Source: Octopus vulgaris (taxonomy: Eukaryota). From it: a DNA stretch of 64,000 nucleotides. Below are positions 1 through 64,000 of this stretch, in pieces. The DNA lies in assembly GCA_951406725.2 (NCBI GenBank), contig OX597819.1, forward strand, positions 17,422,001 to 17,486,000, written 5' to 3'. The position numbers were made by a program, and so were the translations under genes. The notes below the pieces were generated by a model. The model had not been told where the DNA came from and did not search any database. It saw only the letters and a program-made list of their open reading frames with translations. The number at the start of each line of letters is the position of its first letter. Position 1 is the first letter of the stretch.

Positions 1-112
1 TCGGTTAACCGATACCTGGGTAGCAAATTCACGTCAGAAAAACACGGTTGAAGCTACATGCCTAGGGCAGAGATCACGTGCTTTCGTGTGGAAATTTTTG
101 TGTTTTTTTAAA

Positions 113-395
113 TACAAATAAATGAAAGAATGGAGTTGAACGACGAATTAACAAAATTCCTTTATTCTCGACATATGTTTCGAAGGCTGCATATTCCTAA
201 TTTCGAAGGAATAAGGGGTGCATTATGCCGCCTTCTCATCTTGATGCTGACATAAGTTCCTTGTTTTTCCTGATGAGAAGGCGGCATAATGCACTCCTTA
301 TTCCTTCGAAATTAGGAATATGCAGCCTTCGAAACATATGTCGAAAATAAAGGAATTTTGTGAATTCGTCGTTCAACTCCATTCTTTCATTTATT

Positions 396-399
<4 letters not shown>
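113..399. mobile_element. Fold-back inverted repeat (arms ~113-240 and ~272-399), PLE pseudo-LTR-like, ending at a (TA)n tract
   Basis: The arms are near-perfect reverse complements. The right arm contains a hammerhead and runs into (TA)n at 398. A further short inverted piece lies at ~458-482. Confidence 0.8.
257..355 (+). ncRNA. Type I hammerhead ribozyme with extended stem II
   Basis: Stem I TTCCTTGTTTTTC/GAAAATAAAGGAA; CTGATGA at 270-276; stem II GAAGGC...GCCTTC with internal GCATA/TATGC and TTCCT/AGGAA; GAAAC-ATAT-GTC at 331-342 (palindromic stem III, GUC cleavage triplet). Confidence 0.85.
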
Positions 400-461
<62 letters not shown>

Positions 462-1215
462 AATAAATGAAAGAATGGAGTTTGTATATATATATATATA
501 TATGAGGAGAGAGATAGGGGGAAGAGAGAAAGAATTGTGTGTGTGTGCAACCGTGTCTGTCCGTGTGTCTGTACATGTCTATAAGCTGTGAAAGTACGTA
601 AATGATACACAAACTAATAAAGTTCATAAAGCCTTAAACTCCATCCAATTTATTTATTTATTTATTTTTTTATTCATTCTATCGATTTTCATTAGCTTTT
701 TTTTTTTTTTCCTTAAGGTATTTTAGAAAATTAAGAATGAGTTTTTTTTTTTTTCTTTCTTTCTTTTTGTTAGATATCATTCAGTGATTGTACAATTATT
801 TATAAATTCAAACAAATCGGTCTCGCAGACAGCGTTTTGCGGCAAGTGAATTGCAAGCGCGCGTGCGCGTTTCTCTGAAAGTATGTATCTATGAATGTGT
901 GTGTGTCTCTACATCTGTTCTATATATTCATTTATGCCTATATTTAAGCATATAATGACCTCAATCTTAGACAGTTTCATAAGTTCCATATCCCCTACTA
1001 CAATGCACATCCTCACTCACTATCTCCACGCCCCACCATTTATAACATTTAACAACAAACATCACCCCGATATGGTCAATCCCTTTGCTAGAAATGTCAG
1101 CCAAATGTTCAGTAACCGTCACCTGCCCTTTCTAAAACATGGAAGGACACACTGAATAATGTAGATGTCTTAGATATACTATTAATGATATTGACGGTGT
1201 CAGCCCTCACATCAA

Positions 1216-1608
1216 AACCACCACCACCACCACCACCACCACCACCACCACCACCGCTGCTTCTTCCGCCACTGCCATATCTATTCTTACTACTATAACC
1301 TCCACCGCCTCGTAAAAACTCCAGTATCACTACCACAACCACAACTACCACACACTCTACCGACATCCTACTCCTCCTCCTCCTCATCATCATCATCAGC
1401 GTCTTCAAACTGAGACCTCAACCACCACCACTACCACCACCACCACAACCACCACCACCACCACCACCACCACCACCACAACCACCACCACCACCACCAC
1501 CACCACCACCACCACCACCACATGTCCACTATTAACCGCACACTCCCCGCCTCGTTCCTAAGGTTCTTCACCATTTCTAATACCTCGATAACCATCACCA
1601 CCACCACC

Positions 1609-1640
<32 letters not shown>

Positions 1641-1760
1641 CAACAACAACTACAATAACAACAGCAACAACAACACTAACGCAGTCCCTTACGCCACCGC
1701 CACCCTCACCTTTACCATCACCACCACCACCAACAACAACAACATCATTACGACGATTAC
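1216..1760. repeat. (CAC)n/(AAC)n trinucleotide microsatellite cluster
   Basis: Directly visible runs. Confidence 0.9.
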
Positions 1761-2079
1761 TATTACCCTGTTACTATCACGAGCAATATTACATTTTCTT
1801 AACCAACCCATCCGTGACTACCCCGACCTGTTACACACTATTCTTTTATAAACCATACGGAAATGATATGAATGGAATGGTAGATGAACACCGTCACCCC
1901 TTACCGCCTCTACCCCTACCTATCGCCACCACCATCACCACCACCGCCTCATCCTTACCCCAAGTACTCTCCCCCCCGCTGCCACATCACACACAGAACC
2001 TCCTTCACTACTTATGTAATTCACGTGATGTTGAATGAGCAACTCTAATCAGCGGTGTGTACGTTTCTCGCTACATATA

Positions 2080-2342
2080 CATACACGCACGCACGCACAC
2101 ACACTTTCTGATGTACACACACACACACACACACATACATACACACAAACACACACACACACACTGATGTACACACACACGTATACATACACACAAACAC
2201 ACAAACACACACACACACAAACACGCACGCACACACATACTGATGTACACACACACACACATACATACACACAAACACACACACACACAAACACACACAC
2301 ATATACTGATGTACACACACACATACACATACATACACACAA

Positions 2343-2373
<31 letters not shown>

Positions 2374-2600
2374 CGCACGCACACACATACTGATGTACAC
2401 ACACACATACATACACACAAACACACACACACACACAAACACACACACATATACTGATGTACACACACACATATACATACATACACACAAACACACACAC
2501 ACACAAACACAAACACGCACGCACACGCACATACTGATGTACACACACACATACACACAAACACACACACACACACAAACACACAAACACACACACACAT
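2080..2600. repeat. Compound CA-rich minisatellite punctuated by CTGATGTA
   Basis: CTGATGTACACACAC recurs about every 55-85 bp. Confidence 0.85.
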
Positions 2601-3008
2601 ATATACATATGTATATATGCATTCATAAATATATGCTCACTGACGTTCATATGAAACTACGAACATATTTTAAGTATACGCGTATACATATATATACATG
2701 CACATAGACACACATACACACGTGTGTGTATATAGACATGCACACAGATATACTTGAAAATAGGTACATGTACCATTACAACAGAAGAATACAACCTACA
2801 TTTACTAGCACGCACACATACACACACATACACGTACAGATACACACAAATACGCACACACACACACGACTATATATATATATGCATGTGTGAGTGTACC
2901 TGCGTTTATATATGTATATGTGTGTACATACATCCATCCATATATATATGTATGTAGATGTATGTATATATTTATATATATGTAGATGTATATATATGTA
3001 TATATAGA

Positions 3009-3107
<99 letters not shown>

Positions 3108-3138
3108 GTATTTACATATATATGTATATGTGTATACA

Positions 3139-3177
<39 letters not shown>

Positions 3178-3186
3178 ATGTATATT

Positions 3187-3265
<79 letters not shown>

Positions 3266-3395
3266 CTGTATATATATATGTGCATACGTACGTGCGTACA
3301 TACAAAGACAGTGATGTATTTATATGCATGTACTTAATTTTCTGTCTCTACATATATATTTATACATACGCGCACGGTATATATGAATATGTTTC

Positions 3396-3458
<63 letters not shown>

Positions 3459-4044
3459 CACTGACATCAACAGTTTTTTTTTTTTACTGACGTCAGATGC
3501 AAGACTATAATTACAGTTAGCGAAAACTATTAGCGAGTGTTGAGAATGTCTTAAGTAGGCTTGTCGAGAAATTACACTGTAGCTAAACGTCTACATACAT
3601 TAACTCTCTTTACTTCAAGTGTCTTCTGCTCAAACCATCCTCAAGCTTCGTGCAGCACCACATTTTCTAGACGCTTCCTAATTATTTCTTGTTAACATTG
3701 ACTCTCTGTACTTTTAGCCAGCGATTCGTCTGCAGTCTGTTGTGTGCCTAAGATTGTCTGCTCTGTAGTCTTCTTCTCTTACTTGCGGCCACCTGCAGTC
3801 ATATTGCAACGCTCACTGCTACGCGTTATTATTGAGGCTTCCATGGAATCAACCAAGAAGTGTTTATGCTGGGGTTGGACCATTTCTTTCCCGTAGGCAA
3901 ACTTAGTATGTATGTATGTATGTATGTATGTATGTATGTATGTACGTATGTATGTATGCATTTGTGTATGTATGTATGTATGCAAGTATGTATGCATTTA
4001 TGTATATACACATACAAATTGCAAACGCTATCTATCTATGTCTG

Positions 4045-4128
<84 letters not shown>

Positions 4129-4137
4129 CCTACCTAC

Positions 4138-4174
<37 letters not shown>

Positions 4175-4175
4175 A

Positions 4176-4219
<44 letters not shown>

Positions 4220-4841
4220 CTCTGTCTGTCTATCTATCTATCTATCTATCTATCCATGTATACATACTTATATACATGTATACATGTATACATATATATG
4301 TGCATCTACATGCCCATATGTGTGTGTGCGTGCGCATACATGTGTGCGCGTGGGCGTGGGCGTGTGCTAAAAATTACAGTATAGATCGGTTTAATCTGAG
4401 ACCAAAATAACGATTTCAGAGAATCACAAGATTAATAATTGACTGCTGTCTTCAGCACAGACATTCCCCAACAGTTGCTTGTGTATTTTCAAAACGCCCC
4501 CGGTTGATGCTTCAGTGATCACTTGACTTACTAGATGTAGCAGTAACAACACCAGCAACTCACTCTTTGTCTTAGACAGAAAGGATGCATTGTTCAATGT
4601 ATTTCTAAAATGGCAGGTTGATCACGGCAGGAATGCTTTTGGTGATATATCTGTACGATTAGGGTTGGCCAGGGCTAAATGACAACAGTAACAACTTGCT
4701 TTTGTTGCACAAATGCAAAGTGCACTTCAGTGAGGTGCAGTGAATTCCATTGGACTGTTATTCACTGCACCATGCTGCTTTGCGGTGATTTTAACGGCTT
4801 TTCGTAACAATAGAGTACAAAATAATAAAAAAAAGATGTAG

Positions 4842-5178
4842 TGACCCCCTTCGGTCAGACACTGACCATGGGTTTGCACCTAGAGAGTTACCCTCTAAGG
4901 CACAAGTCTGGGCGAGGTTGTTTTATGGAAGACCAGAAGTCGCCCATGCATACCGGCCTCCCCTCTCCACGTCACCGATGTTGTCCAAGGGAAAGGCAAG
5001 GGCCGAAACAGCTTGGCATCTGTGACGTCGCAACTCATTTCTACAGCTGAGTGAACTGGAGCAACGTGAAATAAAGTGTCTTGCTCAAGAACACAACACG
5101 CAGCCCGGTCCGGGATTCGAGCTCACAACCTCACGATCGTAAGCTCGACGCTCAAACCACTGAGCCACGCGCCTTCAC
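4842..5178 (-). mobile_element. tRNA-derived SINE (family D) with target-site duplication
   Basis: tRNA-like head on the minus strand (GTGAAGGCGCGTGGCTCAGTGG...TCGAATCCC); central TTGAGCAAGACACTTTATTTCACGTTGCTCCAG domain shared with family E; TSD AAAAAAAGATGTAG at 4828-4841 and 5179-5192. Confidence 0.85.
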
Positions 5179-5239
5179 AAAAAAAGATGTAGGGTGGGAA
5201 TAACAAGGAAACATGAGATCTTTCAGATATAAATAATAA

Positions 5240-5316
5240 TGATTGATTGATTCTAGTTTCAGCTCATGAGCTGTGGCCATGCTGGGGCACCGCCATTTGC
5301 TGGGGCACCGCCATTT
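5240..5316 (-). mobile_element. Short retroposed LINE/SINE 3' tail
   Basis: GGCGGTGCCCCAGCATGGCCACAGCTCATGAGCTGAAAC plus (AATC)n; same motif at ~17440-17480 and ~40222-40285, and related to the family A SINE tail. Confidence 0.7.
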
Positions 5317-6909
5317 GATACACAGAATTCAACTGCTGATCACGCTGTGCACAGGGAAATCATATTGTAAAGCATTACCATTAACAGTAAGTTATGGGAT
5401 AGAAAATTTAATATTTCGGACCGCTGGCCCCTGCTAGCGAGTAAAAATAAGAGAAAAAGTGTATGGCTTTCTTCTTTTCGCTGTAATTGTGAGTAAATAA
5501 AAGTAAAATGGTTAAATTCTATCATTTTTGTAAGCTTGGCCAGTGTTTCTAGCCATAGACGCCTGTCTGACACCCTCGTCAACAGAATACACTTCCGATA
5601 CTGAACACGGGGCAAATGTTAATGAGGTGTCACCCTACCCCCGATAGCCAAACACTCAATGCATTGTGCATGTTTTTGCCTAGTTTTGGTCAGGTTATGT
5701 ATATTGTGTATATTCGGGATAAATTTCTGGGACACTGCCAGGGAAGGTTGTAGATAGCCTTTGGCAACACTGGGATCTATTCATCGCTTTGCAAACCGTC
5801 ATGTGACTGGTTTATTACTTCCTGATGCCAGCTTATAATGGTAGAATCTGCTACTGTGTGCTAAGTATTTGGCCTCTGGTGGCCTCCGTTCTATTGTGCT
5901 GCCTACCTTTAACGGGAATGAGTCGTTCTGTCAAAGCGAGTTAGGCGTCGCTGATTCGACGCCGACTTCTTTGACATCGGAATTTTTTTGTCTTCCTCGT
6001 TTTAATGTTTCTGTCCATTCCTTCCCCTCCTCCTCCCCCTCTCTCTCTTTATTTCTCCATGCTAACATACTTATATCCAAGTGTATGAGAAGAAGGAAAG
6101 TGTTTATGCCAATCGTGTTCACTTAATGACTTATGTCCCTTCTCTCACTCCCTCTGTTTCCCTCTTCTCTCCTTCTCTCTACTTCTCTCTCCATCTCTCT
6201 CCCTCCTCTCATTCGCTTCATCTCTATATGCATATTTCTCTACGTGAACACTAAACAGGCTGAATATGCAGTCAGCCGTATCCAGTCGTCTGTTCCCGGA
6301 CAATTGTGTCAGATCCTCTCATTCGGACATTTAACTTGGTCAACTAAGTCCCTATTGAGCAGTGTAGCAATTATCTTCAACAGATCAGGACTTACAGTTA
6401 GATGCTCTGCTCTTCTAAGTGGGACTCAATTACAACCAGGCGGGTACCAATTTAGAAGTGTCGTATCTTCATAAAAATGGGTGTAGTGTACCTCATTGTT
6501 ATACCTAGGTACTGCTGGGTGGTGGACTTAGCTTAGTATATTACCTGTTTACATCTACGTCTAGTGTCCACCACAGGCGTACTTGCTTACAATGTAGGGG
6601 GTTGTATCTTCCGGGATTCTCACTAACATCTCAGATCCCAGTTTGTTGACGATGACATATGAGGCCTGAATCCAGCATTTCACGGATTGTGTTTGGCAAA
6701 GGTTGACATCTCTTTCTGGTATCGATTCATAAGACTGTTCGATAGATGGGAAAAGAAGATTTTAAATGCCATCATGCAGATGGAAGATTCTTATTATGGC
6801 ACACACTCACACACACGCGCGTGCGCACGCACACGCAAAAACATACGCACACACACGCACACACGCAAGCACACGCACACACGCACGTACACACAAAGGC
6901 TCACGCACA

Positions 6910-7002
6910 CACGCGCACGCATCTACGCGCACGCATCTACGCGCACGCATCTACGCGCACGCATCTACGCGCACGCATCTACGCGCACGCACCTACGCGC
7001 AC
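6910..7002. repeat. 16-bp tandem repeat (ACGCGCACGCATCT-type), about 5 copies
   Basis: Direct repeats visible. Confidence 0.85.
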
Positions 7003-7301
7003 GCACACACACTCTCACCCACGCACGCACTCACCACTAACATGTACGTGCATTTATGTATGCAATAATATCAAAGGATTTCTTGGTAAAACCTCATTTA
7101 TAATAAAACTGTTTTTGGAGTATGGTGAAATTACTTGACTGTAATTTGTTTTGAAATATAAGAAACTTTGAGAAAAATTGCGGCGGAGGAAGTTGTATTA
7201 CATAGAGGAACAGTTTTAGCATTGCATTTTAGTACTGCTTCTTCAGGTTTCTTGTGTCAGCACGGTTGCACAGCCTTTCTTTGCAACCACTGTATACCAA
7301 C

Positions 7302-7367
<66 letters not shown>

Positions 7368-7611
7368 GTGCGTGCGTGCGTGTGTGCGTGTGTGTGTGTG
7401 CGTGTGCGTTTGCGTGCGTGTGTGTGTGTGCGTGCGTGTGTGTGCGTGTGTGCGTGCGTGCGTGAGCGCGTGTGTGTGCGTGTGCGTTTGCGTGCGTGTG
7501 TGTGCGTGCGTGTGTGCGTGTGCGTGTGTGTGTGTGTGCGCGCGCGCGTGTGTGTGCGCGCGCGCGTGTGTGTGCGTGCGCGTGTGTGTGTGTGTGGGTG
7601 CGTGTGTGAAT

Positions 7612-7870
7612 GAGTGAAGGTACGTAGTTTTGTAGTTAAGGTATATTGCTGATGATCGTGAGGTCGCGGGTACAATTCCCGGTGGAATACTCCTGTATTT
7701 CAAAGTGCCAGCTTTGTCACATTTTCTGTCACGTTGAATTTCCTTGAGACTTACGTTAAGAGTATGCGTGTCAGTGCAGTGCTCAGCGATTTACACGTTG
7801 ATTCTACCAGCAGGCAGTTCCTTTGATCGAATCAGTTGAAAACTGATCGTCGTAACCGACGGAGTCCTAG
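7612..7870 (+). mobile_element. SINE family E, diverged
   Basis: tRNA-like head; body is the reverse complement of the copies at 19957-20238 and 26882-27192. Confidence 0.7.
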
Positions 7871-8399
7871 TTATGTATGTGTGTATGTGTGTATGTGTGT
7901 ATGTGTGTGTGTATAGGCATGCATGTTTATATGAGTGTGAGTGTGTTTGTATTTTCTTGCATACATACATACATACATACATACATACATACATACATAC
8001 ATACATACATACATGCATACATACATACATACATACATACATACATGCATGCATGCATATATACACACATAAATATACACAGAAACACGCAAATTTATCT
8101 GGAATTTTATGTCAAAGATATATCTCATTATACGAGATAAATACTTTTTCTCTGTATTGAAATATGTCTGCCAAAATCTACGCTTGCAGACGCCATAATT
8201 CATAAGCTACTTCCGGTATTTGTTTCATTACTCTTTCAACATTAGTCTTAATATTACTCAGGGGTTGGTTCTATTTATTTATTGTTTACATGGTGGTTAT
8301 TGTTGTCATTGTTTATATTGTTATTATTATTAGCATTATCATTAGCGATGGTGCTGCTGCTATTTCCGCTAAATTTGCTGCGGTTGCTGCTGCTACTGG

Positions 8400-8790
8400 A
8401 AAGTCGTCTGCTTCTATTAGAGCCAGCTATCACCCCAGTCTCGTGTACGAACCCCATGGTTTCGCATTGGCCACCGTTGTTCTCCCCAGGGGTCTTTGTC
8501 CCTCATCATCGCTGCCATGTCCTCGTGTTTCTTCCAAAGACCAGTATCTGTCCTTAGGGCATCAACATACGTCATCCTCGGACTCCCACCTTTAGTGTGT
8601 CCGTGTAGGGGCTCCCACTGGAGCATTCAGTGCAGTATCAACTCTGAATGACGGTGAGCATGTTCAGCTAACCTCAGTCTCCTCCCTCTTATTTTCGATC
8701 TAACTTTTGCGAGGCTCTCGTGCAGCTCCGAGTTCTTCATCCCCAACTCTATACGGGTTAATGTTCAGAGCAAACCACAGTATTCTCGTA
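8400..8790 (-). mobile_element. RTE-like LINE 3' fragment (pseudogenised ORF end)
   Basis: Minus-strand peptide LQWEPLHGHTKGGSPRMTYVDALRTDTGL...MRDKDPW, preceded by ...RRLRLAEHAHRH, resembles the C-terminus of RTE-clade ORFs. Confidence 0.7.
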
Positions 8791-8931
8791 TAGTATATAT
8801 ACATGTGTGTGTGTGTGTGTGTATGTGTGTAGATACATAGAGAGAGAAAGAGGGATGGCCTTCTAAATAGCTGCTAACTAATTCACTCGCATGGTACTGG
8901 TCGCCACGGTACCTATAGTAGAAGAGACTTG

Positions 8932-9153
8932 TTGGCAAAAACGTTAGTACGCCGGGCGAAATGCTTAGCGGAATTTCGTCTGCCGTTACGTTTCTGAGTT
9001 AAAATCCCGCCGATGTCGACGTTGCCTTTCCTCCTTTCAGGGTCGATAAATTAAGTATCAGTTGCGTACTGGGGTCGATGTAATCGAATTAATCCGTTTG
9101 TCTGTCTTTGTTTGTCACCTCTACGTTAGCCCCTTGTGGGCAATAAAGAAATA
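8932..9153 (+). mobile_element. SINE family B nested in a decayed family A SINE
   Basis: Matches 12829-13059 and 20259-20492; TSD AGAAGAGACTTG at 8920-8931 and 9154-9165. Confidence 0.85.
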
Positions 9154-9222
9154 AGAAGAGACTTGCCTAAGGTGCCACACAGTGAGACTGAACCTTCAAT
9201 CATGTAGTGGCGAAGCGGTGTA

Positions 9223-9255
<33 letters not shown>

Positions 9256-9257
<2 letters not shown>

Positions 9258-9675
9258 GCGCAGGAGTGGCTGTGTGGTAAGTAGCTTGTTTACCAGCCAC
9301 ACGGTTCCGGGTTCAGTCCCACTGCGTGGCATCTTGGGCAAGTGTCTTCTGCTATAGCCCCGGGCCGACCAATGCCTTGTGAGTGGATTTGGTAGAGAGA
9401 AACTGAAAGAAACCTGTCGTATATATGTATGTATATGTATATATATGTGTGTTTATGTGTTTGTGTGTCTGTGTTTGTCCCCCTTGCATTGCTTGACAAC
9501 CGATGCTGGTGTGTTTACGTCCCCGTCACCTAGCGGTTCGGCAAAAGAGACCGATAGAATAAGTACTGCGCTTACAAAGAATAAGACCCGGGGTCGATTT
9601 GCTCGACTAAAGGCGGTGCTCCAGCATGGCCGCAGTCAAATGACTGACACAAGTAAAAGAGTAAAAGAGTAAAAG
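9256..9675 (+). mobile_element. SINE family A, full length (tRNA-like head, internal (TA)n/(TG)n, LINE-like tail)
   Basis: AGGCGCAGGAGTGGCTGTGTGGTAAG...GGTTCAGTCCC head and (GTAAAAGA)n tail; more than 15 related copies in the window. Confidence 0.9.
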
Positions 9676-10203
9676 TGTATATATATATATATATACATAT
9701 ACAAAGACATGACGGACTCCAGTTCACTTTGTGCATAGCAATTTTCACTCTCATGAGGATTTCTCAACGTGAGTCTAGCTACGGTGAAGCGCCTCAGCTC
9801 AAAATACTTTTGCGTGGTTCAGAGCTGGAAACACGTGGTTGCTAGGTGAACTTTTTACCCTTGATAAGACAGAGGCGTTACCACTTCTCACCCAGCACCC
9901 ACACCCTCTACAATCTTTCAACAAATGCCTTCCAAATATGACACGACTTGTAATAAATCACTGCACCAAAAATGAAATGAAATACATTTGCATATACATA
10001 CATACACACATACATACATACATACACACATACATACATAGATACATACATACATACATACATACTTACATACATGCATACATACTACATACATATATAC
10101 TACATACATACATACATACATATACACATACATATATATATATGCATATAATTATATATATATATAAATATGCATACATATATATGTATGTATATATATA
10201 TGC

Positions 10204-10246
<43 letters not shown>

Positions 10247-10298
10247 GAGTGCGTCTGAGTTATAAATTTATACGACTGCATGTATATTTACATAGAAG

Positions 10299-10342
<44 letters not shown>

Positions 10343-11891
10343 CATACATACATACATACGTACGTACATACATACATGCATATATATATACACACACGCA
10401 CGCACGCACACACGCACGCGGACACGGACACACACATATATATATACTTATATATAAATATACACGCAGTCATATGAATGTATGAATCATATGCACTCGC
10501 AGACACTCAGCCGTATATGCACCACCAACAAAGTGGGCCAAAATAATTTGTATGAGTCAATATCGAACCATCGATCTCGCGATCTATTCTTGTCTGAAAC
10601 TGGATCAAAACAAGTGTGTATATAAGTGGAAGTCTTGTGATAAGGTTTCTGGTAAAGACACAATTGGCGGATTGCCAGAGAAATATAATCTGGAATTTAA
10701 AATCACAACACCACATCCTTGGCAGCTATGTATGTTTGTGTGTGTGTGTATGTATGTATGTATGTATGTATGTATGTATGTATGTATGTATGTATGTATG
10801 TATGTGTATATGTATGTATTTCTGTGTGTGCAAGTGTGTTTATGTATAAATGTATTTATGTATGTACTTACGTGTGTGCATTTGTAGATATGTATATATC
10901 TTTGCTTGCGCGTATGTACGTGCGTGTGTATGTCCGCATTTCTCTTTGAATATATATGTGTGTCTGTGTGTGTATATACACAAGCAAAAATATTATACTC
11001 ATAACACAAAACACAATCAGAAAACAATTCTTCCTAAGTACTAAAACAACATGTACTTTTATTCTTAGGTACACACAGCCACAAATGCGCACGAGTACGA
11101 ACGAACAAACACACACACACACACACCACATACACTAACATGCAATAGCGCACATAAACACACACCCACACGCACACATTAATTACAGAAGTATGAGTTT
11201 CTTCGCCATAACGAAAGTACATTTCCGTGTTTAGCGTTTGGAAAAAATCTAATTGAAGCTGAATAACCTCACGATTCGAACGATAATCATACGCTTGTGG
11301 CTGTGTGGTAAGAAGCTTGCTACATATCGCTATTGTTCCGGGTTCAGTCCCACTCTGTGATACCTTGGGCAAGTGTGTCCTGCCTTAGCCTCCGGCTGAT
11401 CAAAGACTTGCGAGTGGATTTGGTTAATGGAAACTGAAAGAATTCCGTCGAAACGGTCCAGAGCAGAGGACCCTGAGGAAACTGCACCGACGATGGCACA
11501 AGGTTACCTATCCAACAATGTGCAGTCATTGCAGTTGAAAGACGTAGAGGTCCGGAATAATGTGCAGTAAATAAAAAAATCCATGGATGTGAAAAATATC
11601 CACTTTCCTTATCATTGTTAATGCTATATATATATATATCATTTTTTAAATGTCTTGCTTTGAAAAACTGCATTTAGGTATGATTAGTATAATTTTGGTA
11701 GTAATGACTTTGTCCCTCTTAGTGTGAGGCATTTATGTGTAATAATGCCCTCTATACAATATAGATATAATTAATTTGTTCAAAGGAAAAAAATTATTTT
11801 CGAATTCTTTTCTTTTATGAGGTTTTCACGCTAACTACCCGATAATTTCTTGTTAAGATCCCTTATTAAGAGATTATCCTTAATTGTTAAA

Positions 11892-11938
<47 letters not shown>

Positions 11939-12098
11939 GTATGTACATATGGCGTCTCTACAGTTAAAGTCAATTTGATGGAAGAAGTGAGCTTAGGTGA
12001 ACACAAAAATGTGATCACTATAAACGAATCATGTCTGGTTGTTCGGTAACAAATTGCCGCACCCTCATATGTCGTCTAAAGACGGATGGGAGGGTACA

Positions 12099-12171
<73 letters not shown>

Positions 12172-12392
12172 TATATATATATAAACGATAAACGTCGCCC
12201 TTTTCAAGCTTACTTTGGCGTATGTGTTCCCCCCAGCTGGATGGGACGCCAGTCCATCGCAGCGTTACTCAAGAAACAGGAAGAGAGAGTGAGAGAAAGT
12301 TGTGGCGAAAGAGTACAACAGGGGTCGCTACCATTCCCTGCTGGAGCCTCGTGGAGCTTTAGGTGTTTTCGCTCAATAAACACACATATGTT

Positions 12393-12460
<68 letters not shown>

Positions 12461-12587
12461 TATGCACACACACACATACACACACACACATACACGCACA
12501 CATACACACACATACACATACGCACACACACACACACACACACGCGCACATACACACATAAATATTACACTTGAGCAAGCATATATT

Positions 12588-12636
12588 TGACAGCGACTTC
12601 GAAGTTTCGGCCTGTGATGCTATCGTTGGACTGCCA
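12588..12636 (-). ncRNA. Decayed type I hammerhead
   Basis: Minus strand: TGGCAGT-CCAACGA (two changes from CTGACGA)...GCC-GAAAC-TTCGAA-GTC-GCTGTCA; 7-bp stem I and palindromic stem III. Confidence 0.55.
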
Positions 12637-12828
12637 TGAATTGAAGTTAACTTTGGCTTTCTCTAGTCTCTGTTGAGTTAAAATCTTCGTTGGGTTTGAA
12701 TGGGTTTGTGTAGGGTGACGATTAGGCTTTATAGTGAGTTGTTACGGAGAAGTATTTTGGAGAAATTTATTGTTTTGATTTAAATCCAATAAACCCGAAG
12801 ATAACTAAAACTGGTATATCATATACCT

Positions 12829-13059
12829 ATTTCTTTACTACCCACAAGGGGCTAAACACAGAGTGGACAAACAAGGAGAGACAAAGGGATTAAGTCGATT
12901 ACATCGACCCCAGTGCGTAACTGGTACTTAATTTATCGACCCCGAAAGGATGAAAGGCAAAGTCGACCTCGGCGGAATTTGAACTCAGAACGTAACGGCA
13001 GGCGAAATACCGCTAAGCATTTCGCCCGGCGTGCAAACGATTCGGCCAGCTCGCCGCCT
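12829..13059 (-). mobile_element. SINE family B with TSD
   Basis: TSD TATATCATATACCT at 12815-12828 and 13060-13073. Confidence 0.9.
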
Positions 13060-13541
13060 TATATCATATACCTGCCTACCATAAGAAATATTCACACCTG
13101 CTTACAAAGTCGTACATGTATGAATAAATGCCAAAATAATTAATAAATGCCAAAAAGTTTGGCTTCATTCTGACCTTCATGAGAAAAACTCTGCTGTTGT
13201 GGTTTATGCAAATGTAGGGGGTTGGTGAATTACTAGGTCAGTGTTTGAGATTGTACATTTGTTTGGTGTAAGATGAAAGAGAAAACGGCTAGAAATTAAA
13301 TATATCTCAGACGCCATGTATGTCCTTTCTCTATTGAAGTGTTCGGTCAGTAGAGAGCTGATTGTCAATCAGGGGTGAACAGAAGCGAGCGATTCAATGG
13401 AAATCAAAACAGATTAAAGGAAAAACAAATAATGGGAAGACGCAGAAGATAGAAGAAAAAAAAAAAGATGTAAAATAGGAATAAGAAGCAACAAACAAAC
13501 ACGAAGGAATGACGAACATGAAACAATGATAAATAAAAAAT

Positions 13542-13591
<50 letters not shown>

Positions 13592-13924
13592 GCACACGTT
13601 CATATATCATATGCTCATATAATCAGAAAAACAACTTTGAATTAAACAAGCATGTACGTATAAAAGGAGATATATGCAGTCAAACGCATGCATTTAGGCA
13701 TACATGCTTTCATTTTCTTGCTAGAGGCTTGTTGCATGCTGTACTTACACTTTCTTTCTCTCTTCCTATCTCTCTCTCTCTCTCTCTGTCTCCCACGCAT
13801 CGCACTTTTAGTTATGCACACACCACACATCTACATTCATATATGACAGTATATATATACATACATACATACATACATACATATCTACATATATATATAT
13901 ATATTTATATATATATATATACAC

Positions 13925-13955
<31 letters not shown>

Positions 13956-13956
13956 C

Positions 13957-14036
<80 letters not shown>

Positions 14037-14046
14037 TTATGTATGT

Positions 14047-14273
14047 ATTCCTTTATTCTTATTCATTTATGTTTCAGTCATTTGACTGTGGCCATGCCGG
14101 AGCACCGCCTTTAGTCGAGCAAATCGCCCCGTGGACTTATTCTTTGTAAGCCTAGTACTTATTCTATCGGTCTCTTATTCCGAACTGCTAAGTTACGGGG
14201 ACGCAAACACGCCACCATCGGTTGTCAAGCGATGTTGGGGAGACAAACACAGACACACAAACATATACAGACA

Positions 14274-14354
<81 letters not shown>

Positions 14355-14510
14355 GACGGTCTTCTTTCACTTTCTGTCCACCAAGTCCACTCACAAGGCT
14401 TTGGACGGTCCGAGGCTATAGTAGAAGACACTTGCCCAAGGTGCTACGCAGTGGGACTGAACCTGGAACCATGTGGTTGGTAAGCAAACTACTTACCACA
14501 CAGCCACTCC
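14047..14510 (-). mobile_element. SINE family A
   Basis: Reverse complement of 9256-9675. Confidence 0.88.
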
Positions 14511-14546
14511 ATATATGTGTTTGTGCGTGTGTGTATGTGTGCGTGC

Positions 14547-14582
<36 letters not shown>

Positions 14583-15120
14583 ATGCGCGTGCATGTACAT
14601 GCAATATATTAATACAGACAAATGCGCAGACACAAACAGAAAACAACGTTGCGTCCATACTGACTGAAATTGGATGTCATTAGTACAGAGCAACTGTATT
14701 CTATTCCATTGTTTTGTGCTATTTGTTTTGTAGGCAAATACTTTTGGAAGTCATTGTGCAGTGTGATGCAGTAAATATTGCATTTGTGGGGCATTGTTTT
14801 TTTTTTTTTTCATTAAATCCCCACTTTCAGTTGGAAACGCTTGTGAAAGAAAATTTAGAGAAAAATCACTCTGTACACACAACGGTATAGATATCTCCTT
14901 TCCCACTCTGGCGCACACACACACACACACACATATACAAAAGTAGCGACAACATATATGAACGCACACATGTGCATGCGCAGTCACAAGCATACAATCG
15001 AATGTTGGTCACATACGCACACACACGCACACGCACGCACATGTCGAAATATATGTGTATACGATATGTAACACACACATCTATATTCAATACATATATC
15101 ATTCAAATGTGAGTGTGTGT

Positions 15121-15158
<38 letters not shown>

Positions 15159-15709
15159 CCTATATATGTGTGTGTATGTATGTATACATTTATAACATAC
15201 ATCAGTCGTGTACGCATTTGTATCTAACCCATACACATACGTATATACATGCATGTATTTATGTCATATATGTTCGAAACTTTCGCTCTATCTGTCCTTC
15301 ACTCTCCTTCTCTCTTTCTCTCTGTCTATATATGTGTGTATGTTCGTGTGTGAGTGTGTATGTACGAAAGTACACGCTTATACGTTTAAGTGTCTGTACG
15401 TCTATATGAATTCCATGCCTATATATATATGAAAACCAATAAATATATGTAATATAATAAATATGAATAAAAATATACATATATAAATCAAATTCAAATA
15501 TAAATAAAAGATAGAAAATAAAAGCAGCGAGAAATGAAAAGAAAAAAAACTGAAGGAAAAGAAAGGAAAATAAAATTCTGAAAATCAAAAGTGAAAGTAA
15601 AAGGAACTGGTTTGTCAAAATATCAGAACGTAAGAAAAGCAAGCGGAGTGATATAGGCGTAATCAGGCTTTTCTTTGACAAAAGAATATAAGCTGTGCTT
15701 CCGCCATGT

Positions 15710-15826
<117 letters not shown>

Positions 15827-16359
15827 CACACACACACACACAACAACACACACACACACACACACACATACACACAGAGCAACAAATAGTAAGCAAAAGG
15901 AATGAAGTAAATCATTCTGTAAACAGAAGAAACGGCAACAACAACGTGAATAAGAAAGACAAAAGCGTTGAGGATAGAAAAAAAAAACGTCTTGGAAGAA
16001 TAACAAAGAATAACGAAAAAGAAATGTAATAAACGTAAGTTTTGCAACAACAACAACAATAACAATAACAACCGAAAGTTGAAAGAGGGGGGGAATATGG
16101 AAGAATGATTGAAACAATTGGTAAACGGTATATATTTCTAAAGCACAACTGGTGTGTGTCAAATTTATATTTTCTTTTATATTTATGAATCTACGTTTTC
16201 TTCATTTTCTTTATTTCTTGGTTTTGTTTCTTCGACATTTTTATTTAAATTTTTGTTTTTGTATATTTTTTTTTCTGGATTTACATTTACTTTCCCATAT
16301 TTTTAGTTTCTGTACAAATTTCTTACAGGAACCCACCACCACCACCACCACCACTACAT

Positions 16360-16413
<54 letters not shown>

Positions 16414-16498
16414 ATGATGTAATTTCTTTATTAGTGTCAAGGACATAAAAGGAAGAAGTGTGCCACACAAAATGTGCTCTGATATACATATACGCTTT

Positions 16499-16564
<66 letters not shown>

Positions 16565-18072
16565 CCTTTATTTTTCCATTTGCTCACCCCACCCCCGTTA
16601 CCACTTTGTAACCGGTGTTGGATTGTTTATATCCCAAAAACTCAGTGGTTCGGCAAAAGAGATCTATGCAATAAGTACCAGGCTGGAGCAATTTGTTCGC
16701 CTGGAGTCATCAAGTTGGGTACCCCACAGGACCGCAAGTCAATAACGGAAACGCGTATAAGTTGGAAGTTATATGCGTATGTGTGTGCTTGCATAAGTAC
16801 TCAATCATGCACACACACACACACACACACACATACGCACACATACACGCATATACATGGATACACATACATGAGGCAAATATTGGCTACTACTCTCATG
16901 ACCCAGCAGCCAACCGAAGGAGATTAACGCACAGCAGCATGGGAATTTTGTAAGAAAGATGTGAAATTACAAAACTGATACCATAACGGATTCATTTGAT
17001 TAAAAAGAAAATATATTTCCCGTTGTCATACAGCATGACTAAATCGACTTAAAACAGGTGAAACCTGTGTCATATTTTGATTAGAATGTAAATATATTAT
17101 TTCTGCGACATATGATCAAACTCTTATGATTTACCGCGTTTTGTGTTTTTGACACAATGAAGCAGAGATCTGGCAGAATCATTCCGTACCGAAAAAAAAG
17201 TGGTGGGTGGCATTTCTTCCAATTTTATGTTCCGAGATCAAGTTCCGCTGAGAATATTTGCATGAGAAAGAGGAAGAGAAAAGGGGAAGGGAAAAAGGGA
17301 AAGAAAGAAAAACGTAAATAATACACAGGTAGATACAGAGCAATACACAAACACTAGACATATATGCACTTACTTGTGATAGCTATGAGAAATAGAGAAA
17401 GATGCAAAATAATAGATAAATAAATAAGTAAATAAATAAGCCCCAGCATGGCCACAGCTCGTGAGCTGAAACTAGATGAAATATATATATACATCTGTGA
17501 TAAATGTAAAACAGAGATGGATAAAATAAATGAATAAAATCATATAAATGGCATGGATACATACGAAGTGAACCCATATACACACAGACAAACACTCACA
17601 CATGAAATATCATGGACGGCCGTATGCTGTCAGCAACACAACTAACACGGTCTTACGAGTAGCAAAGGACCACGTTTCGTACTTCTCCCACTGGACGAAG
17701 ACAGCTACGCTCAACAGCAACCGCAGCAGCAGCACAATGGGGTGACAGGTTGGAGTCGAGGGGAAGGCCACACTGCTGCTAAGATCTATGACACACACAC
17801 ACAAGCATACACACACACACACACACAAGGACACAAATGCATCCACATATAAAGATACACATCTTAGAAGAAAAGAATGGACTGGAGCAAGAAGACACAC
17901 GGAAACGAAATGTATGACTGAAGAAGTCACAGATGTGTGACGAAAAATTTCGGGACGATGGACAGTCATTAAATAATAAAATCATAGTAATGAACGAGTG
18001 AAGAAAAATTATAGTACGTGTGTTAATTTGGGAAACAAAAAACAAACAAAAATAAAATGACCATCTCGAAAT

Positions 18073-18135
<63 letters not shown>

Positions 18136-18148
18136 TACTCAAATACAT

Positions 18149-18553
<405 letters not shown>

Positions 18554-19300
18554 ATATGTATATCATAATGCTGAGAGGTTTCTCCTCTATTATTCAGAGT
18601 GCTGTGCCTTAAAGTGCCCACCAATATTTGTTCCATTACTTGATAAATTGTGATGCCTCGCTGACCATAGAAATTTGCATGTTTTTTTAGCGCATGTGCA
18701 AAGTGAATTGGATTGGATTTCAGATTCTGAATTGAAGGACAAATGACAAGAGATGGGAAGGCAACTGTGCATATTTGGTGCACAATGTGCTGGCATGGTT
18801 GCATATCAATGCAACTTCGCAGGCGCTGCTTTGACTACCGAACTTCTTAGCACCGAATGACTACAACATCTGAATCTCTGACCTTACAAGACTCTTATTA
18901 CTGATTATCTCGTAGTAGCCAGACGTTTTAAGTGCTTGGTGATGAATTTATCTTCACTGCAATGTACGTTGTACTATAATGTCTGCACACGCTCACACAC
19001 AAACCCGCACACTCACACATAATTATATTATACACAACACAACTTTAAGACAAAGAAACGAGTATAGTTCCATGCGCTGTTATGACGTCGAGCACCTTCT
19101 TCTGAATTGGTCGTGTAATACAAAAGAGGGGAGGAAAGAGGAGAAAGAATATGTATGAAAGAAATACTTTATGCGGAAATGTTCACATGGCACTGGTGTA
19201 GCTGATACCTGCTGATTGACCAGAAGTTGAAGGGTTGCGGGGTAGGAGGAGTGGTCACATAAGAGAAAGAATGAGAGAAAATAGATGCGTTCGTGTACAT

Positions 19301-19463
19301 AGGCGCAGGAGTGGCTGTGTGGTAAGTAGCTTGCTTACCAACCACATGGTTCTGGCTTCAGTCCCACTGCATGGCACCTTGGGCAAGTGTCTTCTACTAT
19401 AGCCTCGGGTCGACCAAAGCCTTGTGAGTGGATTTGGTAGACGGAAACTGAAAGAAGCCTGTC

Positions 19464-19534
<71 letters not shown>

Positions 19535-19770
19535 CGTGTGTATCTGTTTGTGTGTCTGTGTTTGTCCCCTTAGCATTGCTTGACAACCGATGCTGGTGTG
19601 TTTACGTCCCCGTCACTTAGCGGTTCGGCAAAAGAGACCGATAGAATAAGTACTGGGCTTACAAAGAATAAGTCCAGGGGTCGATTTGCTCGATTGAAAG
19701 GCGGTGCTTCAGCATGGCCGCAGTCAAATGACTGAAACAAGTAAAAGAAAAAGAAAGAAAAGAATAAAAG
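19301..19770 (+). mobile_element. SINE family A
   Basis: Near-identical to 9256-9675. Confidence 0.9.
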
Positions 19771-19956
19771 AAAAAAATTATCTGTATGGGTATTGTGCCA
19801 AAGTAGTCGCCTGTGTGTGTGTGTGTGTGTGTATCTATTATATGTACAATGTGCGTTTGTGTGTGAGTAGGCAAAAACATGTCATTCCCTAATATGTATT
19901 GTGAATGTGCTTGTATGTCTGCTCCCGAGGCTGTTTTGAACTAAAGCTAAAGTGCC

Positions 19957-20238
19957 ACTCTGTCGGTTACGATGACGAGTGTTCCAGTTGATCCGATCAG
20001 CAGAACAGCCTGCTCGTGAAATTAATGTGCAAGTGGCTGAGCACTCCACAGACACGTATGCCCATAACGTAGTTGTCAAGAAGCATCAGTGTAGTACAAA
20101 ATGTGAATTACTGGTACAGCCTGTATTTGTCAGCTGAGTAAACTGGAAAAATGAGGAATAAAGTGTCTTGCTCACAGATACAACACTCCACCGGGAATCG
20201 AACGCACGACATTACGAACCTGAGCGTTATACTCCGAC
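19957..20238 (-). mobile_element. SINE family E
   Basis: Similar to 26882-27192. Confidence 0.8.
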
Positions 20239-20258
20239 CGTATACAGTTAATGGATGA

Positions 20259-20492
20259 TAGGGCGCCGAGCTGGCAGAAACGTTAGCGCGCCAGGCGAAA
20301 TGCTTAGCGGTATTTCGTCTGTCATTACGTTCTGAGTTCAAATTCCGCCGAGATCGACTTTGCCTTTCATCCTTTCGGGGTCGATAAATAAAGTACCAGT
20401 TTCACACTGGGGTCGATATAATCGACTTAATCCGTTTGTCTGTCCTTGTTTGTTCTCTCTGTGTTTAGCCCCTTGTGGGTAGTAAAGAGATA
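20259..20492 (+). mobile_element. SINE family B with TSD
   Basis: TSD TATACAGTYAATGGATGA at 20241-20258 and 20493-20510. Confidence 0.9.
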
Positions 20493-21182
20493 TATACAGT
20501 CAATGGATGACTACTGATGTATGTATGCGTATGTATATGTGTATAAATTTTGTTACATTGGGAAGAGGCTACATAGAAGCATGAGGAAATATAGCTCATG
20601 TGTGTATGTGGATATGTGTATATATGATGCGCGTGCAAGCGAGAATGTGTTGATGGTTTCCGTTAGATGTTTTTCTCTGTTAGGTATAATCGACATTTAT
20701 GAGACCCATTGATGACAGCAGTGGCGTATTAATGAGCGGCAGTTCATTGTACAATATTTTTTGCCTTGCACCTTCAGATTTATTTAAACAAAGGTGTGAT
20801 TTGCTTTTTGTGTGTTTTAGATTTTACTGCTTTTAAGATTTTACTGCTTTTAAGGCCGAAACACATTTATTTTGTTTTTATATCATCAGTTGAAGAAAAC
20901 TTGGCTCAATATATCAATGAGAAGGTAGCGTGTATGTGTGTGTGTGTGTGTGTGTTTAAAAGTACAGTGCGTGTTTCAAGTCTCTGATCATCGTATGAGA
21001 ACATTGGTCGTTGAGCTGAGATCCTAAGTGAGGTTTCTGGCGTGAAAATGAAATATAATGCTGTTCTCGGCAAAACTGGGGACACACACAAACATGCACA
21101 CACACACACACATACACACATATAGACTCACACACACACACATACACACACACACACGCACACACACACACACGTAAAGAAA

Positions 21183-21567
21183 ATGGAAAGTGAGAACACA
21201 AAAAAATCAATTTATTTATCTAATAGACAATTTCATGTTGCCAACGCACGTTTCAATTTTTCACCTTCATTCATATTTTATAGCTAAAATTGCATCATGA
21301 ATTTAAAAGGTAAAAATCTCTTCAGGGCAAAAATTGACATATATTCATTTACATCCTAATGGATGCAAAGTTCATTGAACTTTCTATCCATTAGGATGTA
21401 AATGAATATATGCCAATTTCTGCTCTGAAGAGTTTTTTACCTTTTAATTTCATAATGCAATTTTGATTATAAAATATGAATGAAGATGAAAAATTGAAAC
21501 GTGCGTAGGCGACATGAAATTGACTATTAGATAAATAAATTGAGTTTTCTGTGTTCTCACTCCCCAT
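21183..21567. mobile_element. ~385-bp fold-back palindrome with one hammerhead per arm (PLE-like)
   Basis: Centre AAAGTTCA-T-TGAACTTT at ~21375. Plus arm: CTGAAGA 21425-21431 and GAAAC-GTGC-GTA 21496-21507. Mirror motif on minus at 21243-21325. Followed by (TA)n. Confidence 0.82.
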
Positions 21568-21589
21568 CTACTTTATTTTATATTATATC

Positions 21590-21682
<93 letters not shown>

Positions 21683-21685
<3 letters not shown>

Positions 21686-21960
21686 AATGATTAAGATAAA
21701 CACACGTTTATATTATTAGTTTCTATGTACGTTTCACCATTATAACTGATTGGAACCGTTCTAAGGGTAGAAGGATGCTTCATCAGGGAACATTTTACTA
21801 CAATGTATTACACATAGCTAGAGTGCAATGAATAGTTTCCTGATGATCCGAGCTGATGTAGCATCGGATGATACTTGGCACATTGGCATTGGGGACCCAT
21901 GCAACCACAATGGTGAAGCGTACGTAGGGAGGAATAAAGCAAACTTGTGTTTGTCTCGGT
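21683..21960. mobile_element. Diverged inverted pair of hammerhead motifs next to (TA)n
   Basis: Minus: GTTCC-CTGATGA (21780-21786)...GGT-GAAAC-GTAC-ATA-GAAAC. Plus: GTTTC-CTGATGA (21840-21846)...GGT-GAAGC-GTAC-GTA (21915-21926). Confidence 0.6.
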
Positions 21961-22342
21961 CTCTCCGACACTTTCTCGGTATGTTTTAATTAGTAATACA
22001 GTGCTTAGTATAGTTGTTACTCAACCTCTACATTAGAAGCTGTCTGGATGATGAGGATCTACGCTGTGTTCTAAACATAGCAATTTCAGTCGTACATGAA
22101 TTTATACACACACACATGTACATATATAAATGTATGTCTGTCTGTGTATTAAACCCGCTACACACTGATATGTCTGTATGTTCTTCTGTCCGTATATCTG
22201 CTGCACTGTCTTGAGGCTATCAGTTTCCCGTCTCTTTATCTCTCTCCCTTTTATATCTGTCTCCACATCTGCTTCTGTATCTCTCAGACAATATGTAATA
22301 TAGCTTCTTAATCGTCTGTGTTTTCATATGTTCATCTTAACA

Positions 22343-22376
<34 letters not shown>

Positions 22377-22473
22377 ATTATACAACTATACCAACATACA
22401 TACAAACGCGTACATACATGTATAATTAGTCATACACACACGTACATATATACATATTTGCCCATTATTAAAT

Positions 22474-22504
<31 letters not shown>

Positions 22505-23544
22505 AATACATGCGACACAAACACACACATATATATGTGTATTATATATATATAATAGAATATGTATATATACTTGTCGGTATATCATATACACATACTA
22601 TATGTGTATTTGATATTTGCATGCGCGTGAGCTCGCACACCCACACACACACATGTGCGTGTATATACGTTTGTATTTCTGCTTATCGACGTCTATCTTC
22701 TCGTATAAGGCGTGTTTGAAAATTACAGCCAAACTTTGCAGGTAACAATTCAGTTAAAGAACATTTAAGAGTTATTGATGAACATGTTAAGAATTTAAGA
22801 ATCATTTGATTTCCTTTGTGTTCTGGATGTTGGAAGGCGAATAACTGTCGCAGATTCTAGTGTTTATTGACGTAATACCGATATAATTTCTGTCTGTCTC
22901 ACCAGCTGAAGAGTTCTCGACTCAAAATATCAATGCTTTATTAAGGCACTTTACACTGGAGCCATAAGGAGTAGAATCATTACAAGAACACAGCGATGAT
23001 GGTTTAGAACTGATTGTGTTGATGGTTTTACGTCTTGTTTCATTTATTCTTGACCGGAGGCAGCAAAATTCTTAATGCAAAACTTTTAGACTCCGTTTTT
23101 TAAAAATATTTTATTAGAAAATTCACTGGCATCTTCCATAGACTAGAATTCTCATCGACAAAGTAAACGCAATGGTTTACTCTACGCAAAACGGGATTTA
23201 AACGAAAAAAGAATTTTCTTTCTCTGCGTCTGCGCTATTGTGGCATTGCTTGTGTTGTCTTTAGTTTTTAAATCTACTTTCTACTAAACCGTTAGTATAA
23301 TAAACATGTGCACCTGAAAGATATGGGAAGAGATTATTGGAAGTCCATCAATACAGGTAGAGATTTTAGGAGTCCATCTGCTAATGTTATTCACTTCATT
23401 TTTTTTAAAATACTGTCGAAGTGTGTTTATATAATGTATATATCGCAATTTTTATTTATCGTGAAATTATTTGTTGGATTTTTTAGTAAATCATATGACT
23501 AAAATATTTAGGAAATTTCGTATTGGTGTTCACTGCAATTATTG

Positions 23545-23837
23545 CAGTGGTTCCCAAACTTTTTCGGGTTGCCGCCCTCGTGACACCCAGGCCACATTTC
23601 TAGCGTCCCCATCCCAACTAACCATCTCAAACACAGACCCCTTTCTGAAGCAAATTCGAAGCAACTACATTTTACAAATAAAAATTAACGTAATGAACCC
23701 ATTATTTGATTGTTTTTACATGAATCGCTACCCCATTATCGCCCCACTTTTCATCAGCGTCCCTCTTGGAACTTTCCACCATCCCTAGAATGTATGTGTG
23801 TGTGTGTGCGCAATACTGCCCACTTTGGGAACCACTG
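23545..23837. mobile_element. hAT-type MITE
   Basis: TIRs CAGTGGTTCCCAAA / TTTGGGAACCACTG; 8-bp TSD AATTATTG/AATTATTT. Confidence 0.85.
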
Positions 23838-24463
23838 AATTATTTCTCTAAATTCTCTAGGGATATCTTTTAATAGTCTTCCGAGAGCGGGGGCATTTTC
23901 AGAGGCTCAGTTTGTGTTCAGGCACTTGTCACTACAAACGCCTTAATTTTAATGGAAAAAAACCCGAAGCTCACAGTTTTCTTCCATTGTAATATCCGTG
24001 GAGACATTGAGGAACTTATCGGGACTATACCTTACTTCAGACAGGTTTCACGGAATAGCAATAAATTTTCGGGCATGTATTATATCTAATATCAGCGTAA
24101 TTAATGATAGAGAAAGAACTACCAAACATTAAACCCTTTGGACGCAAGATTGTGTGGTAAAGAGATAAAACTGAAATATAAGAAACTGAATGGATTTGCA
24201 AATAACTTTATATTCTATGATATTAAACCGCTTCCTTGCCAATCTGCGATTATCTCATAATGCTAAAATGGCGTTTGAATAATTTTTAAATTAATGGAAC
24301 CTAAAATAGGTTTTCTAAATTTACCTAATTGATTTTAGGAAGGATTAATGAGTCTAAACATGGAATTAGATTAATTTATCCATGTAGACTTTCGAATGTG
24401 ATAAAATTTGGCGCTGGGCCAGATAGTCACCTACGTAAAAATACACACACGTGTATATATGTT

Positions 24464-24494
<31 letters not shown>

Positions 24495-24949
24495 CACACA
24501 CACACACATATTATATATATGTATGCCTGCATGTGTGTGGATATATAGAGATGTATTACTGAACAGGTGAATAAACACGCAAACACGAGGACAATAAACA
24601 CACACACAAACACACGATTAGATAGAAAGCTTCACGCATTTACATAGGAATAGACATTTATAGATACAGATGAAAAATAAAATATTAAAAGATAAATTCA
24701 CAAATTCAGACATGGATTAACAGATGAACTAATATTTGCCTGAGCTCATGTGTTAGCTGCAATGGAGATCTTGTACAACCAAGCTGCAAAAATAGTAGTC
24801 ACTATATTTTCGAGACACTATTTCTCGCTTATATAAAAACTGACTGTTTCACAATTTATTCCGCTTCTGGCCGCTTGCTATTGACAATATATGCTGCCAA
24901 CAACTCTATGTTACATCATGATTTAAACCTGTAATTATCAATTATTCAA

Positions 24950-24995
24950 CAGCGGCTGACGACGTGAATATTCACCGAAACCTTAGGTAGCTTGA
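24950..24995 (+). ncRNA. Hammerhead motif, partly decayed
   Basis: CTGACGA 24956-24962; stem II GTGAA/TTCAC; GAAAC-CTTAG-GTA 24977-24989; stem I is weak. Confidence 0.55.
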
Positions 24996-25217
24996 AGTAA
25001 ATATTAATAGTTTTCTGAATGTTATTTATTTGATTCACACAGATGCTACGTTTTAGCACCAACTCTCAACTGAATAATTGCGTGGTCTTGTTTTTAAGTA
25101 GTTTGCTTAGATAAAATAAACTTGCATTGTTTTGGTTCATAGTCGTATGTGATTATATATATATATATATATATATGTTTATATATGCGCATAATCTTAT
25201 ACCTATCAATACACACA

Positions 25218-25254
<37 letters not shown>

Positions 25255-26827
25255 TGATTATTTATTTCTATATATGCATATATTAAGTTATTTATTCCTT
25301 CATGAGCATATTTTTATGTAGTCTATATGTGTATGTGCATACATTGTGTATATGAGTGCGTTGTGTGTATGTGTGTTGTTTTCAAGTGCTATGTATGTAC
25401 GTGAGAGATAAATGTTTATTGTCTTTGATGCTGCATAACTCTACTTTCATATTTTCAAACACACCTCTTAGATCGTAAACAAAGTGAAATCACGTGGTAC
25501 GCTCAGCCTAAATCTGCCTGACCTGGAAATAAAAATTCCTATAAAGAAAACAGAGAAGAAAACAAGCGAATAATACCATATGTTGCTTCATAGGGAATAA
25601 TTCGTTTACGGTCAACTCATATTCTTCTATTGTGTTGTTAAAGAGAAAAACAACAGCAAACGATGAATATTCGCCCTATTTCTGTTTGTGATTTATACGC
25701 GTCGTTTTGTTTTCTCTTTTCCATTTTAACATTGTCTTTCTTAGTTATTCTTTGGAGACTACCTAAACCTATTTCCTCTTCCGGAGCTGAAATTCTTTCA
25801 GGTTAGTAATTAAATAACTGTTCATATATAACGTTTCACTGTAGAATGTTCAAATATAGCTTTAAGCTGCTGTGTATATGCAAGGATTAAAACGATATCA
25901 AAACATTTGATACGTGCTTGTGGTATAAGGAGATTAATACGGCGAGTGCATATTATAGGGAAAACGTGACGTATATCTTGGGGAATTAATTACACGGAGA
26001 TATGCAGAAGTAGACGTGAGGTCGAGTCCCATCAGCCTTTCACTTATCTATTCAGATTTAACAATGAACCGTAAACGTTGTCTCAACGTCGCAAGAACAT
26101 ATGTGAGGGCAAATATTATATCAAGAGATTTGTTACGTGCTGGACTTGAAGGAGATTAATACGGTGGCTGAAGTCTCTACGTAAAAAAGCTTAAATAAAA
26201 CGAAATGTTTTAAAAGCTGGGAGGAGGTGGACGCAAGTTCCATTTCAGACCTGGTTGTATTATTATATTTTAGTTCTGTCATGTGACCTGCTATATATAT
26301 ATACAGACAACGGTGGTCTGTTTGTATGTTAACAAGTGTAATAATAAATATCTGCTCAGTTTATTTATTTGAAAACATAGAATTCAAGTAGGAGGTGGGA
26401 AAGAAAAAGGCAGAGGTATTTCAGGTGAAAGTAATTTAATCAATATGAGTGTATCTTAAAGAAAAACGAAAGGAAATAATCGTTCATCGAAGTTAAAAAT
26501 GTGACTAATTTTTCTGTTTTCGAAAATTAAGGCAACGTGTGTGCTTATTGGCGTAAAGGTATTTCATTGTTTACATTTTTTCAGTTATTGGATGGCAGCC
26601 ATGATGGAGCACTGCGTTGAAGGGTTTTAATCAAACAAATCGATCAGATTACTTGTTTGCTCTAAAGTTTGGTACTTATTCTATTTGTCACTTTTGCCGA
26701 ACCGCTGATGTTATGGGGGACGTAAACAAACCAATACTGGTTGTCAAGCGGCGTGTGTGTGAGGCAAAGACAGACACAAAGACACACGCACATTTATATA
26801 CATATATATCTATATACATATACATAC

Positions 26828-26874
<47 letters not shown>

Positions 26875-26881
26875 TAAGAAG

Positions 26882-27191
26882 CTCTCTGTCGGTTAGGACG
26901 ACTAGGGTCCCAGCTGATACAGCTAATACAGCCTGCTCGTGAAATTAACGTGCAAGTGGCTGAGTACTCCACTGACATGTGTACCTCTAACGTAGTTTTC
27001 AAGGAGATTCAGCGTGACACAGAGTGTGACAAGGCTGGCCACTTTGAAATTCAGGTACTACTTATTTTTGCCAGCTGAGTGGACTGGAGCAACGTGAAAT
27101 AAAGTGTCTTGAGCACAACACGTCGCCGAGAATTGAGCTCACGACATTACGATCATGAGTCGAATGCCCTAACCGCTAAGCTACGCGCCTT

Positions 27192-27192
<1 letters not shown>
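26882..27192 (-). mobile_element. SINE family E
   Basis: tRNA-like head TGAAGGCGCGTAGCTTAGCGGTTAGGG on the minus strand; central domain shared with family D. Confidence 0.82.
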
Positions 27193-27239
<47 letters not shown>

Positions 27240-27386
27240 CACACATACACACACACACACATACACACACGTGAATATAAGTCGAAAGAAATTGTTGGTA
27301 TTTTTTTCTTTTTATGATATAATATATTATATTATAGCATAAATAAATTGCTAGGTTGTCAATTCTATTTCTGTATTTAATTAATT

Positions 27387-27446
<60 letters not shown>

Positions 27447-27495
27447 ATATATATATATATTGAAGACATGAAACGATTGTAGTGGCGTTTTATTT

Positions 27496-27542
<47 letters not shown>

Positions 27543-28173
27543 CCTGTCTGATTTATATATTTGCCTACTAGAGGCTGCCACACAATTTCTGTCCAGCATA
27601 TTCACTCACAGGACACGGGTCGAACCCGGGATGTCGTTGAAGACACATGTCCAATATCTCTCACAATGAAGCTGAATCTAGAGCTGCGTGCTTACAAAAC
27701 AGGAGCTTCGTAACTGCATGACAATACTTGCGCCTATGGAGAGAATTAAAGCAAATCGACTGCCAAACAATAGCTGGAGCATGTTTAACAATTCAAGAAC
27801 TCTGGAAGCCATATATGCCAGAAAAACTTGAATGTGGAATCGAATTATTGCTTAAGTAACCAAAGTGAGTACTGACAAATTGTAAAAGTGTATTTTCTCA
27901 AATATTTACTTTAAAATATCTAATCAAATGTGCACTAGGCAGACATATGTCGTTTACTTAAAGAAATAGACATCCACACACACCTATCAATGAAGTTATC
28001 TTCCCGCTCATCTCTCTGTCTGTCATTCTTTCTCTCTTCTCTCTTTATACTTTTTTGAAGTTTTCTCTGGTCAGCCAAGGCATGAATGGCCAAGGGCGAA
28101 ACTTGAAGTAGACTATCAATATTGATGTTGCGATATATACATACATACACACACACATATAGATATATACAAA

Positions 28174-28204
<31 letters not shown>

Positions 28205-28379
28205 GGTAATCAGAGTTGGCGGTTGGAATAACCATCTAAGGGATAATAATATCTGTTCTTACTACCGGTATCATTTACATATGTCAACTCTGGGCATGAG
28301 TTTGCAAGCACACTATGCTCATATTTTACATGTAATAACTGAATAAACAGAACTTTATCAGGAATCAAAGTTTAAATAA

Positions 28380-28816
28380 AAATGGAGAAAACTTTTGATC
28401 AACAAACAAACAAATTGAACAACATGGTTTAATTATTTTTAAATACAAAACATAATATATGTTTTTACGGCCGTTTCGACCTCCTATGTCAGTCGGTGCT
28501 GATAAAGAAAATTCCTAAAATAATATTCGTCATCTTTGTAGAACATTCGATCTAGTACATTGAGCTTCATCATTCACCAGAGAGAATACAAATACATAAA
28601 ATAAAAGAAGGAAGAGGAAAGAACAGGGCCTCGAGATGTGGCCAGATTGATCAATACATTAGAATGATATCATTTTGAAGTGTGAAGCATGAAGTCGATA
28701 GGCAGCCGAAACGGCCGTAAGAAATCTTATGTTATGTTTTGTAATAAGAAAATAATTAACCGATGTTGGTTAATCTGTTGATCAAAAGGTTTCTTCATTT
28801 TCTGCTTATTTGAATG
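28380..28816. mobile_element. Old inverted repeat with hammerhead 3' half (GAAAC-GGCC-GTA) in both arms
   Basis: TACGGCCGTTTC at 28466-28477 and GAAACGGCCGTA at 28708-28719; the outer ~90 bp are reverse-complementary; ends at (TA)n; the 5' core is not clearly preserved. Confidence 0.6.
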
Positions 28817-28877
<61 letters not shown>

Positions 28878-29099
28878 TATAAATATACGTGGTTTTGTGG
28901 TCAGAGGCATGCTTCCAAAACACATGGTTCCGGTTTCAGTCCCACTGCGTTGCACCTTGCGCAAGTGTCTTCTGCTATAGCCTCGGACTGACCACAGCTC
29001 TGTGTGTGGATTTGTTAGAGGGAAACTGAAAGAAGCCCCTCGTATATATATATATATACATATATTTATTTCCGAATGTAACCACATGTGGATCGTTGG

Positions 29100-29464
29100 T
29101 GATTTTCCCCTCCATCTTCCTTATCTCTTGGACATTCCTCTGTCGCCTGTTTCTGAACGAGAGCTTAGCTCGAAACGTAAAACCACTACCTTTCTTTCCT
29201 TCCCTGAGCGTCTCCTAATACTTTGTATGTACCACGTTCTGCTGTTGTTTGTTTTCTTGTCTCTGTTCGTCGCTTTTTTCTTTACTATATATATATAGGG
29301 AGAGTTTACGAAAAAAACAAAAGACGAAGTCAGGTGGTGTACAAAACAAACATGTATTAGTATAACGCTCAGGAATAGAAAAAGTCTTTTACGTTTCGAG
29401 CCTACGCTCTTCTACAGAAAGGGACACAGAAAACAAGGAGAGAAAAAATGTGTGTAGTGTCTAA

Positions 29465-29468
<4 letters not shown>
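29100..29468. mobile_element. Two related PLE-like termini, tail-to-tail across a short (TA)n, each with an atypical hammerhead-like motif
   Basis: Plus: TTT-CTGAACGA-GAGC-TTA-GCTC-GAAACGTA-AAA (29153-29179). Minus: CTTT-CTGTAGAA-GAGC-GTAG-GCTC-GAAACGTA-AAAG (29390-29417). Confidence 0.7.
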
Positions 29469-29503
<35 letters not shown>

Positions 29504-29506
<3 letters not shown>

Positions 29507-29902
29507 TCTTTTACTTTTTTCAGTCATTTAACTGCGGCCATTCTGGAGCACAACCTTTTAGTCGAGTAAATCGACCCCAGGACTTATTCTTTGTAAGCCT
29601 ACTACTTATTCTATCAGTCTCTTTTGCTGAACCGCTATGTTACGGGGACGTAAACCACCACCGTCGGTTGTCAAGCAATGGTGGGGGGACAAACACAGAC
29701 ACACAAACATATACACACATACATATATATATACATATATACGAAGGGCTTCTTCCAGTTTCTGTCTACCAAATCCACTCACGAGGCTTTGGTTGACCCG
29801 AGGTTATAGTAGAAGACACTTGCCCAAGGTGCCACGCAGTAGGAATGAACCCGGAACCACGTGGCTGGTAAGCAATCTACTTACCACACAGCCACTCCTG
29901 CG

Positions 29903-29905
<3 letters not shown>
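29504..29905 (-). mobile_element. SINE family A
   Basis: Reverse complement of the family A copies. Confidence 0.88.
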
Positions 29906-29952
<47 letters not shown>

Positions 29953-30427
29953 TAGATATAAACGTATATCCACACATATATATTTATACATAACTTGATA
30001 GGTTAAACGTTATCTCTTACAAGACGAATCGTGTGAGTCATTGTTTTAACCAACTTATATATTGAATGCCTTGTTTTAAATTGTTCGTCCCTGTTCTATA
30101 AGCAGGAAAATAATTCAACTACATACACACATGCAGACATATAGCTATCCAAATATTTATGTATATTTATATAAATACCTAAAATTTCACATATAATTTT
30201 AAATATTCATTCATATGATATAGATATACATACAAATGCATATGCACATGTATATACAAATGAGTATATGCGTATATATATGTATATAAATGTCTCTATT
30301 TATATATAAACACGCAGACATACTTACATATGTATATATGGAAATATATTTGTCTACATTTAGATACACTCAGACTCATACGTATACTGAGATATCTATC
30401 TATCTATCTCTATCTATCTATCTCTAA

Positions 30428-30487
<60 letters not shown>

Positions 30488-30651
30488 ATATATATATATA
30501 TATATGTATACGCATTTATGTATATATCCCTTAACATGCGAAGTTACGTATATATGTGTACATACATACATACATACGTACATACATACATATATATATA
30601 CATATATATAACCTCGAAAATATATACATGAAACGTCGTAAATACACACAC

Positions 30652-30704
<53 letters not shown>

Positions 30705-30748
30705 CATGTTCATGCACATTCACCAAGGCACTTCTTAGAAACATAAAT

Positions 30749-30782
<34 letters not shown>

Positions 30783-31161
30783 GCGTATCTCTATGTGTGT
30801 GCCTGGAAGCTTCTTAACAACAAAAGTATTATGATGTTCACTTATATGCTAACGGGTCAATGCAAACAGTGATGTTGTTGTTGGTGGTGGTAGTGGTAGC
30901 GGTGGTGTCGGTGGCGGTGGTAATATCATAATAGTGATGCATTGTCATATGATGTGATAAATAGATTTCAGTTATTTGATTTATCATTTCACACAAGCAA
31001 CTTCTCCTATCGTTTCGAACTAAATAGCAAATAGAGTTATAGCAAATACTCTTTTGAAATGATCCAAAAGCCGGAATCAGGCCTGATCAAAATGTTTGGC
31101 TATTTGCCAAAATAAACAACAGGATTTGGCCTACATTTCTCCAACATTCACAACAACTACA

Positions 31162-31197
<36 letters not shown>

Positions 31198-31221
31198 TAT
31201 ACATGTATATACACACACACA

Positions 31222-31295
<74 letters not shown>

Positions 31296-31899
31296 TGTAT
31301 ACATATATGTATATACACACAGATACACAAACATATACATATATACTCACACATACATATATACGTACAATATACTTGTATAAAGATAAATGATGCTAAC
31401 TTTGCGCACTCATTATGAAGAAGATTGCAGTCATATACATAATCGTGCACATATATGTGTTTTTGTGTGTGTATATATATATATATGTATATATATACAT
31501 ACATATATATAACTGTGTGAGCGTGTGCACGCGCGCTTTTTGTGTACATACACGAATGATATTATGTTATGTTTATAAATGCATGTGTGATTGTGTGTGT
31601 TTATGTATGAAGTATAAAACACAAATGTACATATGTGGATACAATGGAATGTGCGTGTGTGGGAGTGTGTGAGCGCGCTTGTGTATTTGTGCCTGTGGAA
31701 ATGAAGTCGACCTAAATGGATTGGTGCCAAGGTCAGCAAAATAAGGTCGAGAAGATTGGGTTAAGAATACTCGGGATAGGGAATAGGAATGTGTTTGTTT
31801 GCAGTCGTTTGTCTGTGTTTTTTTTGCTGTATTGTTTTGCCTGATCGATGTGTATGAATCTATACGTGGTTATGTACACACACACACACACACACACAC

Positions 31900-32012
31900 A
31901 CACGCGCTCGTGCGCGCACGCACACACACACGCGCTCGTGCGCGCACGCACACACACACGCGCTCGTGCGCGCACGCACACACACACGCGCTCGTGCGCG
32001 CACGCACACACA
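31900..32012. repeat. 28-bp tandem repeat (ACACGCGCTCGTGCGCGCACGCACACAC), 4 copies
   Basis: Direct repeats visible. Confidence 0.9.
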
Positions 32013-32109
32013 CACACGCACACACCATTCGAGCATAAATACATATGAATCTAACTATCCATCTATCTATCTTACCTATTTATCTATCTGTCTATCTATC
32101 TATCTATCC

Positions 32110-32146
<37 letters not shown>

Positions 32147-32149
32147 ATC

Positions 32150-32192
<43 letters not shown>

Positions 32193-33124
32193 ATACTATC
32201 CTATCTAACTATCCTATCTAACTATCTATCTATCTATCTATCTGTCTATATATCTATATATTTATCTATCTGTCTGTCTATCTATCTATCTATCAATCTA
32301 TCTTCTCTATGTATGTATGTATGTATGTATGTATGTATGTATTTATCTATCTATCTTTCTGCAAATACACATAAGTACTAATATTAATTGGAATACATAA
32401 CAGTGTTTGATTTTAATCATTTTTATTAACTCCCACCCCACCCCAATTTCCTTATTACTACTTAAAATGCCCTATGACCGTAGATACCTTAGTTTCGGAG
32501 CAACAGCGTCGCCAAGGCTTTTGTGGTTTCAATACCTTCAAGTCATCATGTTCTGAATGCAATGAGCACAGTGGTTCTGTGTTGCAGCTTTCTGTTGACC
32601 GCAAACCAATGGATCTTATAAATTCATGATCGGCCGATGAGAAATTATTTAACGTCAAACTCTTGGTTACTGTTATACTATATTTTGCTTATGCTGTTTC
32701 CCCACGTCTAATCTTCTGGAGCATATTAAGAATAAACATGCAAGACAGTTTTCAAACCCGCTTTTCAAGAGCGAATGACAATATATTTTCTGTTTCTATG
32801 TTTTGGAATCCTCTGTAGGGTGTCGGTGTTGTCAACGAACGTTTCTCTGTCAAGTTTTCCTTGACATTATGATGGGTATAATGTTTTGCAATGGCTGTTG
32901 TAAAATGTCTGATCGTGTGATGTAAAAGTGTGTACCCCGAACCAAGCGAAACCGAGTATATTGAGTGAGGTATCTTCTTTAAAACAAGGCACTTGAGAAG
33001 ATACATCTGCACCGGAGTTGTATAATATCCCACTCGCAACGGCCCCGATGCAAAAGGGGTCGAAGCGGTTGTTGTGATGAATAAAGATTTTCGTGAATTA
33101 CGTTTCCCTCATTCGTTATATATA

Positions 33125-33182
<58 letters not shown>

Positions 33183-33192
33183 TATATATAAC

Positions 33193-33239
<47 letters not shown>

Positions 33240-33240
33240 T

Positions 33241-33482
<242 letters not shown>

Positions 33483-35171
33483 ATACTAAGACGGAGAGAT
33501 ATATTCATACATACATATATTCTTTAATTTCTGTTATAAAAGAATAAAATAATATGTGTGTCTGTGTAAGTATGTATATTTGTATGTGTGCGTGTTTGTG
33601 ACCATGTATCTATGCATCTATATCTCTCCGTCTTACCATTCAGTTGCTCTGCATTACTTCTTCATTTCCAGCCACCTTCTATCTCATTTGTATTTATCAT
33701 CTACAGTTCCACCCCACCCCCATCGACCATTCTCCCCCACCCTCCATTCTCCTCCTGACGCCAAATCCAATTCTTTACTTTTTATTCTTTTCCTTTTATA
33801 TCAATTTTTCTCTATCTTCATCCAGTTACTATATTCTTTTCTCTTCCTTCTCACAAGGCATCTCCTTCTTCCCCCCTTCCAGCCCCTATTTTCGTTCTTC
33901 CATTAGCTAGTTCAGTGGTTCTCAGTCAGGGTTCACATGGGCCTTATTGGTGGGGTCCACATATGATTTTTCTATTAAAATTAATGTGAAATAAATCCGT
34001 TATACTTCAATAATTCACGAAATCTTCCAATAATTTTTTTAAATACAATTTCTATTAATATTTAATTATAAGAATATAATGGGACTTTCTTAAATGTCGA
34101 ATGTTTATTAGGGTCCATTAGAAGAAGAAAAAAAGAAACAAAGGGGTCCATAGACATTGAGTTCAATGAATACTTTCGTGTCTCTTTTGGTCTGTTATTT
34201 AAGGCCACAATGCATTCTATTTTTATCCGCGCACGACTTTATAAACAGCTTTGGGCGAAAGACCATGTATCATCTGTTTGATTCGTTTTGCATATTTTAA
34301 TTTTAGATTTAGTACTAATTTGTAAGACCGCATATATTTACATATGTTGTATGGTTTTCTTTCTACCTTCCCTGCCTTCCTGAATACTTTCTTGCTATAA
34401 ACGGTATTTTCATCGAAAAACCCTTTCTATTCATTTCATATTTTGTCCCTTTCTAACACTGCAGAATATTCTTTTTCTTTTTGTGTTCCTTATTCACGCG
34501 CTCTCGTCTGAGTCCTTGCAGCTCTAATAAATGGTAAGCACCGTTGGAATGAAGAATATTGACGCAGATGTAAATGTCGTAAAGATTTTCAATTGGCTGC
34601 TGTTGAAGTGACCAACCTTGTGCATGTCCGTTTCGGCTGTTCTTTCCTTCATTCCTACCTGTAGTTTTCTCTAGAACATACGAAACGATTTTCTATTGAT
34701 TGTTGTTGTTAGCTCTCTGTGGAATATCTAAATCGAGAATAATATTGAGATTGAACGCTACAGACTTGCGCGCATTTTGATGCTAAATTTATTCGCTCTA
34801 ATCTCTTCTCTAGGACGTTTGTTGTATTGGATGAATTTTCCAGTCCTTACACAGGTCACAGTATGAAGTATATTGTTGCTAGTGAAGTGCATTATAGACC
34901 AGATGTTTATGAGGTTGTCAGAATGCTCACTCCGAATATTATACATAGAGTGGTGGTGGAGGAAAATCTGAGTAACAGTGTAATAGTATGTTGAAATCTG
35001 GAACTGCAACTCTGTCTGTCTCTCCGTTTGTCTGTGTATATCTTTGTCTATCTGTCTCTCCGCCTGTCTAACTCTCACTCTTTACGCACACATTCATATA
35101 TACATATACTGAGTATCATATATTACATATTTACATTAACACAGTGTGTGTGTGTATAAATATATATATAT

Positions 35172-35203
<32 letters not shown>

Positions 35204-35351
35204 GCACACGCACACATCTTGCTTCATGACCACATGGTTTCGGGTTCAGTTCCATTGCGTGGCATCTTGGACAAGTGTCTTCTACTATAGCCTCGGGCCG
35301 ACCCAAATCTTGTGAGTGGATTTGGTAGACGGAAACTGAAAGAAGCCCGTC

Positions 35352-35390
<39 letters not shown>

Positions 35391-35891
35391 CAATAGAGAT
35401 GTGTGTGTATTCACCTTTCACACGAAAATGGTTTCACCAATTACCTACCATACTTGTGATGTATGAATAATTCCACCTCGGAGAAATTATAGGCGCTTCA
35501 ATTGATTTTTTAAAATAAAAAAAAAATATTGCTTGATTTTATATATTATTAGATTCACTTCATTAAAAAGGTTTCTCAATGTCAACTTTCGGTATTGACA
35601 TAAAAACGGTCTGTCCCTGTCTAATTTTAATGTTTTCATTTCAAGTTTTAATTCGGTATTTGTAAGCAACTACGATAAATTACTGAGAGAAAATCTTACT
35701 GTGTTCCAAAATTTAAATATTCGGAGCTTACCTCTTTATAAATGTCTTATAAATTCCGCACAGCCTTGGTTTTGTTTCCTCATTTTAAATAATATATACA
35801 TGCTCACACAAGATCCGCATTAGACTCGTATTATTATCGAACAGAGAATCTAACTAAGATCCTGCCATAGATTGTCTTCTGGATACCAATA

Positions 35892-36213
35892 TACTCTTAC
35901 TCTTTTACTCTTTTACTTGTTTCAGTCATTTGACTGCGGCCATGCTGGAGCACCGCCTTTAATACTTATTCTATCGGTCTCTTTTTGCCGAACCGCTAAG
36001 TGACGGGGACGTAAACACACCAGCATCGGTTGTCAAGCAATGTTAGGGGGACAAAAACACACACACACATACATATATATACATATATACGACAGGCTTC
36101 TTTCAGTTTCCGTCTACCAAATCCACTCACAAGGCATTGGTCGGCCCGGGGCTATAGCAGAAGACACTTGCCCAAGATGCCACGCAGTGGGACTGAACCC
36201 GCAACCCTGTGGT

Positions 36214-36214
<1 letters not shown>
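35892..36214 (-). mobile_element. SINE family A, internally deleted
   Basis: Matches family A with a deletion in the tail region. Confidence 0.85.
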
Positions 36215-36245
<31 letters not shown>

Positions 36246-36789
36246 TGTGTGTGTGTGTGTGTGTATATACACACACACACATACACACACATATACAGAT
36301 ATATATATATATATGTGTATATGTTTGTGTGTTTGTGTTTACGTCCCAATTATATAGCGGTTCGGCAAAAAGTGACCGATAGAATATAGGCTTACAAAAG
36401 CTATATTCTGGGGTCGATTTCTTCGATTAAAGGCAGTGTTCCAGCATGGCCGCAGTGAAATGACTGAAGCAAGTAAAAGAGTAACAGAACAAAAGAATTA
36501 GTATTTATGTGATTTTTTTCACAACTTCGCTCCAGCATGTTTGTATACACCACTGCAACCTCTCCGTTAGGTACAAGGCCAGGACTTTTGAAGGACGAGT
36601 TAGTCGATGTTCTTCGAGCTTGAACCACTGCATATTCACTGACGATTTGAACAAAGAACAAAAAGACCTGGGGGGACAACGATTCAGGAGATACGCCGCC
36701 CTATCTGTGTAATGTAATCCCACAAACACATGTCTATAACTCTTTCCCCCTCTTCTCTCTCTTCCTATATATGTATATATATACCTACG

Positions 36790-36840
<51 letters not shown>

Positions 36841-37456
36841 ACGTATATAAATATATATATGTATATATATATATATGCGTGTATACATGTATACATACAT
36901 ACATACACACACACATATATATATGTGTGAGTGTAGCACGTATTAGTGTAATTTATACCAGTGTGTAAATCAGGTTAGTCTGTTGACCTTACGAGATAAG
37001 ATCTTTCGGTTGATTGAAAACTATTTGACGGCAGATTTGCCTGATTAGGAAAGTAACAGATGAGTTCCAAATTAAGCCAAAGAATTTATGACCTTATAAT
37101 GTCCTTACTGTTTCTCGCGTCGATCCTTGGAATTCGTAGAGAATGATGTGCATTGATGTTGCAGAATGTTATTAAAACATGCGTGGGCTGAGGGGTGTAT
37201 AATGTCGTTGTGGAAGAATTATCTTAGCTCCAGTTGTAATCACGTTGATCTATGATCAAATGCGTTCCAGTCGTGACTAGTCTATTTACTGGGTGTTTCT
37301 GACAATCCAGGAATAAACAATCTCAAACGGTTAATCCATGGAAATTTCATGGCTGTTTATAACAGGTCAAAGCCCCGTTACAAAGATTTGTCGTTGTTGC
37401 TGCCTTGCTGGAGGTATCGTTGTTGTTCTTGTTGAAGTATGGTTGTTGTTGTTGTT

Positions 37457-37487
<31 letters not shown>

Positions 37488-37664
37488 TGGTAGGAATAGT
37501 TTTTGTTATTCTTGTTTCCTATAAAACAATACAGGTCAAGGATTCCGCGTCACAAGATATGCATAACAGGGTCTGTAATTTGGAGAAGTGCGTCTTCTCC
37601 TAAGGTCCCAGGTCGACCCCAATGAGTATTTATACACACATATATATATATATGTATATATGTA

Positions 37665-37767
<103 letters not shown>

Positions 37768-37790
37768 ATATATATGTATGTATGTATATT

Positions 37791-37973
37791 GTTAACATTT
37801 ACAGAAAAACAAAAGACGAAGATAAATGTATAAACAAAAAGTAGGTGTATTAGTATGACATTCAGGGACGTGAGAAAGTCCTTTATGTTTCGTGCCTATG
37901 CTCTTCAACAGAAAGGAATACGGGGACACAGAGAATTAAAAAAAGCTTGTGGATTTAGCGGTCAATCATAGCG

Positions 37974-37977
<4 letters not shown>
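37791..37977 (-). mobile_element. PLE-like terminus of the CTGTNGAA hammerhead-like family
   Basis: Minus: CTTT-CTGTTGAA-GAGC-ATAG-GCAC-GAAACATA-AAGG; homologous to 29300-29468; TA-rich repeats on both sides. Confidence 0.7.
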
Positions 37978-38012
<35 letters not shown>

Positions 38013-38163
38013 TGACGTATATTTGCCATCTCAATATGGCTACCCCTAAGGGTGGATGCTACTGTAGTTTTAGCCCCAGGAGGACACACTCTTCCAGCTG
38101 GCCATAGACACACTTTCTGTGTCCTGTCAGTATTTGCAAAGGGAAGTCATCCTTCCCGTCTTC

Positions 38164-38231
38164 AACTTATGATACACACGGACTCGAGTTTCGAGGTATT
38201 GACCTCTCGTCAGCGTGTGACAATCATAGTT
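38164..38231 (-). ncRNA. Intact type I hammerhead ribozyme
   Basis: Exact reverse complement of 38708-38775. Confidence 0.93.
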
Positions 38232-38707
38232 GTCGGCGAGAATTAGATTTCCTTCACAAATACTTATACTTTTTCCAGCGTCCACTGTCGCTGATATTGA
38301 AAAAGTGAAATCAAACAATGATAAATATCAAAGTGAGTTATATACAGTAGCGGTAACACATCGTGACGTATATTTGCCATCTCAATATGGCTACCCCTAA
38401 GGGTGGATGCTACTGTAGTTTTTAGCCCCAGGGAAGGATGACTTCCCTTTGCAAATACTGACAGGACACAGAAAGTGTGTCTATGACCAGCTGGAGGAGT
38501 GTGTCCTCCTGGGGCTAAAACTACAGTAGCATCCACCCTTAGGGGTAGCCATATTGAGATGGCAAATATACGTCACGATGTGTTACCGCTACTGTATATA
38601 ACTCACTTTGATATTTATCATTGTTTGATTTCACTTTTTCAATATCAGCGACAGTGGACGCTGGAAAAAGTATAAGTATTTGTGAAGGAAATCTAATTCT
38701 CGCCGAC

Positions 38708-38775
38708 AACTATGATTGTCACACGCTGACGAGAGGTCAATACCTCGAAACTCGAGTCCGTGTGTATCATAAGTT
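38708..38775 (+). ncRNA. Intact type I hammerhead ribozyme
   Basis: CACACG-CTGACGA-GAGGT-CAAT-ACCTC-GAAAC-TCGA-GTC-CGTGTG; stem I extends via TATGAT/ATCATA past an internal loop; predicted cleavage after 38758. Confidence 0.95.
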
Positions 38776-38971
38776 GAAGACGGGAAGGATGACTTCCCTT
38801 TGCAAATACTGACAGGACACAGAAAGTGTGTCTATGGCCAGCTGGAGGAGTGTGTCCTCCTGGGGCTAAAAACTACAGTAGCATCCACCCTTAGGGGTAG
38901 CCATATTGAGATGGCAAATATACGTCACGATGTGTTACCGCTACTGTATATAACTCACTTTGATATTTATC

Positions 38972-39008
<37 letters not shown>

Positions 39009-39013
<5 letters not shown>

Positions 39014-40205
39014 GCGTAAGGTACTTGAGGAATACATTTTTAGGTAAATACTGCTTCCATTGCTAACTCTGTATAATCTTTGTTTCAGGAAAAAATAATG
39101 GCAGACACTCAGCTTACTTAAGAAATCAAGAGGCATGTTTTTATTGTGGTCATAAAGGCGGAGCATAGCGATTTAGAAATATCTCGAGTTTTAAAAGTCG
39201 CCATATCTTTCGTCTACAAAGTTTGTAATGGGCTAGAGACTGAAGATGGAAACCTGTCACCTTATCAAAGCAAATAAAGCATTCTAAACACTCCGAAATC
39301 ATCAGAATACCTGAATTTATCCAGAAAATTCAACAGACCATTGATTGCAATTCCAGAAAGTCCACGGAGTCAATTGCAAAATATCTCCTTGTGTCAGAAA
39401 TGTTGTTCACGAAGACATCAGATATGATGTGAAAAGGTCAATTTGTCAGAAAAAAAACTAAAGAGAACCACTACGTCAGATCTAAAAGGCTCTTAAACAA
39501 ACTGAAAAACCCAGTAGAAGAAGATTTCATTTGGTTTTTATCAACAGAACAAATGTCAAATGGTTATGTGCAGACCCTTCTGAATTTTCAAGTTTTATGC
39601 TTACAAAATTTCCTGCAATGGTATTAAGGGTTGTCATCAATGAAGATCATGTGATGCTTACTTACTTCATCCCACAAGGCCCTAGAGTTAACACTGCCGC
39701 CTACATTGATGTCCTGGAAATAGTTGTTAAGCCCTCGATATATACAGTGTATACAATGGAAGGCCATATGTGTTTCAGTAAGACTCAGCACTATCAAACA
39801 TGGCTCTAGTAACGCAGGAATGGATGGCTGAAAATTTTCATGATCACATAACCCCTGTCATTTAGCCTCCTAATTGCCAACATCTCAATCAATTGGACTA
39901 TTACATGTGGAGCGATGTTGAGAGAGAGAGATCAATGAACACGCCCATAACACCAAAGATTCTTTGAAAGATGCTATAGTCAGTGTAATGTCCAAAATGA
40001 ACCAGGACCATTTGATACGAGCACGTAGATGATTTACATCTCATATAGAAGCAGTTGTTGAAGCTGAAGGTGGTTTCATTGAATAACATTATAGAAAAAA
40101 AGTTTATTTTTATCCTCATAGCATCTTTTGATAAATAAAGTTATTATTTTTTAATATATCTGTTTCTTTTCTATAAATATGAACCTGTCCTCAAATATCT
40201 TAAAT
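39009..40205 (+). mobile_element. Decayed Tc1/mariner-superfamily DNA transposon (probably DD37D/maT-like)
   Basis: TIR-like TAAGGTACTTGAGGA / TCCTCAAATATCTTA next to TA runs; broken frames give KFPAMVL..., YIDVLEIVVKP, VFQ*DSA...QEWMAENF...*PPNCQHLNQLDYYMW, resembling QQDSAP...WPPNSPDLNPLDY. Confidence 0.8.
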
Positions 40206-40564
40206 ATATATATATATATAAATGGCGGTGCCCCAGCATGGCCACAGCTCATAAGCTGAAACTGGAAAAATCAAAATCAAAATCATATATATATATACAT
40301 ATACATATGCACAAACACAAGCCAAAACAGGTGTACACTAATGTATAAACGCATACATAATGACAGAACAAATTTACATAGCGTAGAGAATACACATAAT
40401 CCAACGGGAGTGGGCATGATATTTGAGGACCGCCACCTGTTTCTAGAGGCTCGGAATTACCTAATAATAGTAATATTGTCGATATATATAAACATTAGTG
40501 GAAGCCCGGCCTCCATCTGCAGAGTGAAGAGGCTGGCAATAACTCCTTGCCTATTATTCTTTCA

Positions 40565-40945
40565 TTCTTTTATTCTTTTACTTGTTTCAGTCATTTGAGT
40601 ACTACCATGCTGGAGCACTGCCTTTAGTCGAGCAAATCAACCTCAGGACTTATTCTTTGTGAGCCTTGTACTTATTCTATCGGTCTCTTTTGTCGAACCG
40701 TTAAATCACGGAGACGTAAACACACCAACAGGTGGTGGTGAGGGAACAAAGCTATTCACAAACACACACACACATATATATATACGACGAGCTTCTTTAA
40801 GTTTCAATCTACCAAATCCACTCACAAGGCTTTGGTCTGCGGGAGGTTATAGTAGAAGATACTAGCCCAAGGTTCCACGCAGTGGGACTAAGCAGGAACC
40901 ATATGGTTGGTAAGCGAGCTACTTACCACACAGCCACTCCTACTC
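40565..40945 (-). mobile_element. SINE family A, diverged
   Basis: Homology to family A. Confidence 0.82.
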
Positions 40946-41166
40946 CTTTTCATGAACTTTTGCACAAATTTTCTGCCAACATTATGACTGTTACATGATA
41001 CCGAGACCTCAGAAACGGCTGTCGGATCTGAAATAACTGTGACCTCTCTCCTCAGGTTTCTGTATCATACATACTCAATGTAAATCTGTTCTGTAAATTA
41101 AGAAATATCTTTATGTTTACACATGGATGTTCGTCTTCCGAATACATTCAGTTTCTGTTTCTCGCT

Positions 41167-41242
<76 letters not shown>

Positions 41243-41566
41243 ATATATATTTGCATGCATATATGTAAATACATTTTATATATCAAGCCCCAGACTCCAT
41301 CTGCATCATTACTCCCATATCAGCTCACATGGATTCCTCTTAGAGACATTCGTTTACCTCACGGAGTAAGTTCAAATCATTTGAATACTATTATACGTTT
41401 TCTATATTGAGCATCACTGGATCTCACCTGTTGAGGCTTTCAGTCTGTCTGTCTGTCTGTCTGTCTCTCTTTCTCTCTCGTTTTCTATCACTCATACATA
41501 CACACACACATATATACATATATTTGCGTATGTGTTTGTGTATATACATACATACACAAATACATG

Positions 41567-41610
<44 letters not shown>

Positions 41611-41662
41611 TCACAGAGTCAGTAGTTTAGTGAAGATTGCCATCTACATATATATATATGTG

Positions 41663-41721
<59 letters not shown>

Positions 41722-41906
41722 TGTTCTCATATATATATGCACACACAAATATGTATATGTATAATATGGATTGGCATGGAAGTATGTATAAATATATGTA
41801 TCTACAAAAGTGTATGTGTATATATATATATGTATGTTAGTACATTTCTATTATATATATATAATGTGATACATATATATATATATATATAGTATATATA
41901 CATTTC

Positions 41907-41942
<36 letters not shown>

Positions 41943-42332
41943 GTAAATATATCTATATATATATGTATATCTGCACGTGTATATATGTATATATGTCCGC
42001 CTGCATGTGTGTGCATGTGTATGTGTGTGTGTGTGTGCCTGTTCATCAGTGTGTTGTTTCGCATATGAACGTAAGGCATGCGATGCATGTTTAAGATAAA
42101 TGAGCAAATGCAAATAACGAACCAGATGTTAATACAAATCTTTCGTTTTTATGAGACGGAGCTTGAAAGGCCCAACATCCGGGCGATATCCACCTCGTTT
42201 CAATTATTGGCCTTTGATTCTCAACGTTGCATACACTGCCGTAAGTACACGGAGACGCCCCCAATTGATGTAGGCATCCATATACAAATTAGTGTGTGTA
42301 TATGTGAAGACATGTATTCAATTATATACACG

Positions 42333-42389
<57 letters not shown>

Positions 42390-42625
42390 GTGTGTGTCTG
42401 TATGTATGAATACGTATGTATTTATAATTTCATATATATATTTATTTCATGTATATATTTATACATACATACATACACACGTACATGCATATATTCCTAT
42501 ATGGATACACATAGATACTCGTTACTATCACTATCTTCAAGGCCGTGAAGGTATATACATGCATACATACACGCATAAACATATATATATACGTGTATAT
42601 GTATATATCTATATCTATACATACT

Positions 42626-42671
<46 letters not shown>

Positions 42672-42741
42672 ATGTATGTATATGTATATATATATGTATA
42701 TTTATATATATATGTATATATGTATATTTATATATACATAC

Positions 42742-42793
<52 letters not shown>

Positions 42794-43293
42794 ATATATA
42801 TAAATGTGTACAGTATATTGAAGCACATACACAGATACACACACACGCGCGCATACACAGAGTAGAGAGACAAACACACGTATATAAAGCGTAAATACAG
42901 AGAGATGATTATTCACGGCCCGTTGCTTTTAGCTTCTTACCGCGGAGTTGACTGTAAACCAAGCACTTTGATCAATATTTTCAGCAATTCAGATCCATTT
43001 CGACAAAAACGTTCACCAGATCAATATTCCCGTCTTAAACTCATCGAACATCAAAGAGAATTCAAACCGTTTCCCACATTCCTGTTTTGTAATTCTTTCG
43101 TTTTGCACTGGCAGCTTAGATATTTAGCAGCAATATGCACGCTCACACACACACACATAAACACACACACACACGCTCACACACACACACACACGTTCGC
43201 ATACACACACTAACAAACACGCACACATTTATGTAAATGTTTCTAGTTATATATACATATATATATACATATATATATATATATACATTTATA

Positions 43294-43325
<32 letters not shown>

Positions 43326-43719
43326 CATTTATATATATATAAATAGATATATGTATAAATATATTTATGTGTATATATATATATATATATATACACGTAC
43401 GGACATACATACATACATATATACATACATACACACACACACACACACATATATATATTTTATCTTCTACCTTTTCCTTGTGTCAATCATTGGACTGCGG
43501 CCATGTTGGGGCACCGTTTTGAAGAGATTTATTCAAACGAATCAGCAGCTGATTCTTATTTTTAAACTTTGATGCTTATTCCATCGTTCCTTTCTGTCGA
43601 ACCGCTAGATTTTGGTCGCAAATACGCTAACACCTGTTGTCAATTGGTAATGGAGGACAAACACAAATACGAAGATATATATATTTCAGCCATCTCATCA
43701 TATTGTCCCGATAATGCCT

Positions 43720-43880
43720 ACATATTGTCTTCTCTCTCCGTTTTTTCCCTTTCTATTCTTGCTGTCGAAGAGCGTAGACTCGAAATGTCAGACATTTCTA
43801 TTATTCCCGAGCTTTAAACTAACATACCTGCTTATTGTTCGCTCACCTGTCTTCGTCTTTTGTTTACTGTAAATTTGAAA
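43720..43880 (+). mobile_element. PLE-like terminus of the CTGTNGAA hammerhead-like family
   Basis: CTGTCGAA-GAGC-GTAG-ACTC-GAAATGTC at 43762-43789; downstream TCTTCGTCTTTTGTTT...GTAAA matches the other copies. Confidence 0.65.
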
Positions 43881-43961
43881 TATCTAACTATTCATCTCTC
43901 CCTCTCTCTATCTCACGTTCTCTCTCTCCTTCGCTCACTCTCTCCCTGTATATATATATAT

Positions 43962-44177
43962 AATAGATAAAAATGGTAAGACAACAAAAGAATGAAAGAG
44001 ACCTCGATATTATGTAAATAGAGTAATTTATCTGTAAATGTAAAATGTGACAATTATTCGGTAGCCATGATAAAATTCCGAGTTTCGGATGCTGAGGTGG
44101 AAATCCACGCAGCCATCTCTTCAGTTATCCGGCCATCGGAAAAATACATGTATTTTTCCGATGGCCGGTTAACTGAA
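43962..44177 (-). mobile_element. PLE-like terminus with decayed hammerhead and a 58-bp palindrome at its 5' side
   Basis: Minus: GATAA-CTGAAGA (44118-44124)-GATG...CATCC-GAAAC-TCGGA-ATT-TTATC; palindrome 44120-44177 centred on ACATGT; 3' end at (TA)n. Confidence 0.7.
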
Positions 44178-44363
44178 TTATCTTATTTGTATTGAATTAT
44201 AATGTATATATGTATGCTATTAAGGTTCTCATTTTTGTTAAATGAATAAATAATTCAACATTCTAATATCCGAAAGCTGATGAACCAAATAAATTGTTTC
44301 TCCGTTATATATTATAAATATATATATATATATATACTTGGTAGAGGATTCGTGGAGTTCAAT

Positions 44364-44434
<71 letters not shown>

Positions 44435-44587
44435 GATAATAATGATAATAATGATAATAATAATGATAATAATAATAATAATTATAATAATAATAATAAT
44501 AATAATAATATATATATATATATGCATATATACATACGTAGATATAGATACTTACATCTATACGTCTATATATATATATATATATAT

Positions 44588-45000
44588 GCATATGTGGGCA
44601 CAGGACGTCACGAAACATGTGCAACAAAAAAGTACGACGCACGAGTAAATGGAACATGAACTATTCTTTCGAACAACGAAAGACACAAATGGATAACAAA
44701 ACAAACAACATAAAGAACAGCCCTTCATCAGTTGTTGGCTGTTTTTCTAGTCTCGTATTTCGAGCATTTAACAACAATATACGCTTTCGATAAAACAGTT
44801 ACACCCGTAAAGCAAATTAAATAAAATTCGGGATTTTGCGGAGGGTCAAAATAGGTAAAACAATCAGGGAGGGCTGCTCAGCCTAAACGAGGTTGTGGTG
44901 GCGAACGCTTAAATCAAGCTTGGACAGGAGACAGACAATAATATGTCTTCCTCGTTCCAGCTACAACGGAGAGAAAGAAATATGGCCGAGGGTCACGTGG
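44588..45000 (-). repeat. Interspersed repeat next to (TA)n, homologous to ~49260-49690
   Basis: Shared collinear blocks (GCATATRTGGGYACA..., CCCYTCATCA.TTGTYGGCTGT, ATTTCGAGCATT, GGAGGGTCAA, GGTCACGTG). Confidence 0.65.
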
Positions 45001-45121
45001 GAGTATACATATATATATATATATGCTCATACACACCCACGCACATACACACACATGCACACTCAGACACGCACACACACAAAGTCACGCACACACACAC
45101 ACACAGAGGCACACACATATA

Positions 45122-45340
45122 TAAGGGGGTGCTGAAAAGTTCCTGGTTTTAAGGGTATCGCAAAAAACCTGCTTGGAGGTCAAACCTTGCTAGTTCTTTT
45201 TTGCTGAGCTTATAAAGACTGAAGCACCGCTGCAAAAACTGTGTGAATCTGAGAGGGGAATATATTGAATAAAATCGTAATTAATTAATATTCCTGTATT
45301 TTCTCATACCCAAAGCCAGGAACATTTCACCCCACCTCGT
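45122..45340. mobile_element. Mariner-type MITE
   Basis: TIRs AGGGGGTGCTGAAAAGTTCCTGGTTTT / AAAGCCAGGAACATTTCACCCCACCT. Confidence 0.75.
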
Positions 45341-45729
45341 TTGTGTGTGTGCATACAGCCACACATGCATACAAACAGCTGAATACATGAAATATTCGAT
45401 TCCTAAACAGAAGGTACTCCGTTCAATACGACTGAACGGTAACTTTGGCAAGTTTTCGAATACAGCCGAGCACTAAAGAAAATACTGTGAACAGAATTTG
45501 GTAGATCGAAACTTCGCGGAAATTCATGAAGCACACACACACACACGCTCACGTACACTCGCACACAATCGCACACACATACATGCAAACATATAAACAC
45601 TTGCTCACACATGAACACACGTGCGTACGCACGCGCGGAGACACACAGTTTCAGATATGTATCGTATAACCTGCTTCATGTATAATAATAATGATAATAA
45701 TAATGATAATAATAATAATAATAATAATA

Positions 45730-45761
<32 letters not shown>

Positions 45762-45777
45762 TAATGATAATAATAAT

Positions 45778-45851
<74 letters not shown>

Positions 45852-46013
45852 TAAAAGCATGAAATGTTATATACCTCTTGAAATAGATGCCAAGTTACAT
45901 GCACCTATGTATATGTATGTATGTACGTACGTAGTACCTATGTATGTATGTTTGCTTTATATATGTTTATATGTATGTGTGTATTTATATATGTATGATT
46001 GTATACATATATG

Positions 46014-46051
<38 letters not shown>

Positions 46052-46054
<3 letters not shown>

Positions 46055-46475
46055 TCTTTACTCTTTTACTCTTTTAATTGTTTCAGTCATTTTGACTGCG
46101 GCCATGCTGGGGCACCGCCTTTAGTCGAGCAAATCGACCCCGGGACTTATTCTTTGTAAGCCCAGTGCTTATTCTATCGGTCTCTTTTGCAGAATCGCTA
46201 AGTGACGGGGACGTAAATACACCAGCATCGGTTGTCAAGCAATGCTAGGGGGACAAACACAGACACACAAACACACACACACACATATACACATATATAT
46301 ACATATATATACGACAGGCTTCTTTCAGTTTCCGTCTACCAAATCCACTCACAAGGCATTGGTCGGCCCGGGGCTATAGCAGAAGACACTTGTCCACGAT
46401 GCCACGCAGTGGGACTGAACCCGGAACCATGTGGTTGGTTAGCAAGCTACTTACCACATAGCCACTCCTGCGCCT
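46052..46475 (-). mobile_element. SINE family A, full length
   Basis: Reverse complement of 9256-9675. Confidence 0.9.
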
Positions 46476-46510
46476 ATATATATATGTATATATATATATA
46501 TATGTATATA

Positions 46511-46569
<59 letters not shown>

Positions 46570-46683
46570 GCACATATGTATATAAGCGTATACCTATTTC
46601 TATATGTATATATAGAGATATAAAAGAAGAGAAGGAAAAAGAGTGAATATGTCAACTGTTTGTCTGCACACACACTCCGATAC

Positions 46684-46735
<52 letters not shown>

Positions 46736-47836
46736 TACATACTTCTCATAGCCTTGTGAGCGGATTTGGTAGTCGGAAAATTGTACTGATTTGTATACCC
46801 ATAAATTTTTACGCAAAAGTTTGTGTTCAGACATGCCATGACATTGTATAATGGTTATAATAATGACTCTTCGTAAACAACTCTGAAATATACACTTCCA
46901 TCGAATTAGCCAGTGGCTGAGCATTCAGCAGAGCTCTGGTATTCCATAATTTAGTGTGTGTGTGTGTGTGACACACTGTGCACTTTATGACTTTCACATA
47001 AATTGCACCCAACCATCTTCGATTCATCTGCCATTTACCGCATCTGACTTAAAAAGGAATAACTGAAACCGAGGCCTTTGGAAAATAACATCTAATTACA
47101 TATATATGTCGTCCCATCGCCGTTCCGCAACATTTGAGATGAGATTTTACCACTGTTTTCTTTCTTACACTCCTATATTTTGCTTCCTTTTGGGGTCAAT
47201 TAGCTCTTGTGAATCTAATCTTATTTTCCATACGCCTCACATATGTTTCAGTTGCTTGGCGACATATACCCGTCCCTTCGTTGCGAGTTCAAATTGTGCC
47301 GAAGGCGACTTTGCTTTTCGTCCTTTTGGGGGTCGATGAATTAAGTACCAGTTAAGAAATTGGGTCGATCTGATCGACCTACCCCAACCTCCGAAGTTGC
47401 TGGCCTTGTGCTAAAGTTTGATACGAATATTGGAATTCAGCATCATCGTTTCTTTTCCTTTCCGCTTTCTTCACATCTTCTGAACTTCATATTCGTCTTC
47501 CATTTCCACCCAACATCATTCTCTCCTGGATTTCGGAGAGAGAATCACTTCCTTGCTTGTAGACTGACGAGATCTTCCAGAGAGAAAATCAGAAACGATG
47601 AGAACGAATAACAAGTTTGCTACTTTGTAGCTTTATAAACAAATGAAATTCGGTGAATTTATTTTTGATTTTTTACAGAATGTGTGTCTAAATATGTGTA
47701 TATATATGTGTATGTATGGGTATCTGTGAGAATGTATGTCTCGATGTACATGCATGTGTGTGTATGTGTTGCTGATTCGTGTGTGTGTGTGTGTGGTTGC
47801 ATTTACTACGAATGAAATATCCTTAGGTATAAGTGA

Positions 47837-47876
<40 letters not shown>

Positions 47877-48192
47877 TGCGTATGCGTTTGTGTGTGTGTC
47901 AACTTCTGGATATTCTTTCTTGTCATCAGAAATGACAACATTGCTTTGTTATGTGTTTGGGATATAAATATAAACAGCCGTTCTACTTTTAAGGGGCCAA
48001 ATTGACTAACAGTGGTTTCTACCGCAAGGATTAATGCCTCAGATTACATACAGTCAAATATGTTATCGTAGCAGTGTGTCGTTTGACAAGGAACACACAC
48101 AGAGACAAGCGTTATTTGAAATTTAGCATTACTTATCTATCTATCTATCTATCTATCTATCTCGCTCATTCTTTCTTCCTCTCTGTTTCTCT

Positions 48193-48261
<69 letters not shown>

Positions 48262-48340
48262 CTAGGAGACATACCCGGTGCTCCTCGGGATTTAAGTGGC
48301 ATTGTTTATATACATGGTACAGTTAAGTTGAAGCATGTGA
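48262..48340 (-). mobile_element. Helitron 3' end remnant
   Basis: Minus: CCCGAGGAGCACCGGG hairpin followed by ...CTAG|T, similar to 59133-59160. Confidence 0.55.
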
Positions 48341-48364
48341 TATATGTATGTTCCCAAACTGGGA

Positions 48365-48430
<66 letters not shown>

Positions 48431-48433
<3 letters not shown>

Positions 48434-49250
48434 AGTTAGTTAGTTAGTTAATTTGGCTCAAAAGCAAATAGCAAGGCCATGTAGGGGGACATGGAGTTAA
48501 GTACAGGGTGGTGTTCATGTAAAGAGTTCAGGCCACTTGAGGTCCAGGGAGGCTTTGAACAAAGCGGTCGTCGGCATCTTCACCATCTCATCTGGCAGCT
48601 TGTTCCACGGATCCGCAACCCGGACGGAGAAAGCTCCTCTCCTTCGATTGAGATGAAATCGTCGCAGGTAGAGCTTTTCGGAATGACCCCGCAGCCGACG
48701 CTCCGGAGCAGGAGTGAAGAACAGCTCTTTCGAGAGGTTACACTTCCCGCTTATGATGTTGTGGGCGAGAATGAGATCACCACGGCGGCGGCGTTTTTCA
48801 AGAGAATAAAGGTCGAGCGTCCTCAGCCTTTCTTCGTAGGACAAATTTTTGAGACCATGAACCAGGCGGGTAGCCAGCCTCTGGACTCTTTCGAGGTGCT
48901 GTATGTCTTTGAGGAGATAAGGAGAAGAGGCTTGAATCCCATACTCCAATATGGGTCTCACCAGCGTGACATAGAGTGGCAGGAATATGGCTGCTGTGAG
49001 CACTCCGAATGACCGTCGAATCAAAAACAGAATTCCGCGCGCTTTGTTGGCAGCATGGACGCACTGGGCCGAAGGCGAAAAGGAGGAATCCACCAAGATA
49101 CCCAGGTCCTTTACCTGATCGGTCCTCTCCAGCAGCAGACGACCCGGCTCGAAATCAAGTTGAGTTGCAGGAGTAGAGCCGACAGGCAGATGACAGCACT
49201 TTGACACGTTCAGACACAGGTCCCAATCGTTAGACCACTTCCAAATTTGG
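48431..49250 (-). mobile_element. 5'-truncated CR1-like LINE (ORF2 RT C-terminus, 3' UTR, (TAAC)n tail)
   Basis: Open frame WSNDWDLCLNVSKC...KDLGILVD...LYVTLVRPILEY...LERVQRLATR...SYEERL...RRRGDLI...WNKLP; stop at 48515; (TAAC)5 tail; TA repeats on both sides. Confidence 0.92.
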
Positions 49251-50459
49251 TATATATATATGCATATATGGGTACAAGGCGTCAACAACATGAAGTACGA
49301 AAACAAACGAATTAAATACACACGCAAACAACGAGAGATAAATGGAAAACACGACAAGTAATACGGAGAACGACCCCTCATCATTTGTCGGCTGTCTCTC
49401 TACTCCCCATTTCGAGCATTCAACGACGACATGAGACTTCGAGGATAGTTGCTCCCATAAATTTCAAAATAAAAGTTTGGATTTATGGAGGGTCAACATT
49501 GAGAACAAAAACAGGACAGTGGAGGCATACAAGGAAACCGAACAAGAACACACATGGAGGGTTGTTAGACAAGACCGAAACGAAAATAATGTACGCTTTG
49601 AAAAGAGAGAAGATAGAAGATGTCTTGCAGGGAAAGAAGAAAGATGGTCAGGTGAGGAAAAGAAAGATAAACGATGGTCACGTGTGAGCAACGAGAGAAA
49701 GAGATAGAAAAAGAGTAAGCGGGAGAGAGAGAAACAGATAGAAAACGGTAAAAGAGAGGAAAAAGGGAATTAGAGAAGGATGGGGGAGAAAACAGTGTAG
49801 TGTGAGATCAAAAATGTTCAGATAAACTTACTTGGAAATGGATGCGTGGCGTTCAATTAAATAATAATATGAATGATATATATAAATATATATATATAAA
49901 TATATATATATATACATATGTCGGTAAACAGTGTTTAGGCATAAGCGAACTTTAAGGATGCTGAAATATATCAACTTCTAAAGGCAACTTCACTGCAGTT
50001 ACCGTACACAAATAAGTTCTCTCCTATGTTAAAGGTGTAAAATCATCGTATTTGTCCAGTTCTGCCCCATTTTATATGAATTTGTGACCTTTTCCTTTCG
50101 TTTTCTTCATATTCTCAAACATTTCGTATCTTCAAAACTTTCCTCGATAAAAATGTTTACGCATGGATGCGCCATAGTATCGATTGGCTGTAGACAAAGT
50201 AAAGTGCCCCTTCTACGCTACATCCCCCTTCTTCCCCCTCCTTCTCATTTTGTTTATTCTTAGACAATTCCCCAATCACAAATATTTGACCTCTTCCTTC
50301 ACTCTTCTTACTTACTCAACATCTTATATCTTCAAACATTATTTTCTTCCATTGGGTTTTTTTTATTTGGTTTTTGCTACTCTGTTCCTCCGGCTTTGCC
50401 ATTTATTTCGAATTATATCTTCTGTGAGTTAATTTAGGATTCCTGAACGACAATGTAAC

Positions 50460-50668
<209 letters not shown>

Positions 50669-50865
50669 CATATATATTGAGAAAAAGGTGACCAGAATTT
50701 TGGAAAAAGTCTTTTTATTTATTCATTATTATTAGCGCTTTATAATGGGAATGTACAAACAGTTCATTTATATAAAACAGATAGTTGGGGGGGGTTGTTT
50801 AGAGAAGGAAAACATTGTTTTTGTTTTTTGGGATGAGATTCCATGACAATGGATATGTATGTATG

Positions 50866-50933
<68 letters not shown>

Positions 50934-50944
50934 TTATATAGAAG

Positions 50945-50997
50945 GAGCTTCTACAGGACTAGAACTGTTTCATTCAAGAGAAATCTTCAGGAAGCTC
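50945..50997 (-). ncRNA. Compact type I hammerhead ribozyme
   Basis: Minus: GAGCTTC-CTGAAGA-TTTC-TCTT-GAAT-GAA-ACAG-TTCTAGTC-CTGT-A-GAAGCTC; 7-bp stem I, 4-bp stem III, GUA triplet; overlaps a palindrome at 50960-51031. Confidence 0.82.
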
Positions 50998-51137
50998 TTC
51001 CTGAAGATTTCTCTTGAATGAAACAGTTCTATGGGAATGTACAAACAGTTCATTTATATAAAACTGATAGTTTGGGGGGGTTTTGTTTAGAGTAGGAAAA
51101 CAATGTACTGTGGTTAACCCCGAATCAACCCGGGACC

Positions 51138-51206
<69 letters not shown>

Positions 51207-51373
51207 ATAGTTATCGCCAAACTAATATGGCAGTCCATAAATATAAGACTAAAGCTGTCGCTGATTAGCTCCAAGAGGCTATCGCCTCTAGCTAGCTATA
51301 TGACACACGAACCTGCGTCCATTATAACCTTCGAACAGGGAAGGTCAGCCGCTTCACCTTGCTGGTCAGACAT

Positions 51374-51414
51374 CTGGAGACATGTTTCAGGGTTGTTGCC
51401 CTTTATCAATGCAG
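51374..51414 (-). ncRNA. Type I hammerhead, U3-A8 core variant
   Basis: Minus: CTGCA-TTGATAA-AGGG-CAACAA-CCCT-GAAAC-AT-GTC-TCCAG. Confidence 0.75.
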
Positions 51415-51615
51415 CATAGTCAGACCCAGCAGGTGTCGCTAGCGACCGTCTGTTTCAGTGGAATACACCCACTTGTTTTCAATAATAGAAATATTAAAAT
51501 TACTAAGTCTCTCTAAAGGAGATTACGGCAGCGTTACTGGATATTAATAATTATCACCAAACTAATATGGCAGTCCATAAATATAAGACTAAAGCTGTCG
51601 CTGGGTCTGATTACG

Positions 51616-51656
51616 CTGCATTGATAGAGGGCAACAACCCTGAAACATGTCTGCAG
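51616..51656 (+). ncRNA. Type I hammerhead, U3-A8 core variant (A9G in this copy)
   Basis: CTGCA-TTGATAG-AGGG-CAACAA-CCCT-GAAAC-AT-GTC-TGCAG; perfect 5-bp stem I. Confidence 0.72.
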
Positions 51657-52164
51657 ATGTCTGACCAGCAAGGTGAAGCGGCTGACCTCCCGTGTTCGAA
51701 GGTTGTAATGGACGCAGGTTCGTGTGTCATATAGCTAGCTAGAGGCGATGGCCTCTTGGAGCTAATCAGCGACAGCTTTAGTCTTATATTTATGGACTGC
51801 CATATTAGTTTGGCGATAACTATTAATATCCAGTAACGCTGCCGTAATCTCCTTTATATATAGTAATTTTAATATTTCTATTATATATATATATATATAT
51901 ATATATTCACAACGCAGAAATGCTGACAATGACATTTAAGTTTCGGTCCAGTTGAAAAGCAAGGGCAACTGATTTGAGAATATGAAGTTACTGTCAACCA
52001 TTTCTTTCAGCAACATGATCCTACTTGAATGAGTCAAGCAGTTCTTTATTCATTCAATTAATATATTTTCCCAGATACACACACTCATACGCACATACAT
52101 AGATATATTTGCCTAATATATATATGTACATATACATATATATATTTATATATACATACATATA

Positions 52165-52466
52165 TCACGTGATCACGTGACCGACCAGACCATCAGATGT
52201 TGCTACACATCGCTGGTCACAATGCGTTCGCATTGTTTTAGCCTTCGAATGACGCCACCCCGCTGGCTAAGCGAGCAGGCCAACAGAAGAAAGAGTGAGA
52301 GAAAGAGTGGTGAAAGAGTACAGCAGGGATCACCACCCCCTGCCGGAGCCTCGTTGAGCTTTTAGGTGTTTTCGTTCAATAAACACACACAACGCCCGGT
52401 CTGGGAATCGAAACCGCGATCCTACGACCGCGAGTCCGCTGCCCTAACCACTAGGCCATTGCGCCT

Positions 52467-52468
<2 letters not shown>
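52165..52468 (-). mobile_element. SINE family C, full length
   Basis: Matches 18250-18553. Confidence 0.9.
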
Positions 52469-52526
<58 letters not shown>

Positions 52527-52870
52527 GCACATACATATAACCATGTATTTATAAAAATGCATATATTTATGTCTGTGCAAAACGCTACATACATATACAC
52601 AGAAGCTTATACACGCATGCATAATTGCTTTTGTATATATATATATATACATAAATATATACATGTGTGTTTGAGTTTATGTATGTGTGTATGTGTGTGT
52701 GTGTGTGTAAGTGTGCGTAAATGCAACTATTTTTAACCTTGTACTCACAAATCAATCAAGCAGTGAACCAATCAATCAACGAAGAAATCAATTTTCTCTT
52801 CATCTCACTGTATCTCTTGCTTGATCTCTCTCTCTCTGTCTCTCTCTCTCTCTTTCTTTCTACCCTTCTG

Positions 52871-52925
<55 letters not shown>

Positions 52926-52938
52926 GTCTTTCTTTCTC

Positions 52939-52977
<39 letters not shown>

Positions 52978-53654
52978 CAATCTACCCCTCTTTTTCTCTC
53001 CCTCCCTCCCTACATTCATTCTGTAAATCACGCTGAAAAAAAACCTCAAAAGAAGAAAAAGAAAAAGAAATGCAGCTAAAAAAAAGCAACGTAAAAAAAA
53101 AAAAAGAAGAGTTAAAAACCCAGGGAAGTGAAATGCCTGCCGGGAAGAGTTCCACTTAGTTTAGTGTATCACCACGATGATAGCAATCTCGGAATGTATT
53201 GAGGAGCGACATTTTTGTATATTTCGGGGGAGTGATTGAGGTCACGATGACATATATAATATATTGGAAGTGAGATTTTCATCAGCATCGTTTGCTAATT
53301 GCTGTTATGTGGCTGATACAGGAACATATTGACAAGATGCTTGGAGATGGCTTCGTGTTGACTTGGCAAGCGGCGCTATGTGATATGAGTGAACAAGGAG
53401 AGAGGGAGAGCCTCTGCGTACAATCTTGACCTACTAGAAAGGGCTGTTAAATCATCCCAGAAACGCAACCCCCCGAAAAGAGCGCTAAATTGGATAATAT
53501 TTTCGGCTAGGATTCACCTGTATGCACCGGGCGGTTGGTGGGGGCGGAGAATGATGACGGTTCCAATTTCTTTACTTTTAGGGGTCTTTTAGGGTTCAGG
53601 ACTCACATTAGGATCAACAACTGCGACCACGACCACAACAACAGCAGCAACAGC

Positions 53655-53712
53655 AAGAAGAAGAAGAAGAAGAAGAAGAAGAAGAAGAAGAAGAAGAAGA
53701 AGAAGAAGAAGA

Positions 53713-53762
<50 letters not shown>

Positions 53763-53781
53763 CACCACCACCACCACCACC

Positions 53782-53840
<59 letters not shown>
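53655..53840. repeat. Chained trinucleotide blocks (AAG)n-(TAC)n-(CAC)n-(TAC)n
   Basis: Directly visible. Confidence 0.95.
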
Positions 53841-54124
53841 GTGACCCAAAATCCAAGTTAAAATAGAGCTTCCTGTGTGCTCACTCGATTTACTGAAAAC
53901 AACAGCTAAACCTGCCTCAAATATTAGCAGGCTATCTTAAGAAAGAACGGAGCCGATGTCTGATCACGTGGCCTAGATATACTACGTCTGAAAACATAAA
54001 AAAAGAGAAAAAGATGAAATGATCACAGGCGAACCTCCTTTAATTTTATATCTCTCCGACCGAAGAGCAACAGCAACAACTTGAGCGAAATCTGTTTCGC
54101 TTTGCTGTGGAACGTTTTTAGTTG

Positions 54125-54399
54125 TGGCCATGGATGGATTCAAGAATTGTGACGACAACTACAACAACAGCAAAATAGATTTAAACAGGATCTGGCTAAA
54201 GCTTAATTATATATTACACCATTAAGTATGACAAAAAAGACATTTTATGTCTGGAAATATTGGCCATGGATGGATTCAAGAATTGTGACGACAACTACAA
54301 CAACAGCAAAATAGATTTAAACAGGATCTGGTTAAAGCTTAATTATATATTACACCATAAAGTATGACAAAAAAGACATTTGTCTGGAAATATTGGCCA
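54125..54399. repeat. 136-bp tandem duplication
   Basis: TGGCCATGGATGGATTCAAG at 54125 and 54261; units bounded by TGGCCA. Confidence 0.92.
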
Positions 54400-54777
54400 G
54401 TAGTTAAAAGATATGTTCTTTATTTCTTTATGAGATTTTAGTGTGTGATTTAACAAAGACTTAGATTCTATTTTCAACACGTCGATCAACCTCGTAGGGT
54501 TTCTCTCTTTCTCCTACAGCAAAGTCTGCTTATATAACAAGAGCAAATAGCTCCAGTTATAGGAATGACAGCAACCGTTTGGTGGGATTGATCAGACGAT
54601 AACACTACCAACAGTGTTCATCAAACCATCGTTTTGGAGGAATAATATAACATCTTAATGTGAAAAATATGTGGACTAAAATTTATGCTGCCGCAGCGGA
54701 GGTATTTTATATGATTTGGCCTTAGGTACTTCTTTCATTGGAAGTAAAAATACCAGCAACCTCATTACGGAGTGATA

Positions 54778-55006
54778 TACTCTTTTACTCTTTTACTCTT
54801 TTACTTGTTTCAGTCATTTGACTGCGGTCATGCTGGAGCACCGCCTTTAATCGAGCAACTCGACCCCGGGACTTATTCTTTCGTAAGCCCAGTATTTATT
54901 ATATCGGTCTCTTTTGCCGAACCGCTAAGTAACGGGGACACAAACACACCAGCATCGGTTGTCAAGCAATGCTAGAGGGACAAACACAGACACACAAACA
55001 CACACA

Positions 55007-55056
<50 letters not shown>

Positions 55057-55218
55057 ACGGGCTTCTTTCAGTTTCCGTCTACCAAATCCACTCACAAAGC
55101 TTTGGTCGGCCTGAGGCTATAGCAGAAGACACTCGCCCATGGTGCCACGCAGTGGGACTGAACCCGGAACCATGTGGTTGGTAAACAAGCTACTTACCTC
55201 ACAGCCACTCCTACGCCT
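54778..55218 (-). mobile_element. SINE family A, full length
   Basis: Reverse complement of family A. Confidence 0.9.
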
Positions 55219-55923
55219 ATATGAATGCTTTTGAGAATTATTTAGGTACTAGAATTCTAGAATCTTATTTTTAATCTTGAAACTTACCTTTGCGTTTCAG
55301 AATTTCTCTTAACATGTTAGAATTTCCCTTCGATTTTTATTATTTTCTTAGAATCTTTCTCAGGTGAGGACCACAATGGAGTGCTGCACCAACATCTAGG
55401 ACTGTGATGCTGCAACGAGCAGGGATCCTAGACCGCATCCATAGACCACCCCTTTCACTTGACTCAGCAACAAAAATAAATTCTCTTAAAAACCTTAGGA
55501 TACATGAAATTTTCAAATTCGGTAAAGGACCTTAAGTGAGGCTGCACTACGAAGTGGTTAGAGTGTTGGCTTCACAATTGTAAGTTAGTGGGTTCGATTC
55601 CTTGACCAAGATACATGTTACTCTTAGAATGGTGCTATATTTCACGTTGCTGCAAACTACTCAGATGAGAATGAGCCCTAGCTGAGTGTTGGCATTGACC
55701 CCGTAATCCTTCTTCACTCTCTCCAGCTGTTACATAATGGATGTTTTACTTGGTTAGGTCTTGTGGAAAAAGCCTGAAACAATCAAAGTACGACATTTAA
55801 AATCTCTGTAGAATTGAAATATTAGAACTAATCTCAGAATATCAGAAGTTATATGAGCGTTAGTCTTAAATATATTAGATTTCTTAATAGAATCTTTTCA
55901 ATGTTAGAGTACCAAATTTAGAG

Positions 55924-56297
55924 TACCAACCACATGGTTCCGGGTTCGGTCCTACTGCGTGGCACCTTGGGCAAGTGTCTTCTACTATAGCCTCGGGCCG
56001 ACCAAAGCCTTGTGAGTGGATTTGGTAGACGGAAACTGAAAGAAGCCCGTCGTATATATGTATATGTATATGTATGTGTGTGTGTGTTTGTGTGTCTGTG
56101 TTTGTACCCCTAGCATTGCTTGACAACCGATGCTGGTGTGTTTATGTCCCCGTAACTTAGCGGTTCGGCAAAACAGACCGAGAGAATAAGTCCTGGGCTT
56201 ACAAAGAATAAGTGCCGAGGTCGAGCTGCTCGATTAAAGGCGATGCTCCAGCATGGCCGCAGTCAAATGACTGAAACAAATAAAAAGAGTAAAAGAG
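55924..56297 (+). mobile_element. SINE family A, 5'-truncated
   Basis: Homology to family A. Confidence 0.9.
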
Positions 56298-57049
56298 TTT
56301 TTTTTGGAATTTGAAAATCTTCTTGTAGCATCACAGCATTAAATTTTAGTAAATGTAAAGTCTTCTCCGTATTGATTCTGAGAATTCTTCTTACATGCAT
56401 CTTTGCGTCTCCAGTTTGTTCCGTCTTTTGTTTATTTCTGTGGAGATAGCCTGAAGATATTCTCTATGGGTTCAAAATACGTCGTCCATTGCGTAAGAAG
56501 CAGCCTAGAGCAAATTTGGTCAAAGTGTATATGAAAATATTTGATTTCTGAAAAACAAAAACGTGGGATATTTGAAATGTGTGGGTATAAAATTTTAAGG
56601 TTTTAATCCGAGGGTGAGTGATAACACACGTATCACTTTTCTTACTACGGATCTCGCTTATATGTTTGCAATGTAGTGGGTCGGTAAAAAGATACCCACG
56701 TACAAGGTGTTGGTGCTAAACCAGGTGACGAGTAAATCGGTTCAAAAATAATTATAATCAAAATAATCTTACATATGTACGTACACACACACACACACAC
56801 GTTTTTATATGTATGATGTCTTCAAATCTATCAATGAAGCTATGTATGTATTTTGTACGTATATATGTATGTGTGCGTATATATATATACACACATATAT
56901 AGGTTATGAGAGGTAATGGTGGCAATAAAACACAAAGGTGTCAAGTAATGCTGAGTAAGTGCTTTGGACAGACTATAGTTAAGCTCCAGGTTCGGTGATT
57001 ATGCGAATGAGGAGTCCAACGTAGGTCATGTATCAGCATGCGTATATAT

Positions 57050-57250
57050 ATAAAAAAAAATTAACAGAATGAGATAAAAAGCCCAGGGCGGTGAAGATTT
57101 TAGAACTTACAGCTGTTTCCTGGATATTTTATATATCCCTTCATCGGAGACGGTGTGAGAAAATGGTTATTCTAGATAAGATATGAAATAGAGAGTGAAG
57201 TGGAGGAATGAAAATAGACGTGAGATATACATGGATATTGTATCTGTAGT
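57050..57250 (-). mobile_element. PLE-like terminus with decayed hammerhead
   Basis: Minus: CCGATGA (57141-57147)-AG-GGATA...TATCC-AG-GAAAC-AGCT-GTA (57108-57119); palindromic stem III; 3' end at a short (TA)n. Confidence 0.6.
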
Positions 57251-57346
57251 TCCATTATTTAGGCAGAATGGTATATATATATATATATAATATTTCTGTA
57301 CCTTGTGAGTAAGTTCCAATAGTATTTAAATTTGGTCATTCAAATG

Positions 57347-57476
57347 GAGCTTGCTTCCCAACCACATGGTTCCGGGTTCAGTCCCCCTGTGTCGTAAGTT
57401 GGGCAAGTGTCTTCTGCTATAGCCTCGAGTCGACCAAAGCATTGTGAGTAGATTTGGTAGCCGGAAACTTCGTACG

Positions 57477-57530
<54 letters not shown>

Positions 57531-57775
57531 TGTATGTATGTATGAATGTATGAATGTATGTATGCATGTATTTTTGTGTCTGTGTTTGACCCCCACCAGC
57601 GTTTGACAACCGAAGTTAGTGTTTAATTCGCCGTAACTTTGCAGTTCGGCAAAAGAGAACGATAGAATAAGTACTAAGCTTACAAAGACTAAATCCTGGG
57701 GTTGATTTGTTCGACTAATGGCGGTGCTCCAGCATGGCAGCAATGAGATGATTGATACAGTAAAAGAATAAAAGA
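57347..57775 (+). mobile_element. SINE family A, diverged
   Basis: Homology to family A. Confidence 0.82.
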
Positions 57776-58251
57776 ATATATAGACACACACACACACACA
57801 CACACACATATTAATTTACGGATATATATCACTGAGAAACGAGAAGGTGTAGTTTTCCTTTTCGTCTGAGGACGTTCGCTTTATACCTACATTTTCTTAA
57901 AAGACAATACTTTTTAAAGCCAGTCGAAAGCTTGGTCGATGTCTCGCACTCGTGTCACTTCGAAAGCCAGTACGAATCGGCCAGTAAATGGAGCGTATAA
58001 ATAATATAATGATTTGCAATGGCGTCACATAAGCAGCGTATCATTCGATTTATGTATTAGAAGCAGCTCTCGTGGTCTCTTCAGGATCGATTTCCCTTCA
58101 CCTAGTTCTGTGGTTTATTGTATTTCTGAAAACAATACGTCTATAAAGTGATCTTTCGTGGACGAAAAGTTGTAGCTTCTGGGTTTTCAACCATACACAT
58201 ACATTAACTATGTCGTATAGAGAAAGATTTTATGCCAATATATATATATAT

Positions 58252-58780
58252 GGAGGCGCAATGGCCTAGTGGTTAGGGCAGCGGACTCGCGGTCGTAGGA
58301 TCGCGGTTTCGATTCCCAGACCGGGCGTTGTGAGTGTTTATTGAGCGAAAACACCTAAAAGCTCCACGATGCTCCGGCAGGGGGTGGTGATCCCTGCTGT
58401 ACTCTTTCACGACTCTTTCTCTCACTGTGTGGTAAGTACCTTACTTATCAGTCACATGGCTCCTGCTGCAGTCCCACTGCGTGGCAACTTGGGCATGTAT
58501 CTACCACTATAGCCTCGGACCCACCAAAGCCTTGTGAGTGGATTTGGTAGAAGGAAGCCCTTCGAATATATATATGTATATGTTTGTGTATGTGTTTCTC
58601 CCCGCACCCTCGCATGACAACCGATGTTGGTGTGTTTACCTCTCTGTAACTTAGCAGTTCGGCAAAAGATACCGACAGAATAAGTACAAGGCTTACAAAA
58701 CATAGGTCTTAGAGTCGATTTACTCGACTGAAGGCGGTGCTCCAGCAAGGCCGCACTCAAAAGAATGAAACAAAAAAAAA
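58252..58780 (+). mobile_element. Family C SINE 5' part (58252-~58425) joined to a family A SINE
   Basis: Family C head runs to CTCTCACT, then continues directly as family A GTGTGGTAAG. Confidence 0.82.
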
Positions 58781-59132
58781 AAAAATGAATAATACATATG
58801 TGTGTTGCGTGTGTGAGTGGACAGAGGAAAGAGGGGCACAGAACACATTTATTGGGAGTTACATGTATGAGTCAAAACAGTTGGTACTCCGAGTTTCAAG
58901 CGTGATGCTGATCTGGTAAGCAACATACTACAAAGTCGGAATGCCAACAAATTTGATCAGAGTGCTTTGACCTCTATATATATATATATATATATACATA
59001 CACGCATGCGTCTATATGTAAACACACACACATACATACGCACACACACAAACAAACATGCGCAGTCATTCATAATCACTAACATTATTTCTTTGTGTTG
59101 ATTATTTCTGTTGTTTATCATTTATATTGAGA

Positions 59133-59975
59133 CTAGCAGAATTGCCCGGCGTTGCTCGGGGCTGAATTGCTTGAAAGTACTGTTAATGATTGCACTGAAT
59201 TATGATGATTATTCAGGCAAATATTGATATAAGTTTACGGTGGGAGATAAGGACTTAACGATAAAACGTGTGCCATTGCATTGTTTTGGGGGAACCAAAT
59301 TTCTGATGAGCATTATAGGGGCACCAACTTCAAGTTTGAGAAAGTGTGGTGGTAGTCCGGGGTGCTCAAAGGAAGTGAGTACCTCTATTGGATAGTTGAT
59401 GACGTCCTCTGGGTCAGGAGTTGTATCGATAGACTGATATACATAGACTTCCCCAGGAATGAGTTTTAGCATTTCATCATTAATATGGTGAACAGTTTTA
59501 TTCCTCGGGGCCAGTATAGCCTTTTTGCCAATCCAATCCATATTCTGATAATTAGCTTGTAGATCTGGGAACACTGCATCTCTGAGATCAGAAGGCGTCT
59601 TAACAATGGTACAAATGGAATCGATGGCAATATTACCATTTTCATCCCCTGGTATTTTGCCTTCGCCAAGTGCAAGGAGGGTGTGAGGAAATGCTGCTGA
59701 TGTGATATTATGTCGCATATGAGCACGCATATTGGTGTGAAGTTTGAGAGTTACTTCCCTTTATTTAAAAAATATGCATTAAAATGGAAAAAATGATGGT
59801 AAATTATTTGTAAAATCATAGACTCATCGTAGACGCGCGCTAATACCCAGAAGGGCTCGATATGAATCACGACTATAAGATACCCGGTTTTGGTTAAACT
59901 GCATTGCAAAATGTAGGAGTAGTTAGGAATCTAAATCGGAGTAGACAGACACACAACCTTTCTTTTATATATAAA
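59133..59975 (-). mobile_element. Non-autonomous Helitron
   Basis: Minus 3' end CCCGAGCAACGCCGGG hairpin plus CTAG|T; 5' end A|TTTATATATAAAAG; internal PIF1 helicase fragment. Confidence 0.85.
59209..59730 (-). pseudogene. Helitron RepHel PIF1-family helicase fragment
   Basis: LLALGEG...AILAPRN...IND...YQSIDT...GLPPHFLKLEVGAPIMLIRNL...CNGTR are PIF1 helicase motifs. Confidence 0.9.
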
Positions 59976-59982
59976 TATTTTT

Positions 59983-60653
59983 GTCCTAAAAATCTTTGTA
60001 TGGATTGAATGGTTACCTCTATGGAAATATATACACACACATTATACATACATGTGTTTATAGATGAATATATAAATACATTTAAATATCTATATACACT
60101 TTTGGGCGATCTTTCTTTTTCTTAGAGATAACTTTAGATCTTATATTCGTCCTAAAAAAACTTTGTATGGAGTGAATGGTTACCTCTATGGAAATATATA
60201 CACGCACATTATACATACATGTGTGTATAGATGAATATATAAATACATTTAAATATCTATATACACTTTTGGGCGATCTTTCTTTTTCTTAGAGATAACT
60301 TTAGATCTTATATTCGTCCTAAAAAACTTTGTATGGAGTGAAAGGTTACCTCTATGGAAATATATACACACACATTATACATACATCTGTGTATAGATGA
60401 ATATATAAATACATTTAAATATCTATATACACTTTTGGGCGATCTTTCTTTTTCTTAGAGATAACTTTAGATCTTATATTCGTCCTAAAAAACTTTGTAT
60501 GGAGTGAAAGGTTACCGCTATGGAAATATATACACACACATACATACATATGTGTATAGATGAATATATAAATACATTTAAATATCTATATACACTTTTG
60601 GGCGATCTTTCTGCTACTTGGATATAGGTCTTATATTCGTCGTAAAAAACTTT
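59983..60653. repeat. ~166-bp minisatellite, about 4 copies
   Basis: GTCCTAAAAA unit starts at 59983, 60149, 60316 and 60482, with a partial start at 60639. Confidence 0.92.
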
Positions 60654-60695
60654 CCTGTCACACACTCACGCACACACACACACACACACACGCAT

Positions 60696-60733
<38 letters not shown>

Positions 60734-62133
60734 ACACGCACACACACACGTTAGCTTACAATTTTATTTATATATTTGCGTGTCTATGTGTGTAAAGCGG
60801 AAGTGGGAATGTAGAGTGAAATAGTCACTCACTACAGAAAGTGAATTAGTTTCACTTTATTCGTTGCACACTGTGTGTGTGCGTTTGCGTGTGCTGTATC
60901 CCACACTAAGAGAAGCATTTGACTCATACACCACAATGTGAGTTTTCTCTAAATTTTGCTTAATTGGGGTTGAAATTTTAAAAAGTGGACCTGTCACGAC
61001 CCGATGCATTCTACTCTTAAAAATGCTAGGTAAATTGTAATTGAAGAAATCCTATATTGTAGATTTCTATAAGATACAAAGGGAGGCAGATAAAATCTGC
61101 CTTTTATAATAAGAGATGCTGGATGTGTAGATTAGAAGAATGCTTTGCTCGATGGAAGCTGTGGTTCTGAATCGAAACCTCGCTGACGTCAACATCCCTC
61201 CGCATTCTTCCAGGGGCGATACCATAGAGTGCCAATCAAATACTGATATCAAATTAATCGATTTCACCTTCCTTCGTGGTTTATATCTCTGTGCCAATGT
61301 TAGACTTCTATATTAAGTTTCCGCAATTATGTATTTAGTAATTTTTCGTGCAAATATTTATCGAAGGATATATTAAATAATAGATGGGGTGATAAAAATC
61401 ATTTACGGGAATAAACAAAACGCATCCAAAAGCTAGAACCTCGGGAAGTGAAATAAAATATAACCATGTTATATTTTTTAGCATGTTTTTGTTTTTGTTT
61501 TTTCTCCCAAATATTTTGTTGTGTGTTTCATTCGCTGATATTAAATATGGATGGCACGAAATATGGCATCCATATTAAATAAGGAAGACACGAAAGATTA
61601 ATGAAGGTAAATCTGCTTCATTGTATTATATAATAACTTTACGATGTAATACCGGATAAATACAATATTTGTGTAGCTAATTTCTTCTAGTTTAGCCCTG
61701 TTGTTAAATAAACAGAGAGGCTTTGATCTTTCAGAGGAAAATATCAGTTTTTTTCTATTCCTTAATTACAGCTTGTTATTTCGCTGGTTCTCTCTGTTTT
61801 GTTTATATAAGAATGAAGTTTTAGTTTACCTTTTTGCCTATTACTTGTTTCAGTTATTGGACTTCGGCCATGCTGGGGCACCCTCCTCAAGTGTTTAGTC
61901 AAACAAATAGAGCCCCGAATATATTTTTATGCCATTTACTTATTCTATCGGTTACTTTTACCAAACAGCAAGGTTACGACGCGTAAACAAATCAAGAACA
62001 TTTGTCAAACGGTGGCAGGGTACAAACACAGACACAGAGACATACATTCGTACATTGGAGTCACTTTGGAGTCTATTTCGTCCTACACACACACACACAC
62101 ACACACACAATGAGTGAGAGAAGGAGAGAAAGA

Positions 62134-62210
<77 letters not shown>

Positions 62211-62507
62211 TATTGATAATACCTAGAAGACGGTGCTTCTTTTCCACCTCCCAAGGTGAATGCAGATTTGACCAGGAGGAAATGAGTTCATCAGTCGTTA
62301 TCCAACGATCATCGGGTGTTTCTGCCCTGAACCGTAATGCCCTCTCGTTGGTGATGTCAGAAGATGTGGCCTAATCCCTTATCATCATTTTTTTCTGGCT
62401 TCCAGCTTAACTCATCTAGGTGATGTCAGTAACCGATGTGTGTCTATATACATACATACATACATACATACATACATACATACATACATACATAAAGAAA
62501 TGAATGA

Positions 62508-62551
<44 letters not shown>

Positions 62552-63397
62552 GCACAAATGTATATAATCTTCTACTCTAACTTGTTTCAGTTATTGAACT
62601 GCGGCCATACTGAGGCACTTCGTTGAAGGTTTCAATGCACACATCGATCCCAGTATTAAATTTATCGTTTTCTTTTTGCCGAACTGAATAGTCACGGAGA
62701 AAATCAACACCAGTTCTGAACTTGAAGCGGTGGTAGGGAAAAAAACGCAACCATAACAAAGATACAGTTAAATATATGCGACGGGTCTGTCAGCTTTTGT
62801 CAGCCAAATCCACTCACAAGGCTTTGATCGGGACTATAGCAGAAGATATTTGCTCAGGGTGTCAAGCGGTGGTGGTGCTGAACTTAAGAACACATGCTTG
62901 GGAAGTATGCTTCTTAACCACAAAGCCACGTCAACGACAGGCTTCCGTGCAGTTTTCATCTACCAAAATCACCCACACGGCATTGGTTAACCTGGGGCTG
63001 TAGTAGAAGACGCTCAAGTTGCCGTGCAACGACGTCGGAAATGACTTTCTTAATCAGTTATTTATTCCTGCGCCTTTTGTTCGTTGAGGTCAATTTTTAA
63101 TTTCAGCCTTTTGTGGTAATGTCAGCTATTTAAGTCCTATTTACCGCAGCTTCGAGGCTGCAAATGACAGCCATTGTTGATGCACTAACTACCTGCATTT
63201 TCTATAATATTAGCTTTGAAAATTGAAAATGTAGCTTTCAGAAACTCTGCCTTATTCTGGTATGTATTTGCCGGTTTAGCCCCATGGTTACAAAATTTGT
63301 TTTATAGAACCGTTGTTGGGTCTCCATCACGCTGTGTTCACGCATGCACAGGTAAACACACAAGCACGCACGACCACCTACCTACACACACACACAG

Positions 63398-63437
<40 letters not shown>

Positions 63438-64000
63438 ACACACACACATATATTTATATAGAGCAATATACACACACGCATTGTATATACAAGCGAAATT
63501 ATATTTACATATGAAAGAGAAAAAATATTAATTCAACTTGAAATTGTGGTTTGACTCGATCACTGATTAAATGACTACACTATTCTACGGTTATTGAGTA
63601 CTTCTATTATTTTAAAATACAAGCGCCTGTATATGTGTCAGTGTTAGCGTTTATGTGTGAAAAGTATAATGTGCTTTGTTTGTAGGCTTTTGTGAAAGAA
63701 TTGCTGACGTTTCGGCCAATCATCATTTTTCGTAATCGTGAATGGCTTTACTTCTTTAGTCCATGCGATGCTGCATACCGTGTCTACGTTCGTATCCACT
63801 TTGGGAAGAAAACATTATATTTACCAATAGACGCAAAGCTTTGCTGACACTGGTCATTACTAATCTTCTTGAAAAAGGAACGAATTGTAGCATGATTCTA
63901 GTTGAGAATATGAAGGACATGCTTCCACCAACGGACACTGGAGTCAACGGGAAGAAAAATAACGAAACGAAAATGAAAGTACGTTCTCGATTATATTTTA

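Follow-up and report, generated by a model that had tools for sequence, protein, structure and literature searches.

Animal non-LTR retrozymes are non-coding units of 150 to 450 bp, repeated head to tail, that carry a canonical type I hammerhead with a short stem III. The available text of PMC7229834 describes elements that lack an LTR layout, have TSDs longer than 4 bp, are predicted to fold into stable circles, and co-exist with Penelope-like elements (PLEs); self-cleavage and circles are demonstrated there for the retrozymes of coral, mussel, and axolotl. As the route by which such elements reach new sites, that text proposes PLEs, on the basis of co-existence, together with circular templates. 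A 2026 preprint by Li, Clavereau, and Pollet (10.64898/2026.07.22.740005), which covers 35 species (vertebrates, insects, and one coral), adds co-occurrence and homology to PLE pseudo-LTRs (pLTRs). In its available portion the mechanism is called unresolved, and 3' ends, tails, and inversions are left unanalysed. The class itself, the circles formed by its members, and the hypothesis that PLEs mobilise them are already in print in these two sources.

EN+ PLEs, as described in the available portions of PMC3846280 and PMC8557442, have two fixed 3' ends, an optional tail of 30 to 40 nt on one end only, 5' truncation, and an inverted, head-to-head arm joined through microhomology; they target microsatellites and have TSDs of about 8 to 10 bp. 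Frangieh et al. (2024; PMC11167929) identified the tail as the stretch between two internal start sites of the reverse transcriptase (RT) and found each of the two DNA strands to be both cut and extended. In that in vitro system the RT starts internally and accepts uncleaved RNA, hammerhead cleavage is unnecessary, and the two start sites are used without strand bias. We use the word "tail" for PLE ends as it appears in PMC11167929 and in the available parts of PMC8557442 and PMC3846280. Non-autonomous PLE dependants are also on record. The MRC1-type elements of Chlamys form insertions of multiple copies set head to tail and have 3' sequence in common with their partner, and most Chlamys elements in the available account of PMC8557442 lack canonical hammerheads.

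Here we describe an element with features of all of these systems, found in a 64,000-nt stretch of Octopus vulgaris DNA (the window). An earlier note, made from the letters of the window alone, had proposed about 1.2 units on the minus strand joined to about 1.55 units on the plus strand within (TA)n, and this layout was borne out. The minus arm (38009-38432, 1.21 units) has its 5' end at unit position 78 and terminates 3' at position 150, the "short" site; the plus arm (38431-38974, 1.55 units) has its 5' end at position 1 and terminates 3' at position 193, the "long" site. Unit positions are numbered from window position 38431 as 1, with predicted cleavage after position 329. The arms, 425 and 545 nt in aligned length, overlap by 2 nt at a central head-to-head junction with 2-nt microhomology (38431-38432). 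A PLE-type tail, the approximately 43 nt that separate the short and long 3' ends, is present on the plus arm only (38932-38974). The insertion lies between a left (TA)n target tract at 37977-38008 (repeat call, 37977-38010) and a right one at 38975-39009 (repeat call, 38974-39009), and its outer ends are ambiguous by 1 to 2 nt because the unit and the target share AT. One full unit occupies 38431-38781 on the plus strand. The monomer length of 351 nt given in the earlier note holds for this copy but not for the usual unit, which is 352 to 353 nt long in most copies. Both arms are 99.5 to 99.6% identical to a genomic 352-nt unit, and one A is missing from an A-run in one unit per arm. Each arm has only one hammerhead, at 38175-38219 on the minus strand and at 38720-38764 on the plus strand, which makes the window copy a dead-end daughter, unable to release monomers. 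Two consecutive hammerhead-bearing units, by which the available text of the preprint recognizes active elements, are absent from this copy. The possibility that the locus is an assembly chimera is excluded because the same inverted anatomy recurs at 37 independent loci with different break points.

The wider family was surveyed in a 2.8-Gb assembly of 227 contigs. A search with the unit returned 3,094 candidates, of which the best 40 were scored, and the full-length matches were 97 to 100% identical, in agreement with the young age that had been proposed for the insertion. The exact young hammerhead occurs in 441 genomic copies and older hammerhead types in 509, with no match to either reversed-pattern control. 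A looser hammerhead pattern gave 912 matches, a count that exceeds the true family size because 7 of 61 inspected loci lacked a match to the unit. The copies are spread across many contigs, with scattered 5' ends and arrays of at most 6 units per arm, and at least two predicted cleavage sites are passed in 54 of 124 arms. The longest ATG frame round the circle has 38 codons, consistent with the earlier report of no recognizable ORF, and there is no LTR-internal-LTR arrangement. An RT/GIY-YIG frame is absent from the window, and none is joined to the unit in the 170 loci screened. The window element thus belongs to a young, dispersed, non-coding hammerhead retrozyme family.

At the level of sequence, this element fits every feature tested for animal non-LTR retrozymes, with cleavage and circles as predictions. 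The nearest relatives by description in the available text of PMC7229834 are the 350- to 390-nt mussel families, whose circles of that size are already demonstrated, and the 331- and 353-nt axolotl families; those retrozymes have been taken to the bench, while the octopus unit is known from its sequence. Where the PLE partner was proposed there from co-existence, the octopus insertions themselves bear the marks of PLEs, tail and inversion. They likewise share with EN+ PLEs the fixed 3' ends, single-end tail, 5' truncation, inversions, microhomology, and microsatellite targets outlined above. Compared with the published portions available on those PLEs, the octopus unit lacks an ORF, its tail is 43 to 47 nt rather than 30 to 40 nt long, and its hammerhead is canonical rather than minimal; the last point also sets it apart from most of the Chlamys elements. 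A description of this family, or of the tail and inversion rule in any retrozyme, was not found in the literature searched, which lay outside most subscription journals, Dfam, and Repbase; metagenome contigs gave no match to the unit.

The type I hammerhead proposed in the earlier note was recovered on both arms as a full-length match to RF00163 (32.2 bits, E of 7.8e-6), below the gathering score of 34, a score that no family reached in an Rfam scan of the entire window. On the plus arm, the GUC triplet has its last base at 38758, after which cleavage is predicted. Stem I has 6 bp and extends beyond the internal loop, stem II has 5 bp, and stem III has 2 bp with a palindromic tetraloop. The minus polarity of the unit contains no hammerhead core pattern, other ribozyme types being covered by Rfam only, so the viroid-like feature of ribozymes in both polarities is absent. 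None of the 25 copies compared, which range from 66 to 100% identity, differs in the letters of the catalytic core, and GUA replaces GUC in one subfamily (3 of 25 rows). In a named 51-pair structure scored across the 25 copies, 93.8% of cells pair; both-sided changes occur at 8 of the 51 pairs, in 32 cells compared with 12 in shuffled controls that ignore relatedness. A stem II pair swaps between A-U and G-C (17 and 8 copies), and the outermost pair of that stem is disrupted in 15 of the 25 copies.

Folding predictions gave the unit far more stability than chance, with a z score of -4.95 as a linear molecule and, at -117.4 kcal/mol, of -7.7 as a circle (100 shuffles each). In the predicted circle, the active hammerhead fold lies 5.9 kcal/mol above the minimum and stem III has a pairing probability of 0.0 in the ensemble; the modelled monomer may therefore cleave itself poorly. 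Hammerheads with such short palindromic stems III usually require a dimer, according to the available text of PMC4209133, and 8 of 9 Xenopus retrozyme elements showed no cleavage in the available portion of the preprint 10.64898/2026.07.22.740005. No Pol III boxes were found when the unit was searched with the usual box patterns. A search for a tRNA gene was likewise negative.

The mode of insertion can be read from the ends of the copies. We mapped 85 young insertions, or 84 after one segmental duplicate was dropped (L091, which is the L086 insertion in a segmental duplication). The first 30 loci were the top-scoring matches, and a further subset came from position-ordered lists. Overlapping loci of one insertion, rows at positions 116/117 (an indel placement artefact), and L151 position 222 (a local hairpin inversion) were also left out of the counts. 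The 5' ends are scattered all round the unit, whereas the 3' ends are fixed at position 150 (short) or positions 192 to 197 (long), about 43 to 47 nt apart. Among the 37 non-redundant inverted insertions, 32 pair a short with a long end, none has two short or two long ends, and 5 have one off-site end. The 47 solo copies comprise 38 with short, 6 with long, and 3 with other ends. Short+long pairing was also seen in 21 of 24 inverted copies of the position-ordered subset, and older subfamilies have exactly one long end in 13 of 14 inverted copies. (TA)n flanks 69 of the 84 insertions on both sides, and TSDs of 7, 11, and 8 bp were found at three of five non-TA sites. At 24 of 38 central junctions the arms overlap by a few bases. 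Arm lengths fall off smoothly, up to 6 units, and of 124 arms, 92 exceed one unit in length, continuing into another unit and not into an ORF.

The strict short+long pairing suggests that one complex primes both DNA ends from two start sites. No inverted insertion with two canonical ends used the same site twice (0 of 32), in contrast to the lack of strand bias reported in vitro (PMC11167929). In a test of twin priming against fold-back copying, short+long pairs unable to nest numbered 6 of 30, compared with 8.4 under permutation (P of 0.20; L116, L156, and L091 excluded), a count that fits independent priming of both ends and that later central deletions could mimic. Some individual copies have peculiarities of their own. 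L156, which has an additional internal inversion, and L206 differ in contig, flanks, and haplotype and yet break at identical central points (positions 244 and 109), suggesting a hot spot of microhomology. The inverted copy at L197:1330-1556 has a long-end arm of only about 17 nt, and some apparently solo copies may hide a tiny second arm in the same way; a screen of the young solo copies for such arms found none.

The earlier note had attributed the copying, as probable, to a PLE reverse transcriptase, and the two fixed 3' ends, the tail on one end, the 5' truncations, the inverted arms, the TA microsatellite targets, and the TSDs of 7 to 11 bp all back this attribution. We hold with high confidence that PLE machinery mobilises the retrozyme. 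The same genome contains several young PLE families whose proteins have RT and GIY-YIG domains (Pfam) and a cysteine linker, a feature that the available text of PMC8557442 describes for the Neptune and Nematis clades. By domains and linker rather than by a tree, these families appear Neptune-like. PLE-A has 16 open 781-aa frames among 148 hits. For PLE-B, all 76 scored hits, the best of 30,321 candidates, were 100% identical over about 573 aa, and many copies have open 775-aa frames (L221-L250, G000); PLE-B is a very recent burst. Two further intact families encode proteins 784 and 753 aa long. Among homologues of a resident PLE protein, the few that are named belong to assemblies of symbionts whose hosts are clams. 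Copies of the resident families terminate in TA, at either a short or a long site (8 short and 17 long ends in PLE-B), and all four inverted PLE copies with both arms in view pair short with long (L043, L066, L068, and L078). Their ends bear minimal hammerhead variants, not the canonical type I of the retrozyme; degenerate minimal hammerheads in the 3' UTRs of L064, L228, L052, L261, and L264 differ from CUGA in their first core letters. In PLE-A a separate upstream frame of 479 aa (L064:1268-2704) overlaps the RT frame (L064:2626-4968) and had no convincing Pfam match; such PLEs have a single ORF in the published descriptions available. PLE-B (L228) also has a long sequence upstream of its RT frame.

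Which family serves as the partner is less clear from the tails. Tail lengths are about 33 to 44 nt in PLE-A, 30 in PLE-B, 37 in PLE-C, 38 in PLE-C2, 48 in PLE-E2, and 42 in PLE-H; length argues against PLE-B alone, and several other families fit. The likeness between the tail region of the unit and that of PLE-A gave p of 0.6 under one scoring and 0.003 to 0.015 under another, in which the PLE-A tail was the best-matching place within the 5.2-kb element. This weak and scoring-dependent likeness is a hint only, because it was first spotted by eye and is absent from older copies, none of 18 older tails reaching p of 0.05. Several loci that place the unit close to other sequence were considered as chimeras and rejected. 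Searched with two PLE proteins (tblastn), 6 of 170 retrozyme loci gave matches; four of them (L131, L161, L178, and L197) are separate insertions, and the matches at the other two lie more than 1 kb away. In L161 the unit joins the PLE 3' UTR about 65 nt before the PLE's own end, and since the copies of that family are 92 to 95% alike, we regard it as an insertion into an old PLE copy. TA separates the unit from the PLE in L197, L178, and L131. L201 (G000:C2:202401800-202408000) consists of unit fragments whose 5' end is joined to a long A/T-run satellite, the whole duplicated together; it was rejected as an ORF-bearing element, as its two hammerheads, 3.2 kb apart, enclose the satellite.

Our best explanation, which we put forward with moderate confidence, is a young non-LTR retrozyme that parasitises PLEs and is copied from a circular monomer. 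Genomic arrays with at least two hammerheads on the same strand would be transcribed and would cleave themselves into 352-nt monomers, to be ligated into circles. Judging from the scars, the RT/GIY-YIG protein of an active Neptune-like PLE would then nick both strands of a (TA)n tract, and cDNA synthesis would begin inside the RNA at position 150 and at positions 192 to 197, one site per DNA end. The RT would travel around the monomer, not pausing at the cleavage site, and drop off at random, leaving arms of 0.2 to 6 units, as observed. Extension of one end gives a solo copy, usually short-ended; when both ends are extended, the cDNAs meet head to head, usually through microhomology, to give the short+long inverted form. 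A more specific version is speculative, and we would sooner doubt than accept it: two RT subunits of one PLE complex would work on a single 352-nt circle, with one start site per strand, and the circle would be an independent structured RNA parasite, recognized by its fold and mobile through several subfamilies, rather than an offshoot of a pLTR.

An alternative keeps the element and the PLE machinery and replaces the template by an uncleaved linear multimer, or by monomers between which the RT jumps, with circles as a by-product; we consider this unlikely, though it deserves weight. The arms do cross the predicted cleavage site and continue into a further unit, as the earlier note had claimed, and 5' ends are not enriched there: 4 of 124 are no more than 5 nt from the site (3.9 expected; first-pass stops are under-sampled here, the loci having been chosen for containing a hammerhead), and among 80 second or later passes 2 end there (2.6 expected). 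The template is therefore continuous at the ribozyme junction, whether ligated or uncleaved. Read-through by itself is no proof of a circle, because the PLE RT starts internally on uncleaved RNA (PMC11167929) and because PLE-A also forms partial tandems, with no canonical hammerhead. The stronger evidence for monomers comes from 196 rare substitutions, defined as present in at most two insertions and scored at sites covered more than once. While 176 are in a single copy, 3 in both arms in one register, and 4 mixed, 13 are in all units, in 10 insertions and through 2 to 5 registers, reaching 5 of 5 and 6 of 6 copies. Since a linear array would confine a mutation to a single unit, these 13 favour repeated passage through a monomer, probably a circle. 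Heterogeneous linear multimers are also opposed by the smooth decay of arm lengths, by the finding of one private variant in register on both arms compared with 131 arm-specific calls, and by the lack of any insertion pair with more than one unit-specific variant in common in the same register. The exception is L152, where a private C/G variant, in register when counted from the 3' ends, is G,C,G,G along one arm and G,C along its partner, a pattern consistent with a heterogeneous linear multimer. In both L164 and L170, one arm has a private variant in its innermost unit only and the other arm has it too, as fold-back copying or gene conversion could produce. Homogeneous arrays would also yield homogeneous linear transcripts; jumps of the RT between identical linear monomers would be indistinguishable from a circle and escape these objections. 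Of the earlier claim of a circular or multimeric template, the monomer, probably circular, is thus favoured by the shared substitutions, and the inference from read-through does not stand on its own. Given the circles known for coral, mussel, and axolotl retrozymes (PMC7229834, available text), we regard a circular monomer template as fairly likely.

Two further alternatives concern the element itself. The unit might be a detached pLTR of an autonomous PLE, with the copies as its truncated 3' ends. In the available part of the preprint (10.64898/2026.07.22.740005), 24 of 57 Xenopus retrozyme families are homologous to Repbase elements, nearly all of them PLEs, and our PLE survey covers only the best candidates (76 of 30,321 scored in one search). 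The octopus unit differs from those families in having no homology (blastn) to the PLE ends in the 95 PLE loci examined, where it appears only as old copies outside the elements. The long arms run into the next unit, not into an ORF; the few PLE protein matches among the retrozyme loci are separate or distant, and the hammerheads are of different types. We therefore consider a pLTR origin very improbable. Still less credible is a satellite-like repeat in which the hammerhead is incidental and which unequal crossing-over or rolling-circle eccDNA has amplified at the DNA level. In its favour, units are more alike within insertions (0.57% divergence) than between them (1.64%, or 0.87% within a haplotype), and the preprint favours local tandem amplification in its available text. 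A satellite does not account for dispersed copies in short arrays or for an invariant catalytic core, and the fixed 3' and random 5' ends, the inversions, the TSDs, and an end rule that autonomous PLEs also follow largely refute it. The octopus arrays look as if they were made at insertion, not by later local amplification.

Among 24 listed sequencing runs that match the unit, none is recorded as RNA and 14 are only guessed to be RNA. Four runs were examined. One (X5) has a single 383-nt contig that closes a 352-nt loop (4 substitutions, 1 gap); the junction of this loop is also bridged in X1, X3, and X16, a large run of undefined kind. We did not count the closed contig as evidence of a circle or of expression, as tandem DNA makes the same bridge, which is seen in X16 too. 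More than half of the unit's words are present in 20 listed runs under eight coded organism labels; runs of two of the other labels among these were examined, and the unit was present in both. Near-identical sequence under eight organism labels leaves room for spread between species.

The element itself is no new kind of system, and the family offers unusually direct anatomical evidence for PLE mobilisation. It predicts cDNA starts at positions 150 and 192 to 197, one per DNA strand, at (TA)n targets and with no stop at the ribozyme junction. These predictions are directly testable, since the same genome contains several young PLE families with intact, near-identical ORFs and an assay for PLEs in vitro is already established. 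How PLE inversions originate is a further question on which the strict short+long pairing has a bearing.

Other hammerhead-like sequences were noted along the way. A second old, dispersed family (L112, L125, L127, L137, L141, and L147) resembles the retrozyme hammerhead in its stem III loop but is shorter in stem II; its copies are solo, with no PLE frame within about 2 kb. In the window, the bare hammerhead core pattern has 9 matches compared with 1.4 expected by chance. Five further core matches, at 17918-17945, 24956-24980, 47564-47595, 48796-48826, and 59303-59343, may be remnants of other repeats. At 50930-51040, a small palindromic insertion after a TA tract contains two inverted minimal-hammerhead-like motifs and looks like a PLE-end stump, and similar sequence is held by two other loci (L057 and L263).
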